From an uncultured Planctomicrobium sp. (GTDB taxonomy: Bacteria > Planctomycetota > Planctomycetia > Planctomycetales > Planctomycetaceae), in the NCBI GenBank assembly GCA_964596215.1, contig CAZQUW010000002.1:16278-58539 (forward strand): a stretch of DNA of 42,262 nt. Direction: 5' to 3'. Position numbers and translations under genes: made by a program. Positions 1 to 42,262 of this stretch are shown one piece after another. The notes under the pieces were generated by a model, which saw only the letters and a program-made list of their open reading frames with translations, was not told where the DNA came from and did not search any database. Positions within the stretch are counted from its first letter, which is position 1; each line of letters opens with the position of its first letter.

Positions 1-2528
1 TCTTCTGGCCAGGAGTGTTTGGGGTACCTGCGTTTGAGTTCTTTGCGAACCTCCGGGTACGTGTTATTCCAGAACGATTTGAGATCGTCGGTGATTTGCT
101 GCGGCCGATAGTTGGGGCCCAGCAGATGGAGCACGACGGGGACTCGGCCGCCGGCGATGCGGGGTGTTTCTGGCAGGCCAAAGAGTTCTTGAATACGGAC
201 CGCGAGCACGGGGGTTCGTTCGAGTTCGTAGTGAACAGTAATCTGGCTGCCGCTGGGGACGCGAATTTTCTCGGGGGCTTCTCTGTCAAGCAACTGCTGC
301 TGCTGGTAAGTCAGGCTGGTGCGCAGTGCTGCCGCCCAGGGGGCGCGGTGCAGTTCGGCGAAAGATCGGCAGCCGGTACACAGCCCCGGCAGTAGCTCGG
401 CCAGGGTGTTGTCGTCGAATGCCGGCAAGTCACAATCCGGCAGCCAGTTTTTCAAGCAGCGGACGCGTGTCACGAAAGAACTTACGGCCGGGTCGTCCCA
501 CGGGACCGCCCGCGTGAGATTCTTCAACGCGGCAGCGGCGAGTGCTTCGCTCACATTGGTGCCGGGGGGCGGAGTTGTCACGGATTCGTCTAAAATCAGG
601 TCGAAATAGCGTGTCCGGCGCTGGGCGACGATTTTTTCCTGGTTCGCATCGAACGTGACATCAATGGTGACTTCGATCTGATCGGCAGGCAGCCAGTCGC
701 GTTCGATTCCCGAAGCCTGCCGCACAAAGATCTCGCCCTGCCCTGCGTCGGTGTCTACGCACAGAAATAATTCTGGCTGCAAGACAAGACTTGAATCGGC
801 CAGCCGAATGCCGCGACCACCGACCATGACCCCTTTGCGGTTAAGCGGTTCGCGACGCCGGGCAACTCGGTCTGGAAAGGCGGTCAATAGCGCTTTTAAG
901 ACGGCTTCGTCCCGTTCCCATCCGAGCTGCGGTCGAGTTACACGCTGTCGAGCATCGGCCGATGTCTGCCTCGCGGTGTTCACTAAACGCAGCAGCTGTT
1001 GTTGCGCCTGCTGCAGGAACCGGGCAGCTCCGGTGTGTAAGCGGCCTGAAGTGGTGTCAGCTCGACCGTGGTTGGAAAATTCTTCCAGCGCCTGGACGCG
1101 GTCCAGGACATCTGAAAATGAATAGTGTGCCGGCCCCAGTGATCCTGGTCTGCGAGAAAAGTCTGGGCGTTCGAAAGGATCTCGTTCGGTGAGCAATGCC
1201 GCCATCCAGGCGGCACGGTCTGCTACGCCGAACCGGTGCCCGGCAATCAGCAAGCGTGCCAGACGCGGATGGACCGGCAACTGCACCATCTGTCGACCGA
1301 GGTCGGTCGGTTGACCGTCGTCAATGGCGCCCAACATCGATAGCAGGGACAATGCCTGCGCGACCGCTTCCGGGCGTGGGGCTTCAAACCACGGAAACGC
1401 GTTGACATCGCTCTCACCCCAGCAAAGGAGTTCCAGGACCGGGCCGGCGAGATCCACACGGCGGATCTCGGGTTCGGTATCGGCAGACAGGCCGCGTTGC
1501 TCGCGTTCCATCCAGAGCCGCAGGCACACCCCCGGTTGCGTTCGCCCTGCTCTGCCTGCACGTTGGTCGGACGACGCTTGTGAGATCTTCGTCAGGAGGA
1601 GGCGGTCGAGCCCCAGGCCCGGATCGAACTGCATTTGTCGCACCTGACCACTGTCGATCACGCCGGTCACTCCGTCGATGGTGACGGATGTTTCGGCGAC
1701 GTTGGTGGCCAGGACGATCTTGCGTTGCGGTTGAGGGCCGAGCACGCGGTCCTGTTGTTCAGGAGACAGGTCACCATAGAGCGGCAGGACGATGGCCTGG
1801 GCCTGCCCGGCGATCGACGTCAACCGGTCGCCAGCCAGCTGGATCTCGCGAACTCCTGGGAGGAAGACCAGCAAATTACCGGGGGTTGACCTCAACAAAT
1901 CATCAACCGCCGACACCACTTGCTCCACCAACGGCTGGGTCGTAATTGCCGGGCGATAGCGGATTTCGACGGGATGCAGGCGGCCTTCGCTGGTGATGAT
2001 CGGGCAGTCGCCCAGGTATTTCGCGACCGGCCCGGCGGCCAGGGTGGCCGACATGACAATCAATTTCAGATCCGGGCGAACCGTCTGCTGCACGCGTCTC
2101 GCCATCGCGAGGGTGAGGTCCAGATTCAGGCTGCGTTCGTGGAATTCGTCAAACAGAATTGCGGAGACAGATTCCAGGAAGGGGTCGTCTTGCAGTTTCC
2201 GCAGCAGGATTCCGTCCGTGATGGCCACAAGTCGGGTCTGCGGACCGCAGCACTGGTCGAAACGGACTTGATATCCGACCTCATCACCAAGTGTGGCGGC
2301 ACGTTCGAATGCCATCCGGCGTGCCGCAGCGCGCGCGGCCAGGCGGCGTGGTTCTAACAACAGAATCTGGCCGTTCCCAGCCAGTCCCGCATCGAGAATG
2401 GCTGGCGGCACACGGGTCGTTTTCCCGGCTCCGGTAGGGGCCTGCAGCACGACGCTGGCGGAATGTTTCAACGCCGCCAGCAACTCGGGAATGACGGCAT
2501 CAATTGGCAGTGGAGTCAGAGGTGGCAT
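1..2528 (-). CDS. hrpB: ATP-dependent DEAH-box helicase HrpB; the last few codons and the stop lie beyond the window start
   Basis: The gene is absent from the ORF track because it runs off the edge. My minus-strand translation from the ATG at 2528-2526 gives MPPLTPLPIDAVIPELLAALKHSASVVLQAPTGAGKTTRVP (Walker A), AILFDEFHER (DEFH box), LATNVAETSVTIDGV and QRAGRAGR. The C-terminal sequence ...FWNNTYPEVRKELKRRYPKHSWPE stays open to base 3. The visible 842 aa match HrpB size. Confidence 0.9.
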   Translation of the reverse strand, partial: MPPLTPLPIDAVIPELLAALKHSASVVLQAPTGAGKTTRVPPAILDAGLAGNGQILLLEPRRLAARAAARRMAFERAATLGDEVGYQVRFDQCCGPQTRLVAITDGILLRKLQDDPFLESVSAILFDEFHERSLNLDLTLAMARRVQQTVRPDLKLIVMSATLAAGPVAKYLGDCPIITSEGRLHPVEIRYRPAITTQPLVEQVVSAVDDLLRSTPGNLLVFLPGVREIQLAGDRLTSIAGQAQAIVLPLYGDLSPEQQDRVLGPQPQRKIVLATNVAETSVTIDGVTGVIDSGQVRQMQFDPGLGLDRLLLTKISQASSDQRAGRAGRTQPGVCLRLWMEREQRGLSADTEPEIRRVDLAGPVLELLCWGESDVNAFPWFEAPRPEAVAQALSLLSMLGAIDDGQPTDLGRQMVQLPVHPRLARLLIAGHRFGVADRAAWMAALLTERDPFERPDFSRRPGSLGPAHYSFSDVLDRVQALEEFSNHGRADTTSGRLHTGAARFLQQAQQQLLRLVNTARQTSADARQRVTRPQLGWERDEAVLKALLTAFPDRVARRREPLNRKGVMVGGRGIRLADSSLVLQPELFLCVDTDAGQGEIFVRQASGIERDWLPADQIEVTIDVTFDANQEKIVAQRRTRYFDLILDESVTTPPPGTNVSEALAAAALKNLTRAVPWDDPAVSSFVTRVRCLKNWLPDCDLPAFDDNTLAELLPGLCTGCRSFAELHRAPWAAALRTSLTYQQQQLLDREAPEKIRVPSGSQITVHYELERTPVLAVRIQELFGLPETPRIAGGRVPVVLHLLGPNYRPQQITDDLKSFWNNTYPEVRKELKRRYPKHSWPE

Positions 2529-2687
2529 GCAGTCGTTCGCGAGTCGTGGGTCGGGTTCTGACGAATTCGTCGATGGTTGAACGATACTCGCCCTGCCCCG
2601 GATCGAGAAGGCTTGGAAGAGAATGGCGAATGCCGCAGCCCGAATGCTGAAATTGAGTGGCCAGCGCGGTAGCGGAGTCTCACTTGT

Positions 2688-2702
2688 TGCAATATGATTG
2701 CA
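2688..2702. promoter_or_regulatory. AT-rich palindrome TGCAAT-ATG-ATTGCA, a candidate operator upstream of the His-rich lipoprotein gene
   Basis: It is a perfect 6-3-6 inverted repeat in the hrpB/His-rich-protein divergent intergenic region, about 105 bp upstream of the ATG at 2807. No known regulator box was matched. Confidence 0.25.
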
Positions 2703-2806
2703 TCCCGGTCAACTTGTTCCGTGGTGCAACTTCCTCACCTCCTGCCGGGGTGACACACATTCGCTGCACTCGAACCGAAACTACAAAGATTTTCTTACGA
2801 GGAGCC

Positions 2807-3511
2807 ATGATGAGACTGTTCCGAAATTGGGCCACGATCTCTTGTTTGACCGCGTGCTGTGCTGTCGCCGGCTGCCAGGGTGGGAATGACGGATTCAAGA
2901 CTGCGGAAGAAGTTAAAAAGGAACGCCCTGACGCGGGTAAGAAAGAGCACGATCATGACCATGATCATGGGCACCATCACCACGCGCCCCATCATGGCAG
3001 TCTGACGATGCTTGGCGAACATGTGGCGCAGATCGAACTGGTCGTCGATGCCGAGGCGGGTAAGGTCGAAGCGTTTATTCTGGACGGCGAGGCAGAGAAA
3101 GCGTTGACTGTCGATCAGGCAGATCTCGAACTGGCCATTACCCTGCCCGAAGCTGCCGAACCATTGACCTTGAAGTTGACTCCGGCCGATGCCGCGAAGC
3201 AACAGGACGGTTTTGTCGGGCAGGACGATAAATTGAAAGGTGTCAAAGCCTTTAAGGGAACCTTGGCCAGCCTGAAGATCAAGGACCAGACCCACGAAAA
3301 GGTGGCAGTCGAATTTGACGCGAAGAAGGCCGCTGCCGAAGCCGAAGAAGCCCATCATGAGGGCCACGCTCATGACGAAAAGAAGGGCGATGCTCATAAG
3401 GATCATGATCACGACCATGAGCATGATAAGAAGACCGAAGAGAAGAAGCCTGAGGAGAAACCCGCGGACGAAAAGCCAGCGGACGAGAAACCGGCTGCGG
3501 AGAATAAATAG
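2807..3511 (+). CDS. Histidine-rich periplasmic lipoprotein, a putative metal-binding protein
   Basis: The ORF is 2657-3511. The likely start is the ATG at 2807, preceded by GGAG. The signal peptide has a lipobox (CAVAGC). There are two His/Asp-rich blocks (EHDHDHDHGHHHHAPHHG and HHEGHAHDEKKGDAHKDHDHDHEHD) and a C-terminal PEEK/PADEK tandem repeat (3449-3505, 15-nt units). Confidence 0.75.
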   Translation: MMRLFRNWATISCLTACCAVAGCQGGNDGFKTAEEVKKERPDAGKKEHDHDHDHGHHHHAPHHGSLTMLGEHVAQIELVVDAEAGKVEAFILDGEAEKALTVDQADLELAITLPEAAEPLTLKLTPADAAKQQDGFVGQDDKLKGVKAFKGTLASLKIKDQTHEKVAVEFDAKKAAAEAEEAHHEGHAHDEKKGDAHKDHDHDHEHDKKTEEKKPEEKPADEKPADEKPAAENK

Positions 3512-3534
3512 CTCGGCGGTCACACCTCAGACTG

Positions 3535-3566
3535 GAGCCCGGGGCTGACGCCGCCGGGCTCTTTTC
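3535..3566 (+). terminator. Rho-independent terminator candidate after the His-rich lipoprotein gene
   Basis: An 8-bp GC-rich stem (GAGCCCGG at 3535-3542 paired with CCGGGCTC at 3554-3561) is followed directly by TTTTCT. Confidence 0.55.
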
Positions 3567-3625
3567 TGATGATTTCGCTGGCTTTGTCCTTCCCCCATCG
3601 TGACTTGTTACGGATCGCTTTACCC

Positions 3626-4576
3626 ATGTTGGATTGCTTGTGTGTCGGGATCGCCGTGGCCGACCATATTTGTGTGCCGATTGATCGTCTGCCCCGATCG
3701 GGCGAACTGCTGCTGACCGATCGCCTGACCTTGTCGCTCGGCGGACATGCATGCAATGTCTCGGTTGATCTGGCCAAATTGCAGGTGAAGGTGGGGATTA
3801 CCGCCCGGATCGGGGACGATTTGTTTGGCGAGTATCTGCGCCAGGAATTGACTCGTGCGGGGGTGCATACTGTCAATCTGGTGGAGACCCCGGGACAAGA
3901 CACCAGCGGGACGTTGATCATTAACGTCAAGGGGGACGATCGGCGGTTCATCCATACGATCGGGGCGAACGGCGAGTTCGACGGCCGCGAAGTTTCGGCA
4001 GAGATGCTGCAGGCCACGCGCGCGTTGTACGTCGGGGCGCTGTTTGCCTTGCCGAAGCTGACTGCCAGCGCACTGAAATCGCTGCTCCAGCAAGCCCGTG
4101 CAGTCGGTGTGCCGACGATATTGGACGTAGTCATTCCGGGGCCCGGCGACTATTTGACGACACTGCAGGAAGTCTTGCCGTGGACCGACGTCTTTATGCC
4201 CAATACCGACGAAGCTGCGCTGATCACCGGGGAAACTGATCCCCTCGTGCAGGCCGAGATCTTTCGTCGGCTGGGGGCCCGTACGGTCATCATTACCTGT
4301 GGGGGTGACGGTGCTGTCGTGCTGAGTGAGTCCGACCGTTTTCGCTCGGGAATCTTCCGGATGGAGTACGTCGACGGCACCGGCAGTGGTGATGCGTTTG
4401 GTGCCGGGTTCATTTATGGGATGCTGCAGGGGGCGGATACGCGTCGTTGCGTGGAAATTGGCAGTGCCCTGGGGGCCAGTGCCGTGCGACGCAGCGGGGC
4501 GACCGGTGGCGTGTTTACGCGGCCAGAACTGGAAGCATTCCTGCAGAGCAACCGCCTGGAGTTTCGCCCTATCTAA
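3626..4576 (+). CDS. PfkB-family carbohydrate kinase (ribokinase-like)
   Basis: The N-terminus MLDCLCVGIAVADH is typical of the family. Other motifs are GGHACNVSVDLAKL, FMPNTDEAALITG, and the C-terminal anion-hole/ATP motif VDGTGSGDAFGAGFIYG. The longer start at 3569 would abut the terminator, so 3626 is preferred. Confidence 0.85.
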   Translation: MLDCLCVGIAVADHICVPIDRLPRSGELLLTDRLTLSLGGHACNVSVDLAKLQVKVGITARIGDDLFGEYLRQELTRAGVHTVNLVETPGQDTSGTLIINVKGDDRRFIHTIGANGEFDGREVSAEMLQATRALYVGALFALPKLTASALKSLLQQARAVGVPTILDVVIPGPGDYLTTLQEVLPWTDVFMPNTDEAALITGETDPLVQAEIFRRLGARTVIITCGGDGAVVLSESDRFRSGIFRMEYVDGTGSGDAFGAGFIYGMLQGADTRRCVEIGSALGASAVRRSGATGGVFTRPELEAFLQSNRLEFRPI

Positions 4577-4644
4577 ACGAGGGTGAAATCGATACCGAGT
4601 CAGTTGTTGCGGACTTGAATCCCCCCGCCGGAAACCCGGACAAG

Positions 4645-5880
4645 TCACGCGCAACCTTTGGCGGACACTGAGCGTAATACCAGTGAGGTGTTGTTGCCGC
4701 CAAAGCCGAAGGAGTTCGACACCGCGATGCGGACCTGCTGCTCGCGCGGCTGGTTAGGCACGTGGCACAAGTTGCATTCCGGATCGGGATTGTCGAGATT
4801 GATCGTTGGAGGAATTGCACCTTCCTGGATCGCTGTCAGACAGGCGATCGCTTCGACGGCCGCTGCGGCACTCAGCAGGTGTCCGGTCATGCTTTTGGTG
4901 GAACTGACCGGAATCGAAGCACAAGCTGCGCCGAGGGCCCCGTGCAAGATTCGCGTTTCGCAGAGGTCGCCGAGCGGCGTGCCCGTGGCGTGGGCATTAA
5001 TATAGTCGATTTCGGCAGGCTGGACGTTAGCCATCGCCAGGGCCTGTTGCATGGCCATAATCCCGCGTGCCGGATCGGGACAGGGAATGACCATGTGCGA
5101 GGCATCACTGGAGGCGCCAAAGCCTGCCACTTCGGCGTACGCCCGGCTGTTCCGGCGACGTGCGCTGCTGGCAGGTTCCAGCATGAAGAATGCCCCACCT
5201 TCACCCAGGATCATGCCATCGCGAGCCTGATCGAAAGGTCGCAGGGCTTGTTCGGGGATTTCGTTACGACGCGACAGGGCCCGCAGATTTCCAAAACTCG
5301 CCATCGAATACGGAGTGACACCCATGTCGCAGGCTCCAGCCAGGCAGACATCGACCCAGCCCAGTTCCAGCCAGCGACAGGCATGGGAAATCGCTTGATT
5401 GCCGCTGGCGCAGGCGGCTGAAACGGTCATGACCGGGCCGCTCAGCCCCAGCCAGCGTTGTGTGCGATCAGCAATGGAACCCGTGTCGCGTTCCGGTTCG
5501 AACAGCTTCATTCCGGCGCGCCGGTAGTCATTATCCCAGAGTTGCATGCGTTCGGCCCCCAGGCCCATCACGATGCCGATGCGCAACTCCTCGCGCTGGT
5601 TCCACAGTCCCGAATCCTGGAGTGCGTCGACGCAGCAGCGGACAACACCGCGTTCCAGGGGCAGTAGCTTGCTGAAAATCTGGGGATCGAAGCCGGGCGG
5701 GCAAGTGATCTCATCGAGCTGTCCGGCAATGCGACAGGGATGCTCGGAGTTTTCAAATCCCGAGACGCGCCGCACTCCGGACTTTCCGGCGAGCAGATTC
5801 TTGGAAATCGCTGGAAAATCATGCCCGATGGGGGTCACCGCCCCCAGTCCCGTCATCCATACTGCAGCGTCTTGCGTCAT
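4645..5880 (-). CDS. Beta-ketoacyl-ACP synthase (KAS I/II, FabF-like) with an intact Cys-His-His triad
   Basis: The 411-aa product has the active-site motif TVSAACASG, plus INAHATGTPLGD, KSMTGHLLSAAAAVE and NSFGFGGNNTSLVL. Confidence 0.9.
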   Translation of the reverse strand: MTQDAAVWMTGLGAVTPIGHDFPAISKNLLAGKSGVRRVSGFENSEHPCRIAGQLDEITCPPGFDPQIFSKLLPLERGVVRCCVDALQDSGLWNQREELRIGIVMGLGAERMQLWDNDYRRAGMKLFEPERDTGSIADRTQRWLGLSGPVMTVSAACASGNQAISHACRWLELGWVDVCLAGACDMGVTPYSMASFGNLRALSRRNEIPEQALRPFDQARDGMILGEGGAFFMLEPASSARRRNSRAYAEVAGFGASSDASHMVIPCPDPARGIMAMQQALAMANVQPAEIDYINAHATGTPLGDLCETRILHGALGAACASIPVSSTKSMTGHLLSAAAAVEAIACLTAIQEGAIPPTINLDNPDPECNLCHVPNQPREQQVRIAVSNSFGFGGNNTSLVLRSVSAKGCA

Positions 5881-5941
5881 GATGTTTACTTGTCTGGTCG
5901 AATTCGTCTGGCGGTCTATGCTGATTGCGTCTCCTGACTGA

Positions 5942-6844
5942 CTACCCTGCCCTGGCCAGAACCAGCGGCTGCCGGACCCCCGGAAGAACGGGATTGAGCG
6001 CAGGCAGTCCCAAGGTTTCGCTGGCTGGATTTCGCCAGGTCATTTCCAGCTCCAAACCACCTTGCAGCTGGCAGACGACGTCGAATGTCTTGGGACGCAG
6101 ACGCGTGACGTCCAGCAAGACACTGGCCAGCGTCTTCAACGGGGACTTGGATTCAGTGACTGAACTGGCTCGGGATTGAGGTGCCCGCGTGGCCCGAATT
6201 TCCAGTTCGGCACGAGGATTGTTCTCCCGTATTGGCTGCAGTGCGAGCACCGTCGCGATGCAGTGTGATTCGGAAGTCGGCTTTCCTCGGGCATCAATTT
6301 GCAGCTCTGGATCCCAATGACTCCAGGTCACCCAGACACCAGGACGCGACGGATCGGCCAGCAGGTTGGCGGCTGCCAGCAGGGCATCCACCTCACCCTG
6401 AGTTCCTCCGCCCGCCCCCAGGCAGGGGCCCTGGCAGGGGAGGGACAAGCTGATTGTACTGGAGACGGAATGCAGCAAATTGTGGGGCACAACCTGCACA
6501 GAGACGCCCCACGGACCGTCATTGCCGTACTTGTGCAGCGTTGCTGCGAAGGCCCCGCGACCGACATACCGGGATGCCGATACCACTCCCCATTCGCGGA
6601 AATCCTGGGGCGTGCGATCCATCAAGCGGATGGTTTCGTGTACCGCAGCCAGCGAGGTAATCGTCTGGTCGTCGCTGTTTTTTAGAAAATGGGGGGTGAC
6701 TTGCGGAGGAAAACGGAGCCCGGGCTCCTGACGCAGTGCTGCTAATTCGGGCAGCCCCATGCGAACCACCGTCCACGCTGCCAGTTCGCAGCGAAAGCTG
6801 ATGTGTTTCTTCGCGTCGGGCGATGGATTGAAGCACAGGGCCAC
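5942..6844 (-). CDS. Ketosynthase N-terminal-like protein lacking the catalytic Cys (resembles a chain-length factor or ApeC)
   Basis: The 300-aa product starts at a GTG preceded by GAGGA. LSLPCQGPCLGAGGGTQG aligns with the KS motif GLxGPxxTVxxACxSG, but Thr148 (codon 6401-6403) occupies the nucleophile position. The gene lies 61 nt upstream of the intact KS on the same strand. Confidence 0.7.
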   Translation of the reverse strand: MALCFNPSPDAKKHISFRCELAAWTVVRMGLPELAALRQEPGLRFPPQVTPHFLKNSDDQTITSLAAVHETIRLMDRTPQDFREWGVVSASRYVGRGAFAATLHKYGNDGPWGVSVQVVPHNLLHSVSSTISLSLPCQGPCLGAGGGTQGEVDALLAAANLLADPSRPGVWVTWSHWDPELQIDARGKPTSESHCIATVLALQPIRENNPRAELEIRATRAPQSRASSVTESKSPLKTLASVLLDVTRLRPKTFDVVCQLQGGLELEMTWRNPASETLGLPALNPVLPGVRQPLVLARAG

Positions 6845-6911
6845 GGAAATTCCTCGGTCGGAGTTCTGGTAAGCGATGTAACGAATGGCGATTCAGAGCG
6901 TGGTCCCACGC

Positions 6912-7649
6912 CTATTGCTTGGGAGCCACGGGTTTGCCTGCCAGGGAAGGCTGAGCGGCTTCGATCCGTTTGATACTCTGTAAACGCAATTCCGTGCGAT
7001 GGCCTTCTTCGATGCTTTTGCGGCTGACCAATTGGCGGTCCGCATCGAACCACAAGTCAGTCTCCGACGCTCCTTTTATTCGATAATGTGTACAGTTGAT
7101 GGTGCGAGTTCCGACCACAATCGAGTCTTCGCCAAGCCGTTCGTAGTTGGCTTTGATCGTTTCACCGCTATCGACATCCAGCAGTGAGATCGCTTTGAGT
7201 TTGTCGAGTTCTGAGGGCCAGTACCAATAGCTGGTCGTCAGATGCACCGCTGGTCCGGCAGGCTGAGGGGTTTCATCGACGGAGACTTCGGTACGGCTCC
7301 CTTCGATGACGGCGCGAACGACCCGGCGATCTGTGCCAGCATGGGTCAGGCCTTCCAGCTTTCGCGGTTGGCCCGCTTGCCACCATTCCGAACCCTGGTA
7401 GCGATGGACATACGTGAAAAAGAGGACGCTGATACTGATTTGAGCGTCGGTTGTGGCGACTGTGCGTCCATCGGAATGCTCGGCAATTTCCAGCCGGCTG
7501 GTTCCCACGCGTGAGCCATCGACGATGATATCGAACTCACGAACTTGCTGTTGCACGGGACGTGGGGGCTCGGCTGCATCGAGCGCGACGCAGCACTGCA
7601 TCGCAAAGATAATTCCACATAGCCGACATGCCATGCGATGACGCAGCAT
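6912..7649 (-). CDS. Secreted hypothetical protein; from memory it resembles DUF3108/DUF6134-type beta-rich proteins
   Basis: The ORF is 6912-7694. The start at 7649 is preferred because a perfect AAGGAGG lies 7 nt upstream. The N-terminal signal is MLRHRMACRLCGIIFAMQCCVALDAAEP. It is the first gene of the same-strand trio with the two KS genes. The family assignment is unverified. Confidence 0.6.
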   Translation of the reverse strand: MLRHRMACRLCGIIFAMQCCVALDAAEPPRPVQQQVREFDIIVDGSRVGTSRLEIAEHSDGRTVATTDAQISISVLFFTYVHRYQGSEWWQAGQPRKLEGLTHAGTDRRVVRAVIEGSRTEVSVDETPQPAGPAVHLTTSYWYWPSELDKLKAISLLDVDSGETIKANYERLGEDSIVVGTRTINCTHYRIKGASETDLWFDADRQLVSRKSIEEGHRTELRLQSIKRIEAAQPSLAGKPVAPKQ

Positions 7650-8101
7650 GGTCCCCTCCTTGGAACACAGACTCGGTTTGGCCCAAAGATGCACGCTGGC
7701 CAGATTGTGAATAGACCTCCAGGAACGCTGGTTTCCTGGCGATTGATGGAGGTCTTAGCGAGCACTTTAACGAACTTCAATGCGGCGCCAATCGCAAAAA
7801 ATTAAATCTGGCGGAGAAATCAACTCGAATCTCTTGGGATTGGCACGTCCTGAATCCTGGACAACGCGAAATTGGCTGTCCAGCGACCGGCCAGACCTGC
7901 CATTTGGCAGATTGGGTAAAGAGCCTCCGCCAGTGGTCCGACACCTTGGCAATGTCGCTGGGGATTACGCGGCGAAAACTCAAATTCGCCAATAACTGAG
8001 GGCTTCGCTCTTGCAGAGTCTGTCAGGAATTGGTCAGATCCGGGCGCCACGGCGGTCAAGGAATGACCGCGAACGATTCCACCACGGAGGGTAGCAATAT
8101 C

Positions 8102-8368
8102 ATGGATCGAGCCATCGTAAGCGAAGCTCTTCGTGATTTGTACAACGAAGATACCGGAGCCTCGTTGGATTTTCTGGGTGACGATACCGAATTGATCGCC
8201 GATCTGGGGCTGGATTCTGTCGATGTCGTCAGCCTGATCATGCAAGTCGAACGTCAGTTCCGCATTCGCCTCAGTCTGGACGAACTCAATCGAGTCCAGA
8301 CGTTTGGTGATTTGCTGGATCTCGTCACGATTAAGTTGCAGCAGAATACGGGGTTTCGCGCCGCGTGA
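8102..8368 (+). CDS. Acyl carrier protein (phosphopantetheine-binding)
   Basis: The DLGLDSVDVVSLIMQVE motif contains the attachment Ser. From the ATG at 8102 (GGAGGG 9 nt upstream) the product is 88 aa. Alternative starts are 8063 and 8030. The gene is divergent from the KS trio. Confidence 0.8.
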   Translation: MDRAIVSEALRDLYNEDTGASLDFLGDDTELIADLGLDSVDVVSLIMQVERQFRIRLSLDELNRVQTFGDLLDLVTIKLQQNTGFRAA

Positions 8369-8395
8369 CGTAAGCCCCCGTGGCTGCGACGAATT

Positions 8396-8466
8396 CGGCG
8401 CGCCAGCGAGTGCATCTCTTCGCGAGTCGTCAAACAGGCACTCGCGGAGGCGCCGAGCTGATTTTG
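8396..8466 (+). terminator. Long imperfect hairpin after the ACP gene, a possible terminator
   Basis: CGGCGCgccaGCGAGTGC (8396-8413) pairs with GCACTCGCggagGCGCCG (8438-8455), giving 14 bp around an internal loop. A TTTT run follows at 8462-8465, 6 nt after the stem. Confidence 0.4.
8404..8421 (+). repeat. Left copy of a perfect 18-bp direct repeat, CAGCGAGTGCATCTCTTC
   Basis: An identical 18-mer recurs at 8761-8778. The flanking GCGnCAGCGAG context is also shared. The two copies bracket the tRNA-Sec gene. Confidence 0.8.
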
Positions 8467-8564
8467 TGGACCCTTCGCAAACCGGCTTGAAAAAGTAGCC
8501 TCACGAGCCCTGTCATTCTGCTGTCCAGGCTATCGCCTCAATTATGCGGCGTGGATCGGGCGTA

Positions 8565-8659
8565 CGGGAGTGGATGGGAATCGAACCCACCTGGCGTCTT
8601 GTCAGACTCCACAACCGGATTTGAAATCCGGGGCGATCACCAGACTCGCTAACACTCCC
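8565..8659 (-). tRNA. selC: tRNA-Sec (selenocysteine), anticodon UCA
   Basis: The minus strand reads GGGAGTGT-TA-GCGAGTCTGGTGATCGC-C-CCGGA-TTTCAAA-TCCGG-(long variable arm GGAGTCT GACA AGACGCC)-GTGGG-TTCGATT-CCCAT-CCACTCCC-G. The anticodon loop is U-U-UCA-A-A. The gene is 95 nt long with a long variable stem-loop and a 5-bp T stem carrying the TTCGATT loop. The acceptor has 7 Watson-Crick pairs plus a mismatched 8th pair. No CCA is encoded. Confidence 0.85.
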
Positions 8660-8666
8660 CTGTAGT

Positions 8667-8745
8667 ACGATGTCGTAACACGATGTCATAAACTCTGCGT
8701 CACAATCTCTGTGTCACAACGTCACTCTGTATCAAAACGTCACAT
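8667..8745. repeat. Cluster of short direct repeats 5' of selC
   Basis: There is a tandem pair ACGATGTCGTAAC (8667-8679) and ACGATGTCATAAAC (8680-8693). Four (C/T)GTCAC(A/T) copies follow at 8699, 8712, 8720 and 8738. Confidence 0.5.
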
Positions 8746-8760
8746 AGTAGCCCGCAGCGT

Positions 8761-8778
8761 CAGCGAGTGCATCTCTTC
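8761..8778 (+). repeat. Right copy of the perfect 18-bp direct repeat, CAGCGAGTGCATCTCTTC
   Basis: It is identical to 8404-8421. Confidence 0.8.
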
Positions 8779-8924
8779 TGCCTGGGTGAGAGTTCCCGAG
8801 TCACTGGTCGGCCGGGCTGGCATTTGCCGGAACGGTTACGAATCCCTGCTTCCTGATTCACTGGCGTACTTTTTCCTTGGCGTGCTTTCGTTGCGGAACG
8901 CAATGAGGCGTTTACGGGGGCGTT

Positions 8925-8933
8925 TGTTATAAT
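8925..8933 (+). promoter_or_regulatory. Extended -10 promoter-like element, TGtTATAAT
   Basis: A perfect TATAAT at 8928-8933 has TG at 8925-8926. It lies just upstream of the 8941-9417 ORF. No convincing -35 element was found, and Planctomycete promoter rules are poorly known. Confidence 0.3.
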
Positions 8934-8940
8934 TCTTGCG

Positions 8941-9417
8941 TTGGATGACGCTGCACTTCATTTTTTGACCGCGTGTGTGAGGCCCCCGATTGTGCTTTTG
9001 GAATTCGTGATTTTGCACACGATTGCAGCGGGTGTCAGCCTGTTTGGCGGGTTAATGCTGTGGCGTCATCAGGCGCAATGGCAGCAGCAACAAGCCGATC
9101 CGGAGATCGGAATCGCGGAAAAGCGGTTTCTGCATCGTCAGTACCGTCGTCGTATGCAATCGTCGTCCATGGTGACCCTGCTGGGGCTGATGCTGCATGC
9201 CAGTAACGAACATCTTGTCGACTGGCGGCGATCCCCGGCCGGATTTTTCGTTTATGTCTGCCTGATGCTGGGGCTGGTCACGTGGATTGTCATTCTGGCT
9301 TTCGCCGACTTTCTGGCGGCCCAGGTAACGCACCGGATGGCCCTCGCCCGGTTGCAGGAACACCAGCGGCAATTGGAACGAAGCATCGTCGAACTGCGCC
9401 AGAATAAGCAGCAATGA
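8941..9417 (+). CDS. Hypothetical membrane protein with about 3 TM helices and a C-terminal coiled coil
   Basis: Hydrophobic segments are IVLLEFVILHTIAAGVSLFGGLMLW, MVTLLGLMLHA and FFVYVCLMLGLVTWIVILAFADFLAA. The tail is LARLQEHQRQLERSIVELRQNKQQ. The start is uncertain: TTG at 8941, or an in-frame GTG at 8977 or 8992. Confidence 0.55.
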   Translation: MDDAALHFLTACVRPPIVLLEFVILHTIAAGVSLFGGLMLWRHQAQWQQQQADPEIGIAEKRFLHRQYRRRMQSSSMVTLLGLMLHASNEHLVDWRRSPAGFFVYVCLMLGLVTWIVILAFADFLAAQVTHRMALARLQEHQRQLERSIVELRQNKQQ

Positions 9418-9612
9418 GCGTTCTGTTAGGTCAGGCGGCGTGAGATGTGGTGTCTTAAGTACCACCCGTCGTCGTAACTCCTGGCCACTGCTGGCCAATC
9501 GAAGCTGCCGCAAGTTCGGGCTGCGAGTTGGTCTTGCCCGTTTTCGGGGAGAGTGTGAAACTACGCGCCGGTTGGCGTCGGAGGCTGCTTTAAGGAACGT
9601 GATATCAGATAC

Positions 9613-10197
9613 GTGTCGTCAGGGCTGTGCGTGATGTTACTGGTGCTGGGCACCGGCTGCATCGGCATGCGCGGACGGGCACCGGCGCCGGCCGCGGCAC
9701 AAACCGTGAATTCTATCTTCATTCCGATTGAAGACCAGGAAGTTGTCTGGGAACGCATCGTCGATGTGGTTCATGACTATTTTGAAATCGCCCGCGAAAA
9801 TCGCCTGGACGGCATCATCGAGACCAAGCCCCTGGTTGCCGCCAGTATTCTAGAGCCGTGGCATAAGGATTCGGTGGGGCTGAGTAACCGCCTGGAGGGA
9901 ACCCTGCAATCGGTCCGGCGGCGCGGTTTTGTCAATGTCACGCCGGCCCAGGGGGGATATCTCGTCAGCATCGAAATTTACAAAGAGCAGGAAGACGTCA
10001 TCATGACGCCGGACAAATCGGCGGGTAATTCGACCTTCCAGGAAAATCGGCCGCTGCAACGCGATCTGACGCTGGTCGTTGGAGATGCTGCTCCGCAGGG
10101 CTGGATTGCGTTGGGGCACGATCAGGCGCTGGAAGATCGCATGCTGTTGCAGATTCAACAGCGTCTGGGCGCCGCGCAGCCACGTATGCCGCAATGA
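9613..10197 (+). CDS. Hypothetical lipoprotein
   Basis: The gene has a GTG start and a signal with a lipobox (LVLGTGC). The 194-aa product is globular. No family was recognised. Confidence 0.65.
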   Translation: MSSGLCVMLLVLGTGCIGMRGRAPAPAAAQTVNSIFIPIEDQEVVWERIVDVVHDYFEIARENRLDGIIETKPLVAASILEPWHKDSVGLSNRLEGTLQSVRRRGFVNVTPAQGGYLVSIEIYKEQEDVIMTPDKSAGNSTFQENRPLQRDLTLVVGDAAPQGWIALGHDQALEDRMLLQIQQRLGAAQPRMPQ

Positions 10198-10299
10198 AAT
10201 TGCCCCCGCTTCGCAGGGGAAATTGTTATCTCGATAAGCGCCGTGCGGTTGATTACGATGAGGGAAAGATTGACCTGGCCCCTACGTTGATGCTGCGCG

Positions 10300-10875
10300 A
10301 TGACTACCAGCCCGATTGAGCGTTACGACCGAGAGCCCAGTACGTTTGCCCGGCGTTTCTTCTGGCTGACGCTCTCGGTGTTCGTGGTGGGCTACGCGGT
10401 TGCCCGGTGCCTGGTGTTGTCGACAGCGGGGCGTCCTCCAGTTGCCTGGGGTCATTTTCCTCCCGCCTTTTGCGTCAGTTCGGTCCTCCTGCTGGTGGGG
10501 AGTCTGGCACTGCATCAGGCTTTATTGGCCGTCCGGGTCGAGAAGCCACGCCGCTTTCGTCGTGCCCTGCTGGCGGCCCTGGGGGCGGGCACCCTGTTCG
10601 TCGGGATCCAGAGTTTTGGACTCTGGTGCCTGGTTCAGCAACAACGCTCCGAAGATGCATCAACCGGAGTGAATGCATTTGTGGTCATGCTGGCGGCGCT
10701 GCACGGCCTGCATTTCACCGTGGCATTGATGTTCCTGTCATATGTCACAATCAAAGGTTTTGCCGCTCGGTACGATCATGAATACTTCTGGGGCGTGCAG
10801 ATCTGTGCCTGGTTCTGGCATGCCCTGGGGCTGATCTGGCTGGCAATTCTGGGTGTATTTCTGATCACAGCGTAA
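10300..10875 (+). CDS. Cytochrome c oxidase subunit III-family membrane protein (stand-alone)
   Basis: There are five hydrophobic helices. CoxIII-like motifs are LHGLHFTVALMFL and AWFWHALGLIWLAILGVF (compare the YWHFVDVVW signature). No coxI or coxII gene is adjacent. Confidence 0.7.
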   Translation: MTTSPIERYDREPSTFARRFFWLTLSVFVVGYAVARCLVLSTAGRPPVAWGHFPPAFCVSSVLLLVGSLALHQALLAVRVEKPRRFRRALLAALGAGTLFVGIQSFGLWCLVQQQRSEDASTGVNAFVVMLAALHGLHFTVALMFLSYVTIKGFAARYDHEYFWGVQICAWFWHALGLIWLAILGVFLITA

Positions 10876-11079
10876 TGAGAGCGAGACAACTTCTCTTCGC
10901 GCAATTCAAGAAATTTGGTATCACGCCGACCTTTGAGATTCACCTCCAATTGTCGCCCGGAAGTGGATCTGTCTGGTGGTCCGTAGGCTGCGTTTTCCAA
11001 GGTGGAAAGCGTTCACGCTGTCACTGATCTTGATTTCTTGTCTGATTACCGCTGCCTGCCTGAAAGCTGAGACCAGGTC

Positions 11080-11547
11080 ATGAAGTGCCGCATTCATCTG
11101 CAGTGTTTGATTGTGGGGCTAAGTCTGATTCTGATCAGTGGCTGTTCTTTCTCGCGCGGCAGCCAGGTGGCTCGCGCTTCCGAGACGGGCCAGAAGTTGG
11201 CCGATGAATTGGCAGAGGATGATGCCCCCGTCAAGACGGCGAGTGCTGAAAACCTCGCCGCAGAGGACAGCGACGGTCCCCCCAGTCAGCCGGGTGTCAA
11301 AACGAGCGGCGGATCGCGTAAAAAACTGACCGGCTGGTTGAGCAAAGGAAAAACGAAAACCAACACGATTCCGCTGGATCGGACAGACAGATCCAAGACG
11401 GCAGATGCCGAATCGGACGTCGAAGAAGATACCGGGCCGTGGAAACATTTCCAGGACGCCCCGGCGACAGCGCAAACTTCACAGAGCAGCCAGCCCAAGG
11501 AACCCGACGCCTTGTCGCTGAGCAGTTCGAATCCGTTCGATCAGTAA
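11080..11547 (+). CDS. Hypothetical lipoprotein, low-complexity or disordered
   Basis: The signal plus lipobox is LILISGC. The rest is acidic and Ser/Thr/Pro-rich. Confidence 0.6.
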   Translation: MKCRIHLQCLIVGLSLILISGCSFSRGSQVARASETGQKLADELAEDDAPVKTASAENLAAEDSDGPPSQPGVKTSGGSRKKLTGWLSKGKTKTNTIPLDRTDRSKTADAESDVEEDTGPWKHFQDAPATAQTSQSSQPKEPDALSLSSSNPFDQ

Positions 11548-11612
11548 TCCGTGCCAGTAAACCATGGTCTGTCGCCTGGCTGTTGGAGTCGGGAACAGTC
11601 TGTTGCCCGAAT

Positions 11613-12137
11613 CTACTTCTTACCCAATGCACGCTGCTGGGCAAAGAACTCCTGCAGGATCATCCGGCAGTCATCTTTCAAGATGCCGCCCAGGACCGTG
11701 GCCTGATGGTTCAGCCGTGAGTCCTCGGTAATCTGATACAGCGTATGGCAGGCACCGGCTTTCTGGTCGGTCGTGCCGTAAATCACGGTCGGCATTCTGG
11801 CTTGAACGATGGCCCCGGCGCACATGGGGCACGGTTCCAATGTCACATACAGCGTGCACCCCAGCAGCCGCCACGAGCCTAAATGTTCGGCCGCTTGCGT
11901 AATGGCGACCATCTCCGCGTGCGCCGTCGGGTCGTTAAGTGCCTCACGCTGATTGTGGGCTGCGGCAATGACGCGCCCTTCATGGACGATGATGGCCCCG
12001 ACAGGGACCTCGCCCTCGTCAAATGCCGCACGGGCTTCGGCCAGGGCGACTCGCATCCAGCGATCATGAGGCTGCAGCGGGTTTTCAAAATCAGAGTAGA
12101 GGCTCATAAGGTTCAAGTCAGTTGGCGCGAGTGCCAT
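11613..12137 (-). CDS. tadA: tRNA adenosine(34) deaminase
   Basis: The CDA zinc motifs HAEMVAI and [11 protein letters not shown] are present in a 174-aa product. An alternative start is Met11. Confidence 0.9.
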
Positions 12138-12277
12138 TGATCAACCCGTGATCAAACGTGTGCGGAATCAGCGGGTGGGAACTGCGGTCGGGAACAGAGT
12201 GATGTCGTACGCGAATCCAGACTCCCGAGGGCAACCGCTACAGGGCCACTGGGGAGGCTATTTCGCAGCAGCCACGA

Positions 12278-13228
12278 TTATTTCAAAACCTGAGAATTCG
12301 ACACATTATTACCGAATTTCTCAAAGGCATCGAGCTGCCAGACGACCTTTTTCGATTTTGGCTCGATCTCGATCAGTACCGGCTGTCCTGGACCGGCGTG
12401 ACAATTGCCAATGAGATAGTTTCCATTCGGCAAGACTTCGAGTGTGGTGACCCAGGCCAATATGATGTTGGGCAGGTCGCGCTGTTCGATTTTCCAGGTG
12501 ACCACCTTTTGCGGCGTCACTTCCAGCACACTGTGTCCGTTACCGGTGGCAATCAACGTATTGCCGTTCGCCAGTCGTACCGCTGCGAAACACTTATTTC
12601 CGAAGGCTTCAGGACCATGGCCACCTTGCGGTTGCTTGCCAAACAGCGGGATTTCATATTCCCAGACGATTTTCCCGGTGGCATCGTACTCGCGAACGAA
12701 ACCGTCTCCTTCATGGCAGACCAGGTAATGACCAGACGGTAACTTGCGTGCCAGTCGGGTATCCGTGTGCGGATGCGGCTTCCCTACCTTCAGTGGGAAC
12801 GCCTTGAGAATTTGCCCAGCACGATCGATTTCAATCATCCGCCCAGGTCCAGATTCGGCGATCATGACTCGTCCATCAGGCAGAGGCTGAAACGCGTGGA
12901 CTTCGACTGGCTTCCCCGCATTTCCATTCTGCCTGGCCGAGTCGTATGACCAGACTACCTGTTTGGTTTGTGGATCGATTTCGGCAATCCTGGCCGCCCC
13001 TTGCTGGACCATGATATGACCATTCGCCAGCACGTGAATGTCGTGGATGCCCCCCCACGGCATCTCCCATTCGACCTTGCCATCGGCGGTTACGATGGCA
13101 AGTTTGTCGTTGCCCTGCAGTATGACCTTCTGCTGCGCGAAGGCCGACATCCCCGTCAGCGTCAGCACGCCGCACCAGATCAGAAGGTGCGAGAAATCGC
13201 GAACACGAGCCGGGATGAGTCGCGGCAT
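12278..13228 (-). CDS. Secreted beta-propeller protein (PQQ-like/ASST-like repeats)
   Basis: The ORF is 12278-13426. The start at 13228 is preferred because AAGGA lies upstream and a signal peptide follows (LIWCGVLTLTGMSAFAQQ). Repeated blades follow the patterns G..VW.Y and DG..L.. (VEWEMPWGG, VVWSYDS, IVWEYEIP, VVTWKIE, VVWQLDAF). Confidence 0.75.
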   Translation of the reverse strand: MPRLIPARVRDFSHLLIWCGVLTLTGMSAFAQQKVILQGNDKLAIVTADGKVEWEMPWGGIHDIHVLANGHIMVQQGAARIAEIDPQTKQVVWSYDSARQNGNAGKPVEVHAFQPLPDGRVMIAESGPGRMIEIDRAGQILKAFPLKVGKPHPHTDTRLARKLPSGHYLVCHEGDGFVREYDATGKIVWEYEIPLFGKQPQGGHGPEAFGNKCFAAVRLANGNTLIATGNGHSVLEVTPQKVVTWKIEQRDLPNIILAWVTTLEVLPNGNYLIGNCHAGPGQPVLIEIEPKSKKVVWQLDAFEKFGNNVSNSQVLK

Positions 13229-13429
13229 GAGTAAGACATCCTTAGATAGGAGAACGCAATCTGCCACGCGAACCACCTCCCGGAACAGAAGTGACTCGCG
13301 ACCGGTACGCATCATAGTCGAACGGAATGAAACCGTCGCACCGTGCGCCAGGCATGCTGGCAAATTGGCTTCCCCCCTGCCCGGAGAGGAACAGCCACTG
13401 CGCATTCCGAATCTGGCCGTCAGCAATCG

Positions 13430-14530
13430 CTAAAATGCCGGAGCCGTCGGCTTTTTGGTGGCCGGGGCCGCGGTTTTGGTTGCTCCCGGCGTGGCGGGTG
13501 CATCTCCTTCCGGCCTGGCTGCGGCGACTGTCCGGGCACGGATCAGCTGACCATCCTTCAGGGGCGTGGTGCTGGTGATGATGACTTCGTCGTCAGGTGC
13601 AAATGCACCGGCCACATACAGGCGATCCGGCCCCATCTGGGTCAATTCCTGGACGGGGATGTCGCGGACGACTCCCTGCCGCAGGACCTGGACCTTGCGG
13701 TTTCCATCCCCATGATTCTGCAGCGCGGCAGTCGGAATATGTCCGAACGGATGCTGTGGAATCACCTTGGTAAATACGGTTTGCCCCGCGTAGAACTCGC
13801 CTTTCGAATTGTCGACCTGGACGACTGCAGTTGCCAGATTATGGATCAGGTTGCGCAGGGGTTCGAACGATTTGTCCGCCGGGAGAATCACCTGGATCTT
13901 GGACTTCACCGGAGTCTTTTCGATCGAGATCTCGAAATCTCCACCGACTTTGACTTGCGAGCGATCGACCGGCACTTCCACCAGCATGGATGTGGAATCG
14001 ACCAATGTCATCAATCGCTGGCCCGCCCGGGCGAACTGTCCCGGAGCGACTTCGACTTTCAGCAGGTCGCCGGCAAACGGAATCTTGACCGACGTCCGTT
14101 CCAACTGCAGTTCGGCCAACTTCAAGTCGGCTTCTGCTGCCGAAATATGGGCTTTGGCAAGTTCTTCCTGGTCGGCTTCTTTCTTGGCCGCGGCGATCTT
14201 CAGTTCGGTTTTCGCTGCGGCAAGATTCGCTTTCGCCCGATCAACGACTAACTTCTGAGCTTCGTCATCAAAGCGGCAGGCTTCGGCCTGCGACATCACT
14301 TTCGATCCCGATTTGACGAGGACCTGGCGGACCACGCCATCGGCCGGGGCCGTGATTTCCAGAACTTTCGTGGGCACCGTGCGCAGCGGGACCTGATAAC
14401 CTTTGGGATCAGCAATCGAAATGGCCTCGCGCTTCAGTGTGACTTCCTGGGCCACCAGCCACGAAGACTGAACCAGAATCAAGCCGATGAAAGCGAGTTG
14501 ACCGCACCACACAGATCGGGGAGATTTCAC
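13430..14530 (-). CDS. Efflux periplasmic adaptor subunit (HlyD/MFP family)
   Basis: The gene has a GTG start with AGAGGA upstream and an N-terminal anchor. Family features are a barrel-sandwich motif (ITAPADGVVRQVLVKSGSKV), a coiled-coil hairpin (AKANLAAAKTELKIAAAKKEADQEELAKAHISAAEADLKLAELQLERT) and IPFAGDLLKVEVAPGQ. Confidence 0.85.
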   Translation of the reverse strand: MKSPRSVWCGQLAFIGLILVQSSWLVAQEVTLKREAISIADPKGYQVPLRTVPTKVLEITAPADGVVRQVLVKSGSKVMSQAEACRFDDEAQKLVVDRAKANLAAAKTELKIAAAKKEADQEELAKAHISAAEADLKLAELQLERTSVKIPFAGDLLKVEVAPGQFARAGQRLMTLVDSTSMLVEVPVDRSQVKVGGDFEISIEKTPVKSKIQVILPADKSFEPLRNLIHNLATAVVQVDNSKGEFYAGQTVFTKVIPQHPFGHIPTAALQNHGDGNRKVQVLRQGVVRDIPVQELTQMGPDRLYVAGAFAPDDEVIITSTTPLKDGQLIRARTVAAARPEGDAPATPGATKTAAPATKKPTAPAF

Positions 14531-14756
14531 GTGGGAAGTTCCTCTTTAAAGACAAGCCCGTCGCCGATAACTCCAGTGTCTCGCGGCAGGGTGAGCATGT
14601 CAACGTTGCTGAGGCCATCCCGGGTTGTTGACACAGCTCACGCGGTGCATGAATGACGACAATGGTTCCAGTCGCAAATTTGATGTTTCTTTTGCCGTTC
14701 TTCATGAATCTCAGGCCCAAGTTTAAAACAGAGCAATCGGATCGCCTTAACTGAAT

Positions 14757-15602
14757 ATGTCGTTGAATTTATCACACCTGATCCACACTGCCTGCATTCT
14801 GGAGGCACGGGCGCGCAAGCCTGGCAACGTTCATCCCGAGATCTCATTTCCAGATCTCAGCTATGAGGATTTTGTTTTGGCGGCGCAAGCTGTGTCGGAA
14901 ACTCTTCCGCCTGTCGCAGAACGCGGAGTCGGAGCGGCCGTGCTGGAGGCGGTACAGCGGACGAAGTTGCTGGTGCATCGACCGACAAATCCCAATCTGG
15001 GGATTATTCTGTTGCTCGCCCCGCTGGCGGCGGTGCCCGCTGACGTTTCTCTGCGGGCAGGGATCGGCGAGATTCTCTCGCAGCTTACGGTAGAAGATGC
15101 CCGGCAGGTGTACCGCGCCATCGGTCAGGCCAATCCCGGTGGGATGGGAAAAGTGGATGAGGCCGACCTGTCAGCAGCCCCTTCGATTTCGCTGCTGGAG
15201 GCCATGCGGCTGGCGGCCGATCGGGATGCAATCGCCTCGGAGTACGTGACTGGTTTCCAGATTGTCCTGGAAACCGGAGTTCCGTTTCTGGCAGAGTGGC
15301 CGCAGTTTACTGCGGATTGGGAAACGGCCATTATCCATCTTCAACTGACATTGATGAGTCAATTTCCGGATACGTTGATTGCCCGCAAGTGCGGGGGTGA
15401 GCTGGCTCGGGAATCCGCGCGTCGGGCACAGGCTGTCCTCGACGCGGGGGGGCGGCAGACCGAACCGGGACGGCTCCAGTTGGGTCAATTGGATGCCTGG
15501 TTGCGGGCGGACGGCCATCGCCGCAACCCGGGGACGACTGCTGATCTGATCGCGGCATCGCTGTTCGCCGCCGCACGGGATGGTATGATCCGGTTTGCTT
15601 AA
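14757..15602 (+). CDS. Triphosphoribosyl-dephospho-CoA synthase family protein (CitG/MdcB-like)
   Basis: The N-terminal signature ACILEARARKPGNVHP matches the A..E....PKPGLV motif of the family. The product is 281 aa. No citrate-lyase or malonate-decarboxylase genes are nearby. Confidence 0.75.
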   Translation: MSLNLSHLIHTACILEARARKPGNVHPEISFPDLSYEDFVLAAQAVSETLPPVAERGVGAAVLEAVQRTKLLVHRPTNPNLGIILLLAPLAAVPADVSLRAGIGEILSQLTVEDARQVYRAIGQANPGGMGKVDEADLSAAPSISLLEAMRLAADRDAIASEYVTGFQIVLETGVPFLAEWPQFTADWETAIIHLQLTLMSQFPDTLIARKCGGELARESARRAQAVLDAGGRQTEPGRLQLGQLDAWLRADGHRRNPGTTADLIAASLFAAARDGMIRFA

Positions 15603-15659
15603 AGGATTCGTCCCGCTTTCTGTTTCGTTGTTACCCACTCACCCTTGAATCAACACACC

Positions 15660-16862
15660 ATGTCCATACCCCTGCCGCAAGGTTTTCGAGCTGCCGGTCT
15701 GCATTGCGGGATCAAAAAGGATCCCACCATTCTCGATTTGTCGCTGTTCGTTTCGGACCTGCCCGCCACGAGTGCCGGGCTGTTCACCCAGAACCGCGTC
15801 TGTGGAGCACCAGTCAAAGTCTCCCGGGAACGCATCCGCCGGACGACGTCGCGCGCCATCGTCATCAATTCCGGTAACTCCAATGCCTGCACCGGTGAGC
15901 AAGGAATCGCGGATGCCCGCTGGATGACGGGCCTGGTGGCCGAGCAGCTGCACTGTGCCGCGGAAGATGTCGCGGTTTGCTCGACCGGTGTGATTGGACG
16001 GTTCCTGCCCAAGGAAAAAATGGCCGCTGGAATTCCGCAGATTGTGCCCCAGCTGGCCGCGTCTCCGGAGGCTTTCGAACTGGCGGCCCGGGGAATTCTG
16101 ACGACTGATACCTGCGTGAAAATGTCGACACGGACGTTGCAGGTCCAGGGCCAGACAGTGCGGATCAGTGGCTGTTCCAAGGGTGCGGCAATGATCGGCC
16201 CCAACATGGCAACCATGCTGTGCGTCATCATGACCGACGCCTCTCTGACCGTGGCCGAGGCCGATCAAACCCTGCGACATGCCGTCGATCGCAGCTTCAA
16301 CAGTATCAGCGTCGAGGGGCATACCAGCACCAGCGATACCGTGCTGTTGCTCGCCAACGGTGCGGCCCTGGGGAGCAAGGCCACGCCGCTCAGTCCGGGT
16401 GAACTGGCCCAGTTCCAGCAGGCACTGGATGAAGTCGCAGCCGATCTGGCGATGGCGATCATCTCGGATGCCGAAGGAGCCACGCATATCGTGACCATTG
16501 ATGTGAAGGGCTGCCGGACCCGCGACGAAGCCCTGCGAATTGCCAAAACCGTGGCCGATTCCGCACTGGTCAAAACGGCGATTCATGGTGCCGATCCCAA
16601 CTGGGGACGCATCGTCTCGGCTGCAGGCTACTCGGGCGTCGACCTGTATGAGGAGCATATCTCGTTGAAGGTCAACGGGATTCCGCTCTATCAGGCGGGA
16701 ACCCCCCTGCCCTTCGATGCGACCGCGGCGTCAAAAAGCATTCGCGATCACCGCGAGACTCACATCGAGCTTGACCTCACGCTCGGCACGGCTGCTGTCC
16801 GCTATTGGACTTCCGACCTGACCGCCGAGTATGTCCGATTGAATGCTGATTACACGACATAG
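15660..16862 (+). CDS. argJ: Bifunctional glutamate N-acetyltransferase/amino-acid acetyltransferase
   Basis: MSIPLPQGFRAAGLHCGIKK is a typical N-terminus. The autoprocessing site is GPNMATMLCVIMTDA, and the protein ends in the family-typical ...YVRLNADYTT. The ATG at 15660 lies within ORF 15645-16862. Confidence 0.92.
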   Translation: MSIPLPQGFRAAGLHCGIKKDPTILDLSLFVSDLPATSAGLFTQNRVCGAPVKVSRERIRRTTSRAIVINSGNSNACTGEQGIADARWMTGLVAEQLHCAAEDVAVCSTGVIGRFLPKEKMAAGIPQIVPQLAASPEAFELAARGILTTDTCVKMSTRTLQVQGQTVRISGCSKGAAMIGPNMATMLCVIMTDASLTVAEADQTLRHAVDRSFNSISVEGHTSTSDTVLLLANGAALGSKATPLSPGELAQFQQALDEVAADLAMAIISDAEGATHIVTIDVKGCRTRDEALRIAKTVADSALVKTAIHGADPNWGRIVSAAGYSGVDLYEEHISLKVNGIPLYQAGTPLPFDATAASKSIRDHRETHIELDLTLGTAAVRYWTSDLTAEYVRLNADYTT

Positions 16863-16932
16863 GCTTTGATCCTGCCGAATCACGAATTGACGCTCCGGTC
16901 CGATGAGTTCGAATCAGACAAGGTAATCCAGC

Positions 16933-18285
16933 ATGCCCACTTCTCGTCGCTCCGTGTTGATCGTCGAAGACGAAGAGATTATCCGCACGACGCTGCACGA
17001 ATTCTTGTTGAGCGAGGGGTTCGAAGTCGTCAGCGCCGCCAATGTGGCGCAGGCGTTGCAGTTTGCCCGGTCGCGGGAATTTCAGGTCGCGATCTGCGAC
17101 GTGCAACTTCCGGATGGCGATGGCGTGGCCCTGTTACGCAAGTTGCAGCAACTGCAATCGCAGATTTGCGTCTTGATCATTACCGCCTACGCCACGGTCG
17201 AAAGTGCCGTCGAAGCATTTAAGGCAGGGGCCTACGATTACTTGATGAAGCCCGTCATCTTTGATGATCTGGCCTTCAAGCTGAATCGCCTGTTTCAATA
17301 CCGCGAAGTATTTCTTGAGAATCTGGCACTGCGTCGCGAACTGGCCCGGCATGAGATGTTCGATGAACTGGTGGGCTCGAGCCAGGCGTTGCGTTCGGTT
17401 CAAGAATCAATTCGTAAGGTGGCCGTGACGAACTGCCACGTGCTGCTGGAAGGAGAATCAGGAACGGGCAAGGAATTGTTTGCCCGCGCGATTCACCGCG
17501 CCGGGCCAAAGAAGCACGAGAAGTTCCTGCCAGTGAATTGCGGTACGATGCCCGTCGATCTGCTGGAAGCACAACTTTTCGGCTGTCGCAAAGGGACGGC
17601 CGGGGCTGATTCCGATCAGCCGGGCATCTTTTTGCTGGCCGGGGAAGGCACGGTCTTTCTGGACGACGTGGCCCAGCTTCCGGTGAGCTGCCAGGCGAAG
17701 GTTTTGCGAGCGATCGAATATCAGGAAATCCTGCCGCTGGGCAGCGCCGAGGCCGTGCGGGTCTCGCCACGAATCATTGCCTCGACGACGCGTGACTTGC
17801 TCCGTGAAGTCGCTGAAGAACGGTTTCAGGAAGATCTTTTCTATCGCCTGAATGGCGTCAAAATCCGGATACCGCCGCTGCGTGAACGTTTGGATGACAT
17901 CCCCGAACTGGTCGAATTTTTCCTCTCCAAGCACACCCAGGCAATCGGCAAACGGGTCACCGGTGTGAGCGGCGAAACGATGCGGCTGTTGATGTCGGCA
18001 CGCTGGAAGGGAAATGTCCGGCAACTGGACAACGCTCTGCAGCGGGCGGTCATCATGTGTGAGGGGCCACAGATTCAGCCGCAGGATTTGCCCAGCGATA
18101 TCCTGGGCATCGAAACCCCGATCCCGGCGACCGACGATCTACGCTCTGCCCTGCGACATTACGAGCGGCTGCATATTCGCCGCGTGTTGCAGCAATGGCC
18201 CGACAAGCGCGAAGCCGCGAAGCGCTTGCGGCTGGGGCTGTCGAGCCTCTACCGCAAGATTGAAGATCTGGAAATTGATCTGTAA
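16933..18285 (+). CDS. NtrC-family response regulator (receiver + AAA+ + Fis-type HTH domains) with a degenerate GAFTGA loop
   Basis: The receiver has VLIVEDEE, ICDVQLPDGDG and LMKP. The AAA+ domain has GESGTGKE (Walker A) and TVFLDDV (Walker B). A C-terminal HTH follows. The sigma54-contact motif position reads GTAGAD (17593-17610). Confidence 0.9.
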   Translation: MPTSRRSVLIVEDEEIIRTTLHEFLLSEGFEVVSAANVAQALQFARSREFQVAICDVQLPDGDGVALLRKLQQLQSQICVLIITAYATVESAVEAFKAGAYDYLMKPVIFDDLAFKLNRLFQYREVFLENLALRRELARHEMFDELVGSSQALRSVQESIRKVAVTNCHVLLEGESGTGKELFARAIHRAGPKKHEKFLPVNCGTMPVDLLEAQLFGCRKGTAGADSDQPGIFLLAGEGTVFLDDVAQLPVSCQAKVLRAIEYQEILPLGSAEAVRVSPRIIASTTRDLLREVAEERFQEDLFYRLNGVKIRIPPLRERLDDIPELVEFFLSKHTQAIGKRVTGVSGETMRLLMSARWKGNVRQLDNALQRAVIMCEGPQIQPQDLPSDILGIETPIPATDDLRSALRHYERLHIRRVLQQWPDKREAAKRLRLGLSSLYRKIEDLEIDL

Positions 18286-18299
18286 TTGCGCGGGCTGAC

Positions 18300-19547
18300 T
18301 CAGAGAGTCTGGCTACGAGCTGCCGCACTGGTTCCCGCCAGCCATCCCGTGCTGAATGCCGCCTGAAAATTGTAGCCGCCAATCGGGCCATCCAGATCGA
18401 GAATTTCTCCGGCAAAATAGAGACCGGGGATCAGTTTGCTTTCCATCGTGCGCGAATCAACTTCGCTCAGGGCAATACCTCCCGCAGTGACTTCAGCCTT
18501 TTCAAATCCCAGCGTGCCGGTGACCGGAATTGGTAAGCGCTTCGTGGCGCCGACGAGACGCCCCCGTTCGGCCTTGCTGAGCTCCGCACATTTACGGGTG
18601 AGGGAGATTTCTGCGATGCCGAACATCGCTTCGACCACCCGTCGCGGAAGATGTTCAGACCAGCGGCTGAGGACCAGTTGAGTCCCTGCGGCCTGACCGG
18701 AACTCTGCAGTTCCGCCAGGAGCTGGTCTTCGGTACTGGTCGGGAGTAAGTCGCATTCCAGTGTGAGGTCCGCTGGATGGAGGTGCCCGCTGACGACCCG
18801 GCTGACATTCAGAATTGCCGGGCCCGACAGGCCAAAATGTGTGAACAAGAGTGACCCCTGCTGCTGGGCGAGAGGTTTGCGTTGGCCGGGCTCGAGCACT
18901 CGGACCAGCACATCCGGAAGTGTCACGCCGCTTAACCCGCGGACCCATTCTGCAGTGCTGGTGATGGGGACCAGGGCCGGGCGCGGTGACACAACGGTGT
19001 GGCCCAGGGATGTCGCCCAGGCATAGCCCTCACCGGTCGTGCCGCAGCCGGGATACGATTGGCCGCCGGTGGTCAGGATCAGTTTGCGGCTCATCCAGGT
19101 TTGGTGGAGACCGCAGACTTCAAAGCCGACCTCTGTGCGTCGGATGGCCGTGACGGGGATTTCAGTTTTCAATTCCGCCCCACTGCGGTCCAGCCGGCGC
19201 AACAACGCCTGCTGGACATCCTGAGCTTTGTCACTGACCGGAAAAATCTTGCCCGTCGATTCGACCTTGGTCGGCACACCTTCGGCATGAAACAACTCGA
19301 TGACAGCGTGCGGATCAAGCCCCGCCAGGGCGGAGTGCAGGAATTTACCGGTTGCACCGTACGCGGTGACAATCCCCTTCACATCGGTGGACTGAGTGAT
19401 GTTACAACGCGTGCCACCGGACATCAGGATCTTCACCGCGGGCTTGCGATTCTTCTCCAGCAGCAGGGTTTGTGCTCCCTGCTCAGCCGCACGGGTGGCG
19501 GCCAGCAAGCCGGCGGCACCTGCACCAATTACAATAACATCCTGCAT
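18300..19547 (-). CDS. HI0933/BaiN-family NAD(P)/FAD-dependent oxidoreductase
   Basis: The N-terminus is VIVIGAGAAGLLAATRAAEQG....LLEKN.K...KILMSGGTRCNIT. The C-terminal motif is FAGEILDLDGPIGGYNFQAAFSTG. Confidence 0.88.
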   Translation of the reverse strand: MQDVIVIGAGAAGLLAATRAAEQGAQTLLLEKNRKPAVKILMSGGTRCNITQSTDVKGIVTAYGATGKFLHSALAGLDPHAVIELFHAEGVPTKVESTGKIFPVSDKAQDVQQALLRRLDRSGAELKTEIPVTAIRRTEVGFEVCGLHQTWMSRKLILTTGGQSYPGCGTTGEGYAWATSLGHTVVSPRPALVPITSTAEWVRGLSGVTLPDVLVRVLEPGQRKPLAQQQGSLLFTHFGLSGPAILNVSRVVSGHLHPADLTLECDLLPTSTEDQLLAELQSSGQAAGTQLVLSRWSEHLPRRVVEAMFGIAEISLTRKCAELSKAERGRLVGATKRLPIPVTGTLGFEKAEVTAGGIALSEVDSRTMESKLIPGLYFAGEILDLDGPIGGYNFQAAFSTGWLAGTSAAARSQTL

Positions 19548-19562
19548 ATCAATCCGATTGTC

Positions 19563-20102
19563 TTACGACTTCTTGGGTCGAAAGGCCGTGACGACGGCGG
19601 GGTTTGTGGTCAGGAATGGCCCCTCAATCAGATCGATGCAATACGGGATCGCGGGGAAAACGGCCATCAGACATTCGCGGATCGCACTCGGCTTGCCGGG
19701 CAGGTTCAAAATCAGCGATCGACCGCGAATACCCGCGATTTGTCGCGACAAGATGGCGGTCGGTACCACTTTCAGTGAGACGGCACGCATCTGCTCCGCA
19801 AACCCATCCAGAATTTTCTGGCAGACCGCCGCAGTGGCTTCCGGTGTGACATCGCGCAACGCGGGACCTGTCCCGCCTGTGGTAACAATCAGGCAGCACT
19901 GCTGCTGGTCAGCCAGCTCGATCAGCGTCTGCTCGATCAATGCCTGCTCGTCAGGAATCAGCCGGACGACAGGCTCCCACGGAGAGGACAGGATGTCGTT
20001 CAGACAGTCCTGCATGGCAGGTCCACCGAGATCCACGTACTCGCCACGGCTGGCGCGGTCCGAAACGGTAACGAGGCCAATTCGAATGGGTAAGGATGAC
20101 AT
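19563..20102 (-). CDS. mogA: Molybdopterin adenylyltransferase
   Basis: The motifs IRIGLVTVSDRASRGEYVDLGGPA and LIVTTGGTGPALRDVTPEAT are present in a 179-aa product. Confidence 0.88.
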   Translation of the reverse strand: MSSLPIRIGLVTVSDRASRGEYVDLGGPAMQDCLNDILSSPWEPVVRLIPDEQALIEQTLIELADQQQCCLIVTTGGTGPALRDVTPEATAAVCQKILDGFAEQMRAVSLKVVPTAILSRQIAGIRGRSLILNLPGKPSAIRECLMAVFPAIPYCIDLIEGPFLTTNPAVVTAFRPKKS

Positions 20103-20172
20103 GTGCGCGATCTCTCGTTCGAAATTCTGATTGACGCCGACTCACAGCGGCCCCGGTGGCATTCTAACGAAA

Positions 20173-20204
20173 TCACCCCGATTGCCGCTGGGCAACCGGG
20201 GTGA
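20173..20204 (-). terminator. Hairpin terminator candidate downstream of the thioredoxin-domain gene
   Basis: An 8-bp stem (TCACCCCG paired with CGGGGTGA) is followed on the minus strand by TTTCGTT. Confidence 0.4.
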
Positions 20205-20242
20205 GATTTTATCGTTGAAACCAAGCTAAGTCGTGAAGCGAA

Positions 20243-21205
20243 TTAGTCTTTCATGCCGATGCGAGTGTCTGCTCGTTCGATGTCATGCAGATTGACATGT
20301 CGGGTCTTGGTGAATTGCGGGGGGCTTTGCTTGAAACGTTCGCGATTGGCCAGCGCGTTAAAGAGGTACAATTCACCATCGAAGAAGGCAGCGTACTTGG
20401 CTGTTCCCGCGATGGCCCGTTCGGTCTCCCACAGGGCGACGGGGTCGCAACCCAGCAACTGAGGAGCATAGCGGGTCGGCTCGGCGATGAAATCGTCGCG
20501 GTCGGCCAGCGAGGCGAAGTAGAAGCGGACCCCTTGGTAATCGGCACCAAATGCGGTCTTGCCTTTGCTCCATTCACGAGTACGCCACAATGTCACCGGG
20601 CAATAACCATCCAGCCCGACGATCAGCCTGGAAGTCTTTTTGGGATCTTTCAATGGCTCGGGAACAATCTCGTCCACTTTCGGAGCAGCAGGTTTGTTCT
20701 GTTGAGCGAGGAGTCTTTCTTCCGCAAGCTTCTTCTCTTCCGCAGCCCGCTTAGCGATCGCCATCTCGTCAGCCGACTTCTTTTCAGCGTTAGAAAGAAT
20801 GGCGAGGTAATTATTGCGTGGCTGGAATCCGACTGTCTTGCCGAGCAGTTTGCCGCTCGGGCTGATCAATACGTCGGCCGGGATGGAGTTAACGCCATAC
20901 TTTTCGGCGATTTCAGGGTGTTGATCGAGATCGATCTTCACGCCGACTACCCGATCAGATAGTACACGTTTGACATCAGCCGTGTTTAAGACATCCGATT
21001 CCATCTGCTTACACGGCCCACACCAGGATGCATGGAAGTGCAGCAAGAGGGGGCGCCCCGTCTGCCGGGCTTCCGCCTCCGCTTCCGCGAAGCTGTGCCG
21101 CCAGTGCTTGTCCTTGGCTTTGGCAGCAAATAACCCGGTTTGTGTTACGAGCAGGAAGCTGAGGATTAACCCAGTCGCCCGCAATGATACGCGGTCGGAA
21201 ATCAT
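20243..21205 (-). CDS. Secreted thioredoxin-domain protein with two C-terminal YHS-like domains
   Basis: The Trx motif is HASWCGPCKQME, followed by a Lys/Ala/Glu-rich linker. Two repeats follow: GYCPVTLW...YQGVRFYFASLADRDDFIAEPTRYAP and GCDPVALW...FFDGELYLFNALANRERFKQSP. The start at 21205 (MISDRVSL, signal) is preferred over 21256. Confidence 0.8.
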   Translation of the reverse strand: MISDRVSLRATGLILSFLLVTQTGLFAAKAKDKHWRHSFAEAEAEARQTGRPLLLHFHASWCGPCKQMESDVLNTADVKRVLSDRVVGVKIDLDQHPEIAEKYGVNSIPADVLISPSGKLLGKTVGFQPRNNYLAILSNAEKKSADEMAIAKRAAEEKKLAEERLLAQQNKPAAPKVDEIVPEPLKDPKKTSRLIVGLDGYCPVTLWRTREWSKGKTAFGADYQGVRFYFASLADRDDFIAEPTRYAPQLLGCDPVALWETERAIAGTAKYAAFFDGELYLFNALANRERFKQSPPQFTKTRHVNLHDIERADTRIGMKD

Positions 21206-21707
21206 GTCCAACACCTCGACAGAATTCGAACTGACAACTTGACCTGGTTGGCCCATCCCCTCAGGTTTCGCCCGTCATGGCAATCGTCCATGAATTGCCT
21301 ATTCCCTTACATCTGGTTAGATGCCGCGTTATCCACGCGGTGACAGGGTTGCGATGCGTCACTGCATCCTGGCCCGTCGGGGAAGTCGACCATCATAGCT
21401 TTCGTAATCGATTTCTCCAGCGAATGCGGAAAATAGTCGCCAGACTGCCCAAACATACCCCTTGACGGGTGAGACGTGATTTGCTGAGTGTTAAGACTAT
21501 TATCGGCGTGCGCTGCCTGCCGAGTTGGGCTTCGATTGGAAAATTTACTGGCGAACGATTAGCTTGCGAAACGGATAGTCATGTCTCGCGGGGCTGGGGT
21601 AGAATCGGGGGTTTGCCGAACGTTCCTGTTTTCCGAGCTGGGTGGGGACGTACAGCCCTTGGCGTCGCATCTCGACTCAATGCCGCTCCTCAGATTCCCC
21701 CAAGACG

Positions 21708-22385
21708 CTACAAGGGGCGGGAGGGAATTGGTTCAATCTCGCTCGCATGCCAGTCGAAGTCCGGGGCTACCGAGCGACTTTGAACCAGTTCAGTGACGGG
21801 GGGATCAAGTGGCGCGACCCCGGCGATGCGCAAGAAGTTTGCCAGAATACGATGTCCCCCCTCGGTCAGGACTGATTCCGGGTGGAACTGCACTCCATAG
21901 ATTGGCCAGGAGATATGCTCCAGGGCCATGGGAATCCCGTCGGTGGTATGGGCCACAATGCGGAGGTCGGCGGGGAGCGACGATTCCCGGACGATCAATG
22001 AATGATAGCGCATGGCTCGAAAGGGATTGGCCATGCCTGCCAGCACATTGTGCTGATGATGGGTAATCCAGGCTGTTCTGCCATGAACCGGTTCGGGGGC
22101 GCGGATGACTTCCCCCCCCAGTGCCGCTGCCATGGCCTGATGACCGAGGCAGACGCCCAGCATCGGAATCCGGGCGCCCAAATGGCGAATGACTTCCATA
22201 CTGATGCCGGCCTCTTCTGGTGTACAGGGGCCAGGAGAAATGACAATCGCCTGTGGCCGCAGGCGCTCGATCTCAGCTACGGTGAGCACGTCGTTGCGGA
22301 CAACCTGCGTTTCGGCTCCCAGTTCCTGGAGATAGCGCGCCAGGTTAAAGACAAAACTGTCGTAGTTATCCAGCAGAAGGATCAT
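21708..22385 (-). CDS. trpG: Anthranilate/aminodeoxychorismate synthase glutamine amidotransferase component
   Basis: The motifs MILLLDNYDSFVFNLARYL, ISPGPCTP, LGVCLGHQA and QFHPES are present. About 35 extra C-terminal residues follow. TrpG versus PabA cannot be resolved from sequence alone. Confidence 0.85.
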   Translation of the reverse strand: MILLLDNYDSFVFNLARYLQELGAETQVVRNDVLTVAEIERLRPQAIVISPGPCTPEEAGISMEVIRHLGARIPMLGVCLGHQAMAAALGGEVIRAPEPVHGRTAWITHHQHNVLAGMANPFRAMRYHSLIVRESSLPADLRIVAHTTDGIPMALEHISWPIYGVQFHPESVLTEGGHRILANFLRIAGVAPLDPPVTELVQSRSVAPDFDWHASEIEPIPSRPL

Positions 22386-22517
22386 AGTCGTTGTTCGCCA
22401 GACGAACAAAACGCGTTCGCAATCGCTGGGTGGAACGGACGAAGAAACGCAGCGAGACGCCAGAACCCGCCGCCGCCTATCAGTTTAGACGACAAGGCAA
22501 GCCGCGAGACACCCTGC

Positions 22518-22946
22518 TTATTTTAACAACCCCGTCCCGGGAGCATGCACTTTCAGCGGATTATTTCGCTTATCGGGCTCATATTGGCCCCCGCCATCCT
22601 GGTACGAGCGACCGTGGCTCCATTTCAGTGCGACTCGGGTATACCACGGAGCATAGTCATTCCCCCAGGTGCCCTCGTGCACATAGCGTCCCTCGCCGCG
22701 GCAACTCTGGCTGCCGCCGACGTAGTAGCCCGCCGAGTGTTTCTCCCAGGAGGGCTGGGCCCACCGGCTGACGCATTGGGGATTGCCCGCACGGTTGAAG
22801 TTACCGGAGATCGCGCGCGGTCGAGCCGGAATGCCCAGGTCTTGTCCACAGGCGGTCGCCACCGTCAGGCCGGCGCAGGTCAGCGTGACTGCCGCGCGGC
22901 CCCAATGCGACTTCCAGTTTGCAAATGCCAACATCACGGAATCCAT
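22518..22946 (-). CDS. Small secreted or lipoprotein hypothetical protein
   Basis: The signal carries a possible lipobox (VATAC). The 142-aa product is Trp/Gly/Tyr-rich (WGNDYAPWYTRVALKWSHGRSYQDGGGQY). It lies on the same strand between the giant GlcG-like gene and trpG. Confidence 0.6.
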   Translation of the reverse strand: MDSVMLAFANWKSHWGRAAVTLTCAGLTVATACGQDLGIPARPRAISGNFNRAGNPQCVSRWAQPSWEKHSAGYYVGGSQSCRGEGRYVHEGTWGNDYAPWYTRVALKWSHGRSYQDGGGQYEPDKRNNPLKVHAPGTGLLK

Positions 22947-23061
22947 TCGTCGTGAAATGTGGAACTGTTCGATCCCAACTCACCGAGTCGGGGCTTGTTG
23001 TCGGGCGAACTCAGCGACGTGAACGCCGGGTGTCCCGGGACAGCCTGGTCTAGCGGTCGAT

Positions 23062-25635
23062 TTAACCATACGGATTACGCAGGAATTTGTTGTAGGGCAG
23101 CCGCACATTGCGGTAGGTATACTGATCGGCCCGGATGCTGGTCGGCGCTGCATAGCCACTGATCGCCGCGGTCGTAACGACATCGTCCTGATCCACGCCG
23201 TCGCCACTGACACCCAGGCCGCCGACGAGCACGCCATTCTTGTAGATCCCTGAACTCCCAGGGAAGAAGACCACGCCGTTCTGATTTTCGGATGGGGTGC
23301 TGGTGTTGTGGAAGTTGGTACCAATGTTGAACGAGTCGTATCCCACGGCCGTCTGGAAACTACTCGCAGGAGCCGGGGCTCCCAGGTTTTCGGCATTCTT
23401 GGGATTGATACTGGGTTCGTTCAGAATCGAAAACGCCCCCGGCTTGGTGCCATCCACACCCGACGGATAACGCGGTTCGGCGAGGAAGCGGAAGGTTCGG
23501 GCGGTAAAGGCGACCCCCCTGGGGTTCACCGCAGGATTCTGCTTGGGGATCACGCGATCTTCAGGCTGCAACTGCGCCGGATTGTTGTAGTAGGCCATGT
23601 TGCGGGCTTTGGCGACGGCGACATCCAATGAGAAATAGGTGGCGTCGTCCATCCGGTAAAGTCCCAGCACTTCGCCGGTGGTGTCCGTCACGGCGAAGAC
23701 CATTTTCGTCCGCGTGCCAAGTGGCGCGCGGATGGCAGCACGGACTCGATTGGCTTCGGCGATTCCCTGGTTGATGATCTTGGTGACGTCTGCCGCTGTC
23801 AGCCCGACACCATCATGAGCCGCCACCAGCCATCCGGTCGGCACGGCCGTCCCCGGCAGGAATGTGTCGGTGGGGGTCACCGGCTGGTCTGTTCCATTAA
23901 CCGTTCCCGGCCCCAGCCGGGCCAGCAATTGATTAATCTGTCTGACACCCTCAATACCCGCCGTCGGCCCGATCGCTTCCAGTGTAATGCCGACCAGATC
24001 AATTCTGGGGAATGGTAAGTCAATCCCCTCGACGGGTGGCACGCCCCCCACTGGGCCGGCCTTAATTCCCGCCTGGCGCGAACTGCCAATGGCGGCCAGC
24101 GCGATGGCTTCGGCCTCGAGTACGAGTGGTGCATTGGTGCGGGCGGTGGTGGAGACGCCGTCCCCGTGAACAAAGCCCTGCTCATAGGAGGCGTAGCCGT
24201 CAGGTCCCGGGAAGAAGACGCCGATCCCACCGACGACGGTATCGCCAATCCCATTGCCGTCGGTGTCTCGATACAGCGGAATACCACCCGGCAGCGTGGC
24301 GATGCCGCGCGGCAAGGCATCAGGCATCAAGCCGGACTGCAGGCCGTACGATCCCGGGGCGTTAATCTCCTGAGCTGCGGAGACATAATCCGCGTTAAAC
24401 CGCCCTTCTCCGCCGGGATAGGAATCAATGCTGTCCCGGTTGGTGTGTTCGATGCCAAACAAGTCGACCGGCGGCGTGTGCGAAACGCCCGGCGGGAAGT
24501 GGCCCCCCAGACCGATCGGGGCCACGAATCCCGGGCCGGCAATCGTCGAACTCATGTCGGTGATGCTGGGGTTCGAGTTCACCTCACGCTCGGTGATGGT
24601 CGTCTGGCTGATGAATCGTACGGTGCGTGATGTCAGCACACCCTGATTATTGGAGAAGAAGGCCGCCGTCCGTGCTTCCGCGACGGCGCCGTCAATCGAG
24701 AAGACGAGCGTTGCGAGATCTAACGTAGGGACGTCGGCTTCGGTGCGGACTCCCAGGATGATCCCCTGCCGGTCCGTGATGACGATAATCGCATCCTGGC
24801 TGGGGGTCGCCGCCGATGCTCGGTCCAGCAATTGTTCCACATCTGTTGTTGTTAACTGTGGATCACCGGAGAAAACAGAGGCCAGCGTTTCCGGGTGGAC
24901 CGCGTCGGCAATAATCGAGGAACTACTGGTTGATGACGTCGTGGTTGTCGATCCGCTGCCGGTTAAGTTGAGTCCCAGGCCTGGCACCGCGGAAGCACTA
25001 TTGGTTCCAGAGGACGTCGTTTCCGTGGAATTGCCAATGTTGCCCGACCCCACCTCCGGATCTGTCGTGGTGGTGGAAGTGGTGGTCGTCCCTCCCGTCG
25101 TGGAACTGTTGGGCTTGCTCGAAGCCGATTCGGCTTTCGAGGCCTTTCGAGCCGCTTTCGCTGCCGCCCGCTGTTCCGCCTTGGCCGCCTTCAGCAGGCT
25201 CTTCGAGTTGGCAGACTTGGACCCCTTCAGCGCGGTCCCCAATTTCTCGGTGCTCCCCGCGGAAGGCTCCGTGGACGCTACACTTAAGGGCTGGTTGACG
25301 ATCGCTTCGCTCAAGTTCGTCGAGTCATCGGAGAGGACGCTTGGGGATGCGACCGCTGGCTGAATGACCAATGAACTCGATTGAGGTGCGGAGTCCGGTT
25401 GTGTCGAGGACGTAGCAAGTACCGCGACTTCCAGATTGGCAAAGTTGGATGCCAAATTGGGCAATGCGGAGGGAACGAGCTCTCCTAGAAGTGCCCGTTC
25501 TTCCAGACTCTCTGTCTGCGTTCCCGTGCGGCGCGAAGTTGTTCTCCGGGCCGGTGTGGTACGCCAATTTCGCAGCCAGCTTTTCCAGACTTCTACTGCC
25601 ATACTGATCTCCGTGGCCGGCCCAATACGTCGCAA
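23062..25635 (-). CDS. Large secreted protein with two GlcG/HbpS-like (DUF336, haem-binding/degrading family) domains
   Basis: The product is 857 aa. The N-terminus has an Arg-rich segment followed by SLEERALL. A KAAKAEQRAAAKAARKASKAE block and Ser/Thr-rich spacers follow. Domain 1 has IIVITDRQGIILGV...IDGAVAEARTAAFFSN...LPGGIPLY...VVGGIGVF. Domain 2 has MVFAVTDTTGEVLGLYRMDDA...LDVAVAKARNMAYYNN...VLVGGLGVSGDGVDQDD. Confidence 0.8.
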   Translation of the reverse strand: MRRIGPATEISMAVEVWKSWLRNWRTTPARRTTSRRTGTQTESLEERALLGELVPSALPNLASNFANLEVAVLATSSTQPDSAPQSSSLVIQPAVASPSVLSDDSTNLSEAIVNQPLSVASTEPSAGSTEKLGTALKGSKSANSKSLLKAAKAEQRAAAKAARKASKAESASSKPNSSTTGGTTTTSTTTTDPEVGSGNIGNSTETTSSGTNSASAVPGLGLNLTGSGSTTTTSSTSSSSIIADAVHPETLASVFSGDPQLTTTDVEQLLDRASAATPSQDAIIVITDRQGIILGVRTEADVPTLDLATLVFSIDGAVAEARTAAFFSNNQGVLTSRTVRFISQTTITEREVNSNPSITDMSSTIAGPGFVAPIGLGGHFPPGVSHTPPVDLFGIEHTNRDSIDSYPGGEGRFNADYVSAAQEINAPGSYGLQSGLMPDALPRGIATLPGGIPLYRDTDGNGIGDTVVGGIGVFFPGPDGYASYEQGFVHGDGVSTTARTNAPLVLEAEAIALAAIGSSRQAGIKAGPVGGVPPVEGIDLPFPRIDLVGITLEAIGPTAGIEGVRQINQLLARLGPGTVNGTDQPVTPTDTFLPGTAVPTGWLVAAHDGVGLTAADVTKIINQGIAEANRVRAAIRAPLGTRTKMVFAVTDTTGEVLGLYRMDDATYFSLDVAVAKARNMAYYNNPAQLQPEDRVIPKQNPAVNPRGVAFTARTFRFLAEPRYPSGVDGTKPGAFSILNEPSINPKNAENLGAPAPASSFQTAVGYDSFNIGTNFHNTSTPSENQNGVVFFPGSSGIYKNGVLVGGLGVSGDGVDQDDVVTTAAISGYAAPTSIRADQYTYRNVRLPYNKFLRNPYG

Positions 25636-26224
25636 GTGTATTGTCTATTGCAAGTTGTAAATCGGCTGCAGGACACATGGCCGCTGCTGTCGCGATGTGA
25701 TTTCAGACTCTTGACGTTCGACCTGATGTCGTTGGATGCGTCAAATCTTGAGCCGTTCGCGAGGCGGACCGGCTGCTCCCGACTTACGGTAGTTATTCAG
25801 TCGTCCGTAAGACGCGTGACTCCGTGTCATCAAGCCGTGAAAATTAATCACCTGAGTAAAAAATGTCGGAACAAGCCGCACAGTCGCTAAATACTGCCCA
25901 GACTCTCTGTTTTTCCCGGCGTATCACTCATCTGCGGTCATGGTGTTCTGTAAGTTACTTACCCGAAAACCTTTACGATCTAATTGCATGGACTGCAGAC
26001 CCGCCGGCAAGACCTAATGTCTCGACCGTTACATTCGGCCACGTCATCTTATTGCGACATATTCCTTAGACGCCGGATAATCCCGAGAAGTTTCCTGAAC
26101 TACCGAACCGATACTGACGAGGTATCAAAATCGAAATTCGCCGGATGATCGTTAAAGCGATTCATCTTTTGACTTTCGCCTGTACCGGACAACTTGTTCC
26201 ACGCCAAGTAGCCGAGCCCTCTGT

Positions 26225-28282
26225 GTGCAATTGAGAATTCGAACTGACAATCAGCATGGCCGTCCGGAATCAGGAGAAACACACATCTCCTGGCAACGGC
26301 AGCGCTGCGCCTCTTCGCGGCTGAAAGGGTGGGCCGGGTTCATCCTCGCATTGTTGTTCGCATTGCCGCAGGACTTCCCGATCGCCCAGGCCCAAAGTGA
26401 CTCGCCTGGCGTCGCCACGCTCAATGACAATGAAGAAGCCGCAGTCCCCACCACAGATGAATCAGTCACCGGCGAAGCCAGTAGTATTGAACCGCTGACC
26501 GAGATTCTCGATGGAGATGTCGAGCCGAAAATTCTGCGACGTCCGTTACAACCGCAGGACACAGAACCCCTCACCTCGGACCAGCCAGACCTGGACCAGT
26601 GGGTCGAACCGAATTTCGATGCCCCCTTGGGGTATACCGGAATGTCAGGCATCGAACCGTTGGAATCTCAAACCAGCGGACATTTCGTACCAGTTGAAGA
26701 TCGCTGGCGTTCAGGCTTCCCCGAGTGGGATCGCTATGGCACTGGTTATGTGCCTGTGGATGACGTTCCCTACGAAGTTGGCCATTGGTGGGACCCCTTT
26801 AATCAGAATGTATTAAAGGGCGATTACCCCATCGCCGGTCAGCACACATTCCTGAATATCACGGCGACGAATTTCCTGATTTTCGAACCGCGTGCCGTGC
26901 CGACCCCGACCACGCCCTTTGAAAGTACGCAGCACCCGGATAGTCCCAATTTCTTCGGGAACCCCAATCAGCTGTTCGTTTCGAACTTCATGCGTTTCTC
27001 GTTCAATCTGTCACACGGCAATGCGTCCTTTAAACCGGCCGACTGGCAGTTGCGTTTGACGCCCGTGTTCAACATGAACTACTTGAATGCGAACGAACTG
27101 GGAATCGTCAATCCTGACGTGCGATATGGGACCACCCGCTTCCGCACGCGGGGTGCGCTGGAAGAATGGTTTTTCGAAAAGAAGCTGGCTGATCTGAACG
27201 GCGATTACGATTTCGTTTCGGTGCGGGCGGGTTCGCAACCGTTCATCAGCGATTTTCGTGGCTTCATTTTCTCAGATACCAACCGAGGCGTGCGGCTCTT
27301 TGGTACGGCCCAGGCCAATCGGCATCAGTACAATCTGGTGTTCTTCGATCAGACCGAGAAAGATACCAACAGCCAGCTGAATACCTTCGACGATCGTCAT
27401 CAGAACACGATTATCGCCAACTACTACATGCAGGACTTCGCGTTCCCCGGCTATACCTCGCAGTGGAGCTTCCACTACAACCGCGATCAACCCAGCTTTA
27501 AGTTTGATGCCAACAATTTCTTAGTCCGTCCCGATCCCGTCGGTGTGTTTCGACCGCACCAGGTGGAAGCATACTATTTTGGTAATGCAGGCGACGGGCA
27601 TATCGGTCGGGTTAACATCAATCACGCGTTTTATTGGGTCGTCGGTAATGACAGCTTTAATCCCCTGGCGGGGCAGCGCGTGGATATCAACGCCAAGATG
27701 GCAGCCATTGAGCTGTCCTATGATCGCGACTGGATCCGGTTTCGCGGTTCTTATTTCTACTCGTCGGGCGATACGAATATCAAAGACCGGGATGCCACCG
27801 GTTTCGATACGATTCTGGACAATCCCATTTTTGCCGGCGGCCAGTTCAGCTATTGGCAGCGGCAGCAGATTGGCTTGTTCGGGACCAGCCTGGTCAATCG
27901 CATGAGCCTGGTGCCCGACTTGCGATCGAGCAAATTCCAGGGGCAAAGCAACTTTGTGAACCCCGGCCTGCAACTGTTCAATGTGGGCTTCGATGTGGAT
28001 GTGACGCCGCAGTTGCGGTTTATTCACAATACGAACTTCCTGTACTTTGATTCGACGAAAGTTCTGGAGCAATTCGTATTTCAGGACAACATTTCCCGCA
28101 CGATCGGCACGGACCTCAGCCTGGGCATGGAGTATCGTCCTTTGCTCAACAATAACATCGTCATTACAGCGGGGGCCGCTTCGCTGCTGCCCGGTGCGGG
28201 TTTCCAGGACCTTTACCGCAATCCCGACTCACACGTTGACCCCTTGTATTCCTCGTTTGTTGAGTTGGATCTCACCTATTGA
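26225..28282 (+). CDS. Predicted outer-membrane beta-barrel protein
   Basis: The product is 685 aa, with a GTG or TTG start at 26225 or 26231. The signal ends ...ALPQDFPIAQA|QS. No Cys follows the signal. The sequence has many alternating aromatic/polar strands and a VRAGSQPFISDFRGFIF segment reminiscent of the GRQ motif of alginate-export-type barrels. The C-terminal residue is aromatic (VELDLTY). Confidence 0.7.
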   Translation: MQLRIRTDNQHGRPESGETHISWQRQRCASSRLKGWAGFILALLFALPQDFPIAQAQSDSPGVATLNDNEEAAVPTTDESVTGEASSIEPLTEILDGDVEPKILRRPLQPQDTEPLTSDQPDLDQWVEPNFDAPLGYTGMSGIEPLESQTSGHFVPVEDRWRSGFPEWDRYGTGYVPVDDVPYEVGHWWDPFNQNVLKGDYPIAGQHTFLNITATNFLIFEPRAVPTPTTPFESTQHPDSPNFFGNPNQLFVSNFMRFSFNLSHGNASFKPADWQLRLTPVFNMNYLNANELGIVNPDVRYGTTRFRTRGALEEWFFEKKLADLNGDYDFVSVRAGSQPFISDFRGFIFSDTNRGVRLFGTAQANRHQYNLVFFDQTEKDTNSQLNTFDDRHQNTIIANYYMQDFAFPGYTSQWSFHYNRDQPSFKFDANNFLVRPDPVGVFRPHQVEAYYFGNAGDGHIGRVNINHAFYWVVGNDSFNPLAGQRVDINAKMAAIELSYDRDWIRFRGSYFYSSGDTNIKDRDATGFDTILDNPIFAGGQFSYWQRQQIGLFGTSLVNRMSLVPDLRSSKFQGQSNFVNPGLQLFNVGFDVDVTPQLRFIHNTNFLYFDSTKVLEQFVFQDNISRTIGTDLSLGMEYRPLLNNNIVITAGAASLLPGAGFQDLYRNPDSHVDPLYSSFVELDLTY

Positions 28283-28315
28283 ACTGTCGCCAGAAAACAA
28301 ATCTCAGGCGAGCCG

Positions 28316-28381
28316 GGTGGTGTAAGCCCCCGTGTTCTTGATTCACGACTGGTTACGAAGAATCCCGGGGCTTATGCCACC
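28316..28381. repeat. REP-like GC-rich hairpin in the barrel/cytochrome intergenic spacer
   Basis: GGTGGTGTAAGCCCC (28316-28330) pairs with GGGGCTTATGCCACC (28367-28381), giving 15 bp including 2 G-U pairs. The 13-mer GTAAGCCCCCGTG (28322-28334) recurs at 8370-8382. Confidence 0.5.
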
Positions 28382-28489
28382 GGGCTTACCTGATTCAGTT
28401 GTTGTTTGCGTTTGCATTAATCATCAATATGACCAGCGTAACTCGTGTTGAGTGCACCTCACGAGCCAAGTTTAGAATTTAGCGCAAGG

Positions 28490-31400
28490 ATGCGCAGTAT
28501 GTCTTCATCATTACAACGCCTCTGGCCAGTCACGGGACTCGTCGGAGTCCTGGTTGCCGGGTGGCTGTGTGGATTGTCGCGGGATGGTTACCAACCGTCC
28601 GCGATCGCGCAAGAGCCGCGCGTCGTTCGAGCCGGGTTTTCCCGCGTGCCCAATTCGCCGGGCGCACCTGTTAATGCCTCTGCTGAACCCTTTCCGGTGC
28701 CGGCGGAACTGCGCGAAATAGATCTGTCGCAGCAGACTGCTGAAGAAGCCTGGGCCAAGAGCTGGGGCTGCGTCGCCTGTCATGATGGAGCACATGATCC
28801 GCATGCGAAGAGCACGGTACGCCTGGGGTGCACTGACTGTCACGGCGGCAACGCGAATTGCCAGACCAAGGAACAGGCCCATATCAATCCCATCTATGAC
28901 AACGCCTGGATTTCGTCTGCGAATCCCGTGCGTTCTTATACCCTGTTGAATAAGGAATCGCCGTCGTTTATTCAGTTCGTCAATCCTGGCGACTTGCGAG
29001 TCGCCCATCTGAGTTGCGGGTTGTCGGGCTGTCATCCCCAGGAGACACTGGCGGTTAAGAAGAGCATGATGACGCACGGCTGTATGCTGTGGGGGGCGGC
29101 TCTGTACAACAACGGTGCCGTTCCAGATAAGCACGCGCGGTACGGCGAGAGCTACAGCATGTTCGGGACACCACAGCGGCTTCAGACCGTCCCCCCGCCG
29201 ACCCCTTATGAAATGGAAAAAAAGGGAGTTCTCCCGTTCCTGGATCCCCTGCCTCGTTTTCAGATTTCTCAGCCAGCGAACATCTTGCGCATTTTTGAAC
29301 GAGGCGGCCGGTTCTTTAATGAAACGGGCATCCCCGAACCCAAGGAGGAACCGGGACGGCCGCGGGCCAAGGTCGGCGTGCGTGGCCTGGGAACGCAGAA
29401 TCGCACCGATCCGGTCTTCATCGGACTCCAGAAGACCCGTTTGCTCGACCCGACGCTCAACTTCCTGGGGACCAACGATCACCCGGGAGATTTCCGCTCC
29501 AGCGGCTGCACCGCCTGTCATATGATCTATGCCAATGACCGGTCTGAAATTCATTCCGGCCCGTATGCCAAGTACGGCCATCTGGGACACGCGGCGGCCG
29601 AGCCCGATGATCTGGTGAAAACGGTCGATCCGATGATTCCCAAGCACGAATCGGGGCATCCCGTTGAGCACAAGTTTACGCTGTCGATTCCGACGAGCCA
29701 GTGCATTGTCTGTCATATTCATCCTGGTACGACTGTCATGAACAGCTACCTGGGTTATATGTGGTGGGATAATGAAACAGACGGAGAGTTGATGTATCCC
29801 GAGAAGGCGAAGCACCCGTCTTCCGAAGAAATGATTCAGTCCCAGATGTCGAATCCCGAGGAGGCGGCCGCGCGCGGGAACTGGTCTGAACCTGAGTTCC
29901 TGGAGAATGTTCGCGAGCTGAATGGCAGCCTCCGGCACACGCAGTTCGCCGATTTCAACGGCCACGGCTGGGTGTTCCGCGCCGTCTATAAGAAGAATCG
30001 CGAAGGGACGCTGCTCGATCACTTTAATAACCCGATTGAGAATGTCTCGAACGAGCAACTGCAACAGGCGATGAAGCTGCCGTTACAGCATAAGGGGCTG
30101 CATTTTACCGGTCAGGAGATGGCCGAACTGGAGGCGGCGAAGCAGAAGCTGGAACAGTGTCAGCATCAGACTCCCGTGCATTTGATGGACATCCACCTCG
30201 AAAAGGGCATGCATTGCATCGACTGCCACTTCATCCAGGATGTGCACGGCAATACCAAGCTGTATGGCGAGGTGCGGGCGGCGATTGAGATCCAGTGCAT
30301 CGATTGTCACGGTACGACACGCGAACGTGCCAACCTCCGGACTTCTGGCCCGGCGGCGACCGAACGACTGGCGCCGGCCCCTTCAGGGCGAAATCTGTCC
30401 GGCATGCGGACACCCTTCGGAAAGCGCCGCTTCGAGAAACAGGGGGGGCGCATCGTCCAGAATTCGATGGTCGAACCGAACCTCAGCTGGGAAGTCAAAC
30501 AAGTTGCCGACACGATCGATCCTCAGCATCCGGCCTATAACGCCCTCGCGGCGCTCGCCAAGACCGTCCGCTTCACGGACGACACCAAGACAAAGATGAC
30601 GTGGGGCGACGTCCCTCCGGAAGGGCATGGCTGTGCACACGCCAATGACAACATGAGTTGCATTGCGTGCCATTCAGCCTGGAATCCGAGCTGCTACGGC
30701 TGCCACCTGCCGCAGAAGGCAAACAAGAAGATGCCGGATCTGCATAACGAAGGTGATGTCACCCGCAACTATGTTTCTTATAACTTCCAGACTCTGCGCG
30801 ACGATGTTTATATGCTGGGCCGGGATGGTGATGTGACTGGCAATCGGATTGGCCCGTCGCGTTCGTCCTGTGCCGTTCATGTGGGGTCTTATAATGCCAA
30901 CCGTGAATCGATCTATGTGCAGCAGCAGACCATTTCGGGTGAAGGGCTGAGCGGCATTGCCTTCAGCACGAACGTCCCGCACACCGTGCGTGGCAAGGGC
31001 GAAACGAAGACCTGCGTTGATTGCCACGTGTCGCGCGATAACGACAACAATGCCGTCCTGGCCCAGCTGTTGATGCAGGGGACCAATTACCTGAATTTCA
31101 TCGGTCGCTATTGCTGGGTGTCGGCGGGCGAGCACGGTTTGCATGCAGTGGAAGTGACTGAACGTGATGAGCCGCAGGCGGTCATCGGCAGCAGTCTGCA
31201 TCGACTGGCGTTCCCGGATCGCTATGAAAAACATCTCGAAAATGGCAGTGAGCTTGAGCACGAACATGAACATCCGGGGATCGATATTGCGACCAAGTTG
31301 CGGCATCCGCGGGCAAAGGCCGAGATTCTCAACAGCCAGTTGCGTGGCGAATATCTCTATGCTGCTTGCGGTACCGGCGGGTTCCGCGCGTTCGACGTGG

Positions 31401-32581
31401 CCTTCATCGATCATAAGGGATTTTCAGAGCGCATCGTGACGGCCCCGGTATCTCCGGCCGGACAGCGTTTCTATGTCCCGACCCAGTACGCCACGGCAGT
31501 CGCGGCTCCGTCCACGATTGTGCCCGATCCGACACGTACCCATCGGCCGGAAAATAAAGAGCAGCATGTGCATCCCTTGTATGCCTACATTTATGTCACA
31601 GACAAATGCGAAGGGTTGATCCTGATTGGCGCCGGAACATTCCTCGACGGCAATCCGATGAATAATTTCCTGGAACGGGCCTTAACGTATAATCCCGACG
31701 GCATCTTGAACGGTGCGAAGAATATCTCGATTGTCGGAACTTATGCGTACATCTGCTGTGACGCCGGGCTGGTGGTGGTCGCGCTGGATGATCCGCTGCA
31801 TCCGAAGATCACCGCGGTGCTGGGTGAGGAGCAGAACCTGCATCATCCGCACGCAGTGCAGGTCCAGTTCCGCTACGGTTTTGTCTGCGACGAGCAAGGT
31901 GTCAAGGTCATCGACACAACTCACCTGGCGCAACCGCACTATGTCTCAGGCATTGAGCTGGCTGAAGCCCATAACATTTATGTGGCCCGGACCTATGCCT
32001 ATGTGGCGGCTGGCTCACAGGGGCTGGTGATTCTGGATGTGAAGAATCCGCTCGATCTTAAGATCGATCAGGTGTTCGATGCCGGCGGATGCATCAACGA
32101 TCTCCATGATGTGAAACTGGGCATCACCTATGTCAGTGAGTTTGCCTATCTGGCGGATGGTGTCAACGGGCTGCGGGTGGTGCAGCTGACGTCACCCGAG
32201 ACCCCGGGCAACGATGGTTTCACGCCCCGCCCGACACCGAGCCTGGTGGCCAGCTTCAAGTTGCCGAAGGACGGCCATGCCCTCTCTATTTCGAAGGGGG
32301 TCGATCGTGACCGGGCCGTGGATGAGTCTGGAAATCAGCTGGCGGTATTCGGGCGGGTGGGGGCCCGTCCGTTGAATCTGGCTGAGCAACAGAAGCTCTA
32401 CATGCGACCCGACGGCAGCGTCTGGGATGTGCAGGACGTCCAGCGTGATTTCCAGATTGCCGATCCGCGCGACCGCGAACACGATTACGCGAAACGGCTC
32501 GCCGACGCCTACGGACCGATGCGGCGGCCCGGGCCGGAACGCATTACGCGGGCCGCCGGTACACGCCTTTTGCGAAAATAG
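28490..32581 (+). CDS. Multihaem c-type cytochrome (9 CxxCH + 1 CxxxxCH) fused to a C-terminal LVIVD-repeat beta-propeller
   Basis: The haem motifs are CVACH, CTDCH, CGLSGCH, CTACH, CIVCH, CIDCH, CIDCH, CIACH, CYGCH and CVDCH, spanning 28769-31027. The N-terminal signal or anchor is [16 protein letters not shown]. About six LVIVD-type blades follow ([64 protein letters not shown]) at 31352-32206. The start is 28490 or 28499 within ORF 28445-32581. Confidence 0.85.
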
Positions 32582-32827
32582 CGAGTCTCTCTAATAGAAA
32601 ATGGTCAGATCCAGCGGTTTTGAGCGGGCTTCGCGGTGATTACCGGTGATCGAGCCGACATCCCAGGTTCGCCTGGATGATTTTGCGTCGTGTGCTTTCG
32701 ATTTCTCGCCACCCGCTCCGCTCGCGAATGGACGCCATTTTTGATAAGGTGCGGGTTGTCAGGAGGAGACCGCCCGGAAAAGCTCATTCGGTGAATCTGA
32801 GAATGAGTCGGTCTGCCGCAAAATCAC

Positions 32828-35800
32828 TTGAAGACAGACCGAAGCGTGGCGAATCCCATCGTGCCCAGTTCTAAGACCGATCCCACCGCGGCGGTAGAAG
32901 CCGCCACACAGGAAATCGGCAACAGCCTGTTTTCGCACCTGCATCGCCGCACGCCGACCGTATTCGAACGACGCTGGTGGGATGACCGCATCCTGTCCTG
33001 GGCCATGGCTGATGAATCAGTCAAAGTCCAAATGTTCCGTTTCGTCGACGTCCTGCCGATGCTGCGGACCGCGACGTCGATTACGCAACATCTGCACGAA
33101 TATTTTGAAGAAGTTCGTGCACATCTGCCATGGGCGGTGCGGATGGGGCTGGATGTCAGCCAGCCGAATACCATCCTCGGCAAGGCACTCGCGTTGAACG
33201 CCCGCCGCAATGCCGAGCGGATGGCCAAACGATTTATCGCCGGCACCACCGTCGACGAGGTCTTCGAATCGGTCTCCCGGATCCGCCAGCAGGGGTTTGC
33301 GTTCACGCTCGATCTGCTGGGCGAAGCCGTGATCAGCGAACCCGAAGCGGAACGCTACCACGAATCGTATCTCAATTTAATTCGCGAGCTGGCTCCGAAA
33401 GCCCATGAATGGGTGGAGAACAAGCAACTGGACCGCGATCTGCACGGGAATGTGCCGCGGGTGAATACATCCCTGAAGCTGTCGGCCCTCTACAGCCAGT
33501 TTAAGCCGATCGATCCGGTCGGCACTGCGGCGGGAGTCAAGGCGCGGTTAAGACCGCTGATCCGGACGGCTCGGGAACATGAGACGTGCCTCCATATTGA
33601 TATGGAGCATTACGCGTACAAAGATCTGACCCTGGAGATCTTTCGCGACATTCTCATGGAAGACGAATTCCGCGATTTCGCGGACATTGGCATCGTAATT
33701 CAGGCCTATTTGCCCGAAGCCGAACGAGACCTGCACGCGCTGCGTGACTGGGCCGAGAAACGGGGCACGCCGATCTGGGTGCGGCTGGTAAAAGGGGCCT
33801 ACTGGGATTACGAAACCGTCGCTGCCGAGTCGCGTGGCTGGCCTGTCCCCGTATATCTTCAGAAGTGGCAATCGGATGAAAATTACGAACGGCAGTCGCG
33901 TTACCTGATGGAACATCATCGCTGGTTGCGACCGGCGCTGGCCAGCCACAATCTGCGCAGCCTGGCACATGGTCTGGCCTGGGCGAAACATTACAACATT
34001 CCCAATTCCGAGTTCGAAATCCAGATGCTGTATGGCATGGGGACCGAACAGGCCCAGTTGTTCGCCGAACTGGGACACCGCGTGCGAATCTATACGCCGT
34101 TCGGGGAACTGATCCCCGGCATGGCTTATTTCGTACGCCGGTTACTGGAAAATACCTCGAATGAATCATTCCTGCGCGCCAGCTTTACCGAGCATGTCGC
34201 GGTGGAGGAACTGCTGATGAAACCTGCCGACGTGGCCCGCAAGCCGCACACTGTTCGCCCTGCTCCCCAGCCCCGCTTTGAGAATGAGCCACTGACAGAT
34301 TTCTCCCTGGCGGCCAATCGCCAGGCGATGCAGGATGCGATCGAATGGGTTCGCAAATCACTGGGCCGTGACATCCAGTTGACGATCAACGGTCGGCCCG
34401 TGGAAACGAAGGGCCGTATTGTCTCGCGGAATCCCTCGCAACGCAGCCAGATCGTGGGGCACGTGTACGCGGCGACTCCCGAAGAGGCGGTCGAGGCGAT
34501 TGCCGCCGCGCGGCAGGCATTCCCCGCCTGGGCCCGCATGGAAACCCAATATCGCGCCGAGTACCTGGAACTGGCCGCGGCTGAAATGCGGAATCGCAAG
34601 TTTGAGCTGTCTGCCTGGATGGTCTATGAATGCGGTAAGCCGTGGGCCGAAGCCGATGCCGACGTGGCCGAAGCAATCGATTTTTGCATGTACTACGCTG
34701 CCGAGATGCGCCGCCTGTCAGTGCCGCGTCATCTGGATCTGCCGGGCGAAGAGAATACGCTGAGTTACCGTCCCCGCGGTGTCGCCGTGGTTATTGCACC
34801 CTGGAATTTCCCCCTGGCGATTCTCACTGGCATGACGGCGGCCGCACTGGTGTCAGGCAATACGGTTGTGATGAAGCCGGCCGAGCAATCACCGGTCATC
34901 GCTGCCAAGCTGATGGAGATTTTCGAAGCGGTCGGTTTGCCTGCGGGCGTGCTGAATTATCTCCCCGGTGTGGGGGAGGAAATTGGTCCCGAGCTCGTCG
35001 GCAGTCCCGATGTTGATGTGATCACTTTTACCGGCTCACAGGCGGTGGGACTGGCCATTAATCAGCAGGCTGCGGTGACCGATGACCGGCAGGAGTCGGT
35101 GAAGAAAGTCGTTGCCGAGATGGGTGGTAAGAATGCCATCATCATCGATGACGATGCCGACCTGGACGAAGCGGTCCTGGGGGTCATGCAAAGTGCGTTC
35201 GGCTATTCGGGCCAGAAGTGTTCCGCCTGTTCGCGGGCGATTGTGCTCCAGTCAGTCTATGACGAGTTCCTGAAGCGCCTGATTCCCGCGGTCAAGAGCC
35301 TGAAGATCGGTCCCGCCATCGATCCAGGTACCAGTATCGGGCCGGTGATCGATGAGGAAGCTTATGAGCGGATCCAGTCTTACATTGAGATTGGCCGCGA
35401 AGAAGGTCGCCTGGAACTGGGCGACGAACCGGGAGCCCTGCCCTCGGACGGCTACTTTATCGGGCCCCACATTTTCTCGCACGTGTCCCCGACTGCACGG
35501 ATTGCCCAGGAAGAGATTTTCGGCCCCATCCTGGCCGTGATTGCGGCGAAGAACTTTGATGAAGCGTTGCAAATTGCGAATGGCACGCGGTATGCCCTGA
35601 CCGGCGGTGTCTACAGTCGAAGTCCGGTCAATCTCAAGCGGGCCCGGCACGAGTTTGTCACCGGCAACTTGTATCTCAACCGCGGCATTACTGGTGCGTT
35701 GGTCGAACGGCAGCCGTTCGGCGGCTTCAAGATGTCGGGGATTGGCAGTAAAGCGGGTGGACCCGATTATCTGCTGCAATTTCTGATTCCAATTAATGTG

Positions 35801-35860
35801 ACAGAGAATACGTTGCGCCGTGGATTTGCACCGCCACCCCCCGAAGACACGGTCGCGTAG
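32828..35860 (+). CDS. putA: Bifunctional proline dehydrogenase/L-glutamate-gamma-semialdehyde dehydrogenase
   Basis: The PRODH part has RRWWDDRILSWAMADESVKVQMFRFVDVLP and YGMG...VRIYTPFGEL..GMAYFVRRLLENTSNESF. The ALDH part has VIAPWNFPLAI, EMGGKNAIIID, GQKCSA and EEIFGP. There is no RHH DNA-binding domain. The start codon is uncertain: TTG at 32828 or GTG at 32846. Confidence 0.92.
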   Translation: MKTDRSVANPIVPSSKTDPTAAVEAATQEIGNSLFSHLHRRTPTVFERRWWDDRILSWAMADESVKVQMFRFVDVLPMLRTATSITQHLHEYFEEVRAHLPWAVRMGLDVSQPNTILGKALALNARRNAERMAKRFIAGTTVDEVFESVSRIRQQGFAFTLDLLGEAVISEPEAERYHESYLNLIRELAPKAHEWVENKQLDRDLHGNVPRVNTSLKLSALYSQFKPIDPVGTAAGVKARLRPLIRTAREHETCLHIDMEHYAYKDLTLEIFRDILMEDEFRDFADIGIVIQAYLPEAERDLHALRDWAEKRGTPIWVRLVKGAYWDYETVAAESRGWPVPVYLQKWQSDENYERQSRYLMEHHRWLRPALASHNLRSLAHGLAWAKHYNIPNSEFEIQMLYGMGTEQAQLFAELGHRVRIYTPFGELIPGMAYFVRRLLENTSNESFLRASFTEHVAVEELLMKPADVARKPHTVRPAPQPRFENEPLTDFSLAANRQAMQDAIEWVRKSLGRDIQLTINGRPVETKGRIVSRNPSQRSQIVGHVYAATPEEAVEAIAAARQAFPAWARMETQYRAEYLELAAAEMRNRKFELSAWMVYECGKPWAEADADVAEAIDFCMYYAAEMRRLSVPRHLDLPGEENTLSYRPRGVAVVIAPWNFPLAILTGMTAAALVSGNTVVMKPAEQSPVIAAKLMEIFEAVGLPAGVLNYLPGVGEEIGPELVGSPDVDVITFTGSQAVGLAINQQAAVTDDRQESVKKVVAEMGGKNAIIIDDDADLDEAVLGVMQSAFGYSGQKCSACSRAIVLQSVYDEFLKRLIPAVKSLKIGPAIDPGTSIGPVIDEEAYERIQSYIEIGREEGRLELGDEPGALPSDGYFIGPHIFSHVSPTARIAQEEIFGPILAVIAAKNFDEALQIANGTRYALTGGVYSRSPVNLKRARHEFVTGNLYLNRGITGALVERQPFGGFKMSGIGSKAGGPDYLLQFLIPINVTENTLRRGFAPPPPEDTVA

Positions 35861-35941
35861 TCCATGTGATCCGTGTGGAGCAATCACCACTGAGCCCGCA
35901 GACTGGCTGTCCCTGGCTGCGGCTCTGGCCACTCACGAAGG

Positions 35942-36685
35942 ATGAGCATGAATCGCGCGCGCTGGCTGCCTTGCCTCGCCTGGTCACTTGTAGCGATGGC
36001 GATCATGTTGTGGGCCGGAGTTGCCGCTCCAGCCCGCGCGGATGAGGCCTTGGCCAAACTGCGTTATCCGCTCTCCAAGTCAGACGGAATACGCATTCCG
36101 AATATCGTGCTGGATCTGTCGGAGGTTCCTGGCAACACTTCCGCCAAGGCCTGGGGACTGGAAGCCAAACTGCTGTGTGAAGACTGGTTTCCAGTGATCT
36201 GCCGGTTTCTGGCTACTGAAAAATGGATTCCGCCAGAAACGGTGCGACTGGTGGTGAAGCGGGATCTGGATGCCCCCGGCGTCACCAGCGGAGCGACCAT
36301 TCAGGTCAGCCTCAAGTGGATTACGCAGCATCCCGAAGATTTTGGCATGGTCATCCACGAACTGACCCACGTCATTCAGAACTATCCGCCCGATCGCACG
36401 ACGCCCGGCTGGCTGGTGGAAGGGGTTGCCGACTACATCCGTTACTGGAAGTACGAACCCGAAATTACGCGCCCCCGGATCGATCCCAAGACTGCGACCT
36501 ATCAACAGGGCTACGGCACCACAGGAGCCTTCCTGGCATGGCTGGTGAAGACCTACGACCGTCGGATCATCCTGCGACTGGATGCTGCATTGCGCGTCAA
36601 AGCCTATCATCCTGGACTGTTTCAGGAGCTTACCGGCAAACGTCTCGACGATTTGTGGCAGGAGTTTCTGGCCAGCCAGCCGTAG
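35942..36685 (+). CDS. Secreted basic-secretory-protein-like putative metallopeptidase (HExxH)
   Basis: The signal peptide ends APARADE. The motifs HELTHVIQNY and WLVEGVADYIRYW are as I recall for the BSP (PF04450-type) family. Confidence 0.7.
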   Translation: MSMNRARWLPCLAWSLVAMAIMLWAGVAAPARADEALAKLRYPLSKSDGIRIPNIVLDLSEVPGNTSAKAWGLEAKLLCEDWFPVICRFLATEKWIPPETVRLVVKRDLDAPGVTSGATIQVSLKWITQHPEDFGMVIHELTHVIQNYPPDRTTPGWLVEGVADYIRYWKYEPEITRPRIDPKTATYQQGYGTTGAFLAWLVKTYDRRIILRLDAALRVKAYHPGLFQELTGKRLDDLWQEFLASQP

Positions 36686-37176
36686 ATCGACTCGCACCGC
36701 TTGCAGCCAGTTTGATCCCATGGTGGTGTGGCCCGGAGTCAAACATCGGGCCCCAGATTTGTATCGGCCGGGGAAGTTCCACACCGCGCCTCGACCTGCG
36801 ATGGCGTAAGCCGGGCATTGTGCAGAAGATTATCTTTTCATTAGCTGGCGAAGCATTCAGTAATTCGTCTTGCTGCAATTTTTGGTTTGTGCGATAAGGA
36901 CTATCCCTCTCGCCTCCCGTCCATGCCAATCATCAGTTTTCCCATTTGAGACTTTCGTCTCCTGTGCGGAACCTATCCTTTTCCACAATTCGCCAACGTA
37001 CCATCTGACTCGTGCAATTGCCTGCCGCCGGGGACACCCGGAGACAGATCATCACACGGAAGATCATTCGACTGCGCTAGATCGCTCCGGCGAACCCGCC
37101 GGACGGGAATGTCACGTCCGTTTGTGCAGGATCACTGATTGCGGATCTTTCCATTCAGTCAAAGAAGCAAAATATC

Positions 37177-38994
37177 GTGTCACTAGACTCGCCGAATTTT
37201 GATGACATTCTCCGCAAGTCATTACTGGAACGAGGTCTTGTTCGGCAGAGAGCCCGTAAGTCGCCTTACTGGACCTGCTGGTTGTCCTGGAGCCTGGTGG
37301 GACTGGCCGGATGCGCGACTTTCGACAGCAAATATGAGCGTGTCGAAATCACCAGCCCCGATTCGGCGTCGGCGGGTATCGCCACTGCCAGTGGTGGAAA
37401 AGGGGCTGGGAAACTCGTCGTACCACGGGGCATGAAGAGTGATAGATCCGGCCGAACCGGAAGCATCACGCAAACGTCTTATAAGCCTGCAGCATCCGGC
37501 AAGTTTGCAGACGTTGATGACACGACCGCCCGCGTCTCAATCTCGACGAAGCACGGCAGGGAACCAATTTCGGCCATCCAGCAAGTGGCCTTCTCGCAGA
37601 CGGATGCTGCGGAAACAGTGAAGGATCCCGCAGTTCCAGAAAAGAGCGGCATCGAGGTCCCGGAGGTCGGTTCCGGTGAATCCTCGAAACCAGAGGCTGC
37701 CGCGCCAGAACCGCCCGTTCCTCCAGCAGGTCCTATCGTTGATACGGCGATTGAGATCCAATCGCCCGACGGGGCAACCGGGATCAACCTGGATCAGACG
37801 ATTAACTTCTGCATGATCTCTGACCCCGTCATTCGCGCAGGACTGGAATCGATCAATCAAAGTAATGCCGAGGCCCTGACGGCGTCGTTGATCCCCAACC
37901 CCCAGTTCTTCACCGATCTGCAGCTGATGCCGCTGACCCACAAGTTTACCCCCACGCGACAGGGCGGACCCCCCCAGTTTGATGCCATCCTGTCGTACCC
38001 CATCGACTGGTTCCTGTTTGGCAAACGCGCCGCGATGATGGACGCTACCGACCTGGGTGTGCGGGTGAGCCAGTCTGAGTATCAGGATCTGGTTCGCGTG
38101 CGTGTGCTAGAGGCTGCCGTCAGCTATTACGGCGTGCTGGAAGCCAAAGCGTTGCGCGACGTGGCCCGCCAGGATGTCGAGAATTTTCGCCGGATCGAAG
38201 CGCTCACCAGTTCGGCCGTCGATAACGGGGGCCGGGCCAAAGTGGATCTCAACCGCATTCGCCTGGACCGCCTGAGAAGCGAGCACTCGTTGCGTGATGC
38301 CGAAAATGCGCTGATCGCGGCCTTTGCCCGGTTGCGGGTTTTACTGGGGGCTGATGTCAACGATCCCGCATTCGATGTCATCGGATCGCTGGATGCGGTG
38401 AATATGATCGAACCGCTCCCGATTGATGAGGCCGTGCAAATTGCGGATCAGAATCGCCCCGATCTGGAAGCTGCCCGCTGGAAGATTGCTCAAGCCGATG
38501 CCTTCATCGAATCCGAACGTCGCAAAGCGTATCCGACCGTGGTTCCCAGTTGGGGTTACACGCGGCAGTATCAAAACAAAGCCATTGGCTTTCCCAACGC
38601 CGATTCCTGGCTGGTCAACATGACCGTGTCTCTGCCATTTTTTGACCGCAACCAGGGCAACCAGGCGAAGGCCTCGTCGGTGGCGGCCCAAGTCGGGTAC
38701 CAGCTGCAGGCACGACGCGTGGCATTACGCGGTGAAGTCGTCAAAGCAACCCAGGAGCTGACCACCTCTGCCGCCAATTCGCAGGCTGTCGCCCAAGAAC
38801 AACTCGAGATCGCCAGGCAGGTGCGGGACAGCATTAACGCCTCCTATGAAGCGGGGGGGAGTCCCTTGCTGGATGCCCTGGATGCACAACGCAATTATCG
38901 TGAAACATACCGGTTGTTTATCATCAGTCGCGCGAACTATGCGCGGGCCGCCATTCAATACAGCGCCACTCTGGGCCAGCAAATGACACCCTGA
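37177..38994 (+). CDS. TolC/NodT-family outer-membrane efflux lipoprotein with a long N-terminal low-complexity extension
   Basis: The gene has a GTG start and a lipobox (LVGLAGC). About 190 residues rich in Ser/Ala/Pro/Glu come next. The two-repeat OMF body follows (INLDQTINFCMISDPVIRAG..., ...QRNYRETYRLFIISRANYARAAIQY). Confidence 0.85.
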   Translation: MSLDSPNFDDILRKSLLERGLVRQRARKSPYWTCWLSWSLVGLAGCATFDSKYERVEITSPDSASAGIATASGGKGAGKLVVPRGMKSDRSGRTGSITQTSYKPAASGKFADVDDTTARVSISTKHGREPISAIQQVAFSQTDAAETVKDPAVPEKSGIEVPEVGSGESSKPEAAAPEPPVPPAGPIVDTAIEIQSPDGATGINLDQTINFCMISDPVIRAGLESINQSNAEALTASLIPNPQFFTDLQLMPLTHKFTPTRQGGPPQFDAILSYPIDWFLFGKRAAMMDATDLGVRVSQSEYQDLVRVRVLEAAVSYYGVLEAKALRDVARQDVENFRRIEALTSSAVDNGGRAKVDLNRIRLDRLRSEHSLRDAENALIAAFARLRVLLGADVNDPAFDVIGSLDAVNMIEPLPIDEAVQIADQNRPDLEAARWKIAQADAFIESERRKAYPTVVPSWGYTRQYQNKAIGFPNADSWLVNMTVSLPFFDRNQGNQAKASSVAAQVGYQLQARRVALRGEVVKATQELTTSAANSQAVAQEQLEIARQVRDSINASYEAGGSPLLDALDAQRNYRETYRLFIISRANYARAAIQYSATLGQQMTP

Positions 38995-39140
38995 AGCGAC
39001 AACGCACCCCCCCAGGCAACTTCGAGATTGGCTGGGTGACTGCACAGTCGAATGGCCAGGTGCTGCACGACGTCGACAAGCGGCAGCTCCCCGTGGCCCC
39101 GGTCAGCATCTGGGCCTGATTCAGCTTGATCGTGTGCAAT

Positions 39141-40085
39141 TTACGCTTCAAAACTCTTCAACACCGTCTCGCGCATTTTCTCCAGGCCGGTCTTGGCAAC
39201 CACCAGCGGATCTTGTTTCCAGTATTCGCGGTTGAAGAGTTCCAGCGACAGCATCCCGCGGAATCCGTTGTGATGAAGCGTCTGCAGGATCATCCTGGTC
39301 GGGGCGATTCCGTCGCCCGGATAGACGCGGTCGGCGTCGGTGATGGTGGCGCGATCTGGAGTCGCCGGGTAGTCATTCACGTGGAAGACATGGATCCCCT
39401 GCCCTCCTAATAGCTTCAGACTGTCGAAGGCGGAACCGCCTTTGTGCAGGTGGTAAATGTCGGGCAGGACACAGGCATCGGGATGGCCGCTGGCGATTGC
39501 GGCGAACATCGTCTCGGCCAGCTTGCTGAGGGTCTTGGAAAATCCCCAGACTTCCAGTTGCGGGATAATGCCAGCCTGGCGACCGACCTCACACAGCGCG
39601 TGATAGCGTTCGCCGATTCGGGTCAGATCGGTCAGGGGGGCATTGGTGGCGCCGGCCGGAGGTGCCGCGATCCGTTTGCCGCCCAGCTGCACCAGGACAT
39701 CCATATCGCGTCTGGCATGCTCCAGTCCCTTTTTTCGGGCGGCTTCATCATCGACGATCCAATTGGCAAAGCCGATCGCGCTTTCGACTGACAGACCGAG
39801 GTCGGCAATCTTCTTGCCGAGGTCTTTGAGCGATCCGCCTGCCTGCACGTATTTTTCGAGAGTTCCCATCCACGGTTCGATGCCGCGGTAGCCCGCTTCG
39901 GCGGCGATCTCAACTTCACGTACAATCCCGAGTTCCTGGCCGCGAATGGTGCTGGTGTTGAAGCAGTAGCCGAACGGCTCTTTAGGGGAACTTGCAGCCG
40001 CGGGCTTGTCCGCCGCCCGGGTGATCGCCGGCAGCGACACGGCACAGGCCCCCAGGCTGGTAAGTGCTTCGCGGCGGTTCAACAT
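39141..40085 (-). CDS. Tat-exported xylose-isomerase-like TIM-barrel protein (sugar phosphate isomerase/epimerase family)
   Basis: The start at 40085 has AAGGA upstream. The twin-arginine signal is MLNRREALTSLGACAVSLPAITRA. Family features are GYRGIEPW, EVWGFS and HVNDYP. Confidence 0.85.
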   Translation of the reverse strand: MLNRREALTSLGACAVSLPAITRAADKPAAASSPKEPFGYCFNTSTIRGQELGIVREVEIAAEAGYRGIEPWMGTLEKYVQAGGSLKDLGKKIADLGLSVESAIGFANWIVDDEAARKKGLEHARRDMDVLVQLGGKRIAAPPAGATNAPLTDLTRIGERYHALCEVGRQAGIIPQLEVWGFSKTLSKLAETMFAAIASGHPDACVLPDIYHLHKGGSAFDSLKLLGGQGIHVFHVNDYPATPDRATITDADRVYPGDGIAPTRMILQTLHHNGFRGMLSLELFNREYWKQDPLVVAKTGLEKMRETVLKSFEA

Positions 40086-40393
40086 AGTCGAAAATCCTTC
40101 GTCCCGAGAGTACTGCGCGTGGTCATGGAGTGGGAAGTTTACAACGCTTTGGCCGGAACCGTCCAGTTGCATTGACCTGCCTGAAGAATGGCGGCCGCCG
40201 TGTGCGATCAGACTGACCGGGCTCATTGGAACGGCACCGCCACCCAGGATTGAGTCACAGGGCCCAAAGTCATACGACGGGGCCGCGAGACAACCGTGGA
40301 AAAGATAAGGTTGTCGTGAGTGAATCGCCGAGATAACATGAGCGATTGCTTATGTTTGCGATCTTGACGGTGTTGAGTGGAAGGTCCGCATTG

Positions 40394-41866
40394 ATGTCAG
40401 ACTCACAATTAACACGTCCCGCTCATCCGATTTCCCGGCGCACTGCGCTGCAGGCGGGGTCATTGGGCCTGTTGGGATTGTCGATGGCCGACGTGGCGCG
40501 CTGGCGCCAGACAGCGGCGCAGGCCGGCATTCCGGGGCCACGCCCCAAGTCAGTCATTTACATCTTTCTGACCGGCGGACCGTCGCAGCATGACACGTTC
40601 GATATGAAGCCGGAAGGCCCGGCGGAGTTCAAAGGCGAATTCAGCCCCATCGACACGCAAACCCCGGGTTTGCAGATTTGCGAGGGACTGCCATTACTCG
40701 CACAACGCAGCCAGAAATGGGCCCTGGTACGCTCCCTCAGCCATGCGGAAAGCGGGCATCAGGAGGGAACTTATGTCATGCTGACGGGGAGGTCCGCAAT
40801 CCCTTCCAGCTTTCGAGCCAGCAAGCCGCAGTCGACAGATTGGCCGTCGATCGTCGCTGTCGCCGGACATGCGACAGAACGCCGCAATAATCTCCCCGGC
40901 GGGGTCGTCTTGCCCGAGCGAATCGTCCATTCGAACCAGGGAGTCTACCCCGGTCAATTTGCGGGACTGATGGGCAGTCAGCACGAGCCGTGGTTCATCG
41001 ATGCGACCGACAAACCTCATGCTTATCATTCGTATTCCGGGGCATTCCCCAAGTACCTGTTCGATCTGCATAAAGGCGAACTGTCCGACAAGCTGGACTG
41101 GCGGTTCGAAGTTCCCAATCTGACCCTGCCGGAAGGGGTGTTTGACAAACGTTTTCAGCAACGGATGAACTTGCTGGACATCGTCGAGCAGCAGCGGCGG
41201 CAACTGGAGATCAAGGCGGCGGCGACTGGCTATGACCGCGTTCGGCAGTCTGCGATTTCATTGATGGGTGACGCCAAGGTGCGGCATGCATTTGATGTGC
41301 GCAAGGCTGACCCGAAGACGCTCGCCCGGTATGGAGACAACTCGTTCGGCTGGTCATTATTGATGGCCCGCCGCCTGGTGGAAATCGGCGTCAACATGGT
41401 GCAGGTCAATCTCGGCAACTTTGGCAGCTGGGATCTGCATGGAAACAACTTTAAGAACCTCAAGGATTACCTGTTTCCCCCAACAGATCTGGCGGTTTCC
41501 GGCTTGCTGGATGACCTGGAAGAACACGGGATGCTCGATGATACGCTGGTCGTCATGGCGGGCGAATTTGGCCGGACGCCGAAGATCTTCAACGTCGCAC
41601 CCAAGATTTATAAAACGCCGGGCCGTGACCACTGGGCACCACTGCAATCGGTCTGGTTCGCCGGGGGCGGCGTGCGGGGGGGAACAATTATTGGGGCGTC
41701 TGACCGGAACGGGGCCTACCCCACCGCCGACATGCAGACTCCCGAGAATTTCGCGGCGACGATCTATCATGCCTTGGGAATCCCGCGGGAAGCCGTCTGG
41801 CATGACGCCGCCAGTCGGCCGTATCACGTCTATCAGTCGGACCCAATCGAAGGCTTGTTTGCGTAA
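40394..41866 (+). CDS. DUF1501 domain protein (sulfatase-like fold, Tat signal)
   Basis: The Tat signal is ISRRTALQAGSLGLLGLS. The conserved blocks KSVIYIFLTGGPSQHDTFDMKPE, MAGEFGRTP and GRDHW are typical of Planctomycete DUF1501. Confidence 0.9.
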   Translation: MSDSQLTRPAHPISRRTALQAGSLGLLGLSMADVARWRQTAAQAGIPGPRPKSVIYIFLTGGPSQHDTFDMKPEGPAEFKGEFSPIDTQTPGLQICEGLPLLAQRSQKWALVRSLSHAESGHQEGTYVMLTGRSAIPSSFRASKPQSTDWPSIVAVAGHATERRNNLPGGVVLPERIVHSNQGVYPGQFAGLMGSQHEPWFIDATDKPHAYHSYSGAFPKYLFDLHKGELSDKLDWRFEVPNLTLPEGVFDKRFQQRMNLLDIVEQQRRQLEIKAAATGYDRVRQSAISLMGDAKVRHAFDVRKADPKTLARYGDNSFGWSLLMARRLVEIGVNMVQVNLGNFGSWDLHGNNFKNLKDYLFPPTDLAVSGLLDDLEEHGMLDDTLVVMAGEFGRTPKIFNVAPKIYKTPGRDHWAPLQSVWFAGGGVRGGTIIGASDRNGAYPTADMQTPENFAATIYHALGIPREAVWHDAASRPYHVYQSDPIEGLFA

Positions 41867-41877
41867 GCCAGGTTCCC

Positions 41878-42109
41878 GCGTATCGTGGGACGGGTCTCCA
41901 GGCCCGTCAGTCCACCGTTGCTCTTGAGCCGAATGACGAGCCGATTCTTCTAATCCCCGTCGTCGCATTTCTTCGTGTCCTTCGTGACCTTCTGTAAAAT
42001 AAGAGAAATTGAACAGAAGGTCATTAAGGACAAGAAGGTTTGAAAAGGTCATCCATAGAGCGAATTCACCGGGGACGGACGGTCCTGGAGAACCGTCCCA
42101 CGATACCGC
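41878..42109. repeat. Nested inverted-repeat element (about 232 bp) downstream of DUF1501
   Basis: The outer arms are GCGTATCGTGGGACGGGTCTCCAGG.. (41878-41916) and ..CCTGGAGAACCGTCCCACGATACCGC (42069-42109), matching at about 23 of 24 positions in the core. The inner arms are CTTCGTGTCCTTCGTGACCTTCTG (41971-41994) and CAGAAGGTCATTAAGGACAAGAAG (42014-42037), matching at 21 of 24. Confidence 0.6.
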
Positions 42110-42262
42110 TCAAAGAAAAAAAGACCCCGCCTCGGTGAACTGAGCTGGCCCGCATGAAAAAATCTAGCGGCTTCAGTTCTGTCGCCTTTGGCCAAGGCAA
42201 CTCCGAGACGGAGTCTCCGTGCGCGGTTGACCCGGACGGGCTAACCCGGCGGGGTGGGTTTG

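Follow-up and report, generated by a model that had tools for sequence, protein, structure and literature searches.

A conserved outer-membrane barrel and decahaem cytochrome probably form an undescribed cell-envelope redox system in Planctomycetes

The window, by which we mean the whole 42-kb stretch of DNA that was analysed (42,262 nucleotides), contains a gene for a predicted outer-membrane protein (gene 1) followed on the same strand by the gene of a large multihaem cytochrome (gene 2), and both open reading frames are present where the initial annotation had placed them (Table 1). As had been observed, the intergenic region upstream of gene 1 is AT-richer than the window; it has no Rfam match and carries a promoter-like site and a palindrome, both of which are kept in a locus that is 88–90% identical to ours (L005) and in which the flanking sequence has diverged. 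The gap between the two genes is 162, 207 or 216 bp by start codon, and the 207 bp reported before agrees with a gene 2 start at ATG 28490. The RNA fold of this spacer (28283-28444) has an MFE of -63.1 kcal/mol, a stability that none of 200 shuffles reached (z -5.2), and the spacer contains a long stem-loop that is followed by no clean T-run. Comparable long hairpins lie right behind the barrel stop codon in about 7 of 21 related loci. On the other side, putA (Pro_dh, Aldedh and PutA_N) begins 246 bp 3' of gene 2, and the spacer holds only a weak 5-bp terminator-like hairpin, in agreement with the earlier remark that no obvious terminator is present. Membership of putA in the conserved unit was considered and rejected, as none of 84 related loci has putA downstream of gene 2.

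Table 1. Positions of the genes and features discussed, in coordinates of the window.
Feature	Position	Strand	Remark
Small exported protein, 142 aa	22518..22946	-	just downstream of HbpS-like gene
Large exported HbpS-like/DUF336 protein, 857 aa	23062..25635	-	divergent from gene 1
Divergent intergenic region, 589 bp	25636..26224	.	49.6% GC vs 58.2% for the window
Promoter-like site	26052-26081	+	in divergent intergenic region; sigma-70-like match TTGCGA-N18-GATAAT
Palindrome GATAC-N7-GTATC	26110-26126		in divergent intergenic region
Gene 1, predicted outer-membrane protein, 685 aa	26225..28282	+	
Gene 1, variable acidic/Pro-rich linker	between signal peptide and aa 130	+	
Gene 1, conserved unstructured segment	aa 130-205, nt 26612-26839	+	
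Gene 1, predicted 18-strand beta-barrel	aa 206-685, nt 26840-28279	+	AF2 model
Long stem-loop in gene 1-gene 2 spacer	28304..28394	+	RNA fold
Gene 2, predicted exported decahaem c-type cytochrome fused to LVIVD beta-propeller	28445..32581	+	
Gene 2, predicted haem sites	start aa 109, 129, 191, 355, 420, 591, 618, 739, 750, 857; nt 28769-31027	+	
Gene 2, LVIVD propeller, seven-blade-type	about aa 960-1330, nt 31322-32434	+	Pfam LVIVD

Gene 1 had been read as a beta-barrel protein, and structure prediction agrees. An AF2 model built without the N-terminal 204 residues gives an 18-strand barrel (pLDDT 70-86), for which Foldseek against the PDB ranks AlgE structures best (E 1.8e-13 to 1.9e-11; target-normalised TM 0.55-0.62), with OprD/Occ channels, chitoporin and MOMP next; all top matches are 18-strand channels. 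By this model, the barrel belongs to a fold class of substrate and polymer channels. The predicted signal peptide covers aa 1-55 (an n-region, the h-region WAGFILALLFAL, then AQA/Q) and the protein ends in LTY, which bears out the cleavable signal and the aromatic C-terminal residue noted previously. The protein was also said to be without Cys; one is present at residue 28, and because this sole Cys sits within the predicted signal peptide, the statement holds for the mature protein. The likeness in size to MtrB/PioB was misleading, since only residues 206-685 form the barrel. The HMM searches that had been proposed for MtrB_PioB and other porin families gave no support for such an assignment: hmmscan against Pfam-A (E <= 1) returned zero families, MtrB_PioB and PF13372 included, and neither NCBIfam (porin or other families) nor PDB sequences gave a match. 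The Pfam search likewise found no POTRA or Omp85-type domain, and there is no CxxCH haem motif in gene 1, including its conserved N-terminal segment. An hhalign comparison of the gene 1 alignment with an Alginate_exp protein from L001 gave a probability of 0.1%, and one distant relative, P0405, carries Alginate_exp (PF13372). The periplasmic N-terminal domains vary among family members (HEAT, CarboxypepD_reg, AMIN), and variable periplasmic N-terminal domains are typical of barrels that dock periplasmic partners. Conservation by segment is 0.78 for aa 130-205, 0.85 for the 68-aa loop L7 and 0.77 for the strands; the conserved aa 130-205 and L7 are as expected of in-folded constriction or plug elements in specific channels, which we count in favour of a channel-type barrel. 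An external partner might just as well dock on the putative extracellular loops, which are strongly conserved.

The maximal open reading frame of gene 2 has 1378 aa and a GTG start, and the likely start is ATG 28499, because an identical database protein (P0121) has 1360 aa. Its sequence marks the product as an exported decahaem cytochrome: nine CxxCH motifs and one CxxxxCH (C191-H197) make up the ten predicted haem sites that had been counted earlier, and none of the ten varies among 30 homologues (67-89% identity); by our own estimate, ~0.03 CxxCH motifs would be expected by chance at this protein size and composition. The sites are spread over 750 aa, at a mean of one per 83 aa and with gaps of 164 and 171 aa, and mean column identity across Planctomycete orders is 66%. 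The homologues also share 15 invariant His residues outside the motifs, enough for ten bis-His electron carriers, which would suit a pure wire as much as an enzyme. A separate AF2 model of the cytochrome region has a pLDDT of 39.7, too low for its fold or haem geometry to be read from it. The C-terminal propeller matches Pfam LVIVD (PF08309) at 39.4 bits (cutoff 20.2), with five LVIVD-like repeat units seen at aa 970-1246 and an LVIVD match in 29 of the 30 homologues; no cofactor site was identified in it. Weak matches of the propeller to cell-surface families, namely choice-of-anchor B (E 0.008, NCBIfam) and, in 23 of 30 homologues, the PorZ N-terminal propeller, hint at a surface rather than a periplasmic location. 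The homologues have Sec-type AxA/Q signals and no lipobox. Among named families the best match is ExtM (NCBIfam NF040943; E 1.7e-19, in three partial stretches). Orthology with ExtM was rejected, the score being 69.6 bits against a cutoff of 800. Sequence searches found no solved structural relative of gene 2, and neither a catalytic motif nor an enzyme family was identified for it.

As gene content in relatives shows, the conserved unit reaches upstream on the minus strand, beyond 26225-32581. The large protein encoded divergently from gene 1 matches Pfam PF03928 (HbpS-like) at 49.5 bits (cutoff 25) in two stretches, and matches the PDB sequences of EfgA/GlcG and of the PduO C-terminal domain. 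Its N-terminus is rich in Arg and carries the motif ESLEERALL, its linker is rich in Ser/Thr, and its C-terminal part (~600 aa) is conserved. Of 84 related loci, about 50 have a homologue next to the barrel gene, and the same neighbourhood is found in L085, L086, L089, L090 and L092; L090 and L092 have the HbpS-like, barrel and cytochrome genes all on one strand, and the Oligoflexia protein has a lipoprotein signal. The small exported protein has no Pfam family. In tblastn, the small proteins of L002, L004 and L085 match its reading frame (E 1e-8 and 1e-7), and the same queries match 32 related loci at the corresponding position behind the HbpS-like gene. It is the fourth conserved module member in Planctomycetes.

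The earlier proposal that the barrel and cytochrome genes are co-conserved in relatives was confirmed. Gene 2 lies <=1.5 kb downstream of the barrel gene in 61 of 72 informative related loci, and the pair is kept in hundreds of Planctomycete species, at 57-70% identity across orders, including cultured strains such as Neorhodopirellula pilleata Pla100 and Isosphaeraceae bacterium EP7. Divergent paired loci occur on contigs binned to Eremiobacterota, Binatota and Oligoflexia, and gene order is kept at 28-30% barrel and 39-41% cytochrome identity in L087 (Ca. Xenobia), L088, L089 (Binataceae) and L090 (Oligoflexia). The stop codon of the L090 barrel gene shares ATGA with the cytochrome start, and a second overlap joins the HbpS-like and barrel genes, so that the trio forms a single operon; a co-directional HbpS-like, barrel and cytochrome trio is also present in L092. 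Gene 1 thus not only models as a barrel but is syntenic with gene 2, and co-conservation of the two, in Planctomycetota and on contigs binned elsewhere, goes far beyond chance in these comparisons. The two genes are very probably a real functional pair. That gene 1 might be a general porin standing by chance beside a periplasmic cytochrome gene, with no direct functional link, fits the 10 of 72 loci (mostly Gemmataceae and Limnoglobus) in which a barrel homologue has no adjoining cytochrome gene, and the strong hairpin between the genes could uncouple their expression. We nevertheless regard this as very improbable, given that adjacency and order persist at such low barrel identity on contigs binned to several phyla, down to the overlapping genes of L090, that the same HbpS-like accessory gene accompanies both, and that both families are large (>4745 proteins for gene 1 and >7974 for gene 2 at E <= 0.001, with a ceiling of 8000 candidates per search; at least 587 species genomes encode a gene 1 relative, and the gene 2 family has 2788 representatives at 50% identity).

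Further electron-transfer genes are found around the pair in related loci. Operons of 4-, 5- and 10-haem cytochromes lie just after gene 2 in 13 of 40 Planctomycete loci, and multihaem reading frames near the module are concentrated downstream (30 in 221 kb, versus 1 in 171 kb upstream). L087 encodes a 13-haem anchored cytochrome and a polytopic membrane protein that weakly matches DUF4405 and cytochrome b561, and L088 and L089 encode a 4Fe-4S protein and a protein with multihaem and Pyr_redox_2 flavoprotein regions on either side of a hydrophobic segment. These extra multihaem cytochromes and inner-membrane electron-input genes make an electron-transfer chain ending at the outer membrane plausible. 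In the 42-kb window itself, no reading frame besides gene 2 has two or more CxxCH motifs, and none of the multihaem operons of the relatives is present.

The initial annotation had proposed a porin-cytochrome electron conduit, as in Shewanella and Geobacter. Its elements hold up (a barrel, an exported decahaem cytochrome and their co-conservation), but the analogy with MtrAB and the Geobacter Pcc systems fails. As in Shewanella MtrCAB and in MtoAB/PioAB, a barrel gene adjoins a gene for a ten-haem c-type cytochrome and both products are exported. However, the barrels that match Pfam MtrB_PioB are built of about 26 strands, wide enough to enclose a decahaem rod, whereas gene 1 has 18 strands and no such match, and MtrA packs ten haems closely into about 330 aa, whereas gene 2 distributes them over a protein of about 1360 aa that ends in a propeller. 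Gene 2 is therefore not the small, haem-dense periplasmic cytochrome (MtrA/OmaB type) that stands beside the porin in Mtr and Pcc systems, and no MtrC/OmcB-type surface multihaem lipoprotein is encoded in the 42-kb window. A true trans-outer-membrane conduit would thus need a new architecture, in which part of the decahaem protein or a partner cytochrome inserts into the 18-strand barrel, much as has been proposed for fused Cyc2 porin-cytochromes, and electrons pass between periplasmic multihaem carriers and extracellular Fe, Mn or humic substances. We consider this possible but rather unlikely. Barrel/multihaem adjacency on contigs binned to several phyla, the multihaem operons and inner-membrane electron-input genes of related loci, the resemblance of the propeller to cell-surface families, and conserved putative external loops that could mean contact with a surface partner would all suit it, and small barrels are proposed to carry electrons in Cyc2. 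It is opposed by the strand number, by a fold class of substrate and polymer channels, by a long, haem-sparse cytochrome that is no slim rod, by the missing haem motif in gene 1 and its N-terminal segment, and by a window without a lipoprotein or surface cytochrome gene. Typical surface electron-transfer cytochromes, moreover, are unlike gene 2 with its very high conservation, and the lineages with the module are mostly aerobic heterotrophs.

Other barrel systems offer partial likenesses. In Cyc2 of iron oxidisers, a small barrel and a c-type haem also form a proposed outer-membrane electron path, but the single haem motif is on the barrel polypeptide itself. The AlgE alginate exporter and OprD/Occ channels share the 18-strand architecture and are the best structural matches; gene 1 differs in its conserved 75-aa N-terminal segment and long linker, and no polysaccharide-synthesis genes are nearby. 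The ext clusters of Geobacter (ExtHIJKL-MNOPQS) combine a porin-like gene with several multihaem cytochromes, by a mechanism still unresolved (PMC5877670), and their 12-haem ExtM is the best named match of gene 2. ExtI has been described as weakly similar to phosphate-selective porins (PMC5877670), but it is unrelated to gene 1 by sequence, and the window has no rhodanese, selenoprotein or bc-type genes. Within the PVC superphylum, barrel and multihaem cytochrome genes also cluster in Verrucomicrobia, where gene order was the sole basis for proposing porin-multihaem clusters (He et al. 2017, PMC5615132); those porins have >=20 predicted transmembrane segments and partner periplasmic cytochromes with eight haem sites (PMC5615132). 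The Verrucomicrobia clusters are without the propeller fusion and the HbpS-like partner found here. We found no family model (Pfam/NCBIfam) for the barrel or the haem domain, no related solved structure by sequence, and no published account of the module in the searchable literature.

Several periplasmic redox enzymes combine haem c with a beta-propeller, among them cd1 nitrite reductase, quinohaemoprotein dehydrogenases and hydrazine synthase. In the exported alpha subunit of hydrazine synthase, for example, haem c modules are joined to a beta-propeller (PMC12758564). Gene 2 resembles these enzymes in having haem c modules and a propeller in one exported protein, but they carry one or two haems c and a cofactor-bearing propeller, against ten sites in gene 2, and no sequence kinship between them was detected. 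The wide haem spacing, the high conservation with its 15 invariant non-motif His, the propeller fusion and the plain Sec signal without a lipobox are the reasons for an enzyme-like reading of gene 2. The propeller could also belong to a surface protein: the barrel may be dedicated to exporting the cytochrome-propeller, and perhaps also the HbpS-like protein, to the cell surface or to anchoring it there, in which case the propeller would bind polymer or mineral and the barrel would pass neither electrons nor substrate. Propellers of the LVIVD and choice-of-anchor-B/PorZ-like kinds are typically found in surface proteins; the HbpS-like protein combines its long Ser/Thr-rich linker with a Planctomycete-type N-terminal motif and, in Oligoflexia, with a lipoprotein signal; AlgE-class barrels translocate polymers; and the HEAT and AMIN domains of the barrel family recall periplasmic domains of secretion-associated barrels. 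To our knowledge, however, no 18-strand AlgE/OprD-type barrel is known to secrete folded proteins; a folded, haem-loaded protein of about 150 kDa is too large for such a pore, and the barrel is without a POTRA or Omp85-type domain. We therefore consider export or anchoring improbable.

Taken together, the barrel and the ten-haem cytochrome probably form an undescribed cell-envelope redox system, unlike the known Mtr or Geobacter porin-cytochrome conduits. The explanation that we favour, although with slightly less than even confidence, is that the region encodes an undescribed, widely conserved kind of envelope redox module, whose barrel would serve a decahaem-propeller oxidoreductase as dedicated channel or docking partner. 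At its core, an outer-membrane beta-barrel with 18 strands and an AlgE/OprD-class fold would be joined by a Sec-exported protein with ten c-type haems in its N-terminal ~800 aa and an LVIVD propeller in its C-terminal ~370 aa; in Planctomycetes the unit also includes the two divergently encoded exported proteins (HbpS-like/DUF336 and the small 142-aa protein). The decahaem-propeller protein would be the redox-active subunit, closer to an oxidoreductase than to a simple wire, and may trade electrons with periplasmic multihaem carriers, which are encoded next door in many relatives. Rather than an MtrB-type sheath around a haem rod, the barrel would be the dedicated outer-membrane partner of the cytochrome, as a specific channel and/or a docking site, giving it access to a substrate or partner that enters from, or leaves to, the cell exterior. 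The analysis establishes the gene structures, the fold class of the barrel, ten conserved haem sites, the propeller, the export signals and a tight co-conservation in Planctomycetota and on contigs binned to other phyla. From these we infer that the two proteins associate physically, that the cytochrome is periplasmic, which way electrons flow and that the barrel acts as a channel.

Soils, freshwater, sediments and algal surfaces harbour abundant Planctomycetes, whose envelope biology and respiratory versatility are nonetheless poorly understood. The module is among the most conserved uncharacterised gene sets of Planctomycetes. On a more speculative and rather doubtful view, it might represent a third, structurally distinct porin-cytochrome class, comprising an 18-strand AlgE-like barrel, a decahaem-propeller protein and a putative haem-binding HbpS-like/DUF336 partner, near-universal in Planctomycetia and found as well on contigs that were binned to phyla or classes such as Binatota, Eremiobacterota and Oligoflexia, with which mainly aerobic non-model bacteria would exchange electrons with extracellular iron, manganese or humics. 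Current gene-based surveys look for homologues of Mtr, Pcc, Omc and Cyc2. If the module does carry electrons to or from the cell surface, phyla that go uncounted in such surveys would have to be added to those with extracellular electron exchange; if instead the cytochrome is a periplasmic enzyme with a private channel, the module would define a new family of multihaem oxidoreductases.

The two genes belong to large protein families whose members are nearly all unnamed: more than 4745 proteins are related to gene 1, the predicted outer-membrane beta-barrel, and more than 7974 to gene 2, the exported decahaem cytochrome with an LVIVD propeller (both at E ≤ 0.001, from searches limited to 8000 candidates). 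With one genome taken per species, the barrel is encoded in at least 587 species, which is a lower bound. The best 80 barrel loci are labelled Planctomycetota nearly throughout (Pirellulales, Gemmatales, and Planctomycetales), and members of the Isosphaeraceae also occur. The cultured planctomycete Neorhodopirellula pilleata Pla100 is one carrier of the module. Of the 72 loci in which sequence continues for at least 1 kb past the barrel gene, 61 have the cytochrome gene on that strand no more than 1.5 kb downstream, and one has it 5.8 kb away. Co-conservation of the pair, raised as a check in the initial annotation, is thus borne out, and the order is kept at deep divergence. A search of cluster representatives yielded cytochromes only 39–41% identical to gene 2, and directly upstream of each is a 528–558-aa protein that is 28–30% identical to gene 1. 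One such contig bears the label Ca. Xenobia, and the same order occurs on contigs labelled Binataceae, Oligoflexia, NC10, and Thermoanaerobaculia, all phylum labels that come from metagenome bins and call for caution. The stop codon of the Oligoflexia barrel gene shares bases with the start of its cytochrome gene (ATGA), which makes translational coupling of the two probable. Gene order across relatives points to a strong link between the two families, and we consider a chance association of barrel and cytochrome genes very improbable.

The cytochrome gene is absent from the sequenced downstream flank of the barrel in 10 of the 72 loci, mostly Gemmataceae and Limnoglobus (L023, L026, L030, L045, L050, L076, L078, L079, L081, and L082 in our set of related loci). 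The barrel in these loci may be a paralogue, or the cytochrome gene may have moved elsewhere. L085, a Gemmataceae-related contig, retains the pair. Three loci carry unexpected labels from metagenome-assembled genomes: Ca. Kuenenia stuttgartiensis (L006), Chitinophaga (L009), and Alcaligenaceae (L050). Since their barrel proteins are 61–65% identical to the Planctomycete query, these labels probably reflect mistakes of binning or naming in the public records rather than real distribution. The cytochrome is also present in L006, and an HbpS-like gene in both L006 and L050.

Both reading frames lie where the initial annotation placed them (see table). Gene 1 begins with a signal peptide that has a long n-region, the h-region WAGFILALLFAL, and the cleavage motif AQA/Q. 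It had been described as free of cysteine, which is true of the mature protein, since the sole Cys (residue 28) lies in the n-region of the signal peptide. The HMM check for porin families returned nothing in Pfam or NCBIfam, and gene 1 had no match among PDB sequences, either as a single sequence or as a 32-sequence profile; for both proteins together, these PDB searches gave only a marginal match to the YncE propeller (E 0.026). The structural prediction was more informative. An AlphaFold2 model built from a 32-sequence alignment was confident for residues 206–685 (pLDDT mostly 70–86), which form 18 beta-strands, and left the N-terminal 204 residues unmodelled. Its best Foldseek match in the PDB is the alginate exporter AlgE (E 1.8e-13, TM 0.57–0.62 on the target), followed by OprD/Occ channels, chitoporin, and Campylobacter MOMP. 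All of these are 18-strand channels, which upholds the prediction of a barrel, and MtrB is absent from the leading matches. Within the family, the Pfam Alginate_exp domain turns up in one distant member. However, gene 1 has the Alginate_exp fold yet falls outside that family by HMM, and because hhalign found no relationship between the barrel profile and an Alginate_exp protein, the relation to AlgE is, on the model, structural and in sequence very remote at most.

Conservation in the barrel is not confined to its strands. Residues 130–205 match the strands in conservation (0.78 vs. 0.77), and the most conserved long segment is a 68-residue loop between strands 13 and 14 (L7; 0.85), which is extracellular by the predicted topology. 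None of the putative surface loops is variable, which is unusual for an outer-membrane protein and suggests that the loops fold into the lumen, bind a partner, or both.

For gene 2, the identical database protein has 1360 aa, and this length points to a start at ATG 28499. The ten haem sites counted initially are all there, as nine CxxCH and one CxxxxCH, and none of them is lost in any of 30 aligned homologues (67–89% identical; mean column identity 66%), the third site being CxxCH in place of CxxxxCH in a few homologues. They lie far apart (83 aa on average), and two of the gaps exceed 160 aa. The C-terminal ~370 aa form an LVIVD-repeat beta-propeller (Pfam 39.4 bits, cutoff 20.2), matched in 29 of the 30 homologues. 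This propeller also gives weak matches to the PorZ N-terminal propeller and choice-of-anchor-B, in which it resembles cell-surface proteins. The homologues have ordinary Sec signals ending AxA/Q, and none of these signals contains a lipobox. No solved relative of the haem region (aa ~100–900) was found by sequence, and Pfam matches there are weak (Cytochrom_c3_2, c7, and c554). Of named proteins, Geobacter ExtM, an uncharacterised 12-haem protein (PMC5877670), matches best, but its 69.6 bits fall far short of the cutoff of 800, and gene 2 is not an ExtM orthologue. When cluster representatives were searched with the haem domain, 2788 matched; the best 150 are the gene 2 family itself or its fragments, with no bridge to a named cytochrome family among them, and cluster look-up for names and accessions gave only “hypothetical protein”. 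The AlphaFold2 model of residues 50–1000 was unusable (mean pLDDT 39.7).

The initial annotation compared the pair with the Shewanella MtrCAB and Geobacter porin-cytochrome conduits. The resemblance is in gene logic alone, as the module differs in each hallmark tested: it has no HMM match, the strand number is 18, the partner is haem-sparse rather than haem-dense, and there is no surface lipoprotein. Nor is the module a Cyc2. The reading that we favour, tentatively, is that the decahaem-propeller protein would be an oxidoreductase-like subunit, probably in the periplasm, with the barrel acting as its private channel and/or docking site. We favour a channel or docking role because the fold is that of an 18-strand channel, because the conserved N-terminal segment and the long loop resemble plug or constriction elements, and because barrels of the family carry variable periplasmic N-terminal domains (HEAT, CarboxypepD_reg, and AMIN). 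An oxidoreductase-like partner is suggested by the sparse haems, by the propeller, whose fusion to haem domains is typical of periplasmic redox enzymes, and by the mean column identity, which is unusually high for surface electron-transfer cytochromes.

The surroundings of the pair in relatives bear on the alternative. In 40 Planctomycete loci, sequence extends at least 3 kb beyond gene 2, and in 13 of them an operon for cytochromes with 4, 5, and often 10 haems follows. Multihaem ORFs number 30 in 221 kb of downstream flank vs. 1 in 171 kb upstream. These cytochromes are ~460–630 aa each, in an operon usually convergent with the pair (loci include L002, L012, L014, L022, L027, L028, L035, L036, L044, and L049). 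In the window this operon is absent, and gene 2 is the only multihaem ORF. The Xenobia locus (L087) goes on to encode a polytopic membrane protein that weakly matches DUF4405 and cytochrome b561, together with a 13-haem cytochrome held by a membrane anchor. The Binataceae locus (L089) and an unlabelled one (L088) each have a gene for a 4Fe-4S/cNMP-binding protein and one for a polytopic membrane protein. Beside these, both loci encode single multihaem/Pyr_redox_2 proteins that could pass cytoplasmic electrons through the inner membrane, an architecture that would be unusual in its own right. The window has no Xenobia- or Binataceae-type electron-transfer genes. Given these genes in related loci, it is plausible that the pair forms the outer end of an electron-transfer chain. 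A trans-outer-membrane electron conduit, as proposed initially but in a new form, would agree with these surrounding cytochrome genes, the surface-type propeller, and the conserved external loops; the size of the barrel and the shape of the cytochrome argue against it, and we regard it as rather unlikely. A surface-display role for the barrel, which seems to us quite improbable, and chance association are less likely than either a channel or docking role or a conduit.

The conserved unit extends beyond the pair. A large HbpS-like/DUF336 gene, divergent from gene 1 in the window, is present in ~50 of 84 related loci, and in the Oligoflexia- and Thermoanaerobaculia-labelled loci it is upstream and co-directional with barrel and cytochrome, as a three-gene operon. 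The Pfam family takes its name from the Streptomyces haem-binding protein HbpS, and among solved structures the window's protein is closest to EfgA/GlcG and the C-terminal domain of PduO. Planctomycete HbpS-like proteins (window, L001, L002, L004, and L085) share a motif after an Arg-rich N-terminal stretch, with variants VESLEDRQLL, VERLETREMM, VETLEDRTL, and LERLEERCLM in relatives. This is not a classical signal peptide; it may serve export or sorting in a lineage-specific way, and in its place the Oligoflexia homologue carries a lipoprotein signal (LLSAC). A small exported protein follows the HbpS-like gene in the window and in 32 related loci. The putA gene does lie 246 bp downstream of gene 2, but it is not part of the unit, because none of the related loci has it downstream of gene 2. 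The window's other envelope or redox genes (thioredoxin-like/YHS, TolC-like, and DUF1501) are likewise not kept beside the module in relatives.

Coordinates of features in the window and in two related loci
Feature	Position	Strand	Description
Thioredoxin-like protein	20243-21256	-	YHS metal-binding domain
Small exported protein	22518-22946	-	142 aa; directly after HbpS-like gene
HbpS-like/DUF336 protein	23062-25635	-	Large; Pfam 49.5 bits; divergent from gene 1
HbpS-like N-terminal motif region	25470-25500	-	Arg-rich stretch, then ESLEERALL
Promoter-like site	26052-26081	+	TTGCGA-N18-GATAAT
Palindrome	26110-26126		GATAC-N7-GTATC; just downstream of promoter-like site
Gene 1	26225-28282	+	ORF, 685 aa; C-terminal LTY
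Stem-loop between genes 1 and 2	28304-28394	+	RNA fold
Gene 2	28445-32581	+	Maximal ORF, 1378 aa
TolC-like protein	37177-38994	+	Outer-membrane efflux protein
DUF1501 protein	40346-41866	+	
Multihaem/Pyr_redox_2 proteins	L089:3829-6123; L088:2278-6168		8-9 CxxCH and flavoprotein region flank one hydrophobic segment

Both spacers of the pair have features of their own. The AT-richer region upstream of gene 1 is 589 bp long, with 49.6% GC vs. 58.2% for the window, much as first described. Its promoter-like site and palindrome are conserved in L005, a locus 88–90% identical, where the flanking spacer has diverged, and the palindrome is a possible operator. A second block conserved with L005 is at ~25786–25870. 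Rfam found no riboswitch or other RNA family in 25400–28600, covering the upstream region and gene 1. The 207-bp gap reported between the two genes fits one of three possible start codons. It contains a very stable stem-loop (MFE -63 kcal/mol for 28283–28444, z -5.2) with no clean T-run, and ~7 of the 21 related loci examined have comparable long hairpins just 3' of the barrel gene's stop. The stem-loop may set the barrel-to-cytochrome ratio, as an attenuator or mRNA-stability element.

We found no description of the module in the literature searched. A Verrucomicrobia porin-multihaem cluster (PMC5615132), a study of hydrazine synthase homologues (PMC12758564), and a 2026 preprint on electron transfer in peat all concern different families. 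We rate the module as belonging with barrel-plus-multihaem envelope systems, and a new kind of envelope redox module fits the evidence. What makes it interesting is how widespread and how conserved it is, and that annotation is completely lacking.
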